64,000 nucleotides of DNA, taken from Mobula hypostoma. Lineage: Eukaryota. The stretch covers positions 117,554,001 to 117,618,000 of the forward strand of contig NC_086097.1 of NCBI RefSeq assembly GCF_963921235.1, read 5' to 3'. Both the position numbers and the translations under genes were made by a program. The notes beneath the pieces were generated by a model, which saw only the letters and a list, made by a program, of their open reading frames with translations, did not search any database and was not told where the DNA came from. Below are positions 1 to 64,000 of the stretch, one piece after another (the stretch's first letter is position 1; each line of letters starts with the position of its first letter).

Positions 1-444
1 GGAAACACTGGCAGCAAAGGAAACAAAAAAAATGATGAGGAATTGGAATCAGAGCCAGTTTATCACTGTTAGTTGACGTGAATATTGTTTTTGCAACAGC
101 AATACAATACATTGACATAAAATTGCTTTAAATTGCAAAATAAAAATGGGCAAAGTGACAGGAATAATGAGGTAATGTTTGTGGAAACATGGAACATTCA
201 GAAATTTGATGCTGGGGGAGAAGAAACTATGTTTAAAAAGAGATATGGTGTAATGTGCTCCTGTCCTGAAAGTGAGGCTTCAAATCCAGACTGGAGTTTT
301 ACTTGGACTACTGCTGACTGCTCCTTGAACATAGAATATAAAAGGCCTTTCAGTTCATTGAGACAATTCAGTCATTATATAAGAACGTGACTGGACTTTT
401 ACAAAAGTGCAAAGTAAATGCATTATCAGAGCATGTACATGTCA

Positions 445-995
445 CACTGCTGTGTACATACATCTATTGATGCCTCTGGACACATCTTCGATGATGTCCC
501 TGGAATCACTGGGTGTTTCGGGTCTTTCAACATCATACACCCTCCTCCAGGTGACCCAGCCGGGGCTGATCAGACCCCAGCTTGTGTCCAGATGGCTAGC
601 TACTTATGACTCCATGGCTCCCCTCTTTTGAGCCACAGCCATCTTGAGGCCCTCGCTGCCGCATCGGTGGTACTGCGGATGGCTCTCCTCTTCCTCTTTC
701 CCTCGATGCCCAAATTGCTGATGGCTCTGGCTAAAGGACGGGCTGCAAATCCCCTACATCCAACCTCCTGCTGGCAGTTGCTGACCAGTCCTGCATACTT
801 GGAGAGCTTCCTTTCAAAGGCCTCTTCCAAGCCATCTTCCCATGGAACTATCAGCTCCAGCAGCACCACTTGTTTAGTAGACTCAGACACAAGGACAATG
901 TCTGTCACAGGGTGGTGGCTGCGATATGGTTGGGGAACTTCAGCTGCCGTTTGAAGTCCACCAACAGCTGCCAGTCCCTTGCAGAGGTCAGGATG
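445..995 (-). mobile_element. 3' fragment of an RLE-type non-LTR retrotransposon (HERO/R2-group-like): restriction-like endonuclease C-terminus plus 3' UTR
   Basis: ORF 600..1037(-) contains DIVLVSESTKQVVLLELIVPWEDGLEEAFERKLSKY...EVGCRGF, the PD-(D/E)xK signature of HERO-like elements; a frameshift lies near 910. It interrupts a LINE 3'-UTR repeat that resumes at ~996. Confidence 0.8.
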
Positions 996-1056
996 CCAAT
1001 ATACTACCCTGAGATTCATTTTCTTGCAGGTATTCAAAATAGAATAAGTAGAATAT

Positions 1057-1414
1057 TGTGGTGAGCATTTGGTCCAGAATGACAGACGAGGAAGCTCTTT
1101 AACTCAACAACCGTTTTATTGTGATAGACACAAACAGACCGGGCACCGTGATCTGGAGAGTGAACCCAACTAGTCTCACACCGACGGGGGAGGTGACCAT
1201 CACACACCCCAGTTACAGTTAGGGTGACCCACAAATACACAAGTGAATAACTGTATAACCCAAGCTAAAAGGTAACAATAAATGAACTGTAACTTCCCAC
1301 CATAATCCCACAAAAGCAATTTAACACAAGACCAAAGAACAGTACTGGTCATTAGAAATGCAGGGGCAGGCTGTCGACCATGCACCCTCCACCCCGCCCC
1401 CCCAGAGCATCACA
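1057..1414 (-). mobile_element. Probable solo LTR
   Basis: Termini TGTGGTG...CATCACA (inverted, 1 mismatch); AATAAA on the minus strand near 1115; interrupts a LINE 3'-UTR repeat. No clean TSD. Confidence 0.45.
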
Positions 1415-1873
1415 CCATGATGGAATTAATGAAAAATTACACACAAAGACTGACAAGTCATCATTGTGCAAAAGAAGCCACGCTGTGCAAATAGAAAAAG
1501 AAAACAAGTAGTGCATAAATAATTAAATAATATTCTGAAGATGAATCATGAAATCCGTGAACATGAGTTCGTAGGTTGTGGATTCAGTTCAGTCTTGAGG
1601 TGAGTGAAGTTATCCACACTGGTCCAGGAGCCTAATAATTGAAGGGTAATAAGCGTTCCTGAACGTGGTGGAGTGGGACATTGGTGAGGCCATATGTGGA
1701 GTACTGTATTCAGATTTGGTTATCTACCTACAGAAAAGATGTAAGTAGGGTTGAAAGAGTACAGAGAAAATTTACAAAGATGTTGCCAAGACTTGAGTTA
1801 TGAGGACAGGTTAGATAGATTAAGACCTTATTCCCCAGAATGTAAAAGATTATGGGCAGATTTGATAGAGGTA

Positions 1874-3685
1874 CCATAAAATTCTGGTGTATAAGCCGAC
1901 CCCCGATTTTCAAGGTTAAAAAAGTGACTTTTTCATGTTACCTTTGTATAAGTCGACCCCTTTTGTAATGGTGTTTTGATCAGGGAGGGAAGTTTTGGAT
2001 TAGGTTCCCAATGGTAAAGAATCCTCTGAAATGTAACCCCTGTGAAACCACTTAACACCCATCGTAATCTTGCTAAAACATAACACGAGGTGGCAGGATC
2101 AGTACATGTACTCAGTATTGAGTTTGTGACCACCATGTACAAAAGACTAAAACAAATGCGATACGATGCTGGCTTCAAGCTGAAGGTTGTTGATTTTACT
2201 AAAGGAACGAATAGTTCTGCAGCTGCTAAGAAGTTTAGTATAAACAAGAAACAAGTGAGAGAGTGGAGAAAGGCAGAGGACACGCTGAGGGAAATGCCAA
2301 AGGCGAAATGTGCAAACTGCGGGAAAACATGCCAGTGGCCAGAACTGGAAGAAAAAGTTTTAGAGTGGATGAATCACCAGCGATCGTCTGGATACATTGT
2401 TACCAGAGAAATGATTCGAGTTCAAGCATTGAAATGGGACGAAAAACACCGTGAAGTCAGCGAAAATTTCAAAGCTACGCAAAGTTGGTGCACCCAATTT
2501 ATGAATAGACATGAACTTGTGTTGAAACAAAAAACAAAGATTGCTCAGAAGTTGCCAAGCGACCTTGAAAATAAGATTATGACCTTCCAATCGTTTGTAA
2601 TCAAGCATCGAAAGGCACATTATTACCTGCTCTCACTGATTGGTAACATGGACGTGACACCAATGTTCTTTGATTTTGCTGGCAACCACACTGTCAATCA
2701 GAAGGGGCAGAAAGCAGTCCTTGGACACGAGGAGCAATATTTTACTGTTGTGTTAATGTGTATGGCTGATGGGGCCAAACTACCACCGATGGTGATTTTT
2801 AAGAGGAAAACATTCCCAAAGAAAGAAAAGTTCCCGCAAGGTGTTGTTTACGTTCAAGAACGCGGCTGGATGGATGAAGCAGGTTGCTTGAAGTGGGTTA
2901 AAGAGGTGTGGCGTCGACATCCCGAAGGTTTCAGGAAGGAAAAGTCGCTACTTGTCTGGGATGTGTTCAAAGCAAGACAAAAGCAGCACTGAAAGCTGAA
3001 AATATGGACACTGCAGTCATCCCCGGTGGTTTGACATCCGTGCTCCAGCCACTAGATGTGAGTTTAAACAAACCATTCAAAGAATTCATGCGTCGACAGT
3101 GGAATGAATGGATGAAGTCTGGAAATCAGTCATTCACTCCAGCGGGAAATATGAGGGCCACATCTCTAGCTACAGTTTGCGAGTGGTAGTGCAATCGTGG
3201 GAGGAAATGAGGGCCGAGTGCATTGTGAAGGCCTTCAAGAAGGCAGCATCAGCAATGCTTTGGATGGCACTGAAGATCATTTGCTTTGGGAAGAAGACGA
3301 TGGAGATTTGGCAGCCAGCAAAGCTGCAAATGACAATGTCAAAGCAGAAATTGACAATCCTTATTGTGACTGCCGAAGAATGGGACGCGATTTTTGGGGA
3401 GTCAGGTAATGAAGAGTGTGAGAGTTTCAAGCTCTGAACATTTGACGACAACAGTGTGTACAAGTAAATTAAGAAATAGAATGTGTTTTGTAGATCTTCT
3501 CTTTTGTGTAGATTTCATAAGCGCTTGTATTTTCTTTTGTATTTGACTCAAAAACAGCCAATAAATACGACCTGTCTTCCATGTATTTATTTTTCCAAAG
3601 TTGGCACCCTCTGTATAATATGACCCCCTAATTTTAGGACCAAAATTTAGGGCCAGATTCTCGGCTTATACACCGGAATTTATGG
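1874..3685 (+). mobile_element. Full-length pogo-superfamily DNA transposon (POGK/Passer-like)
   Basis: TIRs CCATAAAATTCTGGTGTATAAGCCGA (1874-) and TCGGCTTATACACCGGAATTTATGG (-3685); TA duplication at 1872-73 and 3686-87; internal transposase. Confidence 0.95.
2152..3437 (+). pseudogene. pogo-type transposase (Brinker-like DBD + CENP-B/Tc5 HTH + DDE_1), frameshifted
   Basis: MRYDAGFKLKVV; WPELEEKVLEW; IGNMDVTP; KLPPMVIFK; GWMD; LLVWDVF; then in shifted frames IPGGLTSVLQPLDVSLNKPFK, IVKAFKK and ISNALDGTEDHLLW. Frameshifts near 2975, 3185 and 3245. Confidence 0.9.
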
Positions 3686-4506
3686 TATACAAAATTATGA
3701 GGGGGTATAGATAGGGCAAATGCAGGCAGGCTTTTTCCACGGAGGTTGGGTGAGACTACAACTAGACGTCATGGGCTAAGGGTAAAAGCTGAAATATTTA
3801 AGGGTAATATGAGGGACAACTTCTTCACTTAGAGGGTGGTGCGAGTGTGGAACAAGTTGCCAGCTCAAACAATGGGTGCAGGCTGAATTTCAACATTTAA
3901 GAGAAATTTGGATAGGCACATGAATGGGAGGGCCATAGTCCGGGACGAGACAGATTATGGTTTGGCATGGAGAAGGTGGGATAATTGATCTATTTCTGAT
4001 CTGTAGATTTCTATGACTCTAAACATGCATAGCAAACCAAGTAGATGTTTGATCTTTGATGTCTGTCCTGTGAAACTTTTACTAAAGACGATATCCCCAG
4101 TTAAATTTCCAAATGTATTGTAGGAAATGGGGATTGTAATAATCCACAGGAATTACAATGAAGGTTATGGTGTCTGACTTTAAATGGGAGCCTAGTCCCT
4201 GATCCTAACTTATCGCCATCAAACATTGACTTCAGCTCCAAAATTTCCATCAACTGCATTTTTCTATTTTTTTTCTTGGTAGCTTTTTATCAGTTATGTA
4301 ACCTACTTTGAAGCTTCTTCTTACCTTGTTTCACATTTTTAGACTGGTATGTACAATATGTTTATGCCTATAAAATAAATACATGAGAATTTTACAAGGA
4401 ACTGAGTCTGATGCATTCCCACCATTTCCCCTTTAGCCTCAAGCTTTGATGAATAATAAGATTTTGATTTTCTTTCACTTACTTGCTGCATTTAGAAGGC
4501 TGAGTA

Positions 4507-5030
4507 CACTGAGTGGCCACTTCATTAGGTACAACTGTACACCTGCTTGTTAATGCAAATATCTAATCAGCCAATCAAGTAGCAGCAACTCAATGTCTAA
4601 AAGCATGCAGACATGGTCAAAAGGTTCAACTATTGTTCAGACCAAGTATCAGAATCAGGGAGAAATGTGACCTAAGTCACTTTACCGTAGAATGATTGTT
4701 GGTGCCAGACAGGGTGGTTTGAGTATCTCAAAAATTGCTGATCTCCTGGGAACTTCACACACAAACAGTCTATAGAGTTTACAAAGAATCTTGCAAAAAA
4801 ATATATATTCAATGAATGGCAGTTCTATGGGTAAAAATACCTTGTTAATGAAAGAGATCAGAGGAAGCTGGGCAGACTGGTTCAAGCTGACAGGAATTTG
4901 ACAGTAAATCAAATAACTACGTGTTACAACAATAGTGTGTTGAAGAGTATCTCTGGATATATGACATGTTGAACCTTAAAGTGGATGGGCTGCAGTGGCC
5001 GGAAACCATGAACATACAGTCAGTGGCCAC
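4507..5030 (+). mobile_element. Non-autonomous Tc1-like element (internally deleted)
   Basis: TA|CACTGAGTGGCCACTTCATTAGGTACA terminus; HTH remnant (..DLS.F.R.MIVGAR.GGLSIS..ADLLG.S); same family at 14124/16280, 21538, 36400 and 59845. Confidence 0.8.
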
Positions 5031-5041
5031 TGTCAGTCAGT

Positions 5042-6490
5042 GACTGCATTGGCGCTGCTTCCTGAATGCATGCAGAACTCGTTGACTTTATTAACTTTGC
5101 CTCCAACTTTCACCCCGTCCTCAAGTTTACCTGGTCCATTTCCGACACCTCCCTCCCCTTTCTAGATCTTTCTGTCTCTGTCTCTGGAGACAGCTTATCC
5201 ACTGATGTCTACTATAAGCCTACTGACTCTCACAGCTATCAGGACTACTCCTCTTCTCACCCTGTCTCTTGCAAAAACGCCATCCCCTTCTCGCAATTCC
5301 TCCGTCTCCGCCGCATCTGCTCTCAGGATGAGGCTTTTCATTCTAGGACGAGGGAGATGTCTTCATTTTTTAAAGAAAGGGGCTTCCCTTCCTCCACTAT
5401 CAACTCTGCTCTTAAACGCATCTCCCCCATTTCACGGACATTTGCTCTCACTCCATCCTCCCACCACCCCACTAGGAATAGGGTTCCCCTGGTCCTCACC
5501 TACCACACCACCAGCCTCCGGGTCCAACATATTATTCTCCGTAACTTCCGCCACCTCCAACGGGATCCCACCACTAAGCACATCTTTCCCTCCCCCCCTC
5601 TCTCTGCATTCCGCAGGGATCGCTCCTTACACAACTCCCTTGTCCATTCGTCCCCCCCATCCCTCCCCACTGATCTCCCTCCCAGCACTTATCCGTGTAA
5701 GCGGAACAAGTGCTACACATGCCCTTACACTTCCTCCCTTACCAGCATTCAGGGCCCCAAACAGTCCTTCCAGGTGAGGCATCACTTCACCTGTGAGTCG
5801 ACTGGGGTGATATACTGCGTCCGGTGCTCCCGATGTGGCCTTTTATATATTGGTGAGACCCGACACAGACTGGGAGACCGCTTTGCTGAACATCTACGCT
5901 CTGTCCGCCAGAGAAAGCAGGATCTCCCAGTGGCCACACATTTTAATTCCACATCCCATTCCCATTCTGACATGTCTATCCACGGCCTCCTCTACTGTAA
6001 AGATGAAGCCACACTCAGGTTGGAGGAACAACACCTTATATTCCGTCTGGGTAGCCTCCAACCTGATGGCATGAACATCGACTTCTCTAACTTCTGCTAA
6101 GGCCCCACCTCTCCCTCGTACCCCATCTGTTACTCATTTTTATGCACACATTCTTTCTCTCACTCTCCTTTTTCTCCCTCTGTCCCTCTGAATATACCTC
6201 TTGCCCATCCTCTGGGTCACCCCCCCTTGTCTTTCTTCCCGGACCTCCTGTCCCATGATCCTCTCGTATCCCCTTTGCCTTTCACCTGTCCAGCTCTTGG
6301 CTCTATCCCTCCCCCTCCTGTCTTCTCCTATCATTTTGGATCTCCCCCTCCCCCTCCAGCTTTCAAATCCCTTACTCACTCTTCCTTCAGTTAGTCCTGA
6401 TGAAGGGTCTCGGCCTGAAACGTCGACTGCGCCTCTTCCTATAGATGCTGCTTGGCCTGCTGCATTCAGCAGCAACTTTGATGTATGTTG
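5042..6490 (+). mobile_element. 5'-truncated Penelope-like element (Neptune-type): RT thumb, Cys linker, GIY-YIG endonuclease and 3' UTR
   Basis: ORF 5066..6100: LPFLDLSV, YYKPTDSHSY, CKRNKCYTC, GVIYCVRCSRCGLLYIGETRHRLGDRFAEH, LEEQHLIFRLGSLQPDGMN; near-identical to 34775-36220. Confidence 0.95.
6393..6428 (+). ncRNA. Minimal type I hammerhead ribozyme motif in the PLE 3' end
   Basis: AGTC CTGATGA AGG-gtctcgg-CCT GAAA CGTC GACT: stem I AGTC/GACT, CUGAUGA and GAAA boxes, stem II AGG/CCT, palindromic ACGT stem III, GUC cleavage triplet. Confidence 0.8.
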
Positions 6491-6599
6491 AGTGTATGTT
6501 GAGTTGCCTTTTGACGGAATTGGGAAGCTTTGTAGTATTACACAGTTTTGTTGCTCTCTTTTTTTCCCTGTTTGCATTAATTGCTCCTGCCTCTCTCCA

Positions 6600-6978
6600 G
6601 GGTGGCAGTGTTGAGATATGTCTCTACCCAAAGGAGGTGTAGGGTTCATCCATCCCTCCTTCCACTAGCCTGCAGGTCATCCTTGGGCAAGGTGCAGCAG
6701 CTGCTTAGCCTCGCGATCAGCACCACATGAAGCTATGGGAGCAGGTGGTGGGTGATCACATGAGCAGCTGGAACATATCACAAGTCCTGGCTATGCAATC
6801 ACTGACGTGAGGCGGACTATCTCAGAAGCCTATTGATATTGGCTGAGGTCACCTGTCTTGTAAAGACACTGCCCAGAATAAGGTGACGGCAAACAACTTC
6901 TGTAGAAAGATTTGTCAAGAACAGTGATAGTCATCAGACCATGATTGCCTTCGTCATACGACACCTCACATAATGAAT
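6600..6978 (+). mobile_element. ~380-bp SINE-like repeat with an RTE-type 3' tail
   Basis: Copies at 20095-20295(-), 29590-29778(-), 32235-32445(-) and 50800-51170(+); the tail GGCAAACCACTTCTGTAGAAAAATTTGCCAAGAACAATC resembles RTE/BovB-partner SINE tails. Confidence 0.7.
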
Positions 6979-7719
6979 GAACCTCTCTACATCTCCAATT
7001 TAACCAGTTTCCAGCTGTCACATTCCATGACCTTTACATCCATTCATCTGACATGACACCAGTAATTGGAGACATTAGAAATTGGCCAATGTTTTATCCA
7101 TTTTGATGTACATTCTCCTTAAACAAAAAAAGAGCAGGCAAATGCTTCTAAACAAAAATGAATATACCTTGTGAGCTGGTTCATACAAGCACATAAAAGG
7201 CTGCTTTAAAATTAGTCATATGGGATATTGTGTAATAGGGATATTTAATTTGGAGTCAAACCTCTTGTAAAATGTTGGATAAATTATGGCTCGGTGGACA
7301 ATCTGTGGGTAGGTGTACTTACACAGTAACCAGAAAGTATGAGTGAGTGTGTTCAACATCATTCATAAGTGAGAATGAAGCTGGACCCCTATGCTCAGCA
7401 GAGTTAGCATTGATAAAGGAGGATGAATTATCTACTCAGGATCAAAGCTGGAGAGGACAATATGTAATAGACAGGACATTTTTTTATGCTTCATACATTT
7501 GAGCTGTAAATTTATACCCACAAAATAATATGCAATTATTGCACATGTTTAAACTTGAACTATAAGTCAGTGTCAACTATGAAATGTGATAGTCTTGGGC
7601 TGTCATCAAGACTCAGGAGTAGAAATTGGCATGTGCTGCATCAGTTTCTGTGAACCAACGGTAGAATTTTAACAGTTAGATTGTTAATGTTTAATCTATG
7701 AATATATTGATTGTAGTTG

Positions 7720-8350
7720 CATCATAGCCTGGCATGGAAATAACAATGCTCAAGAATGGGAAAGCCTACAAAAAGTGATGGATACAGCCCAGCCCATCAC
7801 AGGGAAACCCATCCCCACCATTCAGCATATCCATAAAGAGTGCTACAAAACAACAGCATTAGTCATCAAGGACCCCTGCCATTAGGGCACTTTTTCTTCT
7901 TGCTGCTGCCATTAGGAAGGAGGTGCAGGAGCCTTAGGTCCCACACCTTCAAATTCAGGAACGGTTATTACCCTTCAGTCATCAGGTGCCTAAAATGGCA
8001 TGGATCACTTTACTCACCACTACTCTGAAGTGATTCTACTACCTATCTATTGCATGCATAATTTCATTCACCACAACACTGAACACAGATTATTGACTTG
8101 CTCTCAAGGACTCTACAACTGATAGTTTCAATATTATTTATATATTTATTATTTGATTTTTGGGGGGGGATTTGCATAGGTTGCCTTTTTTTGCACATTA
8201 GTTGCATGTCAGTCTTCCTTTGAGTGTAGTTTCTCTCATTGATTATGGCATTTCTTTCTACTACTGCGAATGCTTGCAAGAAAATGAATCTCGGAGTAGT
8301 ATATGGTGTCATATGCATACTGTGATAATAAATTTACTTTTACCTTTGTT
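7720..8350 (+). mobile_element. Degraded Rex1/Babar-like LINE 3' end
   Basis: CI.AW.GN...LQKV...AQ.I and LLPLGRRCRSLRSHT.KFRN.YYPSVIR remnants, followed by a 3' UTR ending aataaatttactttacc. Confidence 0.7.
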
Positions 8351-8639
8351 AAATTCATGGCAAACTTCCATTATGAAATCCAAGCAGATAATCAAAGGGC
8401 ACACGTGGTAGAATGAATAAATGAAGGTCTGAAGATTGCAAAAAGAATCTAATAAATTAGTTGACCATGTACAAAGTAGCTTCTCAGGATCCTTCAATAG
8501 TTACCAGTGTTAAAATGCAAAATTGTTTCTCTATTAAAATACCAATCCATTGGAATACAGGCCTCCCTAAATTCCAAAGGACTTAGTGACTGCTCTCCCA
8601 TCAATGGAAAAAGAAAGTCATGCATTTATATTGCAGATA

Positions 8640-9213
8640 AGACCATAAGACCATACAATATAGGAGCAGAATTAGGCCATTTGACCCATCAAGACTTCTC
8701 TGCCATTTCATCATAGCTAATCCATTTCACTCTCACCCCCAATTTCCTGTTTTCTCCCCATATCCCTTCACGCTCTGACTAATGAAGAATCTATCAATCT
8801 CTGCCTTAAGTATACCCAATGATTTAGCCTCTACAGCCACCTGTGGCAATGAATTCCACAGATTCACTAGTCTCTGGCTGAAGAAATCCCTCTTCAACTC
8901 CTTTCTAAATGGACCTTTCTCTATTGTGAGTCTGTGTCCTCTGATCTTATATTCCCCCATCATAGGACACACTCTCTCAACATACACTCTATCAAGGTCT
9001 TTTAACATTAAATAGGTTTCAATGTGATCATTCTTCTGAATTCCAGTGAGTATATTCCCAGTGTCATCAAACCATCTCATATGATAAGCCTTTCAATCCC
9101 GGAATAACTTTGTGAAAGTCTTTTGAACCCTTTCCGATGTCAGCAGATCTTTTCTTAGATAAGGGGCCCAAAACTGCTCACAATGCTGCAAGTGAGGCCT
9201 CACCACTGCCTTA
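8640..9213 (-). mobile_element. CR1 LINE 3' fragment
   Basis: ORF 8733..9080(-) has RGH.L...FFSQRLVNLWNSLP...KAEIDRF; tandem accataag tail at 8640. Confidence 0.85.
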
Positions 9214-12200
9214 TGTAGTGCTGTGGTGAGAGGTATTTTATTTTAGCAGTTTTCTGTAAAAGAAGTGTGTCCTGCTGGAAAGAGCGTTTTGGCTTTGGTT
9301 ACAGAGAAGGAGCCATGTTGACCAACCTAGAAATGTTTTGTCAGCCAATCAGGATTGTGGGATGTGGAGAAGATTCTAGACAGCTGGCTGGGAAGAGTTT
9401 TCTGATGGACAGTAGTCTGGTTCGGGGTCTTTAGTGGAAAGTGCATAGAGAAGAGAACCAGGGAAGATGTCAGGAGGATCCCATCTGAAAGGGAGACCTG
9501 AAAGCAAGGGGTACTTCACAAGACAGAAGATTTCAAGAAGGGAAGTTCTACCTGTAATTGATGATGAGATTTCAGCACTGTGAGTAAAGCGATACACCCA
9601 GATACTACAGAAACAAGCTCCACATTTATGTGCATATTTAAGCTGGTTTAACTGTAATGAGCCCTTTTACCTTTCTTTTTCTTTCTCCGTTAATGGTTTG
9701 ATAGAGTTGAATCAGAACATCCAGATATTTTGTTTGGTTGAACCCTAAATCACACCGATTCTAGACGTGTATAGCTTTTGAAAGGTGGCTTTCTCACCAC
9801 CAAGTCATGTGGCTGTTGGCAGTATTAGTTAATGAACCAAGTTGGTGTAGGAGCCTCGGTGAGAGGGTTGCATTTATGAGGGCTTATCCAGGATCTCGCA
9901 TGCTGTTTATGAATTGATTAAACAGTTTATGGTGTGTTTAAACTTGTGTTTGGGGAAAGTGAGGTGTGTCATAATTAAGATACTTTATTATGGGTGCCAC
10001 GAGGATTAAAGTTCAATGTGATTTAATGCAGTTATCCATAAGTCATGCTTGTGTTCTGAGCATGGTGGATATTAGAATTTCAGATGAACTGCTACTCAGC
10101 GTGCTGACTTATGAAAAAGTATTAGGGAAAGTTGCACTGATTGAACGGCGTCTTGACCAGTCAGCTGATAAGGATGTCGTGTTAGTCCAGTTTACCAGTG
10201 TCCTATCTGAAGTTGCACTGCCAGGTAAGATAGGGGCAGCTGGAGAGGCAGGGCCATGGGCAATCCATACTTTTAGAGACAGGGAGAATGTAGCTGAGGG
10301 TGAAGATGTTAAAGACAAGTTGTTCTAGTTTCTGTGAAGTGAGGGAAAAGAGTTGTCTGATATGAAAGGTTGAATGCGTCCTTTAGCGGTTGACTTAAAT
10401 TCTAAGCTGGTTTTGGCAATCACGTCACTGGTTGATAAATGCCAAAGTGTACCTGCGGAGAACCAAATTTGTCGTAGGTTGAGAGCGCTCTCTGGAGTCG
10501 AGCCCATCTTCGATGTGGAAGAAGAATATGAGGCAAACACATCTCTGTTACTGGATGAGTGGCCATGCTCAGATAATATGAAAAATCAGAGACTGGTAGA
10601 GAGTTTAAAAGGTTCAGGCTGCTGAGGTGGTGAGGTCATTAAAGGCAGAAAACCCGTTGGTTTTCCATGGACTACATGCAAGTGTTAGAAAATATTTTTG
10701 GTACAATGGGCAGACCAGCTGATCTTATGATGAAGTTTAGGCACACATTCCAGGAGAAAGGAGAAAAAAAACTTTCCTCCTACCTTTTCAAGGTGGAGAG
10801 ACAGCTGCATTGCTTGTACCTAAAGGGGCCACTCAGCTGACTGAGATAAATCGATAAATGATGGAACAAGTTGTGAAGGTTATACTGTCACATGACGTGA
10901 TCGCCTTGCACATCCGAATGATTCGCAAGACATGTCCCCCTCCCTCGCTTGGTGAGTTAATCAGAGAAGTAAGAAAGGAGGAAACTATGATGGAGGAGTG
11001 GAAGATCTCCACCAGTCGATCAATGTCTTCTGTAGCAGTCTTCATTGCTGAAGTGACCCCTGATGCCACACAAGTAGGGGTTTTATCAGATGAAGTAAAA
11101 AGCCTGCAAGCTGAGCGTATCTTGTTCAACGGTTCGTGCTGCCACCAAGCATAGGAAACCGGACCCACCTGTAGGACGTACTAAACAGAAGGATGCTGCT
11201 AAAAGGGGACTTTTGATGAGGGAAGTGACTGTGGAGTAGATGGACATTTCAAATAGGAGTGTGAAGGACAGGAAACCCTTTGGAAAGTAACCCAGTGATT
11301 GTTTAAACATAAAGGAAGTCAGGAAACTTTGGAGGGACCCAGTAAGGGAATGGACTGGCATCTTAATGTATCAAGGGAAACACTAAAGTGCAAAACCCTA
11401 TTCCTGAAGATTTAGTGGAACCAAATTGGATATATCTATATGGATTGAGGTTAATTATGCTAGATCCATACTTGACACAGTTCTCAGGTCACTCTACTCT
11501 ACAGATCCTTTTACAACCGGTATTTGATACATTTACCATTGACGCCACTCAGTGCTCTAGAAATTTGGGGCCTTTGTACTGATGATTACCGTATGATGGT
11601 ACTTGTTATTGAAGTAGCAGACACTGGAATAGCTGAGACCCTTGATACATTAGTGTTGGTCTGTCCAGATCTGCTTGAAAAAAGGTGAAGCTTCCATTAT
11701 TGTGGGAACAAATACTCCCATTTTGAGAAGGCTTGTGTGGGCATGCAAGGAAAGAAATGGACAGAATGTCTTGAAAACCTTGTCCGTTCACCTGCTGTTC
11801 ACAGTGGCTTTTGAGAAGGTGCAAGTTCCTCCTAAGCAAGTTGATGAGTATAAATGAGGAAAGGAACCGTGTGGTACAACTTGTCCAAACCCATCATGTT
11901 ACGTCCTGAGGAGGCAGCTAGAGTGACGGGAAACTCCAATTTCCCCAGAATGCTCGATGCCAAGGACCTGTTAGTGGATGCTTCAGAGGAGTATGAAGAA
12001 GAGTCATGCTTACCTCCTGGTCTGCTGGTGAACCCTGAACTGTAGAAATCTTTGGCTGTACACATCAACAGGATGACCGTCCTTGTCAGGAACTCCTCAG
12101 AGAGAAAGGCTATCCCCAGATGTGAGATACTGATAGCACATCTTTTCCCTGTGACGGTAACATCTAGTTTACTAGTGAGAAAACCGAGACAGTGGGACAG

Positions 12201-12612
12201 TCTCCTGGGTCATGAACTTTAACAACAAAGTCATTCAACTTTGATGACTCCCCAGTACCCGAAGAATGGAAAAGGAGATGAAGTGAGAAGACGTTGTAGC
12301 TCAAAAATGTCCCTTCTACCGATGGATTTGATGTGGGTTGCTCCAAGAGTACTTGACACACTATTAGAGTGATGAAGGACACCCTTTCAAAGAGGGGTCT
12401 CAACGGTTAGCACCGGCGGAGATGGAAGATGTTCAGCAGAATCTGCTGAAACTGAAGGAAGCTGGAATTATTATTGAGTCCGGGAGTCCATGAGCATCAC
12501 CCATAGTGGTGGTGAGGAAGAGGAATGGGAAGGTACAAATGTTTGTTGATTGTCAGGCGCTGAACAGGCATACAGTCCCAGACCAATATACTGTTCCATG
12601 GATCGACAATGT
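9214..12612 (+). mobile_element. Degraded Ty3/gypsy LTR retrotransposon with PNMA-like Gag: 5' LTR, PBS, gag, protease, start of RT; 3'-truncated
   Basis: LTR 9214-9872 (TGTA...TTGCA); degenerate tRNA-Pro PBS 9877-9894; Gag remnant RLRALSGVEP..EEEYE..LLDEWPCSDNMKNQRLVESLKG; protease remnant cttgacaca(g)ttctcaggtcact at ~11470; RT start ESGSP.ASPIVVVRKRNGKVQMFVD..ALNRHTVPDQY at ~12475-12600. Confidence 0.85.
9877..9894 (+). other. Primer-binding site, tRNA-Pro-like
   Basis: TGAGGGCTTATCCAGGAT versus canonical TGGGGGCTCGTCCGGGAT (4 mismatches, mostly CpG decay), 4 nt after the LTR end. Confidence 0.65.
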
Positions 12613-12671
12613 TGAAGACCATGTTCTGCATTGCGAACTGGTCAATCACCCAAAAATTTGACATACCGCAG

Positions 12672-12672
12672 G

Positions 12673-12711
<39 letters not shown>

Positions 12712-12720
12712 TCTCCCTCT
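12672..12720. repeat. (CT)n microsatellite
   Basis: Directly visible. Confidence 0.95.
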
Positions 12721-12909
12721 AATAACAGGGCAGAGAGATATCACTCAGTGAGAGGGGGAGACATAAACAAAACAGCTCACTGATTTTCAGTAATGAGATA
12801 CAAATATAGCTTATACATATACCCAGAAGCTAGCTTTGTGTAATATTTTTTCATAATTTTGTGCATGAAACAATAATGTGTACATTGAACCATCAGAAAG
12901 GTAAGCTAT

Positions 12910-13520
12910 CACTACCTTGGCTGCCCAGCTGGACAGTCATCATTCCCAACTCTGAATTTGCCTGCTACCAGTAAGCAGTCTTTGTCCTGCACTTGTTCAT
13001 CACGCATATTTACAGGTGCAGCCACTGAGCATGTTAAATTTTCATCAGCATTGATCTTGGAAATCTCATCAATTAACTTCTCTGCTGCTTCATGAACAGC
13101 AGATGCTTTATCACCACAAATCTTTAAAAAATTAATGCTGTGCATCTTTTTAAATTTCTGCAGTGAGCTTGCTGAATATTCACAATTACCTTCAATTTTT
13201 AGTTCATCGTGATTTAATTTTGCTTCTTTCATGCCAAGAATACCATCAAGTAGCATGTGTTCACTCTGACGCTGAAGAATCCATTCTTTCAATATACAAT
13301 CGTGATCTTCATTTTTTACTTTATGTAGTGTTGTTCTGTGGTTTGTTAACTTCCATTCATTACATACGTGAGGTCGCTGCTCAGAAATCTCTGTGGTGCA
13401 CAGAGACCTGCTTCATCTGGGGATCTTCCTAAAGCCCTGTGCAATTTTCCATTTGTGACACCATACAAAAACAAATCGGATTTTAGAGGCTTTTGGAGTT
13501 TGGAGTTTCAATGAAAGGGT
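12910..13520 (-). mobile_element. Tigger-like (Jerky/CENP-B family) transposase fragment
   Basis: KEWILQRQSEHMLLDG...KIEGNCEYSASSLQKFKKMHSINFLKICGDKASA.HEAAEK matches the Tc5/CENP-B HTH pattern (GWL..FK.RHGI....GE..SAD). Confidence 0.75.
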
Positions 13521-14123
13521 GAAACTAAGAAGTATCTGGGATGGTGGTGCAGATTACTAGCAGCAAGTAGGCCTCAGGTAGCACATCACTGGGTCTCTAT
13601 TTGTGAAATCGTTCTGCATTGTTCGATAGCTCTTGTGTTGTTAAATGTAAGATAAGAGCAGAGCTACATGTAGGTCTATTTCCATGCTTCCAAGAATTGC
13701 CTCTGCCAGGATCTTCTGTACACATTGCATTCCACAGCCTTACACAAGGGTCTGGTGAGAGGAGAAGCAAGTGCCTTTGCAGTATTTTCAGGCTATTGTA
13801 AGTTTTTCTATATATTTCTGAATTCAGGAAATACTTAACAGTTAACCAGCAAAGATAGCTAGCTAAAGACTATAATTTTTGCTGAAGACATAATTAAAAA
13901 TACAATTAACAAATAAAGATAATTAGTAAAATTCACAGTATTTTTCATTGAGATAGCATGCATTATCATCTCTCATACATAGAGTGATTTATAACTGGTG
14001 TGAAATTCTGTACCAATCATAAGAATAAACATAAGCTAAAACACTCATTTTGTAAATTTAATATCAAAATCTAATATTTCAATAGTGTAATCTACTTATT
14101 GTTAATAAACAGTCAATGGCCAA

Positions 14124-16634
14124 TTTATTAGTATGGTAGTGGAAGCTGGTGTGGTCTTTTGTTGCTGTAGCCAATCTGCTTCAAGGTTTGATGTGTTGTG
14201 CATTCAGAGATACTCTTCTGCACACCACTGTCGTAACACGTGGTTACTTGAGATATTGTCACCTTCCTGTCAGCTTGAACTAGTCTGGCCATACTTTATA
14301 CTTTATTGTCGCAAAACAATTGGTACTAGAATGTACAATCATCACAGTGATATTTGATTCTGCACTTCCCACTCCATGGATTACAAATATTAAATATTAA
14401 AAATATTAAGAATAGTTAAAATTAATAAATATTTAAAAATTTAAATTATAAATCATAAATAGAAAATAGAAAAATGGGAGGTAAGGTAGTGCAAAAAAGC
14501 CTAGAGGCAGGTCCGGATATTTGGAGGGTAGGGCCCAGATCCGGGTCAGGATCCGTTCAGCAGTCTTATCACAGTTGGAAAGAAGCTGTTCCCAAATCTG
14601 GCTGTATGAGTCTTCAAGCTCTTGAGCCTTCTCCCGGAGGGAAGAGGGATGAAAAGTGTGTTGGCTGGGTGGGTCATGTCCTTAATTATCCTGACAGTAC
14701 TGCTCCGACAGCGTGCGGTGTAAAGTGAGTCAAAGGACAGAAGATTGGTTTGTGTGATGTGCTGCGCCCTGTTCACGATCTTCTGCAGCTTCTTTCGGTC
14801 TTGGACAGAACAACTTCCATACCAGGTTGTGATGCACCCTAGAAGAATGCTTTCTACGGTGCATCTATAAAAATTAGTGAGGGTTTTAGGGGACAGGACA
14901 AATTTCTTTAGTTTTCTCAGGAAGTAAAGGCAATGGTGGACCATCTTGACAGTGAACTCTGCTTGGTTGGACATAGTCAGGTCATTTGTGATATTGACCC
15001 TGAGGAACTTAAAGCTTTTGACCTGTTCCATTTGCGCACCACCGATGTAAATTGGGTCTGCGGTTCACTACTCCTTCTGAAGTCAACAACCAATTCCTTC
15101 ATCTTGCTGACGTTGAGGGATAGGTTATTGTCTTCGCACCATGCCACCCGGTTCTTAATTTCCTCTCTGTACTCAAACTCATCATTTCCCGAGATACGGC
15201 CTACAATTGTTGTGTCATCAGCAAACTTATATATTGAGTTTGATGGAAACTTGGCTACACAATCATGGGTGTACAGTGAGTACAGCAGGGGGCTGAGTAC
15301 ACAGCCTTGTGGGGCACCGGTGCTCAGAGTGATTGTAGAGGAGAGCTTGTCCCCTATTTTTACAGCCTGGGTCCTGTCTGTGAGGAAGTTGAAGATCCAG
15401 CTGCAGATCTGAGTGCTAAGGCCCAGGTTCCGGAGCTTAGGAATCAGTTTATTTGGAATAATGGTATTAAAGGCAGAACTGTAGTCAATGAAAAGGAGCC
15501 TTACGCATGCATCTTTATTCTCCAGGTGTTCTAAGGAGGAATGTAGGGCCAGAGAGATGGCATCTGCCGTTGACCTGTTGCTCCGGTAGGCGAACTGCAA
15601 AGCATCGAGGTTGACCGGTAGACTGTGGTTGATGTGTGCCAAAACCAATCTCTCGAAGCACTTCATAGTAATTGATGTCAGAGCCACAGGTCGATAGTCA
15701 TTCAGGCATGCCACCTTGCTCTTCTTCAGCACTAGGATTATCATCGTCTTCTTAAAACATGAAGGGATCTTAGACTGAAGCAAGGAACAGTTGAAGATGT
15801 CAGCAAACACTCCAGCTAGCTCGCTTGCACAGGCCCAGAGAACCCGTCCTGGAACACAATCTGGGCCTATCGCCTTCCTTGAATTTATCTTCAGGAAGGC
15901 CCTTCTAACGTCCTCCTCGGTGACGATGAATCTCGATACCACCAGGTCCGGTTCATCTGGAGGGAGCAGGACGCTCCTCTTCTGTTCGAATCTTGCGTAG
16001 AATACGTTAAGTTCGTCAGGAAGAGAAATGCCACAGTTATTGATATTCCCGGCCTTTTTTTTGCACCCAGTGATCTCATTTAGACCCTGCCATAGTCTAC
16101 TGGCATCCCTTTGGTTAACCTAGGCTTCCAACTTGCCTCTTGGCGCCCTTAACAGCTTTCTGGAGTTCACGCCTGGATTCCGTGTAGCGACTGGTATCCC
16201 CGGACCTAAAAGCCTCAGCCCTAGCCTTTAAAAGGGACTTGACCTCATAATTCATCCAAGGTTTCCGGTTAGGGAATGCCCATTCTCCTCTGACCTCTCT
16301 CTTAACAAGGTGTTTTCACCCACAGAACTGCTGCTCACTGGATTTTTTGTTTTTTTGTTTTTCACAGCATTCTTCGTAAACTCCAGACTGCAATGCATAA
16401 AAACCCAAGAGGATCAGTAGCTTCTGAGATACTCAATTCACTCCATCTGGCACCAACTATCATTCCATAGTCAAAGGTACTTATATTACATTTTTCCCCA
16501 GTCTGATGTTTGGCATGAACAACAACTAAACCCCTTGACCATGCTTTTATGCTTTGAGCTGCTGTCACATGACTGGCTGATTACATATTTGCATTAGCAA
16601 GCAGGTATACAGGTGTATCTAATAAAGTGGCCAC
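14124..16634 (-). mobile_element. Non-autonomous Tc1-like element split by a Rex1 insertion (parts 14124-14292 and 16280-16634)
   Basis: gaactagtctggCCAT|...|CCATtctcctctgacc rejoins; terminus ..aataaagtggccac at 16621-16634. Confidence 0.8.
14293..16279 (-). mobile_element. 5'-truncated Rex1/Babar-type LINE with an almost intact RT (one frameshift near 15035)
   Basis: ORF 14977..15942(-): KAIGPD, NDYRPVALTSITMKCFERLV, QFAYR..RST.DA, LFIDYSSAFNTI, GAPQGCVLSPLL, KFADDT; continues in 14546..15031(-). CCAT is duplicated at the junctions. Confidence 0.93.
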
Positions 16635-16934
16635 CTACAGTTACATCATTGGATGAAATATACAAAATAATTGAAATCCAACTGCTTTATCATTAAATAT
16701 TTAACTTTCTCAGGAGCTTTCTTGTGCTATGAAGAATAAAACCACTATCAATGACTGTTGATTAATTTACTCTCTCTGTCTTGATAGTCCCTGCTCTACA
16801 AGAATCCCTGGAGTTTAGATGACCTTTCCAAAGAGTTCTGGAAGATTAAGGAAAAGATCACAATTAATGTTGACCTGTTCAACTCACTGAATTTGGTTAC
16901 GGTCCCACTTGTAGCCATGGTCATCGTAGCAGGG

Positions 16935-18144
16935 TGTCATCATCCAGTCCGTGAAATCCACATTCCGGTTCACGGTCCGATCCAATGACCCTTGCTCCAG
17001 GTTTTCTTATCTACCCTGTTTCTGTTCCTGTGGAACACTAATTGAGGCAGCTGATTCTCGTTGGGGCTGGCGGCATAAATACCTTCAGAGACCAGGGTGT
17101 GGCTGTTGGATTGTCCTTGTCCTTACTCCTTGTATCCCTTCCCCTGCCTTCTGTTTCCTTGCCTGAAGCCTTGCCTTGTCTTGCTGGTTACTCCCGCCTC
17201 GCCTGAAGTTCTGGTCTTGTCTTGCCTCGCATTGCCTGAAACCTTGCTTTATCTTGCCAGTGACTCTTGCCTCACCTGAAGTTCTTGTCTCGTCTTGCAT
17301 TGCCTGAAGCCTTGCCTTGTCTTGCTGGTAACTCTCGCCTCGTCTCGCCTGCAGTCTTGTCCTGGAGCCACCCTGTACCTAGCTCCCTTCCTGTCCTTTG
17401 CCTCCGCCGGGTAAGTCAGGCCAGATTGCCGTTACCCTGTGGTTGCTTCTGTCCCTTCCTGTCCCTTGCCTCCATCGGGTAAGCCAGGCCAGATTGTCGT
17501 TACCCTGCAGTGGGTCCTGTCCCTTCTTATCCCTTGCCTCCGTCGGGTAAGCCAGGCCAGATTGCTGTTACCCTGCGGTGGGTTCTGTCCCTTCCTGTCC
17601 TTTGCCTCCATCGGGTGGAGATCCACACCCTGCCCAGGAGGAGGAGCTTCAAGACCCCAAGCCTCTAGCCAAGCCTCGCTTCAAGTCTCTAGCCAAGCCT
17701 CACCTCGAATCTCTAGCCAAGCCTCGCCTCGAGTCTCTAGCTAAGCTTCGCCTTGAGTCTCTAGCTAAGCCTTGCCTCGAGTCTCTAGCCTCCAGCCTCA
17801 CCTCGCCTCAAGTCTCCAGCCTCCAGCCTTGCCTCGCCTCAAGCTTCTGGTCCCCAGCCTTGCCTCAAGCCTCTGGTCTCCAGCCTTGTCCTGCCTAACA
17901 GCCAAGTAACGTCCTTGCCTAGTTCTAGGGTCCGAGGCAGAGGTAAGACCCAGGTTCTGGGTCCTTGTCCAGTCTCTGGCTCGGAGCCCAAGCCCGGGCT
18001 CCTAGCTCTCTTGTCCAGTCCTGTTCCGGGTTCCTGGTTTTTGTGTCCATGTCCTAGCCCTCTCCCTGTTTCCTAGTCCAGTCCCTAGTACTTCAGTGTC
18101 TGTGTCTTGCATTTGGGTCCATTCCCAGCCACCTCCTTATGACA
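16935..18144 (+). mobile_element. Solo LTR (1210 bp) of the same family as 53488-55953
   Basis: TGTCAT...ATGACA termini; 5-bp TSD CAGGG (16930-34 and 18145-49); CATAAATA box at ~17074; internal tandem repeats. Confidence 0.93.
17660..17800 (+). repeat. 24-bp VNTR within the LTR (TCTCTAGCCAAGCCTCGCCTCGAG, ~6 copies)
   Basis: Visible as SLAKPRLE repeats in ORF 17578..17898. Confidence 0.9.
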
Positions 18145-18454
18145 CAGGGATGGAAATGATATTTATTTTTTGTTTCATCCAGCATTTCTGTTTAATATTA
18201 TGGTGCTGATTTATACAAGTTATCTTGTAGTCTATAGGAATTACAATTTAATTCTCAGTCTGCTGAATTCCTTAAGCTGTTTCTTTGATTTGAGTTTTAA
18301 AAAATGCAGTGAAGTTACTAAGTTCCCAGGATACGCTTAGATAATTTTTTTGCTCAGTGGATCAGCGCAGTTTCCAAATTGCAAATATTTTCTACATATT
18401 GAGCCTACTATATCTGTCAGTTATATACTGTGCTCTGACAAGTCATTCTGTCCC

Positions 18455-19015
18455 TGAGCTACCAGTACAGAAACAAACTCTTTGGCCCATCTCGTCCACA
18501 CTGACCAAATTACCCAACTGAGCTTGTCCCATCTGCCTGAATTGGCTTCATATCCCTCTAAACCAGGGGTTCCCAACCTTTCTATGCCATGGACCAGTAC
18601 CATTAGGAATGAAGTCCGTGGATCCCAGGTTGGGAATCCTGCTCTAAACCTTTCCCATTGATGTAACTGTCAAAAGGCCTTTTAAATATCATGATAGTAC
18701 CCGCTTGCACCACTTCCTCTGGTTTGAGATTGTTCTAGAAACTCAGTACTCTCTGCGTGAAAAAGTTTCCCCTTGAGTTCTCTTTAGATGCTTTCCCTCT
18801 CAGTCTAAACTTATGCCCTGTAGTTTTGGGCTCCCCTAACCTCGAGGAAAAGACTTTGACTATTTACTTTATCTATGTCCCTCATGATTTTATAAACCTT
18901 TATAAGTTCACTTCTCAGGGGAAGAAACTCCTAGCCTTTCCAGTCTCTTCTTATAAACTAAGCTCTCCAGTCCCAGTAACATCCACAGGAATAATTTCTT
19001 CTCCCTTTCCAATTT
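18455..19015 (-). mobile_element. Degraded CR1 3' fragment
   Basis: ttaaacttatgccct-type (RGH.FK) motif and the ggccc...tccacactgacc CR1 3' tail on the minus strand. Confidence 0.65.
18564..18641. mobile_element. 78-bp hAT (Charlie-like) MITE
   Basis: TIR CAGGGGTTCCCAACC...GGTTGGGAATCCTG; perfect 8-bp TSD CTCTAAAC (18556-63 and 18642-49). Confidence 0.92.
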
Positions 19016-20094
19016 AATGATTGGATTTGTACTGATCATCAGTGCTATATTAAGGAAAGTTAAGACTTAAAATAAACAACCATAAACAGAATGACAGATC
19101 AAATTTATAGTTTTTTCCAGCTAAACAGAATTGGTAAATGAAAACAAACTGTTAAACCGGAGGAAGGAGAAAGTCTGTCAAGTAATTTCTTCATTAGAGG
19201 GCTCAGAGAAGAAAATCACTGACATGGAGAAACAAAAATCAATATAAACTATCAGGAGGTTTCTTCATGAAATAACTTGGTGAGGGGAAGATAACCCTTA
19301 TATAATCATTGCAGATGAGGCAAACCATTGGACGCATTCAAAAACATTGGTTCTGGTAATGGTTTATTATTGTATCATGTACCAAAATACAATGAAAAGC
19401 TTGTGCCAGGAAAACGAATCTCTGGGGAGAATATGGTGATATATATGTACTTTAAATCATTGCACATTGTATTGAGGTAAAACAAGGCAACCCAATAACA
19501 ATGCCAAATAAAGTGTAAAAGCTACAGAGAAAGTGCAGTGCAAGTAAACAATAAGGTGAAAGATTGTACAGAGAATTTAAATTTAAAAGAGGTAGAGTTA
19601 TTCTAATAGAAATGGTGAGTTGAAATTTAGGGAGCAACTTGTAACAAGTCACCATACTCCAGCACCATTCAATATCTTTATGCTTCTAACCAATGATAAC
19701 TTGGTTATAGATTTGATAAGCCACAAGCTTAACAGCCAAGCAATAAACCTATTATAGCAGAAAGATGAAGGGGATTAAAAAATTATAGCATGGGCACTTG
19801 TTTCTTGATATTCCTTCCTGGAGCAGAAAAGATTAATAGCAGATTTAGCCAAAGCAATTAAGATCAAATAGAAGTTTTTTTTAGGACTATTTTAAATAGG
19901 GAAAAGACCTTACTAACATTAAGTGTTGACCAAAATAATAAAAATACAACTAATCCTGAAAATCCTCAGACAAAATTGAATTTGAAATTATTTCAAAATA
20001 ATATTGTGAGTAATTTAGATATGGAGGCAGTAATATTTTGTTAATATTGTCTTTAGAATCATACATTTTTACTTAATAATGTACAGATACATAA

Positions 20095-20295
20095 TCATCA
20101 TCATGTTCTGTGTTGTATGATGAAGGTGATCATGGTGATGATCATGATTGTTCTTGGCAAATGTTTCTACAGAAACAGCGTGCCATTGCCGCCTTCTGGG
20201 CAGTATCTTTACAAGACTGGTGGCCCCAACCGTGATCAATATTCTTCAGAGATTGTCTGTCTGGCATCAGTGGTTACATAACCAGGACTTGTAAA
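20095..20295 (-). mobile_element. RTE-tail SINE-like repeat, 3' half
   Basis: Reverse complement of 6780-6978. Confidence 0.75.
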
Positions 20296-20989
20296 TGTAC
20301 AGTGTACATGAACAAATATACACTTGACAATCCTTTTAATGTTCTGGTTTAGTTATTTAATTTTCAAAATTTAAAATGTTGATTAAATTCAATGCCAATT
20401 TATCAAATTATTATCAGAAAGCGAAACCAAATAATTTTAAAGCAAGAATCTACAGACTGCAAGATATGCAGTATCTGTGGAGAAAGAAACAGGGTTAATG
20501 TTATCAGGTCAAGAATGTTTTACCATAACCTGAAATGTCAGCTCAGTTTCTTTTATTCTGCAAATGCTGTCTGACCTGCAAAAGATCTCCAAAAACTTAA
20601 ATACTTTGTTTTATTCATTAGTAATCTCATGCTTTAAATATTACTGGTATGTACATCAGAGACATGGATAAAATAAGAAATAGACTTTGGATGAATTAAA
20701 CAAAAATAATAACTCAGATGTTCTCCAACCACTGGAAGATATTGGAAGAACAGCATGCTATATCATTGCAGTGGGTTAGTATGGGGTCAAAAGCATACTT
20801 GCTTGGAAATTACACTGCATAGCTCCTTTTTGTTGTCAGAACACACATGGACAACCAAGACCTCAAGACAGTAGTCAGTAACTTCAATGCCAACTATACT
20901 TAGAAATGAGATACAAGAGTCACTTGAAGCAGGTGCCTTTGCCTTTGATTATGAATGCATAGGATCGAATCCCTACATTAGGAGGAGCA

Positions 20990-21215
20990 AAGCTGTAGTG
21001 TAGTGGTTATGGTACTGTTGCTACAATGTCAGCGACATAGGTTCAGTTCCCACCTCTGTCTAGATAGAGTGTGTGCAATCTTCCATGACCCATGTGAGTT
21101 TCCCTTGGGTGCTCCGGTTTCCTCCTACATTCCAAAGTTGTACAGGCTAGTATGTTAATTGATCACTGAGTGTAAATGGACAGCACAGGCTCCTTTGGCC
21201 AAAAAACCCTCTTAC
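20990..21215 (+). mobile_element. tRNA-derived V-SINE (HE1-like)
   Basis: A-box-like TAGTGTAGTGG; B-box-like GGTTCAGTTCC; V-domain core GTTTCCCTTGGGTGCTCCGGTTTCCTCCTACATTCCAAAG; CR1-like tail. Confidence 0.8.
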
Positions 21216-21537
21216 CTCCAAACAAATCAATAAAAATCTTTGCCTTCCAAGAGTGGTTTGTTCTGAAATACTTTCTGGACAAATTAGACAATCATGTAAG
21301 AAATTTGATTTAAGATAAGGCTTTGCCCCCTTGGAGAAATCTACAATGAACTGTCAATCCATGATTGCCCATTGAACATTACAATACAAAGTCAAAATTA
21401 CCCACATTTCTGATACTTTAACAGCAGAGAAAGAGTTGGCATAGTGGAAAGGGGAACATTATTAATTATACTTCAAGCCTCTTGAATATATCCATGACAT
21501 TAATTCAGACAATTGCTGAAGGTGACATAACGAGAAT

Positions 21538-22089
21538 CAGTGGCCACTTTATTAGGTACAACTGTCCACCATCTCATTAATACAAATATCTAATCAGACA
21601 ATTGTGTAGCAGCAACTCAATTCATAAAAGCATGCAGACATGGTCAAGAGGTACAGTTGTTGTTCAGACCAAACATCAGAATGGGGAAGAAATTTGGTCT
21701 AAGTGACTATGCCCATGGAATGATAGTTGGAGCCAGAAAAGGCTGTTTGAATATCCTTGAAACTGTTGATCTCCTTGGGTTTTCATGCAGAACAGTCTCT
21801 AAGAGTTTACAGAGAATGGCGCGAGGAACAAAAAAAAATCCACTGAGTGGCAGTTCTGTGGGCGAGAAATGTCAGAGGTCAGAGTACAATGGACAAACTG
21901 GTTCAAGCTGACTGGAAGTTGAATGTAATGCAAATAACTATGCATTACAACAGTGGTGTGCAGAAAACCATCTCTGAATGCACAGCATGTTGAAACCTGA
22001 AGTGGAAGGGCTACAGCAGCAGAAGACCACAAACATGCACTCAGTAGCCACTTTATTAGATATAGAGGTACCTATTAAAGTACACACTG
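21538..22089 (+). mobile_element. Non-autonomous Tc1-like element
   Basis: CAGTGGCCACTTTATTAGGTACA start; MGKKFGLSDYAHGMIVGARKGCLNILETVDLLGFS HTH remnant; inverted end ..tacctattaaagtacacactgag. Confidence 0.85.
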
Positions 22090-23032
22090 AGCGTATGTAC
22101 TAATGTGCAATTCATTCTATAATATTCTTCTTCAGTTGTAGAATGGTCATGTCTTCTTTAATAAATTGTGAAGTAGGGTAGTATGTAAGAAACTTACAAA
22201 CTTGAAACATTTATTATCTCTGTACCATGAAGTGTATTTTGACCTGCTGCAGTAACTGGAGGATTATGTCAAAAGACTAGCCAATGTTCCGTAATGATGC
22301 TTTAAGTGCAAGGAGCTTATTTTAATTGTGTTTTGTCTCTCAGTTTTGAAAAATGTTGGTCTTTTATAAAGAACCTTCCCCTATGTTTTTTATCCTTGAA
22401 AGGTATTTTCTACGGATGTTATCCAGGAACAGTAGTTCGCAAAGCAGGATTGTCCTTTATAATAGAGTTTTAATTGGAATTGGCAAGATTCACAATGTGG
22501 AATGGAGGTTTTATTTTCTATTAAAGAAGGTCATGGCTTTACGTTAAGAAATAGAATCAAAATCAATCTAGTCTCAGAAGACAGATAACAGAAATTAGGA
22601 AATTGGGAGCCCCTATCAAGCCCCTATTCAATTTTAAGGCAATAAAATGGTTAGCTGTTTTGAGACTGCAGCAATCATGTGTTTCGTACATCACTGGGCT
22701 ACACATTGAAATTTATTGCATCTGCAGTTTTTCTCTCCAAATCATAGATGAGGTTGATTAGGAAATAGTCTACTGCGCTGCCATCATCACCAGTCTAGTT
22801 CCTAGAAAATATTTCCAATTTCACTATGGGAATAACTTTAGTGGGAGAAATGCAAGGGTACAATTATGATGATTCATCATTAATTTGTCAGGAGCAATAG
22901 TGATGGATACAAAATGCTGATGCAGCCTTCACTGCCATTGTGATGTGCCACTTATCTGCCAGCTCCACATATGAGCTCTTGGATTGTTCTTTGTCTGGAA
23001 CTTCCTTTTAACCTTACCAACACAGGTGACTG

Positions 23033-23997
23033 TGTTATTGTGTGTCTACATATTAAAGAACTTCAGTTCCCAGTGTGTAATGTGAGCGGTTCACCTGGAA
23101 CTGGAAGTGATGTTGGTAAGCTGGTCGCCTGCACTCAGGTCAAGCTGAAGCCATGAGCTGGGCATACACACTCGTGTGGAGCTGGAGCCATTACTGCAGT
23201 GTCATGTAAAAAGACAAGTCAGCTAAAGAGAAAGGAAAAAAATACAGAAGCAGTATCATGACAAGACTGCAAAGAGCCAACCAGTTCTGAAGCTGGAAGA
23301 TGAAGTATATATCCAAGATCACAATTCTGGCACATGATCTATGCAATGATATATGCAAGAAGAAATTGCTCCTCATTCCTACCAGATCCAGATGGAGTGA
23401 GGAACACTTCTGAGAAGGAACTGAGTGGATCTACAGCCACAAGCTCTAACCCATAGCTGTGACACATCACCTGTCAGGACACCAAGGGGTCAGCAGATGT
23501 GAAAAATAAACTTGTTGTTCAGAGTTCTCAGAAAGACACTAATATTAACACAGCAAGTGAAAGCAATACGTCTGTGGAAACAATAGCAGACCCAAATGGA
23601 TCATCAAACCACCTCACAGACTGGCTGAGAGTTGCTGAGGGAATAAGGGGTTGCAGTTGCTCAATACAATTGAAGTTAATGTCAATATCTATGTTGCAAA
23701 GCATCATTTTTTCTTGAAGGTTCATGAGGACATAGTATTGTCTTTGTTTTTTTCTCTAAAGTGGGGATATGTGTTATTTTGAGTGTACAGAATAAAGAAC
23801 TTCAGTTCCCAGTGTTCAATGAGGGCAGCTCCCCCAGAACCAGAAGTGATGTTGCACACCAGGTCGCACACGCTCAAGTCAAACTGAAGCCATGAGTTGG
23901 ACACATGTGCTCGTGTGGAGCGACAGCCATTTTGTAATTAAATATGTGTTAGCGTTTTTACCTACATTGTTTGTCTTTATTAAGAATGAACATAACA
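23033..23997 (+). mobile_element. Internally deleted gypsy element: partial 5' LTR, integrase C-terminal tail, PPT and 3' LTR
   Basis: Direct repeats 23033-23195 and 23772-23935; 3' LTR TGTTAT...ATAACA (23772-23997) preceded by purine tract AAAGTGGGGA; LEDEVYIQD and APHSYQIQ..GTLLRRN remnants at 23290-23425. Confidence 0.8.
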
Positions 23998-24486
23998 ATG
24001 ACCTTACTAGGAGTTAAGCTCCAGATGGCTAAATTCCAGATGGCATCGCTCTCGGAATATCAGGAACTCAGAATCCTTTCCACCATGAGAAGGTGATGAT
24101 CTCCAGAGAAGGGAGCAAGGTGTGTAATCTGGCCACTACATTTAATGAAGGACTTAAATACTTCAGAAAGGATCCAGAAGAAGTTCACCAGGAGGCTGCC
24201 TAGATTAGAGGATTAGCTATTAGGAGCGGATGGATTAACCTGGAATTTTCTTTTTTAGGAGCATAACAGATTGTGTTATGAAAGGCACTAATATTAGTGT
24301 CTTTCATAACACAACTGAATAGAAGTATGTCAAATCAGAATCAGGTTTAATATCACCTCACCGGTATATGTCGTGAAAATTGTTAACTACACGGCTGCAG
24401 TACAATGCCAGTCATGATAAATATAAAAAAAAACTGAATTACTGTAAGTATATAGAGATGTATATTAAATAGTTAAATTAAATAAC

Positions 24487-27400
24487 TGTAACGCCCTGGT
24501 TAAGATTTTTACTGCTATGCTGTAAGTATTTCATTTTAGCAGTTCTGTAAGAGCAGTCTGTTCTGCTGTCAGCCTGCTTGGGATTGAGTGAAGATAAATG
24601 GCTTTGTTTCTCATCTTAGGAATATTGAGTCAGCCAGTCAGGATGGTGGAATTGGGAGAAGGTTCTAGAGAATGTTAGACGGAGAGGTTTTTTGCGGGAC
24701 ACTGGTGTGGGCCAAGGTCTTTTTGCGGGAGCTGGGAGAATTCAGGAGGGAAGATGGCTGAAGATGCCGTCCCTGTAGCACAAGGTGTTTTGTGCAGATG
24801 AATGGATTCAAGGAGGCAGAATTAATTCACTCATGGAGGGGTCCGTTGTTCGACATGGATTTCGAGCGACATTCGGCAGTCTTTCATGCAGACTGATGGA
24901 TGAGTGCCTGAGTTAAAGAAAACATCAAGATGAGCTCCAACTTATGTGCACGTTTGACTGTTTAACTATAATGGGCCCTTTTGTTTTTTTTTCTTTCCTT
25001 CAATAATTGTTTGGTTAAGTTAGCGTTCTTAAATATATTTTCTTTATAAGTGTATGCAATGTACGGTCTGTTATTTCTTGCTAACAGCGATGGCATGGGA
25101 GCAGTAAGTTACACGGCATTCACACAAATCAAGGTTCAGGTGGGCGAGACATCTGGACCTCACGGATTTGGCGGAAGCCAGGTCATATTTACGCTAGACA
25201 TATGGAGTTTGAGAAAGGTGGTTTTCACCCTGCTGAGTCCGGTTGGCTGTTCGCGAGGGCTAATGATCTGCATCTCTAGAGACGTTCAGCTAAAAAAGGG
25301 TTTCATCACAGGGGCTATCATCCCGGATTGAACTTGTTGAATGCTGTACAATTGCTCTAAGAATTGATTAAGTGGTTTTGTGTTTAAGTCTGTTTTAAAC
25401 TTTTGTCCGGGAAAGTGATTAAGATACATGGCTATGGACGCCACAGAGATAAAGTGTGGGTGCAATTCAAAGAGATTGCCTGTAACTAATGCATTTGTTC
25501 TGAGCAGGGTGGCTATCCGCAGCCCAGATGAACTGTTGATTTGGGTTTTAAGTAATGTTGAATTAGGGAAAGTTGCAATCATGGAGCGGCAGTTTGACCA
25601 AACGGTGGACAAGGATGTTGCTTTAGTTCAGACCAGTGAGGATGTGATGGGAGTAGATCTGCCTGGTACCACTGGGTTCCCGGCAGAGGCGGGACCATGG
25701 GCCATCCATACTGTCAGAGAAGAGAGGAGTGTAGGCGAGGGTGTCAATTTGGAAGTCAAGTTTCCCGTAGCTGAGGCTGGAGACTTTAAAGAAAAGTTGC
25801 TCTTGTTTCTGTGGAGTGAAGGGAAGGAGTTGTCTGATGTGAAAGGGTCTTTCAGCTGTTGATTTGAGCTCTGAGCTTGGTTTGGCTAATACATCGTTGG
25901 TTGCTAATTGCAGAAGTATATTTGCGGGGAACTAAAGTTACTGCAGGCTGGAAGTGTTCTCTGATGTCAAGTCCACACCCGATGAGGAAGAAGAATATGA
26001 GGCTTGGGCTGAGCAAACAGCTCAGTTACTGGATGAATGGCAGGGTTCAGATAATATGAAAAAACAGAGACTGGTAGAGAGCTTAAAGTGTCCATTGGTT
26101 GATATAGTGAGGTTCCTCAAGGCAGAAAATCCATCCACCAGTCAGCTGATTACCTGCAAGCTCTGGAAGATGCATTTGGCCTGTTTAAAGTGCAGCCAAT
26201 CTTAGGATGAAGTTTAGGCACATGTTCTAAGAGAAAGGAGGGAAGTTATCTGCCTACATTTTCAGGTTAGAGAAGCTGCTGCACTGTTTGTGCCACAAAG
26301 GGGGCATTCAACTGTCTGAGAGAAATTGCTTGAGGATGGAGCAAGTTGGGAAGGGCACTCTGTCACATGACATGGTTGCTCTACATATTCGAATGACCCT
26401 CATGATGTGCCCTCCACCATCTTTTACCGAGTTACTCAGAGAAGTTAGAGAGGAGGAAAACGTAATGGAGGAGCGGGAGGCCTCCATCAGCAGGGCAAAC
26501 TCCTCAATAGTAGCCTCTTTTGCTAAAGCGATCCCTGATGCATCACAAGCGACGTCTTTGTAGGATGTCATGAAAGATCTGAGGGCCGAGGTATTTCAGA
26601 TGATATCGGTTGGTGCTGCCACCAAGCATGACGACAGGAAGCCAGACATACCAAGGTGAGGGCTCCTACTGAGCGGAGTCCCTTGATCAGAGAAGTGACT
26701 GGTATTTTCTGTTACAACTGTGGAGAAGATGGACATTTCAAGTGGGAGTGTGATGGACAGGAAAATCTTCAGAAAGTAAAGTAGTTAACTAAACAGCAAA
26801 GAAAAGAGGTAAAACTACAGAGGAACCCAGTAAAAGAACGGGCTGAAATTTCAGAGAGGATATGTCCCTATCAGTGTATCAAGGGAAATACTCAAGTACA
26901 AAACACTATTCCTGAAGTTTACTGGGACCAAACTCTGATATATCCATATGGATTGAAGGCATTTATACTAGAGCCATACTTGACACAGGTTCTCAACTTC
27001 CTTTGTTTTATAGATCCTTTTACAGCCGATATTTGATGCATTTATCATTGATGCTACTCAGTGCCATTGAGATTAGATTATGAGAGCACTCAGTCCTCTT
27101 TTATTGTCATTTAGAAATGCATACATGCATTAAGAAATGATACAATGTTCCTCCAGAGTGATATCACAGAAAACAGGACAAACCAAAGACTAACACTGAC
27201 AGAAGCACATAATTATAACATTTAGTTACAGCAGTGCAAAGCAATACCATAATTTGATGAAGAACGAACTGTGGGCACAGTAAAAAAAAGTCTCAAAAGT
27301 CCCCAAGTCGATCGACTCCCAAGTCCCCGATAGCGCCGGCAAAAGGGAGAAACTGTCAACTTGCCGATGCCTTGGAAGCAGCCGACCACAGCCGACACTG

Positions 27401-27965
27401 AGTCCATCTGTCCAAAAACTTCGAGCCTCCGACCAGCCCCTCTGATACAGCCTCCCTAGCGCCATCCTCTGCCAAGCGCCTTCGACCTAGCCCTGGCCGC
27501 TGAAACAAGCAAAGCTGAGGATTTCGGGAGCCTTCTGCTCCGGAGATTCCGGTGACCACACAGTAGCAGCGGCAGCGAAGCGGGCTTTTCAGAAGTTTCC
27601 AGATGTTCCTCCGTACTCTCACGTCTGTCTCCATCAAATCAGAAATGTGCACGGTCCCCTACTTGACAGATAACAGATATTCATCACGGGAGAGGCCGCG
27701 TACGCTGCCGTCACGCTGCTATGTTCTCCTCATTCGGGAGCTTAGTACAGATCAGCATTCATTGGATGGTTACTTGTCATTGAAGCTGAAGGTTTTGGAA
27801 GCAGATGTTGGAGTAACTGAAACTATTGACACATCGGTGTTGGTCTGCTCAGATCCGATTGCAAAGGGTGGAGCTTCTATTTTTGTGGTGACAAATACTG
27901 CCATCGTGAGAAGGTTCTTCGGAGCACCCAAGAACATGTGGAGCATTCTGACTGGCTCCATCACC
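24487..27965 (+). mobile_element. Second PNMA-Gag Ty3/gypsy relic: 5' LTR, gag with CCHC knuckle, protease; interrupted at 27075-27731
   Basis: LTR starts TGTAAC at 24487; degenerate Pro-PBS ~25310-25328; FSDVKSTPDEEEEYEAWAEQTAQLLDEWQGSDNMKKQRLVESLKCP; PPPSFTELLREVREEE; CYNCGEDGHFKWEC at 26710-26751; AILDTGSQ at 26972-26995. Confidence 0.9.
27075..27731 (-). mobile_element. Short non-coding retro-insertion (GC-rich head + AT-rich LINE-like 3' UTR) inside the gypsy protease
   Basis: The protease frame ..gccattgagATT|...|ATTcgggagcttagt rejoins; CpG-rich head at 27300-27731; on the minus strand AATAAA is followed by a short aatct tandem tail. Confidence 0.7.
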
Positions 27966-28256
27966 CTGTGACATTGGGGGAGGAGGGGCAACTGCACAAG
28001 ATCAAAATAAGTTGTAGAATGTTGTAAAGTTATACTGCACCATCATGGGTGCTAGCCTCCATAGTATCCAAGATATCTTCAAGGAGTGGTGCCATCATTA
28101 GAGACCCCCACCACCCAGGACCTGCCCACTTCTTATTGTCATCATCAGGAAGGAGGTACAAAAGCCCAAAGTCACACGCTCAATGACTCAGGATCATCTG
28201 CCATCTGATTTCTAAATGGACACTGTACCCATGAACACTACCTCTTTATTTCTGTT

Positions 28257-28836
28257 TGTAACTCTCGCCTCAGCTAGAGGCTTAATATAGGTGATGATAG
28301 CTCCCCTGGCCAAGCCAAACTTAGGAAATCTCGTTTGGGTGGATGCTGCATGATGTGTCCCCTGTTACAAATCGGTACCGCAAAATAACAAACAGTACAC
28401 AATTTGCGATTAAGAGATTGAGCTTTATAATTCTTAATTTGACAATATGGTTAGTTAAGAAAACAAAAAAAGCATAAGGGCTCATTCTCATGAAACAGTC
28501 TAATGCACAATATTGGAGCCATTGATAAGATTGTTCATCCACCATCGACTTCCTCTGACCGTTGCTGACTTTTGGACCCTCGCTCCAAGTCCACTCCATC
28601 CAAGGTCGACCAACTCTCTTCATTCACATCTTCTCTCCTCCTCTCTCTCCGTCCAAAGACCATGAATTCCCGGCTCCCAGACACCCAAAAAAGAACAACA
28701 TCCTGCTCATTGGCTAACATGCCCCGTTATCTCTAGTCATAACCCAAACATTGCTGCTACAGAGAAACTATTACCTTAGCAGTGGAACATACAGAGAAGC
28801 CATTACAGTAGCAGTGAAACCTTACAGTATGTTACA
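28257..28836 (-). mobile_element. Solo LTR (580 bp)
   Basis: TGTAAC...GTTACA termini; 4-bp TSD TGTT (28253-56 and 28837-40); inserted in a Rex1-like 3' end. Strand is tentative. Confidence 0.85.
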
Positions 28837-29049
28837 TGTTTTTGCAATATAAGAAGCATGTTGAAAGGCACATGAGCTGGCAGGGAACAGGTAGATATAG
28901 ACCACATGCAGACTAATGGGATTAATTTCTGTATTGTTCTTTGTTCTATGTAAGACCCAGGAAAATGTGAAATATTTGCCATTCTAAGGAGATGCCCCTC
29001 AGTGAAGGCCGGCATCAATGACAAAGTGCCAGCACAGATTCCTCATCAG

Positions 29050-29500
29050 GATATCGACGACTTGAGTGATTCAATGGAATTTTAGATGGGAAGTGTGAGC
29101 TCATGCATTTTGGTTAGAGACATCCAACGGGAGACTATTATCTAAATGGAGAGAGATAGGAAATGAGTGAAGTTCAGGGGGATCGTGGAGTTCTAGTGCT
29201 TGAATCATGACAAATAGATAAGAAGGCAAACAGCACGTTGGCCTTTAATGTAAAGGGATGGAGTATAAGAACAGAAAGAATTTCTTTTTACAGATGTTGG
29301 TGAGACAGCATCAGCAATACACCGCTCAGTTTTCAGCTCCTTAAGGAAGAAGAATATGGAGCCCATCCAATAGAAATTCACCTGGAAACTTTCTGGTTCG
29401 AGAGGGTATTCCCATCAGGAGAGGCTAGAGTTTAGAAGAATGAGGGTTGACACTATTGAAACATAATAGATCCAAGTGGGCCGGACATGGCAAATGTTAA
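29050..29500 (+). mobile_element. Old CR1 RT 3' fragment
   Basis: KCE.MHFG, KKAN..LAF..KG.EYK and LVR.H..Y..QF remnants. Confidence 0.7.
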
Positions 29501-29775
29501 GATGCTTCCACTAGCGGAGGATTGACAAAGAAAGAGAAACAGCGATAAAACCAATGGAGTTGACTGTATCTCAAACAACGAGCAAAATCACCGTCATCAT
29601 CATTCTGAGCCACGTTGTATGACATAGGTGATCATGGTCTTCCATCTGTCTTTAATCTGCTCTTCCACACTTCACTCTGTGGTTCTTATTCTTTTCTCTA
29701 TCCATAACCATGATTGTTCTTGGCAAATTTCTCTAAGGAAGTGGTTTGCTTTTTCCTACTTCTGGGCAGTGTCTT

Positions 29776-31470
29776 TATTATGAATAAAGTGGATGAGCTT
29801 AGAGCGTGGATCAGTACTTGGAGCTATGATGTTGTGGCCGTAACAGAGACTTGGATGGCTCAGGGGCAGGAATGGTTACTTCGAGTGCCAGGCTTTAGAT
29901 GCTTCAGAAAGGATAGGGAGGGAGGCAAAAGAGGTGGGGGCATGCACTGTTGATCAGAGATAGTGTCACAGCTGCAGAAAAGGAGGAGGACATGGAGGGG
30001 TTGTCAATGGAGTCTCTGTGGGTGGAAGTTAGGAACAAGAAGGGGTCAATAACCCTACTGGGTGTTTTTTTTTATATAAACTACCTGATAGTAACAGGGA
30101 TATTGAGGATCAGATAGGGAGATAGATTCCCTAATTATCTATTGGCATGTCCCAAGAGCGAGGGGTTTAGATGGGGAGGAGTTTGTTAGGTGTGTTCCGG
30201 AAGGTTTCTTGACACAATAAGCCTACAAGAGAAGAGACTGTACTTGATCTGCTATTGGGAAATGAACCTGGTTGGATGACAGATCTTTCAGTGGGAGAGA
30301 ATTTTGGAGATAGTGATCACAATGCTATCTCCTTTACCATAGCATTGGAGAGGGATAGGAACAGACAAGTTAAGAAAGCATTTAATTGGAGTAAGGGGAA
30401 ATATGAGGCTATCAGGCAGGAACTTGGATGCATAAATTGGGAACAGATGTGCTCAGGGAAATGTATGGAAAAAATGTTGCAAATGTTCAGGGGATATTTG
30501 CGTGGAGTTCTGCATAGGTGTGTTCCAATGAGACAGGGAAAGGGTGGTGCAGTACAGGAACCGTGGTGTACAAAGGCTGTTGTAAATTTAGTCAAGAAGA
30601 AAAGAAGAGTTTATGAAAGGTTCAAAAAACTAGGTAATGATAGAGATCTAGAAAATTATAAGGCTAGCAGGAAGGAGCCTAAGAAAGAAATATGGAGAGC
30701 CAGAAGGGGCAATGAGAAGGTCTTGGGGGACAGGATTAAGGAAAACCCCAAGACATTCTACAAGTATGTGAAGAGCAAGAGAATAAGACCTTAGAGAATA
30801 GGACCAATCAGGTGTGACAGTGGAAAAGTGTGTATGGAACTGGAGGAAATAGCAAAGGTAATTAATGAGTACTTTGCTTCAGTCTTCACTACGGAAAAAG
30901 GGATCTTGGCTATTGTAGGGATAACTTACAGTGGACTGAAAAGCTTGAGCATGTAGATATTAAGAAAGAGGATGTGCTGGAGCTTTTGGAAAGCATCAAG
31001 TTGGATAAGCCATCGGGACTGGACGAGATGTACCCCAGACTACTGTGGGAGGCAAGGGAGGTGATTGCTGAGCCTCTGGCGATGATCTTTGCATCATCAA
31101 TGGGGACAGGAGAGGTTCTGGAGGATTGGAGGTTTGCAGATGTTGTTCCACTGTTCAAGAAAAGGAGTAGAGGTAGCCCAGGAAATTATTGACCATTGAG
31201 CCTTACCTCAGTCGTCGCTAAGTTAATGGAGAAGATCCTGAGGTGCAGGATTTATGAATATTTGGAGAGGCGTAATATGATTAGGAACAGTCAGCATTGC
31301 TTTGTGAAAGGCAGGTTGTGCCTTACAAGCCTGATTGAATTCATTGAGGATGTGACAAAACACATGCGACGGGAGGCCTAGGGAGAAAGAAAGGGGGAGG
31401 GTGAATGGGCAAGGAGTATAGTGAAAGAGACAGAGGGAGAAAAAGGAGAGGGAGAAAAAATAAATTAATG

Positions 31471-31502
<32 letters not shown>

Positions 31503-32215
31503 TAACAGATGGGGTACGAAGGGGAAGTGGGGCATTAAAGAAGTTAGAGAAGTCAATGTTCATGCCATCAGTTAGGAGTCTACCCAGATGGCCATGGATA
31601 GACATATCAGAATGGGAATGGGATGTGGAATTAAAATGTGTGCTCACTGGGAGATCCTGCTTTCTCTGGCGGACAGAGCGTAGGTGTCTCATGATCCTCT
31701 CACATCCCTTTTGCCAATCAACTTTCCAGCTTTCAGCTCCATCCCTCCCCCTCCTGTCTTTTCCTATTATTTTGGATCTCCCCCTCCCCCTCCCACTTTC
31801 AAATCTCTTGCTATCTCTTCTTTCAGTTAGTTCTGATGAAGGGTCTTGGCCCGAAACATTGACTGTACCTCTTCCTATAGGTGCCGCCAGGCCTGCTGCG
31901 TTCACCAGCAATTTTTATGTGTGTAGCACAATAGGACACAGTTTTAGGGTGCTTGGAAGTAGGTACAGAAGACATGTCAGGGGTATGTTTTTTACATAGA
32001 GAGTGGTGAATGCGTGGAATGGACTGCTAGCGATGGTGGTGGAGGCGGATATGATAGGGTCTTTTAAGAGACTCCTGGACAGGTACATAGAGCTCTAAAA
32101 AAGAGAAGGCTATGGGTAACCCTAGGTAACTTGTAAGGTAAGGACATGTTCGGCACAGCTTTGTGGGCCAAAGGGCCTTTCTTGTGCTGTAGGTTTTCTA
32201 TGTTTCTGTGTTTCT
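29776..32215 (+). mobile_element. CR1 ORF2 fragment (APE endonuclease to RT start, then 3' end), with the RT core replaced by PLE sequence at 31366-31925
   Basis: NKVDELRAWI..YDVVAVTETW; FRKDREGGKRGGG; GDSDHN; K.SG.DEMYPRLL; VVPLFKK; SQH.FVKGR.CLT.LIEF; 3' tail ttctatgtttctgtgtttcta. Confidence 0.92.
31366..31925. mobile_element. Rearranged Penelope-like fragment: inverted GIY-YIG tail/3' UTR (31366-31687, -) joined to a forward 3' UTR with a degenerate hammerhead (31688-31925, +)
   Basis: HLRSVRQRKQDLPVSTHFNSTSHSHSDMSIHG on minus; AGTT CTGATGA AGGGTCTTGGCCC GAAA CATT GACT at 31829-31864 on plus. Confidence 0.88.
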
Positions 32216-32449
32216 AAGTTTACAAGAAAGGTACTCTTCAGAGATTGTCTGCCTGGCATCAGTGGTCGCATCACCAGGACCCATACGGCCATCTACCTCC
32301 TGCTCCCGATGCTTCATGTGACCCTGATCGAGTGGTTGGGGGGAGCTAAGCAAATGCTGCACCTTGGCCAACGTGACCTGCAAATTAGCAGAGGGAAGCA
32401 GCACCGCATACCTCCTTGAGTGGAGACATATCTCTACCCTGCTTCCCGG

Positions 32450-33240
32450 AAAGTATAACAATGAGATTATAAGCCAAGTAACAGGGTGTCAAGACAAAAA
32501 CCTTTCCCTCAAAGTTAGCAAAACAAAAGAGCTGGTTTTTGATTTCAGGAAGGGTTGCAGTGCACATGCTCCTGTCCAGTACCTCAATGATGCTGAGGTT
32601 CAGAGGATTGAGAGATTCAATTTCTCAGGAGGGTGCCTCACCTAGCCTGTCCTAGTCCAAATGAGTTGATGTCATGGCCAATAAACCAATGGATCTACTT
32701 CCTCAGGAAGGTAAAGAAATTTGGCAAGTCGCCTTTGACCCTCATCACTTTTTTATACATGCACCATAGAAAGAATCCTATTGGAGCCCACCACAGCTGG
32801 GTAAGGCAGCTGCTCTGTCCACGACTGCAAGGATCTGCCTGGAGTTGTGAGCACAGCTCAGCACATCGCAGAAGCCAGCCTCCCTTTCATGCACTCTGTC
32901 TACACTTCTCGCTGCCTCAGTAGAGCAGCCAGCATAATCAAAGACCCTGCTCACGCTGGGCATTCTCTCATCTCCCCTCTCCCATTGGACAGAAGATACA
33001 AAATCCTGAAAGTCATACCACCAGGTTGAAGGACAGCTTCTACTCCACATTAATAAAACTTGTAACCTCACAACTACCTTGTTATGATCTTGAACCTATT
33101 CTTTTTTTGCCTGCCTGCTCTTTCTTTATAGCTAGTACACTTTATTTTCCATTCTGTTATTGTGTTACCTTATTGTCCCTTGATTCACTATGTAATGAAT
33201 TGGCCTGTATGAACAGCATTCAGGTCGTGTCTGTGATAAT
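32450..33240 (+). mobile_element. Degraded Rex1-like RT 3' fragment
   Basis: CQDKNLSLKVSKTKELVFDFRK; YFLRKVKKFG; RAASIIKDP.H.GHSL..PLP..RRY. Confidence 0.85.
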
Positions 33241-33421
33241 ACAAGGCTAATACACAAAGCAATTCCAATTCCAATTCCAAATAATGAACTGGTCATTTAA
33301 AATTGAGGTGCAGAAATTTCCTCTCTCAGGTGGTGATGAAGCCTTGGAATTATCTGCCCCTGAGGGAGGTAGAGTCCAAATAATAAGATATATTTAAGAA
33401 GGAGATAGATAAATATGTATT

Positions 33422-36258
33422 CAAGATTCCAGCCTTGAACTCCAGGCCGGGTCTTTATGTGCTGCTATTGTGACTCCCGTCTCCCCTTCCACCACCAATA
33501 CTCTGCAATCTGGTCTCCCTCAGATCCCATCGTCAGCTCCTGGGCCCTCAGAGGCTCCATCTTCCTCTCACCCCAACCCTCCTCTCTCTATTGACACCCC
33601 CAGCCTCCCCCTTCCCCCCTCTGATCCCAGCTCTCATCCGTGCCGGGTCTTTACCATCCCCTCCGACCTTCAACTGTCGGAGGCAGAACACTCTGTTCTC
33701 AGTAAGGGCCTCACGTTTGTCCCCCTTCGCCCACACCTCAGCGAGTTCCGTGTTCGCCATGATGCGGAACTTTTCTTCCGCCGTTTCCGCCTCCGAGCCT
33801 ACTTCTTCGGCAAGGACTCTTCCACCCCCACCAATGACCCCTTCTCCCGTCTTCAACCCTTCTCTTCTTCATGGACACCCCGCTCTGGTCTTCTGCCTGC
33901 TCTGGATCTCTTTATCGCTAACTGCCGGCGGGACATCAATCGTCTCGACTTCACCGCACCTTGTCCCCATTCCAACCTCACTCCTTCGGAACGCTCTGCT
34001 CTCCACTCCCTCTGCACTAATCCTAACCTTATTATTAAACCCGCCGATAAGGGGGGTGCTGTTGTAGTCTGGCGTACTGACCTCTACCTTGCCGAGGCAC
34101 AGCGACAACTCGCGGATACCTCCTCTTATTTACCCTCGATCGTGACCCCACTAAGGAGCACCAGGCCATTGTCTCCCACACCATCACCGACTTTATCCGC
34201 TCAGGGGATCTCCCATCCACTGCTACCAACCTTATAGTTCCCACACCTCGCACTTCCCGTTTCAGCCTCCTACCCAAGATCCACAAACCTGCCTGTTCTG
34301 GCCTACCTATTGTCTCAGCTTGCTCCTGCCCCACCAAACTTGTTTCTGCATACCTCGACACAGTTTTATCCCCCCTTGTTCAATCCCTTCCGACCTATGT
34401 TCGTGACACTTCTCACGTTCTTAAACTTTTCGATGATTTTAAGTTCCTGGCCCCCACCGCTTTACTTTCACCATGGATGTCCAGTCCCTATATACTTCCA
34501 TCCCCCATCAGGAAGGTCTCAAAGCTTTACGCTTCTTTTTGGATTCCAGACCTAATCAGTTCCCCTCTACCACCACTCCACTCCGTCTAGCGGAATTAGT
34601 CCTTACTCTTAATAATTTCTCCTTTGGCTCCTCCCACTTCCTCCAAACTAAAGGTGTAGCTATGGACACCCGTATGGGTCCTAGCTATGCCTGCCTTTTT
34701 GTTGGGTTTGTGGAACAATCTATGTTCCGTGCCTATTCTGGTATCTGTCCCCCACTTTTCCTTCGCTACATCGACGACTGCATTGGCGCTGCTTCCTGCA
34801 CGCATGCAGAACTCGTTGACTTTATTAACTTTGCCTCCAACTTTCACCCTGCCCTCAAGTTTACCTGGTCCATTTCCAACACCTCCCTCCCCTTTCTAGA
34901 TCTTTCTGTCTCTGTCTCTGGAGACAGCTTATCCACTGATGTCTACTATAAGCCTACTGACTCTCACAGCTATCTGGACTATTCCTCTTCTCACCCTGTC
35001 TCTTGCAAGAACGCCATCCCCTTCTCGCAATTCCTCTGTCTCTGCCGCATCTGCTCTCAGGATGAGGCTTTTCATTCTAGGACGAGGGAGATGTCTTCCT
35101 TTTTTAAAGAAAGGGGCTTCCCTTCCTCCACTATCAACTCTGCTCTTAAACGCATCTCCCCCATTTCACGTACATCTACTCTCACTCTATCCTCCCACCA
35201 CCCCACTAGGAATAGGGTTCCCCTGGTCCTCACCTACCACCCCACCAGCCTCCGGGTCCAACATATTATTCTCCGTAACTTCCGCCACCTCCAATGGGAT
35301 CCCACCACTAAGCACATCTTTCCCTCCCCCCGTCTCTCTGCATTCCGCAGGGATTGCTCCCTACGCAACTCCCTTGTCCATTCGCCCCCCCCATCCCTCC
35401 CCACTGATCTCCCTCCTGGCACTTATCCTTGTAAGCGGAACAAGTGCTACACATGCCCTTACACTTCCTCCCTTACCAGCATTCAGGGCCCCAAACAGTC
35501 CTTCCAGGTGAGGCAACACTTCACCTGTGAGTCGGCTGGGGTGATATACTGCGTCCGGTGCTCCCGATGTGGCCTTTTATATATTGGTGAGACCCGACGC
35601 AGACTGGGAGACCGCTTTGCTGAACATCTACGCTCTGTCTGCCAGAGAAAGCAGGATCTCCCAGTGGCTACACATTTTAATTCCACATCCCATTCCCATT
35701 CTGACATGTCTATCCACGGCCTCCTCTACTGTAAAGATGAAGCCACACTCAGGTTGGAGGAACAAACCTTATATTCCGTCTGGGTAGCCTCCAACCTGAT
35801 GGCATGAACATCGACTTCTCTAACTTCCGCTAAGGCCCCACCTCCCCATCGTACCCCATCTGTTACTTATTTTTATGCACACATTCTTTCTCTCACTCTC
35901 CTTTTTCTCCCTCTGACCCTCTGACTATACCTCTTGCCCATCCTCTGGGTACCCCCCCTTGTCTTTCTTCCCGGACCTCCTGTCCCATGATCCTCTCATA
36001 TCCCCTTTTGCCAATCACCTGTCCAGCTCTTGGCTCCATCCCTCCCCCTCCTGTCTTCTCCTATCATTTTGGATCTCCCCCTCCCCCTCCAACTTTCAAA
36101 TTCCTTACTCACTCTTCCTTTAGTTAGTCCTGACGAAGAGTCTCGGCCTGAAACGTCGACTGTACCTCTTCCTAGAGATGCTGCCTGGCCTGCTGCGTTC
36201 ACCAGCAACTTTGATGTGTGTTGCTTGAATTTCCAGCATCTGCAGAATTCCTGTTGTT
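33422..36258 (+). mobile_element. Large Penelope-like element (Neptune-type) with RT and GIY-YIG, three frameshifts, 12-bp TSD
   Basis: LSKGLTFVP; IIKPADKGGAVVVW; MDVQSLYTSIPH; GVAMDTRMGPSYA; FLRYIDDC; LPFLD; GVIYCVRCSRCGLLYIGET. TSD TAAATATGTATT at 33410-33421 and 36259-36270, within a CR1 3' end. Confidence 0.95.
36126..36161 (+). ncRNA. Minimal hammerhead ribozyme motif (stem II weakened)
   Basis: AGTC CTGACGA AGAGTCTCGGCCT GAAA CGTC GACT. Confidence 0.7.
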
Positions 36259-36399
36259 TAAATATGTATTTGAAAGTTTGAGGATATTAGCTTTCTGGGA
36301 AGCTAGTACAGAAGAGGGCCTGAGGCCAGTCAGGGTACAAGAGTACAAGAGTGTAACTCCATGAGGTGTACTGCCGCTGCAGCCTATCCTCTGCAAGGT

Positions 36400-36770
36400 C
36401 CAATGCGTTGTGCACACAGAGGCGCTTTTTAGCACAGCACTGTTGGAACGTGTAGCCATTTTAGTGACGTTCCCTTCCTGTCAGCTTGCACCAATCCGGC
36501 GACTTTCCTCTCACCTCTCTCATTAACAAGGTGTTTTAGCTGACAGAACTGCTGTTCACTGGATTTGTTTTTTTGTTTCTGTTTATGTTTTTGCACCTTT
36601 CTGTATAAACTTTAGAGATTATTGCACATGAAAAGCCCAGGAAGACAGCAGTTTCTGAGATACTGAAACCACCCCATCCGGCACCAACAATTATTCCACG
36701 GTCGAAGTCATTTAGATCATATTTGTTCCCCATTCTGATGTTCAGTCTGAACAACAACTGAATCTTTTGA
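36400..36770 (-). mobile_element. Tc1-like non-autonomous fragment
   Basis: MGNKYDLNDFDRGIIVGAGWGGFSISETAVFLGFS in ORF 36536..36823(-). Confidence 0.8.
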
Positions 36771-37184
36771 CTAGCTATATATATAGCTAGGGTGCCTAGG
36801 ACTTTTGCACAGTACTGCAGCAAAAAAAAAAATTCATGATCTACTTTATGTAAGTGATGATAAACCTGATTCTGGTATGGGTCTATTGTGAAGGGGACAG
36901 GGAAAGAAGAAGCAGGGTTATGGAAAAGGGGAAGGAAGAGGGAAGTGAGTGAGAAGCACCAGAGAGACGTTCTGTAGTGATCAATAAACCAATTGCTTGG
37001 AATCTAATGATCTTCCCTAGCGTCTCAGGGCTGGTTGTGTCTACACCAGTGCCACGCTGCACTCTGGCATTTCTTCTCTTCCACCTGTCTCACACTCCTT
37101 CTATAGCACTCCACCTTGCCACTCCCAACTTCCTTTGCTCCCACCAGATTTACAAACTCTCTCTCCACTCCATGTTGACAGATA

Positions 37185-37249
37185 CAGTACTGGGGAAAAG
37201 TCTTAGTCACCCTAGCTATATATATGTCTAAGACTTTTGCACAGTTCTG
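37185..37249. mobile_element. 65-bp palindromic Tc1/mariner MITE
   Basis: TA|CAGTACTGGGGAAAAGTCTTAG...CTAAGACTTTTGCACAGTTCTG|TA; related pieces at 36770-36818 and 40780-40895. Confidence 0.8.
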
Positions 37250-40200
37250 TATACACACCTGAGATCTAGACTATCTTCAGCAGACATCTCAGGGATGAGA
37301 ATGATACCATGAATGCTGTCTCTGTAAATTCCTCCAAATTCTCTGAAAGGATAATTGAACCTATGTTGGTATCCATTCCAAGTTAAATATTACCCATGCA
37401 GGAATCCATTCCAAGGCAAAAATAGCCAGTATGGGGATCCTAATCACAATCTGTCAGCTACCTTGGGTGGACACATCACCTGCCTGCCTATCACCAGACT
37501 GCTTAAGCAGAGAGTGCATAGAGAGCTGTACTAAAGTCAACATTACATTCATTTTTTAAAAAAATTATGCATTCATGTTTTGTTCATGTTCTGTAAAATA
37601 CATTTCAAGGTTCTACAAATTTTAATCAATAATTACCATAATTGTAATTAGTTTAATAATTGTAATAATTTCTGGAGGAAAGTGTTAATGGATGTGCACA
37701 AGGCCTCCTTGGGGAAATACAGCAACCCTGCTCACTCCTGGAAACCTCTTGTCACAGCTTATTAAGTGAAAAAGGTAGCATTCAGAATAATAGTTGGATC
37801 CTCAAATCTAGGCATTGGTAATCTGTACAGGTCATCATAGATCCCGAGGAACTAGCCAAGAAAGTAATGTGCATCCAGTCAATGAATCTGGAACTTAAGA
37901 AGTAGATAAGAAACTTAATTTTAGTTAAAACCAATTCTTGTGGCTCCCAATAGAATTGCAACTGAATCAAAGTTTATAAAGTTTCTTGTGGTGACAGATC
38001 CTGAATATCATTATTTCTTTGAATCAGATTCAGAAGCAAGTTTATTATCTCCGACATATGTCGTGAAATTTGTTGTTAAGTAGCAGCAGTATGGTGCAAA
38101 ATATAAAAAAAGAGCATAAGTTACGAAGACTAAATAAGTGAACAGTGCAAAAAAGGAATGGCGAGTTAATTTTCATTGGTTCATAGACCGTTCAGAACAA
38201 TCTGAAGGTGGACGGGAAGAAGTTGTTCCTGTAACATTGGCTATGGGTCTTCATGCTCCTGTACCTTCTCCCCAGTGGTTGCCATATGAAGAGGGCACGG
38301 CCTGGGTGAATGAGTATGTTCATTAGCATGAAAATGACAAATTAAAAATAAACAATTGTATATTTATATTTCCGAAAATTCATTTGGATGGGTGACATCA
38401 TGTATTGTGTTTTGTTAATCAGAAGCATTCCTATATTTCTGCCAATTCAAATCAAACATTTTTGGTCACCACCTTTTCAACACGACAGTGTGGATGCTGA
38501 TAAATTTGCTGCCTTTGGGGTATTTGGATGCACAGATAAAAAAGATCTCATTATGAATCAAGGCATCATAGATAAGGTGAAAATTTGTAGACAGTAAGGC
38601 TATAAAATAAGTTTGCTAGGTCTCATTTTATTCCTGTTGTACAAGCTTGCTGCAAAGAAATGCACCTAATTAGGCACTAATTAGCAAGCACACAACTAAA
38701 CTTCAAGGACAATTTGTGTGGGTAATTTGCAAATGTCACACATATAATAGAAGAGAGAAAATTATCATGAAAAAGCAGAGATGGCTTTGCTTTCAACTTC
38801 TTGATTTGATACTGCTGGCTAGAAGTGCTGAGATCTTAAGCACATATCAATCATTTCAAAGCAACCTACCTTCAAGAAAAAAAATCACATATTTTCCCCT
38901 CAAAAGGCAGTTATGTTTGAATGCGTTCATGAATGAGCAACAAGGCCAATTTTTCAATCACTAGTTTTCAGAGCAGACTACTAAATGTGAAAAGGGAATG
39001 TCACATAACAATGTGGACACATATAAACTCCACACCATCATTTCTGGGTTGAGGAAAGTATACAGTCCATGTGCATAACAAGAGCAACTTGGCATAACGA
39101 GAGATGTAGAGGTGAATTTGATTTTTTGACAAATGTTGGTTGAAATTTGGTAAGAATTAATCGACCAAGTGTGAGAAAATGCATGCAGATTGACGCAGAA
39201 CTACGATTTATTATTTTTCCAACTCCTGTCGAAGTCTTATCATACATGATTTATTTAATATATCCTTTATAATAACATTGTAATGCATTTATGCATTTAC
39301 CATTAAACAATATCCTTCATACTTCTTTTATGGACAGATGTGATCATACACTAAATAAGTGAAAACATTATATGCTACAATTATGGAAATTATTGATCAA
39401 GATTTGACATGCCTTTAAATATATTTTACTGGGTATGAACAAAACATAATTAAAAAGCAATAAAATGACTATAATATTGATTTAATACATGTCAGAAGGA
39501 CATAAGGGTAAAGAAAATAATTTTGTTGTGTCTAATACAAAGAACAATGACATCCTGTTACAAAGGTGCTTGATAATTCAAGGGACATGAAGCATATAAG
39601 ATGCTGCTATCTGGAGAAACACAGAAGTGATTCTTGTTTTCCTTTGTGTTGCAATTTATCATTAACTGTGAAAGCTGCTGAGGCATGAGACTCTGAATTC
39701 AATCCAACACATCTCTAAATCCTTCATTTCACATTTTGTATGGAATTCTGAACAGTTTTCAAGGACTTTCCTTTCTTAACACAAATGGACACGAATTCAT
39801 TGAGTGGAAACCAAATATTATTCATTGGAAAGAGGGACACATTTTTTCAAGGGTTACCATACATTCTCCTTGAACAACTGTAAATAGAAACAAAACTTGA
39901 ACTTGCTGACTTTAGTATTTAATTTTTAATGAAATGAACTTCAGTCCTTGTTGGATCTCCCAGTAACTAACTTCAGATAACAAATATCATCTTGAATTCT
40001 GAAGTTTGAGAAGTTGATACCTGGAAGTTTATCTTCTCACCCATTTAGCAACCTGAGTGAAACTGGAAACTGGAAGCATGGTGAGAATAGACTCACCTTC
40101 TTCTAACAGTGCTCAGACAGAGCACTCCATACTCCCTTTTGACTGTTCTTGTTAACACTACAATTTCATCAGAGGCACCGTATTTAAGTGCAGCTTAATG

Positions 40201-40800
40201 CTTGAAGAACCTGTGTTTTCAGTCTAATGATCAAATGGACGAAAAGATGTGAAGAATTAACTGTCCTGATGTTATGCCCATGAAATTAATCTCTGTGGTT
40301 CCCATTGTTTGGGCAACGTAAACCAAATGAAAATATATTGATTTACCCTGCCTTGTATGTGATATCAGTACTACAAGCATTGGACACTTTGGACAGAAGT
40401 TTGTAGAGCAGACCAGATCATAATATTGATTCTCATCAAAACTTAATTGACATAGTGTTGCCGAATAGAAACTTGACAATACAGGATGCAGCTTTCTGCA
40501 CTCACAGGGAACACATCCTTTTCCAGCAGGGGACATCCCCAGCAGAGTGCTCATTCATAGATTAGGAATTACCTGTTTTCTTAATGGAAAATTGCTTGTG
40601 GATATTCAGTTGCATTTGATATTTGGCCAATATTTTCAAATATTGCGCAGAAAGCAGAAAACATTCAATTAGTGAGAGTTTGAGAATAATGCTGCTGTAC
40701 ACTAATATGCTAAAGACTTAGACACACACACGTGCGTATGCTTCCCACTCCCTCCCCTCTCCCTTCCGCTTTTCCCAACCATGCAAAAGTCTTAGGCTCC

Positions 40801-40843
<43 letters not shown>

Positions 40844-41011
40844 ATATAAACATATATGTGTGTATGTGTGCCAAAGGTGAGAATACACAGTTCTGTATAA
40901 TAAACTATACACCTATAGAATACATTTTTATCTGTTAATATTATTGTGTTAATGTTATGTTATGATCTGAATGTGATATTCTGTAATACTATATTTGGCA
41001 CCATGGACCTT

Positions 41012-42655
41012 GATAGAAACATAGAAACATAGAAAACCTACAGCACAATATAGGCCCTTCAGCTCATAAAGCTGTGTTGAAAATGTCCTTACCTTAGAAC
41101 TAGCCAGGCTTACCCATAGCCCTCTAATTTTATAAGCTCCATTCAGAAGTCTCTTAAAAGACCTTATCATTTCCGTCTCCACTACCGCCACTGGCAGCAC
41201 ATTCCATGCACTCAACACTCTCTGTGTAAGAAACTTACCCCTGACATCTTCTCTGCACCTTCTTCCAAGCACCTTAAAACTATGCCCTCTCGTGCTAGCC
41301 ATTTTAGCCCTGGGAAAAAGCTTCTGACTATCCACATGATCAATGCCTCTTATCACCTTATACACCTCTATCAGGTCACCTGTCATCCTCCATTGCTCCA
41401 AGCAGAAAAGGCCGAGTTCACTCAACCTATTCTCATAAGGCATGCTCCCCAATCCAGACAACATCCTTGTAAATCTCCTCTGCACCCTTTCGATGGTTCC
41501 CACATCCTTCCTGTAATGAGGCGACCAGCATTGAGCACAGTACTCGAAGTGGGGTCTGACCAGGGTCCGAAATAGCTGCAACATTACCCCTCGGCTCCTA
41601 ATTTCAATTCCATGATTGATATAGGCCAATTCACCATATGCCTTCTTAACCACAGAGTCAAACTGTGTAGCATCTTTGAGTGTCGTATGGACTTGTACCC
41701 AAAGATTCCTCTGATCCTCCACACTGCCAAGAATCTTGTCATTAATGCTATATTCTGCCATCATATTTGACCTACCAAAATGAACCACCTCCCACTTATC
41801 TGGCTTGAACTCCATCTTCCACTTCTCAGCCCAGTTTTGCATCCTATCAATGTTCCGCTGTAAACTCTGACAGCCCTCCACACTATCCACAACACCCCCA
41901 ACCTTTGTGTCATCAGCAAATTTACTGACCCATCCCTCTACTTCCTCATCTAGGTCATTTATAAATATCACAAAATAGGGGACCCAGAACAGATCCCTGA
42001 GACACACCACTGGTCACTGACCTTCATGCAGAATATGACCTGTCTACAACTACCGTTTGCCTTCTGTGGGCAAGCTAGTTCTGGATCCACAAAGCAATGT
42101 CCCTTTGAATCCCATGTCTCCTTACTTTCTCAATAAGCCTTGCATGGGGTACCTTATCAAATGCCTTGCTAAAATCTATATACACAACATCTATGACTCT
42201 ACCTTCATCATCGTGTGATGCAAGGACATGGCTGGGGACGAACCCAAGAGCAGGACACAGGCACGGAGACAAGGTCGTGAGGCAATAGTGCAGCCGCGAA
42301 TGTGGAACAGTTATTCAGGAGAATCTTTACACGGAGGCAAGGATTACGTAGATTATCCAGGGAATGGTGTGGAGCTTAGAACTGATAGTCCTAAGGAATC
42401 AGGAAACGAGGTTTACACACACTAGAATAGACCAACAAACTGGAGAAGCATGACAGTGACAGCAAGGTTCTTACCCTCAGTTCGCTGATGGAAAGCAGGT
42501 GTGCTGTAATTAATGAAAACTGGGAACAATTGGAAATCAGACAAGGGGATTAAGACCTAATCAAGGAGATAATAGCAAGATAGGGCATTGCCAGACGGGA
42601 CCATGAAAGTGTGTTTAATCACATCCTCAAAAAATTCAATCAGGCTCGTAAAGCA
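41012..42655 (-). mobile_element. CR1 RT C-terminal half, interrupted at 42218-42608
   Basis: ORF 40955..42010(-): FINDLDE..SKFADDTK, LVRPHFEYCAQCWSPH, RGHSFK; IDVVYIDFSKAFDKVPH.RL at 42075-42210; atagaaac tandem tail. Confidence 0.95.
42218..42608 (-). mobile_element. Probable solo LTR distantly related to the 16935/53488 family
   Basis: GTGTG duplicated at 42213-17 and 42609-13; minus strand ends ..gtgtcctgctcttgggttcgtccccagcc, like the U5 of the other family; termini are degenerate. Confidence 0.6.
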
Positions 42656-43389
42656 CACACAGTAAAAATGTGAGTGAAACACTCATGAAGAAAATCAAGC
42701 ATGATCTTGATGGAAGACAGCACTCAATGACAGATTGAAACCAATTGATTGAGAAAGAGAGGAGAGAAAAAGAGGGAAAGAAAGAGAGAAGAGTGAGAAG
42801 GAGAGAGAGAGGCAACATCTATTATCTAAGATCCTCACCATCCAGGCTACACCCTCACTTTGCAGCTACATTCAGGAAGGAGATACAGAAGTCTGAAATC
42901 TCACACTACCGGGTTCAAGAACAGTTATTTCCCTTCAACTATTCAGCTCTTGAACCAATCAACAAAGCCCTAATCGCTGCAGGTTAGCAACTCGATGAAC
43001 ACTTTGACCACTTTTTTTCTGTTTAAATTGTGTATTCTTATAAAAAATGTGCATAATTTATGTTTAGTTTATGTTTTCTCTGGAGAATCTTGCTCTCATG
43101 AAGCTATGTGTCTAAGATACCGCTGCACTAAACTTTCCCTTGCACCAGTGCGGGCATTTATTTGTGCATCTGACAATAAACTCAGCTTTGATATGAAGAA
43201 CAAAACATTTAGAAATGATTAATACGGTTGAGTAGAGATGACTAGAAAGGCCAAAAAGGACTATGAAAGGGCAGGTCCAAGGATGGTCTTGAGATATTTT
43301 ATACTTATATGAAGGAAACAGGAATAACTAAGCATGGATAAGTTCAATCAAGGATAAAGGAGGGAATTTGTTTTTAGATGATGCCATAG

Positions 43390-44178
43390 GTTTTGCAGAC
43401 CTGGGTGACTTCCTCCAGTTTGTATGTGAAACAGTTCAGTTCTCCTCTTCTCATGTCTCTCTTTTCCTTTTCAGGGTGACTGGGGTCCTGTCAGAGTCCA
43501 TGATCTACAGCTGTACTCAAGCTACGGTTCTTCACGGGCAGTGGGCTCTCACTCTCGGAACTCGCCGTGTGGACTGGTGTTCTAATAATATCAGGTGCAG
43601 CCTGGAAGATGTGTATCTTCAGAGTGTGACCATGTAAATGACTTGATTCCTCACCGATGTTGCTGACAGAAACATCGCGGGAAATTGAAACATCCAGACA
43701 GCGGCTGGAGTGTGCAGCTATCAGAGGCCCCTGAACACGAGCGATCGCTCCCTTCCTCTCTCGATGGTGAGTAAAAATCTGCTGGTCTTTGAGTCGGGGG
43801 GCTTGGTCAAGTGATGCAGCAGATTGTAATATCAAAATAGCTCATTCTGGCAGGAACGATATCTCTTTCTCCCTCGCTAGTGAGAAAGACAGCCTATCAT
43901 GATGGCAAAGTGTTGTGATGGACAATGGTTTTTGATGGACTCTAGATCAAGTCTCTGGGGACTCTGCTATTGCTCGCTTGGTTGGTGGTTGATGCTTTTG
44001 CTGGAGTAAGTAGGGGGAGGGTAGATGCTTTTGCCACTGCTTGTGCATGGAAGAGGGGAAGGGGGATTTGAGGTTCTGATGTTTTCTGTCATTCATTCTT
44101 TGAGAATATTTTTTTCTCTTTTTTTTGTGGATGTCTGCGAAGAGTAAGGATTTCAAGCTGTGTACTGTATATATTCCC
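43390..44178 (+). mobile_element. Non-coding LINE-derived insertion in an old CR1
   Basis: CR1 remnants on both sides (43200-43390, 44180-45170); ends in tggatgtctgcgaagagtaaggatttcaagctgtgtactgtatat, similar to Rex1-type 3' UTRs elsewhere in the window. Confidence 0.5.
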
Positions 44179-44179
44179 T

Positions 44180-45172
44180 AACAGGTGCATTGCATAGGAG
44201 AAGTATTTGGTGGATAGTGAAAACAGTGAGGTGTCATGAATCTGTTGATGCATTTTGAGATAGTGCTGGCTCTCATGCAAAGCATTAATGTTGATAAGTC
44301 CCCAGGACCTGGTGGCATATGTCTCAGAATATGAAGGATGTAGTGGGGGAACTTTCCAAGAAATCCTTGTGTCCTCACTAGTACCAGAGGACTAGAGAGG
44401 AGCAAGCATTGTGCTTTTGTTCAAGAAACGAAATAGGAATAATCAATTTTCCTCTGGGTTATCTGTAGGCCAGTGAGCCTCACATAAATTTTATGGAAGC
44501 TTTGGAGAGGAAACAGGGATAGGACTTGTGCATATTTGGAAAGGCAGGGCCTGCTTAGTGCCAATCGGCATGGCGTTGTGTGGGGTGTACAATACCTTAC
44601 AGACTTGATTGAGTTTTTGAGCTGGTGACAATGGTGGTTGGTGAGAGGAAGGCAGTGGACATTATTCACACTTTAGTGAAGCATTTGATAAGATCTCTCA
44701 TGGTAGGTTGATTCAGAAGTTAAAGGTGCATATGATTCAGGGTGAATGGCAAGTTTGGATTCAGGTCTGGCTTGCCCATGAAAAACAGAGAGTAGGGGTG
44801 GAAAGCTGGTGCTCTGGCTGGTGATCTGTGACCTGTGGCATTTCACAAGGATTGCTGCTCATACTTCTGTTGTTTCTGATCTAAGTGAACATGCAGATGG
44901 ATAGTTTAGCAAATCTGCGTATAACACAAAGATGGGTGGAGTTTTTGATAATATAAAAAATATGACAGAATATAGAAGGATATGGATCAGTTACAGATAT
45001 GGTCAGAGAATTAGCAGATGGAGTTCATTGTGGAAATATGGGAAAGTGTGAGGTTTTCCACCTTGGAAGGTCAATAAATTGAAAATTAATGGTTGTCCTC
45101 ATAATGGAATTGAGGTACAGAGAGGTCTCAGGGTCTAAGCCTACAGTTCAAATGGATAAAGTGGTCAGGAGG
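44180..45172 (+). mobile_element. Old CR1 RT fragment that continues at 50197-50660 after the Gmr1-type insertion
   Basis: DKSPGP; VLLFKK; AFDK..HGRL; KCEV.H.GRS remnants; ERV.KR.TR resumes at 50200. Confidence 0.75.
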
Positions 45173-45173
45173 G

Positions 45174-45211
<38 letters not shown>

Positions 45212-45212
45212 C

Positions 45213-48200
45213 TGACTCTCTCTCTCTTAAAAACAATATGTCAGTGTTAATTAACTCTTTCGCTCTCTTTTCAAAAGCACAGTTCATAGGAGTAATCAAG
45301 CGCAGTTCATAGGGGTAATTCAGGAACCCGTCACATCCCCTTCCTTCAAAAAGAAATTTTGACAGAGGCAAAATTTTTGTTTAACTGGAAATTTCAGAGT
45401 TTGAGACAATACATATATAATCATCAGATGACAGAGCAAAACATGTACAATTTCCAACCACATCTGAATAAATAATCTGCTATAATATTGTCAGTACCTT
45501 TGACATGTTTGATTGTCAGGTCATATTCTTGCAATATTAGACTCCAATTTAATAACCATCTATTTTTATCCTTCATCTTAGTTAGAAACAGCAATGGATT
45601 GTGATCCGTGTAAACCACAAGTGGTCTCTGGGCAGGATAAACATAGACTTCAAAATATTGTAAAGCCACAATAAGTGCTAACAATTCCTTTTCAGCAGTG
45701 GAATAATTTTTCTGGTGCACATTAAATTTCTTTGAGAAATAGGCTACTGGGTGTTCAATGTCATCCACTCCCTTCTGTAACAGTACTGCCCCAGCAGCTT
45801 CATCACTAGCGTCTGTTGCTATAGAAAATGGCTTGGAAAAATCAGGTGCTTTGAGCACAGGATGATAACACAGGATGGTTTTCAGACGTTCAAATGCCTC
45901 CTGGCAAAAATCACTCCATATAAATCTTTCACTCTTCCCTAGAAGTTTTGTTAGGGGGAGAGCGATGTCATCAAAGTTCTTACAAAACTTATGATAATAC
46001 CCAACCATTCCCAAAAATCTTCTTAAAGCTTTCTTGCCTGTACAGGAGACAGTTGGACCTGGCCTACTACATAGCCCAGATATGTAACTGTGGCATGACC
46101 AAACACACTTTTAGTGAGGTTCGCAGTAAGATTGGCCTTGGAAAGTCTGTCAGACAGTTTTTCTACCCCTGCAATATGCTCTTCCCACGTATCATTCCAG
46201 ACCACTAAATCATCGATATAAGCCCCTGTGTTTTCTAAACCTCTAATCATGTCCCTGGAGCATTTTTCATCCTGAAGGGTAAAACACTGTATTCATACAG
46301 CCCCGAAGGTGTGACAATTGCTGATATCTCTTTAGCCCTCTCTGTCAAAGGAACACACCAATATCCTTTTAGCAAGTCAATTTTTGTCAGGTACTTAGCC
46401 TTTGCTACTCTGTCAATACAGTCACTCACTCTCTTTCCTTGTTCCTTCTTGTTTCCAATTTCTTGTTCAACCATTTGGCTGGGCTGAATTTACAATGATG
46501 TCATGCCCTTTAGCTGTACACCATCTTGGAATGTCAGGGAATAAATCTTTATGCTTGCTAATTAATTCCTTCACTTGTTGTTGCGGTGCAGGTCCCAACT
46601 GATGGACCTTATCACTAATATTTATCAAAACAATGGAATTTTTAAATCTTGTTGATATTAAACTCAGCAAGTTTAAATGATTTTTCGTCTCATTTTCAGC
46701 CTCTACGACTCCATTTGTTTTCATAACAGTACCCACAGGTGCCATTCTATCAAGCAAGTGTTTTATTTTAATTTGAACATTCTACAAACTTTCCTTTGCA
46801 AGATCACAAACTATATTAAATCTTTTCCACACATTAACCCATATTGCCAAATCAAACCACAGTTCTCTGAGTAGGGTCAAAGGTCCTTTTGGCCTGTGAC
46901 CGAACCCTGGTTCAAACAGACTACCCTCCAATGTTTTTTGAATCGTATCTCCAACAGTAAGTAAGAGTAGGGGAACCCCCTCATCCCAGTTTTTCCCAAT
47001 TTTTCACACAATATGTTTTAATCATGGTCTTAAGAGTGGAGTTGAACCGTTCCAAGGCTCTCTTGGACTCTGTGTGATATGCAGGTGACACAGTGTGCTT
47101 AACTCCCAGTTCTCCAACTATCCCCTGGAATATTCTTTAAGTAAGGTTACTACCCTGGTCAAATTGAATTTCTTTGGGCAGACCGATCAGTGTGAAAAAC
47201 TTACTGAATGCTTTTACCACAGTCTTGGCCTTGATGTTTCCAAGAGGCACAGCTTCAGGAACCTAGACACAGCACGCATAATTGTTAACAGATACTGATG
47301 ACCAGCTGCAGTCTTTAGCAATAGGCTGACACAATCCACTATGATCCTGGAAAAAGGTTCATCAAAAGCAGGTATCGATTTAAGTGGTGTTACTTGAATA
47401 ACCTGATTAAATTTCTCCTCAGTCTGGCAGGTATGGCAAGTCCTGCAAAAATTCACAGCATCTTCTCTTAAATTAGGCCAGTAGAATTCCATCATAATTC
47501 TGTTCACTGTCTTTCTCACTCCAAAATATCCACCTAAAGGCATACTGTAGCCATGTTTAAAATTTCAGCCCTGTAAACTTTTGCAACCACTACCTGACTT
47601 GCAGGCACAGTAGCTGGTCTCCACTTCCTCAATAACACCCCATCCTTAAGATAATATCCTACTGACTCTCTCTGAACCTCCTCTTCTGTGAGAGCTGTCT
47701 CCTTTAAAGCCATCATATCAGAATCTTTATTCTGTTCCTCTATAAATTCCTTTCTTGATAAGGACAAACATTTCTCATACACCTTACTCTCCAAATCCTG
47801 TTGTAACATGGAAGGTAGAGAAGTCTGTAACACATCATCATGCTTTAAACCTTTGGTTTTGCTATTAGCAGACTTCCTATACATGCTTTGAGTAATTGTG
47901 CATGCGGAATAGACATCAGTCTTTCTGTGTGGTTCATTAGCAACAGCTTGGCTCATTAGTTGAACTGTTAAATCACCCTTGCCTTGGAGAGGTGTCAACC
48001 TCCCCACACTGTTTACTTAACTTAGCAACATCACTAGACTTATAAGAACCATGTGTATATTGTGGAAGAGGCCAAGCAATCAGTTTATCTGATTTTCTAC
48101 GACCTTTATTTCGACCTGTCTCCATAACAGTTTCCAACAGTCCCTCCTGGTCACAACAACACTTCAAGTTCTGTCTCTCCACACCCCAAACTTGAAAAAC

Positions 48201-50196
48201 ATCATCATGAATAACATCATAACCTTGAAGGTGTTCACCACCAAATGTCAAAGCTAAATTCAACAGAGAGGGACATACTTCCTCAGCAGGCCTTTGTCCC
48301 GCAAGCAGGGTCAAAGGTCGTGCAACCAATCCAACCTTCCCCAGTACTTTATTCAAAAGTCCAGAAACACCCCTTTTCTTAATATTTTCAGTAACACTGA
48401 CATCATGAGTTTTTATCTCATTACTAACTTTTAGAACACTGTCTAATACAAGTGACTGAGAATTCTCAATTTCCACTGGTACCAAGGTTAACCCCTTATT
48501 CACTGAACCAAAGCCATCTGACACAAAAGAACTGCATTCCTTTCCAACCAAGTCAGACACCTCAGACCTAACTGAATTTCAACACAAGGTTCAGTACCCT
48601 GTGAATGCACAGGTACTTCAACAACGTGAACACAGGCAATCAGGACAGCTGCCTCTTCTGGGCTTTTCAAATTCAAGGTCACCCTGAACCTCCCAGCTAC
48701 TCTCTGGGTAACTCTCATTTCGAGTAAACTCAACCTCGTGGGTTAAAACAACTTTATCTGCTTTCTTAGCAGACCCCCGCAGAGCGGCAGCATTCTTGTC
48801 ATATCGGTATGCCCTTACATCATAGGGGATACAATTTTTAATTTCATCAAACAGCACAAGCCCTTCCGAGCTGTAAAAGTCACCAGGGTCCTACACTAAA
48901 CCTCTCAGCTGCCACATCTCCCTCTCGAACTGTCTCTGTATTTTTGCCTCTTCTGTCCATTTGTCTGCCTCTCTAGCCTCGAGCTGCTTCAGCAGCAACT
49001 CATGCTCCATTTATAATTTTTCCAACTGAAGCTGCAGCTCAGCCTCAGGAAGTACTTTACCTTCAGCAAACATTTTCAACGCATTCTCAGTAAATTACTT
49101 CATTGAAATATAATATTCAACTATTTGCTTTGAATTTCTAGCTTAGTCATATCCTTCTTTACTGTCTTAATTTCCAATTCCTCAACAATTGTCCACAACT
49201 CATCCTTTTTAGTTCTCTTCAAAACCACAGGGTTTGGCAATGCCAGAAATTTCCTAACATCCATTTCTGCTGTTTTTCCACACAACCAAATCAAAAGGGA
49301 TTTTCCCCAATCAATTCAAACAAGCCTCCCACACAATTTGTTCATATCCCGGGTGATCCCCCAATTTTGTCACGTACCCCGTGACGGGTTAAAGAACCAG
49401 CAGAAATGAAAAAAACTTTGGAGTCCAGTATTGCTATTAACTAATATTATTTATTAGTAACTACGCAATACAGTAATATAAAATCAGATGTATAAAACAG
49501 GTTAAAAATGAATGTATATATAAAAAGTGGAAACATATATATGAAAATCAAGCTTCTTCAAGTATAGGGGTAAATAGATAGTCTTATAATGATGACCAAA
49601 GTTCAGTTTAGTTCGTGGTATTGAGTTGAGTAGTAATGGAGAGAGAGAGAGGGAGAGGTTTGAGTCTTCAGGTGAGCTGACGCCGTCGATCTTCCCGTTG
49701 TCCTCTGAAATCCCTCAGAAGTCACCGAATGTGACCACAGCAAAGGGGACCATTCTTCTGTGGTGGATCTATCAACCCAGGGGAGGGTAGGACACACAAA
49801 TAACTCCCCGCCAGTCATGCCCTGTTCATACTGCAAGAGCCACTGATCGATCCATCTAATCAATCCTCCAAAACCCACTTTTTCTGTGGGTACAACAAAG
49901 CTTATTCAGTGTCCTAAACCATGTGTCTCAGGTCTATCATCTGACTTTCTATTTACCTCCCTATGCTGAATACCAGCTGTCACTCAAACAGCTCCTCCTC
50001 TCTCCGTCTGTAAGAATTTCCAAGCAGGCAGTATCCTTGTAGAAATGTAAACATACTGTGAGCAGTCATCTCCTCTCTCTCTCTTACAAACAAGATGTCA
50101 ATGTTAAATAACTCTCTCTCTCTCTCCCTTTTCAAAAGCACAGTTCATAGGGGTAATCGAATACAGTTCATAGGGATAATTCAGGACCCCGTCACA
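45213..50196 (-). mobile_element. Gmr1-type Ty3/gypsy LTR retrotransposon (gag-[PR]-IN-RT-RNaseH), degraded
   Basis: 5' LTR 49368-50196 (TGTCAC...GTCACA); Pro-PBS 49346-49363; gag ATG at 49264; IN zinc finger G.FGVRKT..FYWP..FCRTCHTCQ and PFSRIIVDCV at 47214-47543; RT KIDLLKGYW.VPL and AYIDDLVV at 46023-46474; RNase H TDASD..GAVLLQ..TDHNPL..NIIAD at 45424-46014; PPT 45336-45354; 3' LTR remnant 45213-45335. Confidence 0.93.
49346..49363 (-). other. Primer-binding site, tRNA-Pro-like
   Basis: Minus strand TGGGGGATCACCCGGGAT versus canonical TGGGGGCTCGTCCGGGAT (3 mismatches), 4 nt from the LTR end. Confidence 0.75.
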
Positions 50197-50799
50197 ATGG
50201 AAAGGGTGTAGAAGAGATGTACCAGAATACCGCATGGATTAGAGAGTATGAGCAATAACAAAAGTTTGGACAAACTTGCATTGTTCTCCAATGTATATTA
50301 TAGGTTGTGGGCAGTTGTTAGATGTTCTTAAAATGATGAGAAGTTGGAGATAGTCAGAATCTCAATCCCATGGTAGAAATGAAATGTCAAACACCAAAGG
50401 GAATTCTTTTAATGTTAGAGGGGAGACGTTTAAAAGCAATGTAACAGGTGATTTGTTGTGCAGAAAGTGGGAGGTGGATGGAATGGGTTATAAGCCGTAA
50501 TAGTGGATGTAGACAATTTGGTGGCGTTTAAGAGTCTTGGAGATAGACAGGTGAGTATGAACTGAATAGAGAAATATTGGATGAGAGATAGGAGAAGGAT
50601 ATTTCATATATATTGGTATCAAGATTGGGATAATATCCTGTTCTCTACTGACCTATGTTCTGTGAATCAGTGAGATATATGAAGTGGAAATCATGTTTGA
50701 CTTATCAGCTAGGGTTCTTTAATGAACAGACAAGTGAAATGAAACAAGTGGATGTGGTGTACTTGGAATTTCAGCTATATTTTTATTTTTTTATTCTTT

Positions 50800-51170
50800 T
50801 GGGTGGCAGAGTGGAGATACGTCTTTACCAAAGGAGGTGTAAGGCATTTCTTCCCTCCAGTGACCAGCAGGTCACCCTTGGGCTCGGTGTAGCACCTGCT
50901 TCATCCCCTGATCAGGGTCACATGAAGTCATGGGAGCAGGTGGTTGATGTTCACATGAGCAGCTGGTGCCTATCACAAGTCCTGTTTATGAAACCACTGA
51001 TGTTATGCAGACAATCACTGATCTGGAGAGTATTGATAATGGTTGGGGTAACCTATCTTGTAAAGGCACTGCCCAGAAAAAGGCAATGGCAAACCACTTC
51101 TGTAGAAAAATTTGCCAAGAACAATCAAGGTCATGATTATGATCACTCGTGTCATATGACATGGCAGCTA
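50800..51170 (+). mobile_element. RTE-tail SINE-like repeat, full-length, inserted in an old CR1 (50690-52440)
   Basis: Colinear with 6600-6978; CR1 motifs VDVVYLEFQ before and DKVLHGRL after. Confidence 0.8.
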
Positions 51171-53129
51171 ACGAACAAACAAATGATCTTTTGTAATTAT
51201 TGTATGTTGCTTTTTGTTACATGTTGTGACGACATACCACAGCAAATTCCTCATATATTTAAATATATATGGCAAATAAAAATGATCCTTGATAAGGTCC
51301 TACATGGGAGGCTGACCAACAAAATTAAAGCTAATGGAAATGAAAGCCACATACTGACATGGACTGAGAACAGATCAAAATCAAGCCATGGGAATAACTG
51401 AGCCTTTCTGATGTTGCACACATTGACTCTCTGACACTGTACAGATCAGTGAATGTTCAGATGAAATACCATGTGAAGACATGCAGTAATCTACTTTGAT
51501 GTGGAAAACAAACAAGGAAAGGCGGCCGACTGGGAAATGTTGTTGTTCTAGGGCCCCAGGGTGTCCTGGCACCCAGGTCACTGAAAACTCCTGCACAGTT
51601 AGAACAAGCAGTGCAGAAAACAAATGGGTTTCTTGTCTCTAAAATGGAGAAAATTTGAGACCACAAATAACAATGACATTTTTACTGTAGTTAAAGTGGA
51701 CCTCAATGAGATGATACCTGGAATATTATATAGACTTTTGCTCTCCTTACCTAAAAGAAAATGTTCTTGCCATTGAAGGAGACAATGAAGATTCATCAAA
51801 CAGATTTCCAGGATGGTGCATTTACTCTATTAGGAGATCTCCATTGTGTAGGGTTAAAAAGAATGAAGGATGGCAGCATTGCAATGTTCATGGTGAGAAG
51901 GTTTTTTTCTGGGTAAAGAGCCCAGATTACCTCTCAAAGTCTAACCCTATGTCCCCATCATGAGAGGTGGAAATGGGTGAGGCCAACTAACAGGGCTCCA
52001 GTGAAGCTGGAAAGATCAATCCCCTGAGCAGTGTATACAACAGATTACAGAAACATTGATGAATTCCAACCATGCCATTGATTTTGGACGATGGAGGCAG
52101 GAGGTCATCAATGGCCTAGGCTCCACTGTGAGCTAAGGGCCCAAAAAGATAAAAGAGCTCAGAATGAGTCATCACATCTTCAAAATGAAGGATGGACTGT
52201 TTAGGAATGAGATGAGGAGAAAGAAGGTAGTGAATCTTTGGAATTCTCTACCCACAGACACTTAGTTCAAACAAAACTAACAGTAATTGAAAATTTATGG
52301 ACCTTAATAGAATCACTGCTAGTGCAGGAAAATGGCAGTGAAGTAGATCAATCATGATCTTAATGTGTGGAAAAGCATATTCAAAGGGACAGGCAGCTTA
52401 CTCCTGCTTCTAATTTTTGTGTTCTTATGTTCTTAACTAGGGAGTAATGTTAATGATTATAATTGATTTAGGCCTATGCCTAATTAGCTTAACTTCTTGG
52501 GCTGTTGCTAAGTGGTCAGATAACCACATGAAATAAAACCAGATTCCTGAACTAGATTGCCAGTTGGAGTTTGCAAAGGACAGGCAATGACTAACATTTC
52601 AAAGCTAGGTGCAGGCCTTATGGCCTACGATATCCAAAACCGAACACATTAATCAAATTCTCTGCCAGCTCGTGGTCTGTATCCTTCCATCTTCTGCCTG
52701 TCCATGTGCTTGTCCAAATGCTTCTTAAACATTACTGTTTGCACTTCACCTGGCAACAACTATTTCTATGTAAAACAAGATGCCACATAAATTTAATATA
52801 AATCCCAACTCCCACTCCATCCTTAAAGCAATGCCCTCAACTATTTGATATTTTCACCTTGAGAAAAAGATTGCCTTGTGAGGCTAAGCCAACAATAAAA
52901 AAAAGAGCACAAACTAGAATTTTAATTGCAAAATTATGATTTTATTCATATTAAGTAATAAAATTTAAATGAAAATATCAAGCTCTAAAGAAGTTATTTA
53001 CGTATTAAGTGCTGCCAATTGCTTACAGGTCCTCCATGTATATGAGGCACAAATGCATCCAGGCTGGCAGGAATATGCAGTGTGGAAAGTAGGCAACAAA
53101 ATATACAAACTGCTGAAGGAACTCACAAG

Positions 53130-53256
53130 ATAGACTGCAGGCACTAGAAATCTGGATCAACACACAAAATGCTGGCGGAACTCAGGAGGTCAGGCAGCCT
53201 CTGTGGAGGGAAATGGACAGTCAACATTTCAGATCGAGACCCTTCCTCAGGTCGGA
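53130..53256 (-). mobile_element. Old Penelope-type 3' end with a degenerate hammerhead motif
   Basis: Minus strand GAC CTGAGGA AGGGTCTCGATCT GAAA TGTT GACTG, followed by ..gctgcctgacctcctgagttcc, homologous to 36130-36250. Confidence 0.7.
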
Positions 53257-53630
53257 GAACATACTGAAGAGATGGTCAACATAGAAATGAGAGGAAGATA
53301 AATAAGAGAGGGAGTAAGAATGGTAGTGCATGTGATGGAGCCAGGTAGAGAGACTGTCAGAAACTGGGAGTTGATAAGTGGAGTCACGAGGCTGCAGATA
53401 CTGTAACCTGAAAAGTGAGCAAGGTGAGAGTTCGTGTTAGATAAGGGGGAGATATTGATGCCACTTCTGCCACCAAATGCAATAAGCTGTCATGGTACGG
53501 TCTGTGAAGTCCGTATTCTGGTTCTCGGTCCGGTCCATTGATCGACCCTTGCTCCAGGTTTTCCAGTCTACCCTGTTTCTGTTCTTGTAGAGCTCTAATT
53601 GAGGCAGCTGATACTCGTTGGGGCTGGCTG

Positions 53631-53638
53631 CATAAATA
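53631..53638 (+). promoter_or_regulatory. TATA-like box of the LTR
   Basis: CATAAATA conserved in all three LTR copies (~17074, 53631, ~54886), ~31 nt upstream of the PBS-complementary segment. Confidence 0.6.
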
Positions 53639-54083
53639 CATTCAGAGACCAGAGCACAGCTGCTGGATTGTTCTTGTCCTTACTCCTTGTATCCCTTCCT
53701 CTGCCTTCTGTTTCCTCGCCTGAAGCACTGCCTTGTCTTGCCGGTAACTCTCGCCTCACTTGAATTCTCGTCTCGCCTTGCATTGCGTGAAGCCTTGCCT
53801 TGTCTTGCTGGTAACTCCCGCCTCGTCTTTCCTGCAGTCTTGTCCTGGAGCCACTCTGTACCTAGCTCCCTTCCTGTCCCTTGCCTCCATCCAGGTAAGC
53901 CAGGCAGTCTTGCCATTACCTGCGGTTGGTTCTGTCCCTTCCTGTCCCTTGCCACCGTCGTTTCTGTCCCTTCTTGTCCCTTGCTTCTGTCGGGTGGTTA
54001 TCCGTGCCCTGCCGAGGAGTACCGCGCCCTGCTCAGGAGTACCGTGCCCTGCTCAGGAGAACTGCGCCCTGCCCAGGAGGAGC

Positions 54084-54290
54084 CTCCAGCCTCCTGCCTA
54101 GCCTCAAGCCTGCAGACTCCAGCCTCTTGCCTAGCCTCAAGCCTGAAGACCCCAGCCTCCTGCCTAACCTCAAGACTGAAGACTCCAGCCTCCTGCCTAG
54201 CCTCAAGCCTGAAGACTCCAGCCTCCTGCCTCCTGCCAAGCCTTGCCTCTGGCTCTAGCCTCAAGCCTGAAGATTGCAGCCTTCTTCCTC
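54084..54290 (+). repeat. 33-bp VNTR within the LTR (CTCCAGCCTCCTGCCTAGCCTCAAGCCTGAAGA)
   Basis: About 5 units (PASCLASSLKT repeats in the ORF track), preceded by ~21-bp GTACCGCGCCCTGCTCAGGAG units at 54003-54080. Confidence 0.9.
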
Positions 54291-56374
54291 CTTCCAAGCC
54301 TCGCCTCAAGTCACCTAGACTCCAGCCTCGTCCTGCCTGCCAGTCAGGCCTCATCCTTGCCTAGTTCTGGGGTCCGAGCCAGAGGCAAGACCCATGTTCT
54401 GGATCCTTGTCCAATCTCTGGCTCAGAGTTCAAGCCCGCGCTCCCAGCTCTCTTCTCCAGTCCTGTTCCGGGTTCCTGGTTTTCGTGTCCATGTCCTTGC
54501 CCTCACCCTATATCCTAGTCCTGTCCCTTGTCCTTCAGTGTCTGTGTCTTGCACTTGGGTCCGTTCCCAGTCACCCGCCTTATGACAGAACAATCCAGCC
54601 ACCCATGGACCCAGCGACACAGACACTGTTATTTTCCTCTTGCCACCTGGGGTTCATTTCTGTTAAATACCCTCCCACCCGCCTGGGTCATCCATAGTCT
54701 GGATACTCTGTTTGGTTGCCAGGAGGCTCTCATTGAGGAGGGGTACTGTCATGGTCCGGTCCGTGAAGTCCATATTCCAGTTCATGGTCTGGTCCATCGA
54801 CCCTTGCTCCAGGTTTTCCTGTCTACCCTGTTTCTGTTCTTGTTGAGCTCTAATTGAGGCAGCTGATGCTCATTGGGGCTGGCTGCATAAATACCTTCAG
54901 AGACCAGGGTGTGGCTGCTGGATTGTTCTTGTCCTTACTCCTTGTATCCCTTCCTCTGCCTTCTGTTTCCTCGCCTGAAGCCCTGCCTTGTCTTGCCAGT
55001 AAATCTCACTTCACCTGAAGTTCTCGTCTCACCTTGCATTGTGTGAAGCCTTGCCTTGTCTTGCTGGTAACTTTTGCCTCGTCTTGCCTGAAGTCTTGCC
55101 CTGGAGCCACCCTGTACCCAGCTCCCTTCTTATCCCTTGCCTCTGCTCAGGTAAACCAGGTTGTCTTGTCGTTACCTGCGGTTGGTTCTGTCCCTTCTGG
55201 TCATTTGCCTCCGTCGGGTAAGCCAGACCGCATTGTCGATACCTGCGGTTGGTTTTGTCACTTCCTGTCCCTTGCCTCTGCTGGGTGGTTATCCACACCC
55301 TGCCCAGGAGGAGCTTCCAGCCTCCTACCTAGCTTCAAGCCTGAAGACTCCAGCCTCCTGCCTAGCCTCAAGCCTGAAGACTCCTGCCTCCTGCCTCCTT
55401 CTCCTGCCAAGCCTTGCCTCTGGCCTCTAGCCTCTAGCCTGAAGACTCCAGACTCCTGCATCCTGCCAAGCCTCACCTTAAGTCTCTGGCGTCTAGCCTC
55501 AAGCCTCAAGTCTCCAGCCTCCTGCCTCCTGCCAACTCTCACCTCTAGTCTCTGGCCTCTAGCCTCAAGCCTCAAGTCTCCAGCCTCTTGCCTCCTGCCA
55601 AGCCTCATGTCAAGTCTCCTGCCTCCTGCCAAGCCTCATGTCAAGTCTCCTGCCTCCTGCCAAGCCTCACCTCAAGTCACCTAGACTCCAGCCTCGTCCT
55701 GCCTGCCAGCCAGGCCTCATCTTTGCCTAGTTCTGGGGTCCGAGCCAGAGGCAAGACCTAGGTTCTGGGTCCTTGTCCAGTCTCTGGCTTGGAGTTCAAG
55801 CCCGGGCTCCTAGCTCTCTTGTCCAGTCCTGTTCTGGGTTCCGGGTTTTCGTGTCCATGTCCTTGCCCTTACCCTGTATCCTAGTCCGGTCTCTAGTCCT
55901 TCAGTGTCTGTGTCTTGCACTTGGGTCTGTTCCCAGCCATCTGCCTTATGACATAAGCATATATAACAGTTCATCTCTGTGCAACAGGAGAATACACAGC
56001 ATGGTACAATGTTTTATTATTTCTTACATTATAATTGCACATTGGTAAAATATTATTGTGTATATTATTATCCTGTAATTTATTATTGGTTAAGTCTGCA
56101 CATGGCTAAGTGTGTCTTTAAATGTTGCTGCTGTAATGAAAGTATCTTCCACTCAGAATCAATAAAGTACTTAGTATTATTATTATTAAAAGTCAGTAAC
56201 ATATGCATGGCTTGTCGATGGGATCTGTTCCTCCTCGCAGAATCTATCCTTCACAATGAATGGAAAACCAAACCTGTGAGGCTTACATAGGCTATAGAGT
56301 CAGGTAATTTGCAGTCACCTACATTGAGGTCCCCGTTACATTATGTGCATTCCCCACAATCTTCAAAGTTCAAA

Positions 56375-57005
56375 AGTGCAATAAGTTCGAAGTTCAGAGT
56401 AAAATTCATTATCAGAGTACATGCATGTCACCACATACAATGTGAGATTCTTTTTTCTGTGGGCATACTTAGCAAATCTATAGAACAGTAACTGTAAACA
56501 GGATCAATGGACAACAAGCTGTGCAGATGCAGATATAAATAAATAGCAATATGTACTGAGCATCAATTAGCAGGAAAAGGAGTCGTTAAAGAACATCAGT
56601 TGTGGAAACACCAGAAATAGAATGAATGTAGTTATCCCCTTTTGTTCAAGAGCCAGATGATTGAGGGGTAGTAACTGTCCCTGAACCTGAGGCACATGTA
56701 TCTTCTGCCTGATGGCTGCAATGAGAAAAGAGCATAGCCTGGGTGGTGAGGTTCTTTGATGCCAGATGCTGCTTTTCTATGTCAATGTTTTATGTAGATG
56801 TGCTCAATGGTTGTGATGGTTTTACCCGTGATGCACTAGGCCAAATCCACTATCTTTTGGCAGATTTTCCACTGAAAGGCCTTGGTGTTCCCATACCAGG
56901 CTGTAATGCAGCCAGTCAGCACACTTTTCACCACACATCGATAGAAGTTTGCCAGGGTTTTTGATGCAATGCCAAATGTCTGCAGACTGGTGGAAGTATC
57001 TGTAA
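56375..57005 (-). mobile_element. Degraded Rex1-like 3' end
   Basis: KTLANFYRCVVKSVLTGCITAWYGN in ORF 56836..57054(-). Confidence 0.8.
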
Positions 57006-58334
57006 AGCTGAGGGGTCTTGGTTTCTCTACCAGTTTTCCACTTCCTGATTGCAATTACTTCATTTCCTATCACCCTATTGTGAATCCAGCTAAAACCCAC
57101 AATACACCACAATTCGAGACCCATTGCCACAATCTTTGAGGTCTTGATTTCCTATTGACTCATGCTTTGATGACACACTGGCATCCTACCCCAAAGATCT
57201 CCCACCCATGATCTATCCTATAACTGGCTCCCCACCTGAGTTCATCTACTTGGTCAATCATTACCTTAGCACTTCAGTAGAGTGAGACAGGCTCCCAGTA
57301 ATCAAACATGAAAATCAAAGGAATACAATTTTGGAAGAAATCATGAATAAATTTCAACTCCTTCATGTTTTAGTATCCAACAGACAAAGCTTCATTTTAG
57401 CTATAATGTACATTATCATTAATTCACAGCTACATTTTTATCTGTGTTACAATTATTTTGATAATTTCTGTAAACTTATTTTCAAATATTAGCAAGTATT
57501 TAGAAACCTTTACTTTTGTTTAGTCAACATTAAATAAAATAAAAATTATGTCTCTACCATCCAAAAGTGAAGACAGCAGAACTCCCGCTGAGTACAAGGC
57601 TGCGCAGATTTAATGTTCCGGGAATGAAAGGGCTGACATACAAGAAGTGTTTGGCAGCTTTGGGCCTGAACCCACAGGAGTTTAGAACAATGCAGGGGGA
57701 ATCTCATTCTTGGTGGGGGCCAAGTCTGTGTGTATATTTAAGGTGGAAGTTGATCGTTTCCTTATTGGTCAGAGCATCAAAGGATATGGCAAGAAGGCCA
57801 TATGAGGTTGAGTGGAATCCAAGATCAGCCATGATGGAATGGTGGAGCAGACTCAATGGGCTGAATTGCCTAATTCTGCTCCTATGTCTTATGATCTTAT
57901 GATCTTATGATGTATCTGATATAATCTCAGCAGCATATCCTGCCAGCATCAATATCTGCACTATCAATACTCACATAGTAATATCAGTATTAGGAACTTC
58001 TGCTATCTAAAATTTGAAAGAACTTGAAATTCTCATAAATGCTTATGTTCCCATCAAATTAAATCACTGCAGGTATTTACACTCCTAATTATCCAATCTT
58101 GTAGCCATGTTTGAGAAATCACAGAAGAACAGAAATACACGTTGATTAGTAACAGAAACTCAAAATAGTTGCTGGATCAAGTTTCATTCTCAAATTTGTT
58201 TTGCATGTTTTTTTCCTTGTTTTCTAACTATTTATTTCCTACCTGTAAAACTTCCTAACAGCACGAGGTAATGTTTCAGCTCTATAAACCCCTTATTGGA
58301 CCCCTCTTGGAATATAGTGTTCTTCTCTGGTCAG

Positions 58335-58800
58335 CTCACTGTAGGAAGGATGTAGAAGCTTTGGGGAGGGTGAGGATGCAGAGGAGATTTAACAGGATGC
58401 TGCCTGGAGTGAAAGGAGATGAGTGGTGACCTGATAGAGCTGCACCAGGTAATACGAAGCTCAGGTCAAGTAGACAGCCAGATACTTTTTCTCTTAGAGC
58501 AGAAATGGCTATTACAAGAGGGCATAATTTTAATGAGATTGGAGGAATATTTAAGAAGGATGTCAGAGATAAGTTCTCTACACAGAGAGTGGTAGATGCA
58601 TGCAGAACCCTGCCAGGGGTGGTGGTAGAGGCAGATAAATTAAACACATTTAAGAAACACTTAGATAGGCATGTGAATGATGGAAAAATAGAGGGTTATG
58701 CACGACAGAAACCTTAGATTGATCTTACAGTAGATTACAAAGTCAGCACAGCATCGTGGGTCTGTACCATGCTGTAATATACACACTATGTTCTCTGTTC
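58335..58800 (+). mobile_element. CR1 3' fragment
   Basis: TRGHNF..GGIFKKDVRDKFSTQRVVDA..LP.VVVEAD....FKKHLDRH. Confidence 0.85.
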
Positions 58801-59419
58801 TTTATTCTGGTTTTGTTCCAGTTGAGATTCCATTCGGCCATGTGGTACCATTTTTCACAACAAACTCTGGACTAGCTAATGACACTCGTTTCCTGGAATT
58901 TGGATTGCAAAAAAAGATATGATGGCTGACAATGAAAACTAGGAAATGAGTTCCAAAACGCACTTGTATATGTTTGAGGGGGCATGCACAGGAAAACATT
59001 TGTTAAAAGGACTTGCATGTACAGAGCTATAAAATGCTGGCAGCATTCAGTCATGAAATCATTGACAGAATTGCACAGCTACAGAGAATGGAAATAGGTC
59101 ATTTGCAGTACAGTACATCCAGACAGACCAGGAGGCATTTAATAAAGTGGTCACTCAGTGTAAATATTTATCAGCTTTTTTTTTCTGGGCTTTGATGTTG
59201 TATTTGTATGTTGTTTACCAGGACTTTAGCAAGGCCTTCAACAGGAAGCCCTCGATTCTGACAGCAGAACCCATGTGCAATCGTATATTTTGGTGAGCTT
59301 TCATACACCAGAAGACTTTGCATCTCACTTCTATGTTTTAAATTTGAAGATTTTATCAGTCATTATGAGTAGCTACAAATATAGGAAAGGATGAAAGAGT
59401 CATTTCAGCCCAGCACATC

Positions 59420-59770
59420 TGAACTTCCCATGATTCAGGACATTTACAAAGACAGGTACGAAAAAAAGGGCCCGAAAGATTATTGGGGACCCGAGTCACC
59501 CCAACCATAACCTATTCCAGCTGCTATCATCCGGGAAATGGTACCGCAGCATAAAAGCCAGGACCAATCAGGCTCCGGGACAGTTTCTTCCACCAGGCCA
59601 TCAGACTGATGAACTCATGCTGATTTGAGTGCATTTCTATGTTACATTGACTGTTCTACTTACTATAAATTACTATGATTGCACATCGCACATTTAGATG
59701 CAGATATAACGTAAAGATTTTTACTCCTCATGTATGTGAAGGACGTAAGAAATAAAGTCAATTCAATTCA
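59420..59770 (+). mobile_element. Rex1-like LINE 3' end
   Basis: IIGDPSHPNHNLFQLL.SGKWYRSIKART..LRDSFFHQAIRLMNS; aataaag followed by a tcaat tandem tail. Confidence 0.8.
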
Positions 59771-59844
59771 ACCATTTTATCCTCTAAAAGGGAGAGATGT
59801 ATTTCTTAGATACTAAAAGTAACCAAGGGAAAAGACCTGCCATA

Positions 59845-60385
59845 CACTTTGTGGCCACTTAATAAGGTACCTCCCCCTCTACATAATGAAGAGGCCACTG
59901 AGTGCATGTTTGTGATTCTCTGTTGCTGCAGACCATGCATTTCATGGTTCAACATGTCATTTCTTCAGAGATTTCTTCTTCACAACAGTGTTGTGCTACA
60001 GGGTTATCTGAGTAATTTCTGCCTTCCTGTCAGCTTGAACGTCTGGCTATTCTCCTCTGAACTCTCTCATTAACAAGGTGTTTTTGCCCACAGGACTGAC
60101 ATTCACAGGATGTTTTTTGGTTTCTTGCACCATTCTCTGTAAACTGTAGAGACTGTGGTGCGTAAAGATCCCAGCAGATCAGCAGTTTCTGAGATAATCA
60201 CACCACCCTGTATGGCATCAACAATCACTCTACGGTTAAAATCACTTACATCACATTTCTTCTTCATCCTGATGTTTGGTTTGAACAATTCTACCTCATG
60301 ACCATGTCTGCATGCTTTGCTGCCAGATGAAAGGCTGACAAGATATTTGCATTAACAAGCAGGTGTGCATGTGAAGTGTCACTAA
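59845..60385 (-). mobile_element. Tc1-like non-autonomous element
   Basis: MKKKCDVSDFNRRVIVDAIQGGVIISETADLLGSLRTTVSTVYREWC. Confidence 0.82.
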
Positions 60386-61344
60386 GTATATGTGAGAGAA
60401 GTATGAAATGCATACTTATACCATCTACAACTTGTGAAGTAAATACAACCATGGGATGAGTCATAAATGAGTGGGAGGGTCAGGTGGAGCAGGACCTTGG
60501 CTGACAGGCACATCACTCATCCTGAGAAATCTACAGAGACCAAAATTATTGGATATTGCAGGATGAAAATATCTTTTTCCATTTCTAGCATCTAATACAA
60601 AGTGTAGATGCAGGGGAAGGGAAAAAAAACAGATCATCCCACAATTACTTTTATAGTTCTGCTAGGGATGGGATATTTAATTCTTTAGAAGTCTTCACTG
60701 GCTCTGGAATTGCTAATTGTCTGATGCGCACATGGAACAGTGATGTCTCATCACAACTACGACTCACTCATGACCAATTGCCTAAATGGAAAGGCGGAAT
60801 TAATAATCCAGTGAACAGACGTTCAAATCCCACAATGAGATATTGAGAGTTTTAATTCACTTTAATAAATCTGGGACTGGAAAAAAACACTATTCATAAA
60901 AGCTATCATTAAGATGTCAGATTGTTATAGTAACACAAATAGTACACTGGTACCCTATTGGGAAGAAAGCATGTTGCTCTTGCAAAGTATGGCCTTGAAG
61001 AATTGACAGTGGAGATGATGCACGCATTTGGTCATGATCTTCCAAAATCCCACAACTTCAATGAAGATCCCAACAGAATAGAAAGCAACTGAAGTTCCAT
61101 AGCGTTTCTGAAAGGAAGGCAGGGGAAACAAGGAGACTTTTGACGTAGTAGCCTAACATGCAGAATGTTTTGTGAACAGTGATCTTATTTCAATGAATAT
61201 TACTGTGCTTCTGGTTAAAGATAAGACTTGTCCATGGGGGAGGCTAATAACAGCAATATTAAGAAGAAAATGAGTAAAGGAGTTTTCAAAGATCTAAAGA
61301 CTCAAAGTATATTTTTTTTATTATCAAAGAATGTATAAATTACA

Positions 61345-61873
61345 TGTAGGGGGGTTCTCAGTAATGTTAACTGATGAGGTAATGTTTCTCTGTAGCTGCG
61401 ATGTTTGGGTTATAACTACAGATAACGGGGAACTAACCAATAGAAGTGATATTATTCTATATCGTATCTGTGGGAACCGGAGTTAGTGTGTGGGCCTTTC
61501 GACGAGGAGAAGAGAAGAGGACGGACGCGTGTGGAACGCTCCAGTAGACAACTGGGGGTGGTCCCAGCCGAGGGTCGACAGAGTTCGGAGGAGATCGATT
61601 GGTGAAAAGGAGACCTGGTTCCGTGAGCTCCAACGAATTATTTTGTGCACAAAACTGATAAATGTACTGAGTGGCGCCTTTGTTTTATTTGTTTCTACTA
61701 ACCACACCACCAAAAAAAGCTATAAAGTGTAATAATTAAATCGTACATTGTGTACTGACTGATATTTTATGTTGTGGGCTTGTACCGGGGTGCATTACAC
61801 AGCATCTACGCAAATGGCGGGCAGATGGCCGTTTCCCGAAGACGAACGTGAGTTGATCGAGCCAAGTGTTACA
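61345..61873 (+). mobile_element. Solo LTR (529 bp)
   Basis: TGTA...TACA termini; near-TSD TACA/TATA; CpG-richer than its flanks; interrupts a LINE 3'-tail repeat. Confidence 0.7.
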
Positions 61874-62499
61874 TATACAACCTTGCAGTTTGTCTGCTTA
61901 CAGGCAGTCACAAAGCAAGAAAGCCCCCAAAAAATAAAATATATAAACAAAAATAAAGACTAAGCCCCGACGCGCAATGAAAGAGGAAAAAAAAAATCAC
62001 AAATCATGCAAGTAACAGAAGCGAACGACAACAGTAGCATGCTGAGCCAAACTTAGATCCAAGTCATCGGAACAGCCCTGAGTAGGCCCAAAGCCTCAGT
62101 ATCATTTCACCATATTAGCAGACAAATCACCGCAAAGTTCGCAGATATGATGCGCAGCAGCTGGGGGCAGTCTCACAGCCTCAGCGTTGTGGAGAGAGGA
62201 GTTAACATCGTAGGAGAGTGAGTGAAGTCACACCGACTCTCATCACCCTCCCTCTCCAGTCCATCTGGTCCAACGTTTAAATTGTCCAAACAGTGGATTA
62301 TACCTCACTTTCAGATCTGGGCTCTGCCATGGTGAATCATTCTGGGACTAGAACTTGCTGCCCAGCAGTTCACTTCAGGCCTAGATTTCACTGCTGAAGA
62401 AGGACTTCTCGGCCTCTCCAAACTGGCTTAGGGTTTAGAATGATCTTGCCTCGCAGCTGGGTTAGTTGGACGGTCATCAAAGCCCCTTTTCAAGTAACA

Positions 62500-62663
62500 C
62501 ACAAAATTCTGGAGGAACTCAGCAGGTTATGCAGCATCTATGGAGAAGAATCATCATCAGAATTGTTTATTCCTCTCCATAGATGCTGCCTGACCTGCTG
62601 AGTTCCTCTAGCATTTGGTTAGCATTACTCTGGATTTCTAGCATCTGTAGAATCTCTTGTGTC
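62500..62663. repeat. Fold-back made of two inverted Penelope-type 3' ends
   Basis: Arm 62509-62551 is the near reverse complement of 62569-62611. Confidence 0.8.
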
Positions 62664-63042
62664 TATAAATAGATTTGGAACAAGTGTCCAGGGGTAAATT
62701 CACACCTAACATTTGGGGATCTTTTAATGGCCAGCTGGTTATAGATCAAGACCCTTGTGTTCCTATGAGGAGAAAGAATAGTCTGGAAATGTTCAGAGAC
62801 TTGGATGACAGATGTAAACATACTGTAAGAGAAAAAAGGATACTTATATAAAGTTAAGGAAGCTTAAAGAAGACAACACCCTTGAGGAATTTAAAGGAGT
62901 AAAAAAAATCATTCAATAAACAATTAGGAGAATGAAAACTGTCCTTGCAAGTAGGATTAAGAGGAATCTCAAGTCAGTTTATCTGCATATTAAGAACAAG
63001 AGGGTAACTAGGAAAAGATTGGTCCACTCAAGGATGAAAGAG

Positions 63043-64000
63043 AAACATAAAAAACATAAAAAATAGGAGCAAGTATAGGCCATCTGGCCCATCGAGCCTG
63101 TTCCGCCATTCAATAGGATCATGGCTGGTCTGGCCATGGACTCTAATCTGCCTAACTGCCTTTTCCCCTTCACCCTTAATTCCGCTGTGATGCAAAAAGA
63201 TATGTAACTCTGGTGCAAATATATTCAGTGAGGTAGCCACCACTGCTTCCCTGGGCAGGGAATTCCACAGATTGATTCCTCTCCAGGAAAAGCAGTTTCT
63301 CCTCAACTCCGTCCTAAATATATCCCTCTGAACCTTGAGTCTATGTCTCCTAGTGCTAGTCTCGCTTACCAGTAGAAACAACTGCCCTGCCTCAACCTTG
63401 TATATCTCATTCATAATTTTATATATTTCTATGAGATTCCATCTTATTCTTCTGAATTCCAGCAAGTGTACACCCAGGCGATTCAATTACTCTTCATAGG
63501 CTAAACCTCATCTCCAGAATCAATCTGGCGAATCTCCTCTGCACTGCCTCTAAAGCCAGTATGCCTTTCCTCAAGTAAGGAGATCAGATCGGCACACAGT
63601 ACTCCAGGTGTGGCCTCACCAGTACCCTGTACCGTTGCAGCATAACCTCCTTGCGTCTAAATTCAATCCCTCTACCAATTTGCATTCTTGATAACCATCT
63701 TATCGTGATTCACTCATCTAAGTCTTTCTGCACAACAGTCTGCTGCAATCTTTCACCATTAAAATAGTAATTTGATCTTCTATTTTCTTTCCAAAGTAGA
63801 TGATGTTGAAGTTATCAATGCTGTACTCCATCTGGTAGATCATTTCCCACTCAACCTATCTATATTTCTCTGCAGATTCTCCACATCTTCCGCACAATTG
63901 ATTGTCCGCTCAGTTCAGTTTCATGAGCAAACTTAAATATGTTACACTCGGTCCCTCTTCCAAATCGTTAATGTATATAGTAAACTATTACTGACCCAGC
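63043..64000 (-). mobile_element. CR1 RT 3' fragment running off the window end
   Basis: RLG...LEFRRIR.NLIEIYKIM; FS.R.INLWNSLP; LVRPHLEYC at ~63600; aaacataa tandem tail. Confidence 0.9.

What the first reader, a model, noticed from the sequence alone, without database searches (positions are those of the whole stretch)
53488..55953. Complete coding-free LTR element that appears to prime its own reverse transcription (Tf1/sushi-type self-priming)
Seen: two LTRs of 1100 and 1207 bp flank only 159 bp, with a perfect TSD (TAAGC) and a PPT. Where a TGG-starting tRNA PBS should be, the sequence is AGAACAATCCAGC (54587-54599). This is the exact reverse complement of GCTGGATTGTTCT at 53662-53674 inside the LTR, and pairing extends over the LTR end (TGTC/GACA) with a 1-nt bulge. 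That LTR segment starts ~31 nt after the CATAAATA box, where the transcript 5' end is expected. Established: fission-yeast Tf1 primes with the first ~11 nt of its own RNA, and the same has been proposed for vertebrate Tf1/sushi chromoviruses; the MDPA start right after the PBS fits that group. Inference: this is a minimal, tRNA-independent, non-autonomous parasite that keeps only cis signals (self-primer, first gag codons, PPT). It is TRIM-like but has giant LTRs. I cannot tell from this window whether it has been described before.
Basis: partly seen in the sequence, partly recalled or inferred. Interest (0 to 1): 0.8.

Follow-up and report, generated by a model that had tools for sequence, protein, structure and literature searches.

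The report
Self-priming gene-less vertebrate LTR retrotransposon
This is one copy of an old, multi-copy jumping element with no genes of its own, whose primer site pairs with a stretch of its own terminal repeat and keeps that pairing as the letters change between related families, so it likely started its DNA copying with its own RNA, a trick known from yeast Tf1, here shrunk to about 160 internal bases.

Summary
The genome has 229 exact LTR-end+PBS junctions. In 48 junctions examined the internal region is 134-178 bp, and 31 of 37 copies with both ends recovered have a 5-bp TSD, so it transposed in this form. It derives from vertebrate chromoviruses (Tf1/sushi group). The PBS and the LTR segment about 30 nt after the TATA box change together across gag-bearing relatives and two sister non-coding families, with G-U intermediates. 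New here: a U5-leader stem that completes the three-duplex Tf1 'pretzel'. The kept 'gag codons' are probably one arm of that stem, since 17 of 28 sister copies lack the ATG. Not shown: transcription start, cleavage, the exact helper, a full tRNA exclusion. Against: 7 satellite units carry the PBS word with no primer. Self-priming is known for this group, and long-LTR non-coding elements are known in plants; my searches found no paper on the combination in a vertebrate. This scan noted the sister subfamily in this genome and similar elements elsewhere.

The parts
53483..53487 (+). left target-site duplication TAAGC
53488..54587 (+). 5' LTR, 1100 bp; predicted U3 about 174 bp, R-U5 about 926 bp, much of it tandem repeats
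   Evidence: U3/R border inferred from TATA spacing
53631..53638 (+). TATA-like box CATAAATA
   Evidence: 31 nt before the primer in 39 of the 41 copies (of 48) where the box is intact
53662..53673 (+). predicted self-primer, the predicted first 12 nt of the RNA
   Evidence: start site not measured
53675..53678 (+). 4-nt extension pairing with the LTR end 54584-54587 (second duplex)
53860..53990 (+). 68-bp repeat units; about 42 nt resemble integrase-coding DNA of relatives
   Evidence: suggestive
54002..54307 (+). 20-, 33- and 58-bp tandem repeats; repeat number varies and makes LTR length vary
54536..54562 (+). U5 arm of the U5-leader stem (third duplex)
   Evidence: predicted pair probabilities 0.91-0.99
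54588..54599 (+). primer-binding site, no TGG, complementary to 53662-53673
54605..54628 (+). gag-start remnant; 54607-54628 is the leader arm of the U5-leader stem
54665..54734 (+). remnant of the end of pol, apparently without the chromodomain
54735..54743 (+). polypurine tract
   Evidence: G-rich and of variable length in other copies
54747..55953 (+). 3' LTR, 1207 bp; TATA-like box at 54886, primer copy at 54917
55954..55958 (+). right target-site duplication TAAGC
16935..18144 (+). solo LTR of the same family, TSD CAGGG

Best explanation
It is one copy of a multi-copy, protein-free LTR retrotransposon family derived from vertebrate Tf1/sushi chromoviruses, which likely primed reverse transcription with the first 11-12 bases of its own RNA and was likely mobilised by proteins of related autonomous elements. 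Shown by sequence: family-wide layout, separate TSDs, homology of both ends of the internal region to chromovirus relatives, and joint change of PBS and primer segment. Predicted by folding: three duplexes (primer-PBS 12 bp; primer extension-LTR end 4 bp; U5-leader about 22 bp), the Tf1 'pretzel'. Inferred from Tf1: transcription starts near 53662; the RNA is packaged by a helper; helper RNase H cuts after about base 11-12; the freed piece primes minus-strand DNA at the LTR edge; the purine tract primes the plus strand; helper integrase inserts the DNA with a 5-bp duplication. The family is old (median LTR-LTR identity 92%) and probably inactive; most LTRs sampled are now solo.
For: Transposed as such: all 40 scored hits span nearly the whole junction; internal 134-178 bp in 48 of 48; TSD exact in 25 and one mismatch in 6 of 37 with both ends; own LTR pairs more alike than cross pairs (median 93.0 vs 91.0%). 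Lineage: relatives carry DUF4939/gag, RT, RNase H, integrase, SH3 and Chromo in gypsy order; the leader matches their gag start and the 3' part their pol end. Joint change: among 25 gag-bearing relatives plus the window, pair 6 is A-T in 14 and T-A in 10; the window differs on both sides at pairs 3, 4 and 8; its primer makes 11 Watson-Crick pairs with its own PBS but 5-8 with theirs. A TATA-like motif lies 29-31 nt upstream in 20 of 25. Sister subfamily B changes pair 7 on both sides (PBS G in 26 of 28; primer C in 14, wobble T in 12, other 2). Family C has the intermediate state at pairs 3 and 4. U5-leader stem: 15 or more pairs in 48 of 48 copies; present in relatives; leader arm kept in subfamily B where 17 of 28 lack the ATG. 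Literature: Tf1 mechanism and pretzel (passages of PMC7175516; 10.1101/2022.12.06.519325).
Against: No RNA evidence for the start site or the cut. In a nested-only fold of the 989-nt 5' RNA the primer-PBS pairs have probability 0.02; they cross the U5-leader stem, which the program cannot represent together with them, and my estimate (about 10 kcal/mol to open both sites, -25.4 gained) leaves out pseudoknot and loop penalties across a 926-nt gap. 7 of the first 30 junction hits are satellite units of family C, and none of 9 such units checked has a complement better than 8.5 of 12 within 1.5 kb; 2 more are inverted rearrangements. Primer segments in relatives were picked as the best match and relatives are kin, so the permutation result (0 of 20000) is not a probability. 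Own LTR pair ranked first in only 12 of 31. Only 3-6 tRNA isotypes were compared. No AATAAA/ATTAAA in the last 300 nt of 48 of 48 LTRs, so how the RNA ends is unexplained. No helper with the same LTR or PBS was found.
Confidence: 0.82

Rival explanations
1. The PBS-LTR complementarity is an inherited or structural feature (packaging, dimerisation, promoter), and priming uses a host tRNA fragment or other small RNA.
For: No direct priming data; tRNA set incomplete; satellite units keep the PBS word without a primer.
Against: The PBS has no TGG and changes in step with an LTR segment about 30 nt after the TATA box across families, which a fixed host primer would not cause; best tRNA duplex found -12.5 vs -21.8 kcal/mol for the LTR segment.
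Confidence: 0.08
2. The element is a full-length retrotransposon that lost its genes after insertion; the short form never transposed.
For: The internal region is made of gag-start and pol-end remnants.
Against: The same junction recurs at 48 of 48 loci on many contigs with different TSDs; 0 of 30 LTR-start hits and 0 of 30 junction hits lead into coding sequence.
Confidence: 0.02
3. Self-priming is real, but copies spread mainly by DNA recombination or tandem amplification, or the primer comes in trans from a second packaged RNA.
For: Tandem LTR-internal-LTR arrays occur (L028, L071/L072, L152, L180); primer and PBS lie 926 nt apart; Tf1 cDNA forms single-LTR tandems by annealing (passages of PMC11042837).
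Against: 31 of 37 complete copies and 23 of 23 solo LTRs have 5-bp TSDs with at most one mismatch, the mark of integrase; the family's primer pairs poorly with relatives' PBS and the reverse, which speaks against a helper RNA as primer but not against a second family RNA.
Confidence: 0.08

Closest known systems
Tf1/Tf2 of Schizosaccharomyces pombe, Tj1, Tosmo1-3, Tcry1 (self-primed Ty3/gypsy chromoviruses)
   Same: PBS complementary to the predicted RNA 5' end; potential for the three-duplex pretzel; PPT.
   Different: No proteins; vertebrate host; primer and PBS 926 nt apart; priming not tested here.
Vertebrate Tf1/sushi group, V-clade (sushi-ichi, Amn-ichi/ni/san); self-priming proposed by Butler et al. 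2001 (seen only as cited)
   Same: Relatives in this genome are gypsy elements with DUF4939 gag and a chromodomain, RT 60-71% identical to fish proteins, with the same PBS-primer layout.
   Different: This family is reduced to a 160-bp internal region with its own PBS-primer letters and 0.9-1.5 kb LTRs; no tree with sushi-ichi or Tf1 was built.
TRIMs and other non-autonomous LTR elements (PMC10886601, PMC6934838, PMC4717578, 10.64898/2026.03.01.708851)
   Same: Two LTRs, short non-coding internal region with PBS and PPT, 5-bp TSD, solo LTRs and tandem arrays; long LTRs around short internals are described in sugar beet.
   Different: 2.5 kb rather than under 1 kb; the PBS is not tRNA-type (the sugar beet families are assigned tRNA PBS types; bivalve TRIMs lack a clear PBS and no mechanism was proposed); the non-plant TRIM hosts listed in PMC10886601's introduction are insects, cestodes and bivalves.

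Membership tests
Non-autonomous LTR retrotransposon | two LTRs with TG...CA ends, PPT, short TSD | tested here: met
Non-autonomous LTR retrotransposon | no coding capacity | tested here: met
   159-bp internal region; LTR ORFs without Pfam match
Non-autonomous LTR retrotransposon | transposed in the deleted form | tested here: met
   shared junction, 31 of 37 with TSD
TRIM in the strict sense | under 1 kb, LTRs 100-250 bp (PMC6934838) | tested here: not met
   2466 bp, LTRs 1100 and 1207 bp; fits only the broad use in 10.64898/2026.03.01.708851
TRIM in the strict sense | PBS complementary to a tRNA | tested here: inconclusive
   no TGG at the PBS; no match among the few isotypes recovered
Tf1/sushi chromoviruses (as a derivative) | Ty3/gypsy pol order with C-terminal chromodomain | tested here: met
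   met in gag-bearing relatives, not in the element: Chromo 29.5 bits in L085 (cut-off 25.1), 23.1 in L099 (below)
Tf1/sushi chromoviruses (as a derivative) | RT groups with Tf1 or sushi-ichi in a tree | not tested
   no named reference RT came back; best hits are fish gypsy proteins and, among solved structures, Ty3 RT
Tf1/sushi chromoviruses (as a derivative) | sequence link between element and those relatives | tested here: met
   PBS+gag start 85% over 40 nt to L082; pol end, PPT and LTR start 77% over 65 nt; U5/leader scores 50-94 vs 29-38 reversed
Tf1-type self-priming | PBS complementary to the first ~11 nt of the RNA | tested here: inconclusive
   complementarity and joint change met; start site inferred from TATA spacing only
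Tf1-type self-priming | two flanking duplexes (pretzel) | tested here: met
   predicted only: 4-bp extension and U5-leader stem
Tf1-type self-priming | RNase H cleavage releases the primer | not testable with these tools
   needs biochemistry

The most novel reading that the evidence does not exclude
This genome holds a reductive series of self-primed, chromodomain-less sushi derivatives (internal 2.7-2.9 kb, 303 bp, 160 bp) that marks the minimal cis-element for tRNA-free reverse transcription in a vertebrate: primer, PBS, a U5-leader stem made from the old gag start, a scrap of pol end and the PPT. The parasites drifted to PBS-primer letters not seen in any sampled helper and work across a 0.9-kb loop, so the helper's RNase H would read the fold, not the sequence.
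Probability: 0.55. Interest if true: 0.55.

Novelty: new variant of a known kind. Interest (0 to 1): 0.42.

Why it matters
Self-priming is proven in fission yeast and only proposed for vertebrate sushi elements. With no protein to preserve, these families show which bases the priming fold needs: both-sided changes with wobble intermediates are natural evidence for the pretzel in vertebrates, and the short non-coding RNA is a ready substrate for probing and cleavage assays. It also warns annotators that gene-less LTR families without a tRNA PBS are real and can be abundant (at least 1345 LTRs). The mechanism itself is not new.

Tried and rejected
Direct helper: two patterns for this PBS followed by a gag-like start found only short-internal copies (19 hits) or nothing; no LTR-wide homology in 20 long stretches; not found, not shown absent. 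L097's 1.1-kb LTR looked like a long-LTR helper but appears to owe its length to an inserted unrelated repeat (read). RNA: no RNA holder listed; four contig-only runs were laid and cannot show start or strand. Rfam: two weak chance-level matches only. Co-folding primer and PBS region as two strands was dropped: that model cannot bind inside a loop; replaced by opening-energy estimates. tRNA screen: the best 60 Rfam hits gave few isotypes (Lys, Cys, Thr; Tyr, Leu, Pro calls look like intron artefacts), so inconclusive. TSD counts had an offset error, redone. Rows dropped before the 26-row pair count: of 50 gag stretches, 6 duplicates and those without my PBS anchor; of the 28 relatives anchored, L094 (duplicate of L052), L031 and L089 (no good complement found; LTR probably truncated or decayed). 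L073 dropped as duplicate of L004. Lin and Levin 1998 (PMC109269) is not held. No supplements were read; those of PMC6317226 and PMC4717578 may list self-primed non-autonomous plant elements.

Full report
Observation. The element is as described: LTRs at 53488-54587 and 54747-55953 (89.7% identical over aligned bases), a 159-bp internal region, TSD TAAGC and a purine tract at 54735-54743. The 13 bases from 54587 are the reverse complement of 53662-53674, which starts 31 nt after CATAAATA. No shuffle of 2000 reached 13. The best duplex is 12 bp, a bulge and 4 bp, -25.4 kcal/mol.

It is a family. The window lies in a 3.48-Gb genome. The host is a vertebrate by the relatives' best protein hits; earlier scan notes call it a ray, which I did not test. 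All 40 scored hits to the LTR-internal-LTR junction cover nearly the whole query at 88-92% (self 100%). In 48 junctions (49 loci less one duplicate; the window's own included; some share an array) the internal region is 134-178 bp. Both ends were recovered in 37: 25 have an exact 5-bp TSD, 6 one mismatch, 6 more mismatches. Exact patterns count 229 LTR-end+PBS junctions and 1345 primer sites, with 0 for the reversed controls; these are lower bounds. Of the 30 best LTR-start hits, 23 are solo LTRs with TSD (15 exact, 8 one mismatch), 6 border the short internal region and 1 is unresolved. Of the first 30 junction hits, 21 lead through 131-182 bp to the next LTR, 7 are satellite units of another family and 2 are inversions. 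Median LTR-LTR identity is 91.9% in 24 copies, within the roughly 83-95% range of gag-bearing relatives, so the family is old and helpers could have been active at the time.

Origin. A DUF4939 search gave 150 scored matches; I read 30 short and 20 long stretches. Long ones carry gag, RT, RNase H, integrase, SH3 and a chromodomain in gypsy order. The RT/RNase H is 60-71% identical to fish proteins in most listed hits and closest to Ty3 among solved structures. Vertebrate chromoviruses are the V-clade of the Tf1/sushi group (table passage, PMC6317226); I built no tree with named members. The 5' part of the internal region matches the relatives' PBS and gag start, the 3' part their pol end and PPT. 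The 3' part aligns almost gap-free with two other non-autonomous families that lack the chromodomain, C (303 bp) and D (2.7-2.9 kb), with scores 46.5-53; intact ends score 32-42.5. A shared deletion is therefore suggested, not proven, and a repeated word at both deletion ends could give the same junction twice. No helper with this LTR or PBS was found.

Primer and PBS change together. Within the family the primer is unchanged in 40 of 48 and the PBS in 23 of 48, with a wobble variant in 10 more. In 25 gag-bearing relatives the best complement of the PBS lies 29-31 nt after a TATA-like motif in 20. Pair 6 is A-T in 14 and T-A in 10 of 26 rows, and on a gag-start tree the two states are not each confined to one clade. 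The window differs from the commonest type on both sides at pairs 3, 4 and 8, and cross-pairing gives 5-8 (window primer) or 5-9 (window PBS) of 11 pairs against 11. Following note e1-8034992 I fetched its locus: it is a sister subfamily B, 67-86% identical in pieces, in a three-LTR array. In 28 mapped B loci of 30 the PBS has G at pair 7 in 26, and the primer has C in 14, the wobble T in 12, other in 2; 8 of 12 with both ends have a TSD with at most one mismatch. Family C shows T-A at pair 3 and A-T at pair 4, between the autonomous and A/B states, again 30 nt after a TATA-like motif. Caveats: segments were chosen as best matches, elements are kin, and three rows were dropped (see Tried and rejected).

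A third duplex. U5 bases 54536-54562 pair with 54607-54628, including a perfect 13 bp; pair probabilities are 0.91-0.99 and 1 of 2000 shuffles reached 13. The stem has 15 or more pairs in 48 of 48 copies and counterparts in relatives. With the 4-bp extension this matches the three-duplex pretzel described for Tf1 (passage, 10.1101/2022.12.06.519325). In subfamily B the ATG is absent in 17 of 28 while the leader arm stays, so the gag remnant is probably kept for pairing (inference). The primer duplex crosses this stem. A nested-only fold gives it probability 0.02; opening both sites costs about 10 kcal/mol in the 989-nt RNA against 25.4 gained, without pseudoknot or loop terms.

Mechanism. By analogy with Tf1, where the first 11 bases pair with the PBS and RNase H cuts between bases 11 and 12 (passage, PMC7175516): transcription from about 53662, packaging by a helper, cleavage, minus-strand priming at the LTR edge, PPT priming, integration. 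Only the sequence and folding steps are supported here. Tf1 cDNA often keeps a copied PBS (passage, PMC11042837), so copying of the primer may itself keep PBS and primer matched; that is my inference.

Against. No start-site or cleavage data. Incomplete tRNA screen. Nine satellite units checked keep the PBS word with no complement above 8.5 of 12 within 1.5 kb; they also lack U3 and PPT, while dispersed family C copies have a primer. No poly(A) signal in 48 of 48 LTR ends; it is also absent from 13 of 15 relatives checked.

Literature. Nine searches showed no paper describing a self-primed non-autonomous LTR family in a vertebrate; the library lacks most subscription papers and repeat databases, so this is weak. 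Seen as passages: PMC6317226, 10.1101/2022.12.06.519325, PMC6934838, PMC4600332, PMC3601003, 10.64898/2026.03.01.708851, PMC7175516, PMC11042837. PMC4717578: passages and section 18. PMC10886601: first of six parts. Butler et al. 2001 and the Levin papers were seen only as citations. No supplements were read. Self-priming is described for fungal and vertebrate Tf1/sushi elements, and long-LTR, short-internal non-coding families are described in sugar beet, with tRNA-type PBS. That non-autonomous LTR elements occur in vertebrates is recalled, not from a call. This scan has noted subfamily B in this genome and similar elements in other genomes; those notes are leads, not support.

Verdict. A real feature; a new variant of a known kind. 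Confidence in self-priming 0.82; interest 0.42.

Noticed in passing
L081, L095, L096; L088 (second element, opposite strand to the gag-bearing one): Another non-autonomous family (D): gag and start of protease, then foreign low-complexity sequence with an open frame (369 aa in L095, no Pfam match), SH3 end, chromodomain missing, PPT.
   Followed up: partly
G000:C1:193.48-193.64 Mb (L243-L275): A satellite-like array of about 155 kb built from U5+PBS+gag-start units of family C without U3, primer or PPT; 38 of 40 hits lie there.
   Followed up: partly
L276, L277: Family C: 303-bp internal region with about 26 gag-like codons, own PBS-primer pair, AATAAA near the LTR end.
   Followed up: partly
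window 53908-53987 and 17425-17504: The 68-bp LTR repeat resembles integrase-coding DNA just after the zinc finger: scores 41-47 against 4 of 6 relatives, 0 of 150 shuffles each, but 32 windows were scanned and the relatives are kin.
   Followed up: partly
window 16935-18144: Solo LTR of the same family with TSD CAGGG; 23 of 30 best LTR-start hits are solo LTRs.
   Followed up: yes
L045: An LTR of this family lies in antisense just upstream of the PBS of a gag-bearing relative, apparently inside its LTR.
   Followed up: no
L229, L230 (G000:C2:8328616-8329436): Two PBS junctions on opposite strands, each followed by an inverted piece of LTR instead of an internal region.
   Followed up: no
G000:C1:78.77-78.79 Mb (L241, L242): Array of family copies with a period of about 3.5 kb.
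   Followed up: no
window 5066-6100, 34443-35807; 2084-2992; 14977-16119; 45424-46110: Other mobile-element remnants: weak GIY-YIG matches (Penelope-like), a Tc5/DDE_1 transposase, an RT, and an LTR-type RNase H.
   Followed up: no
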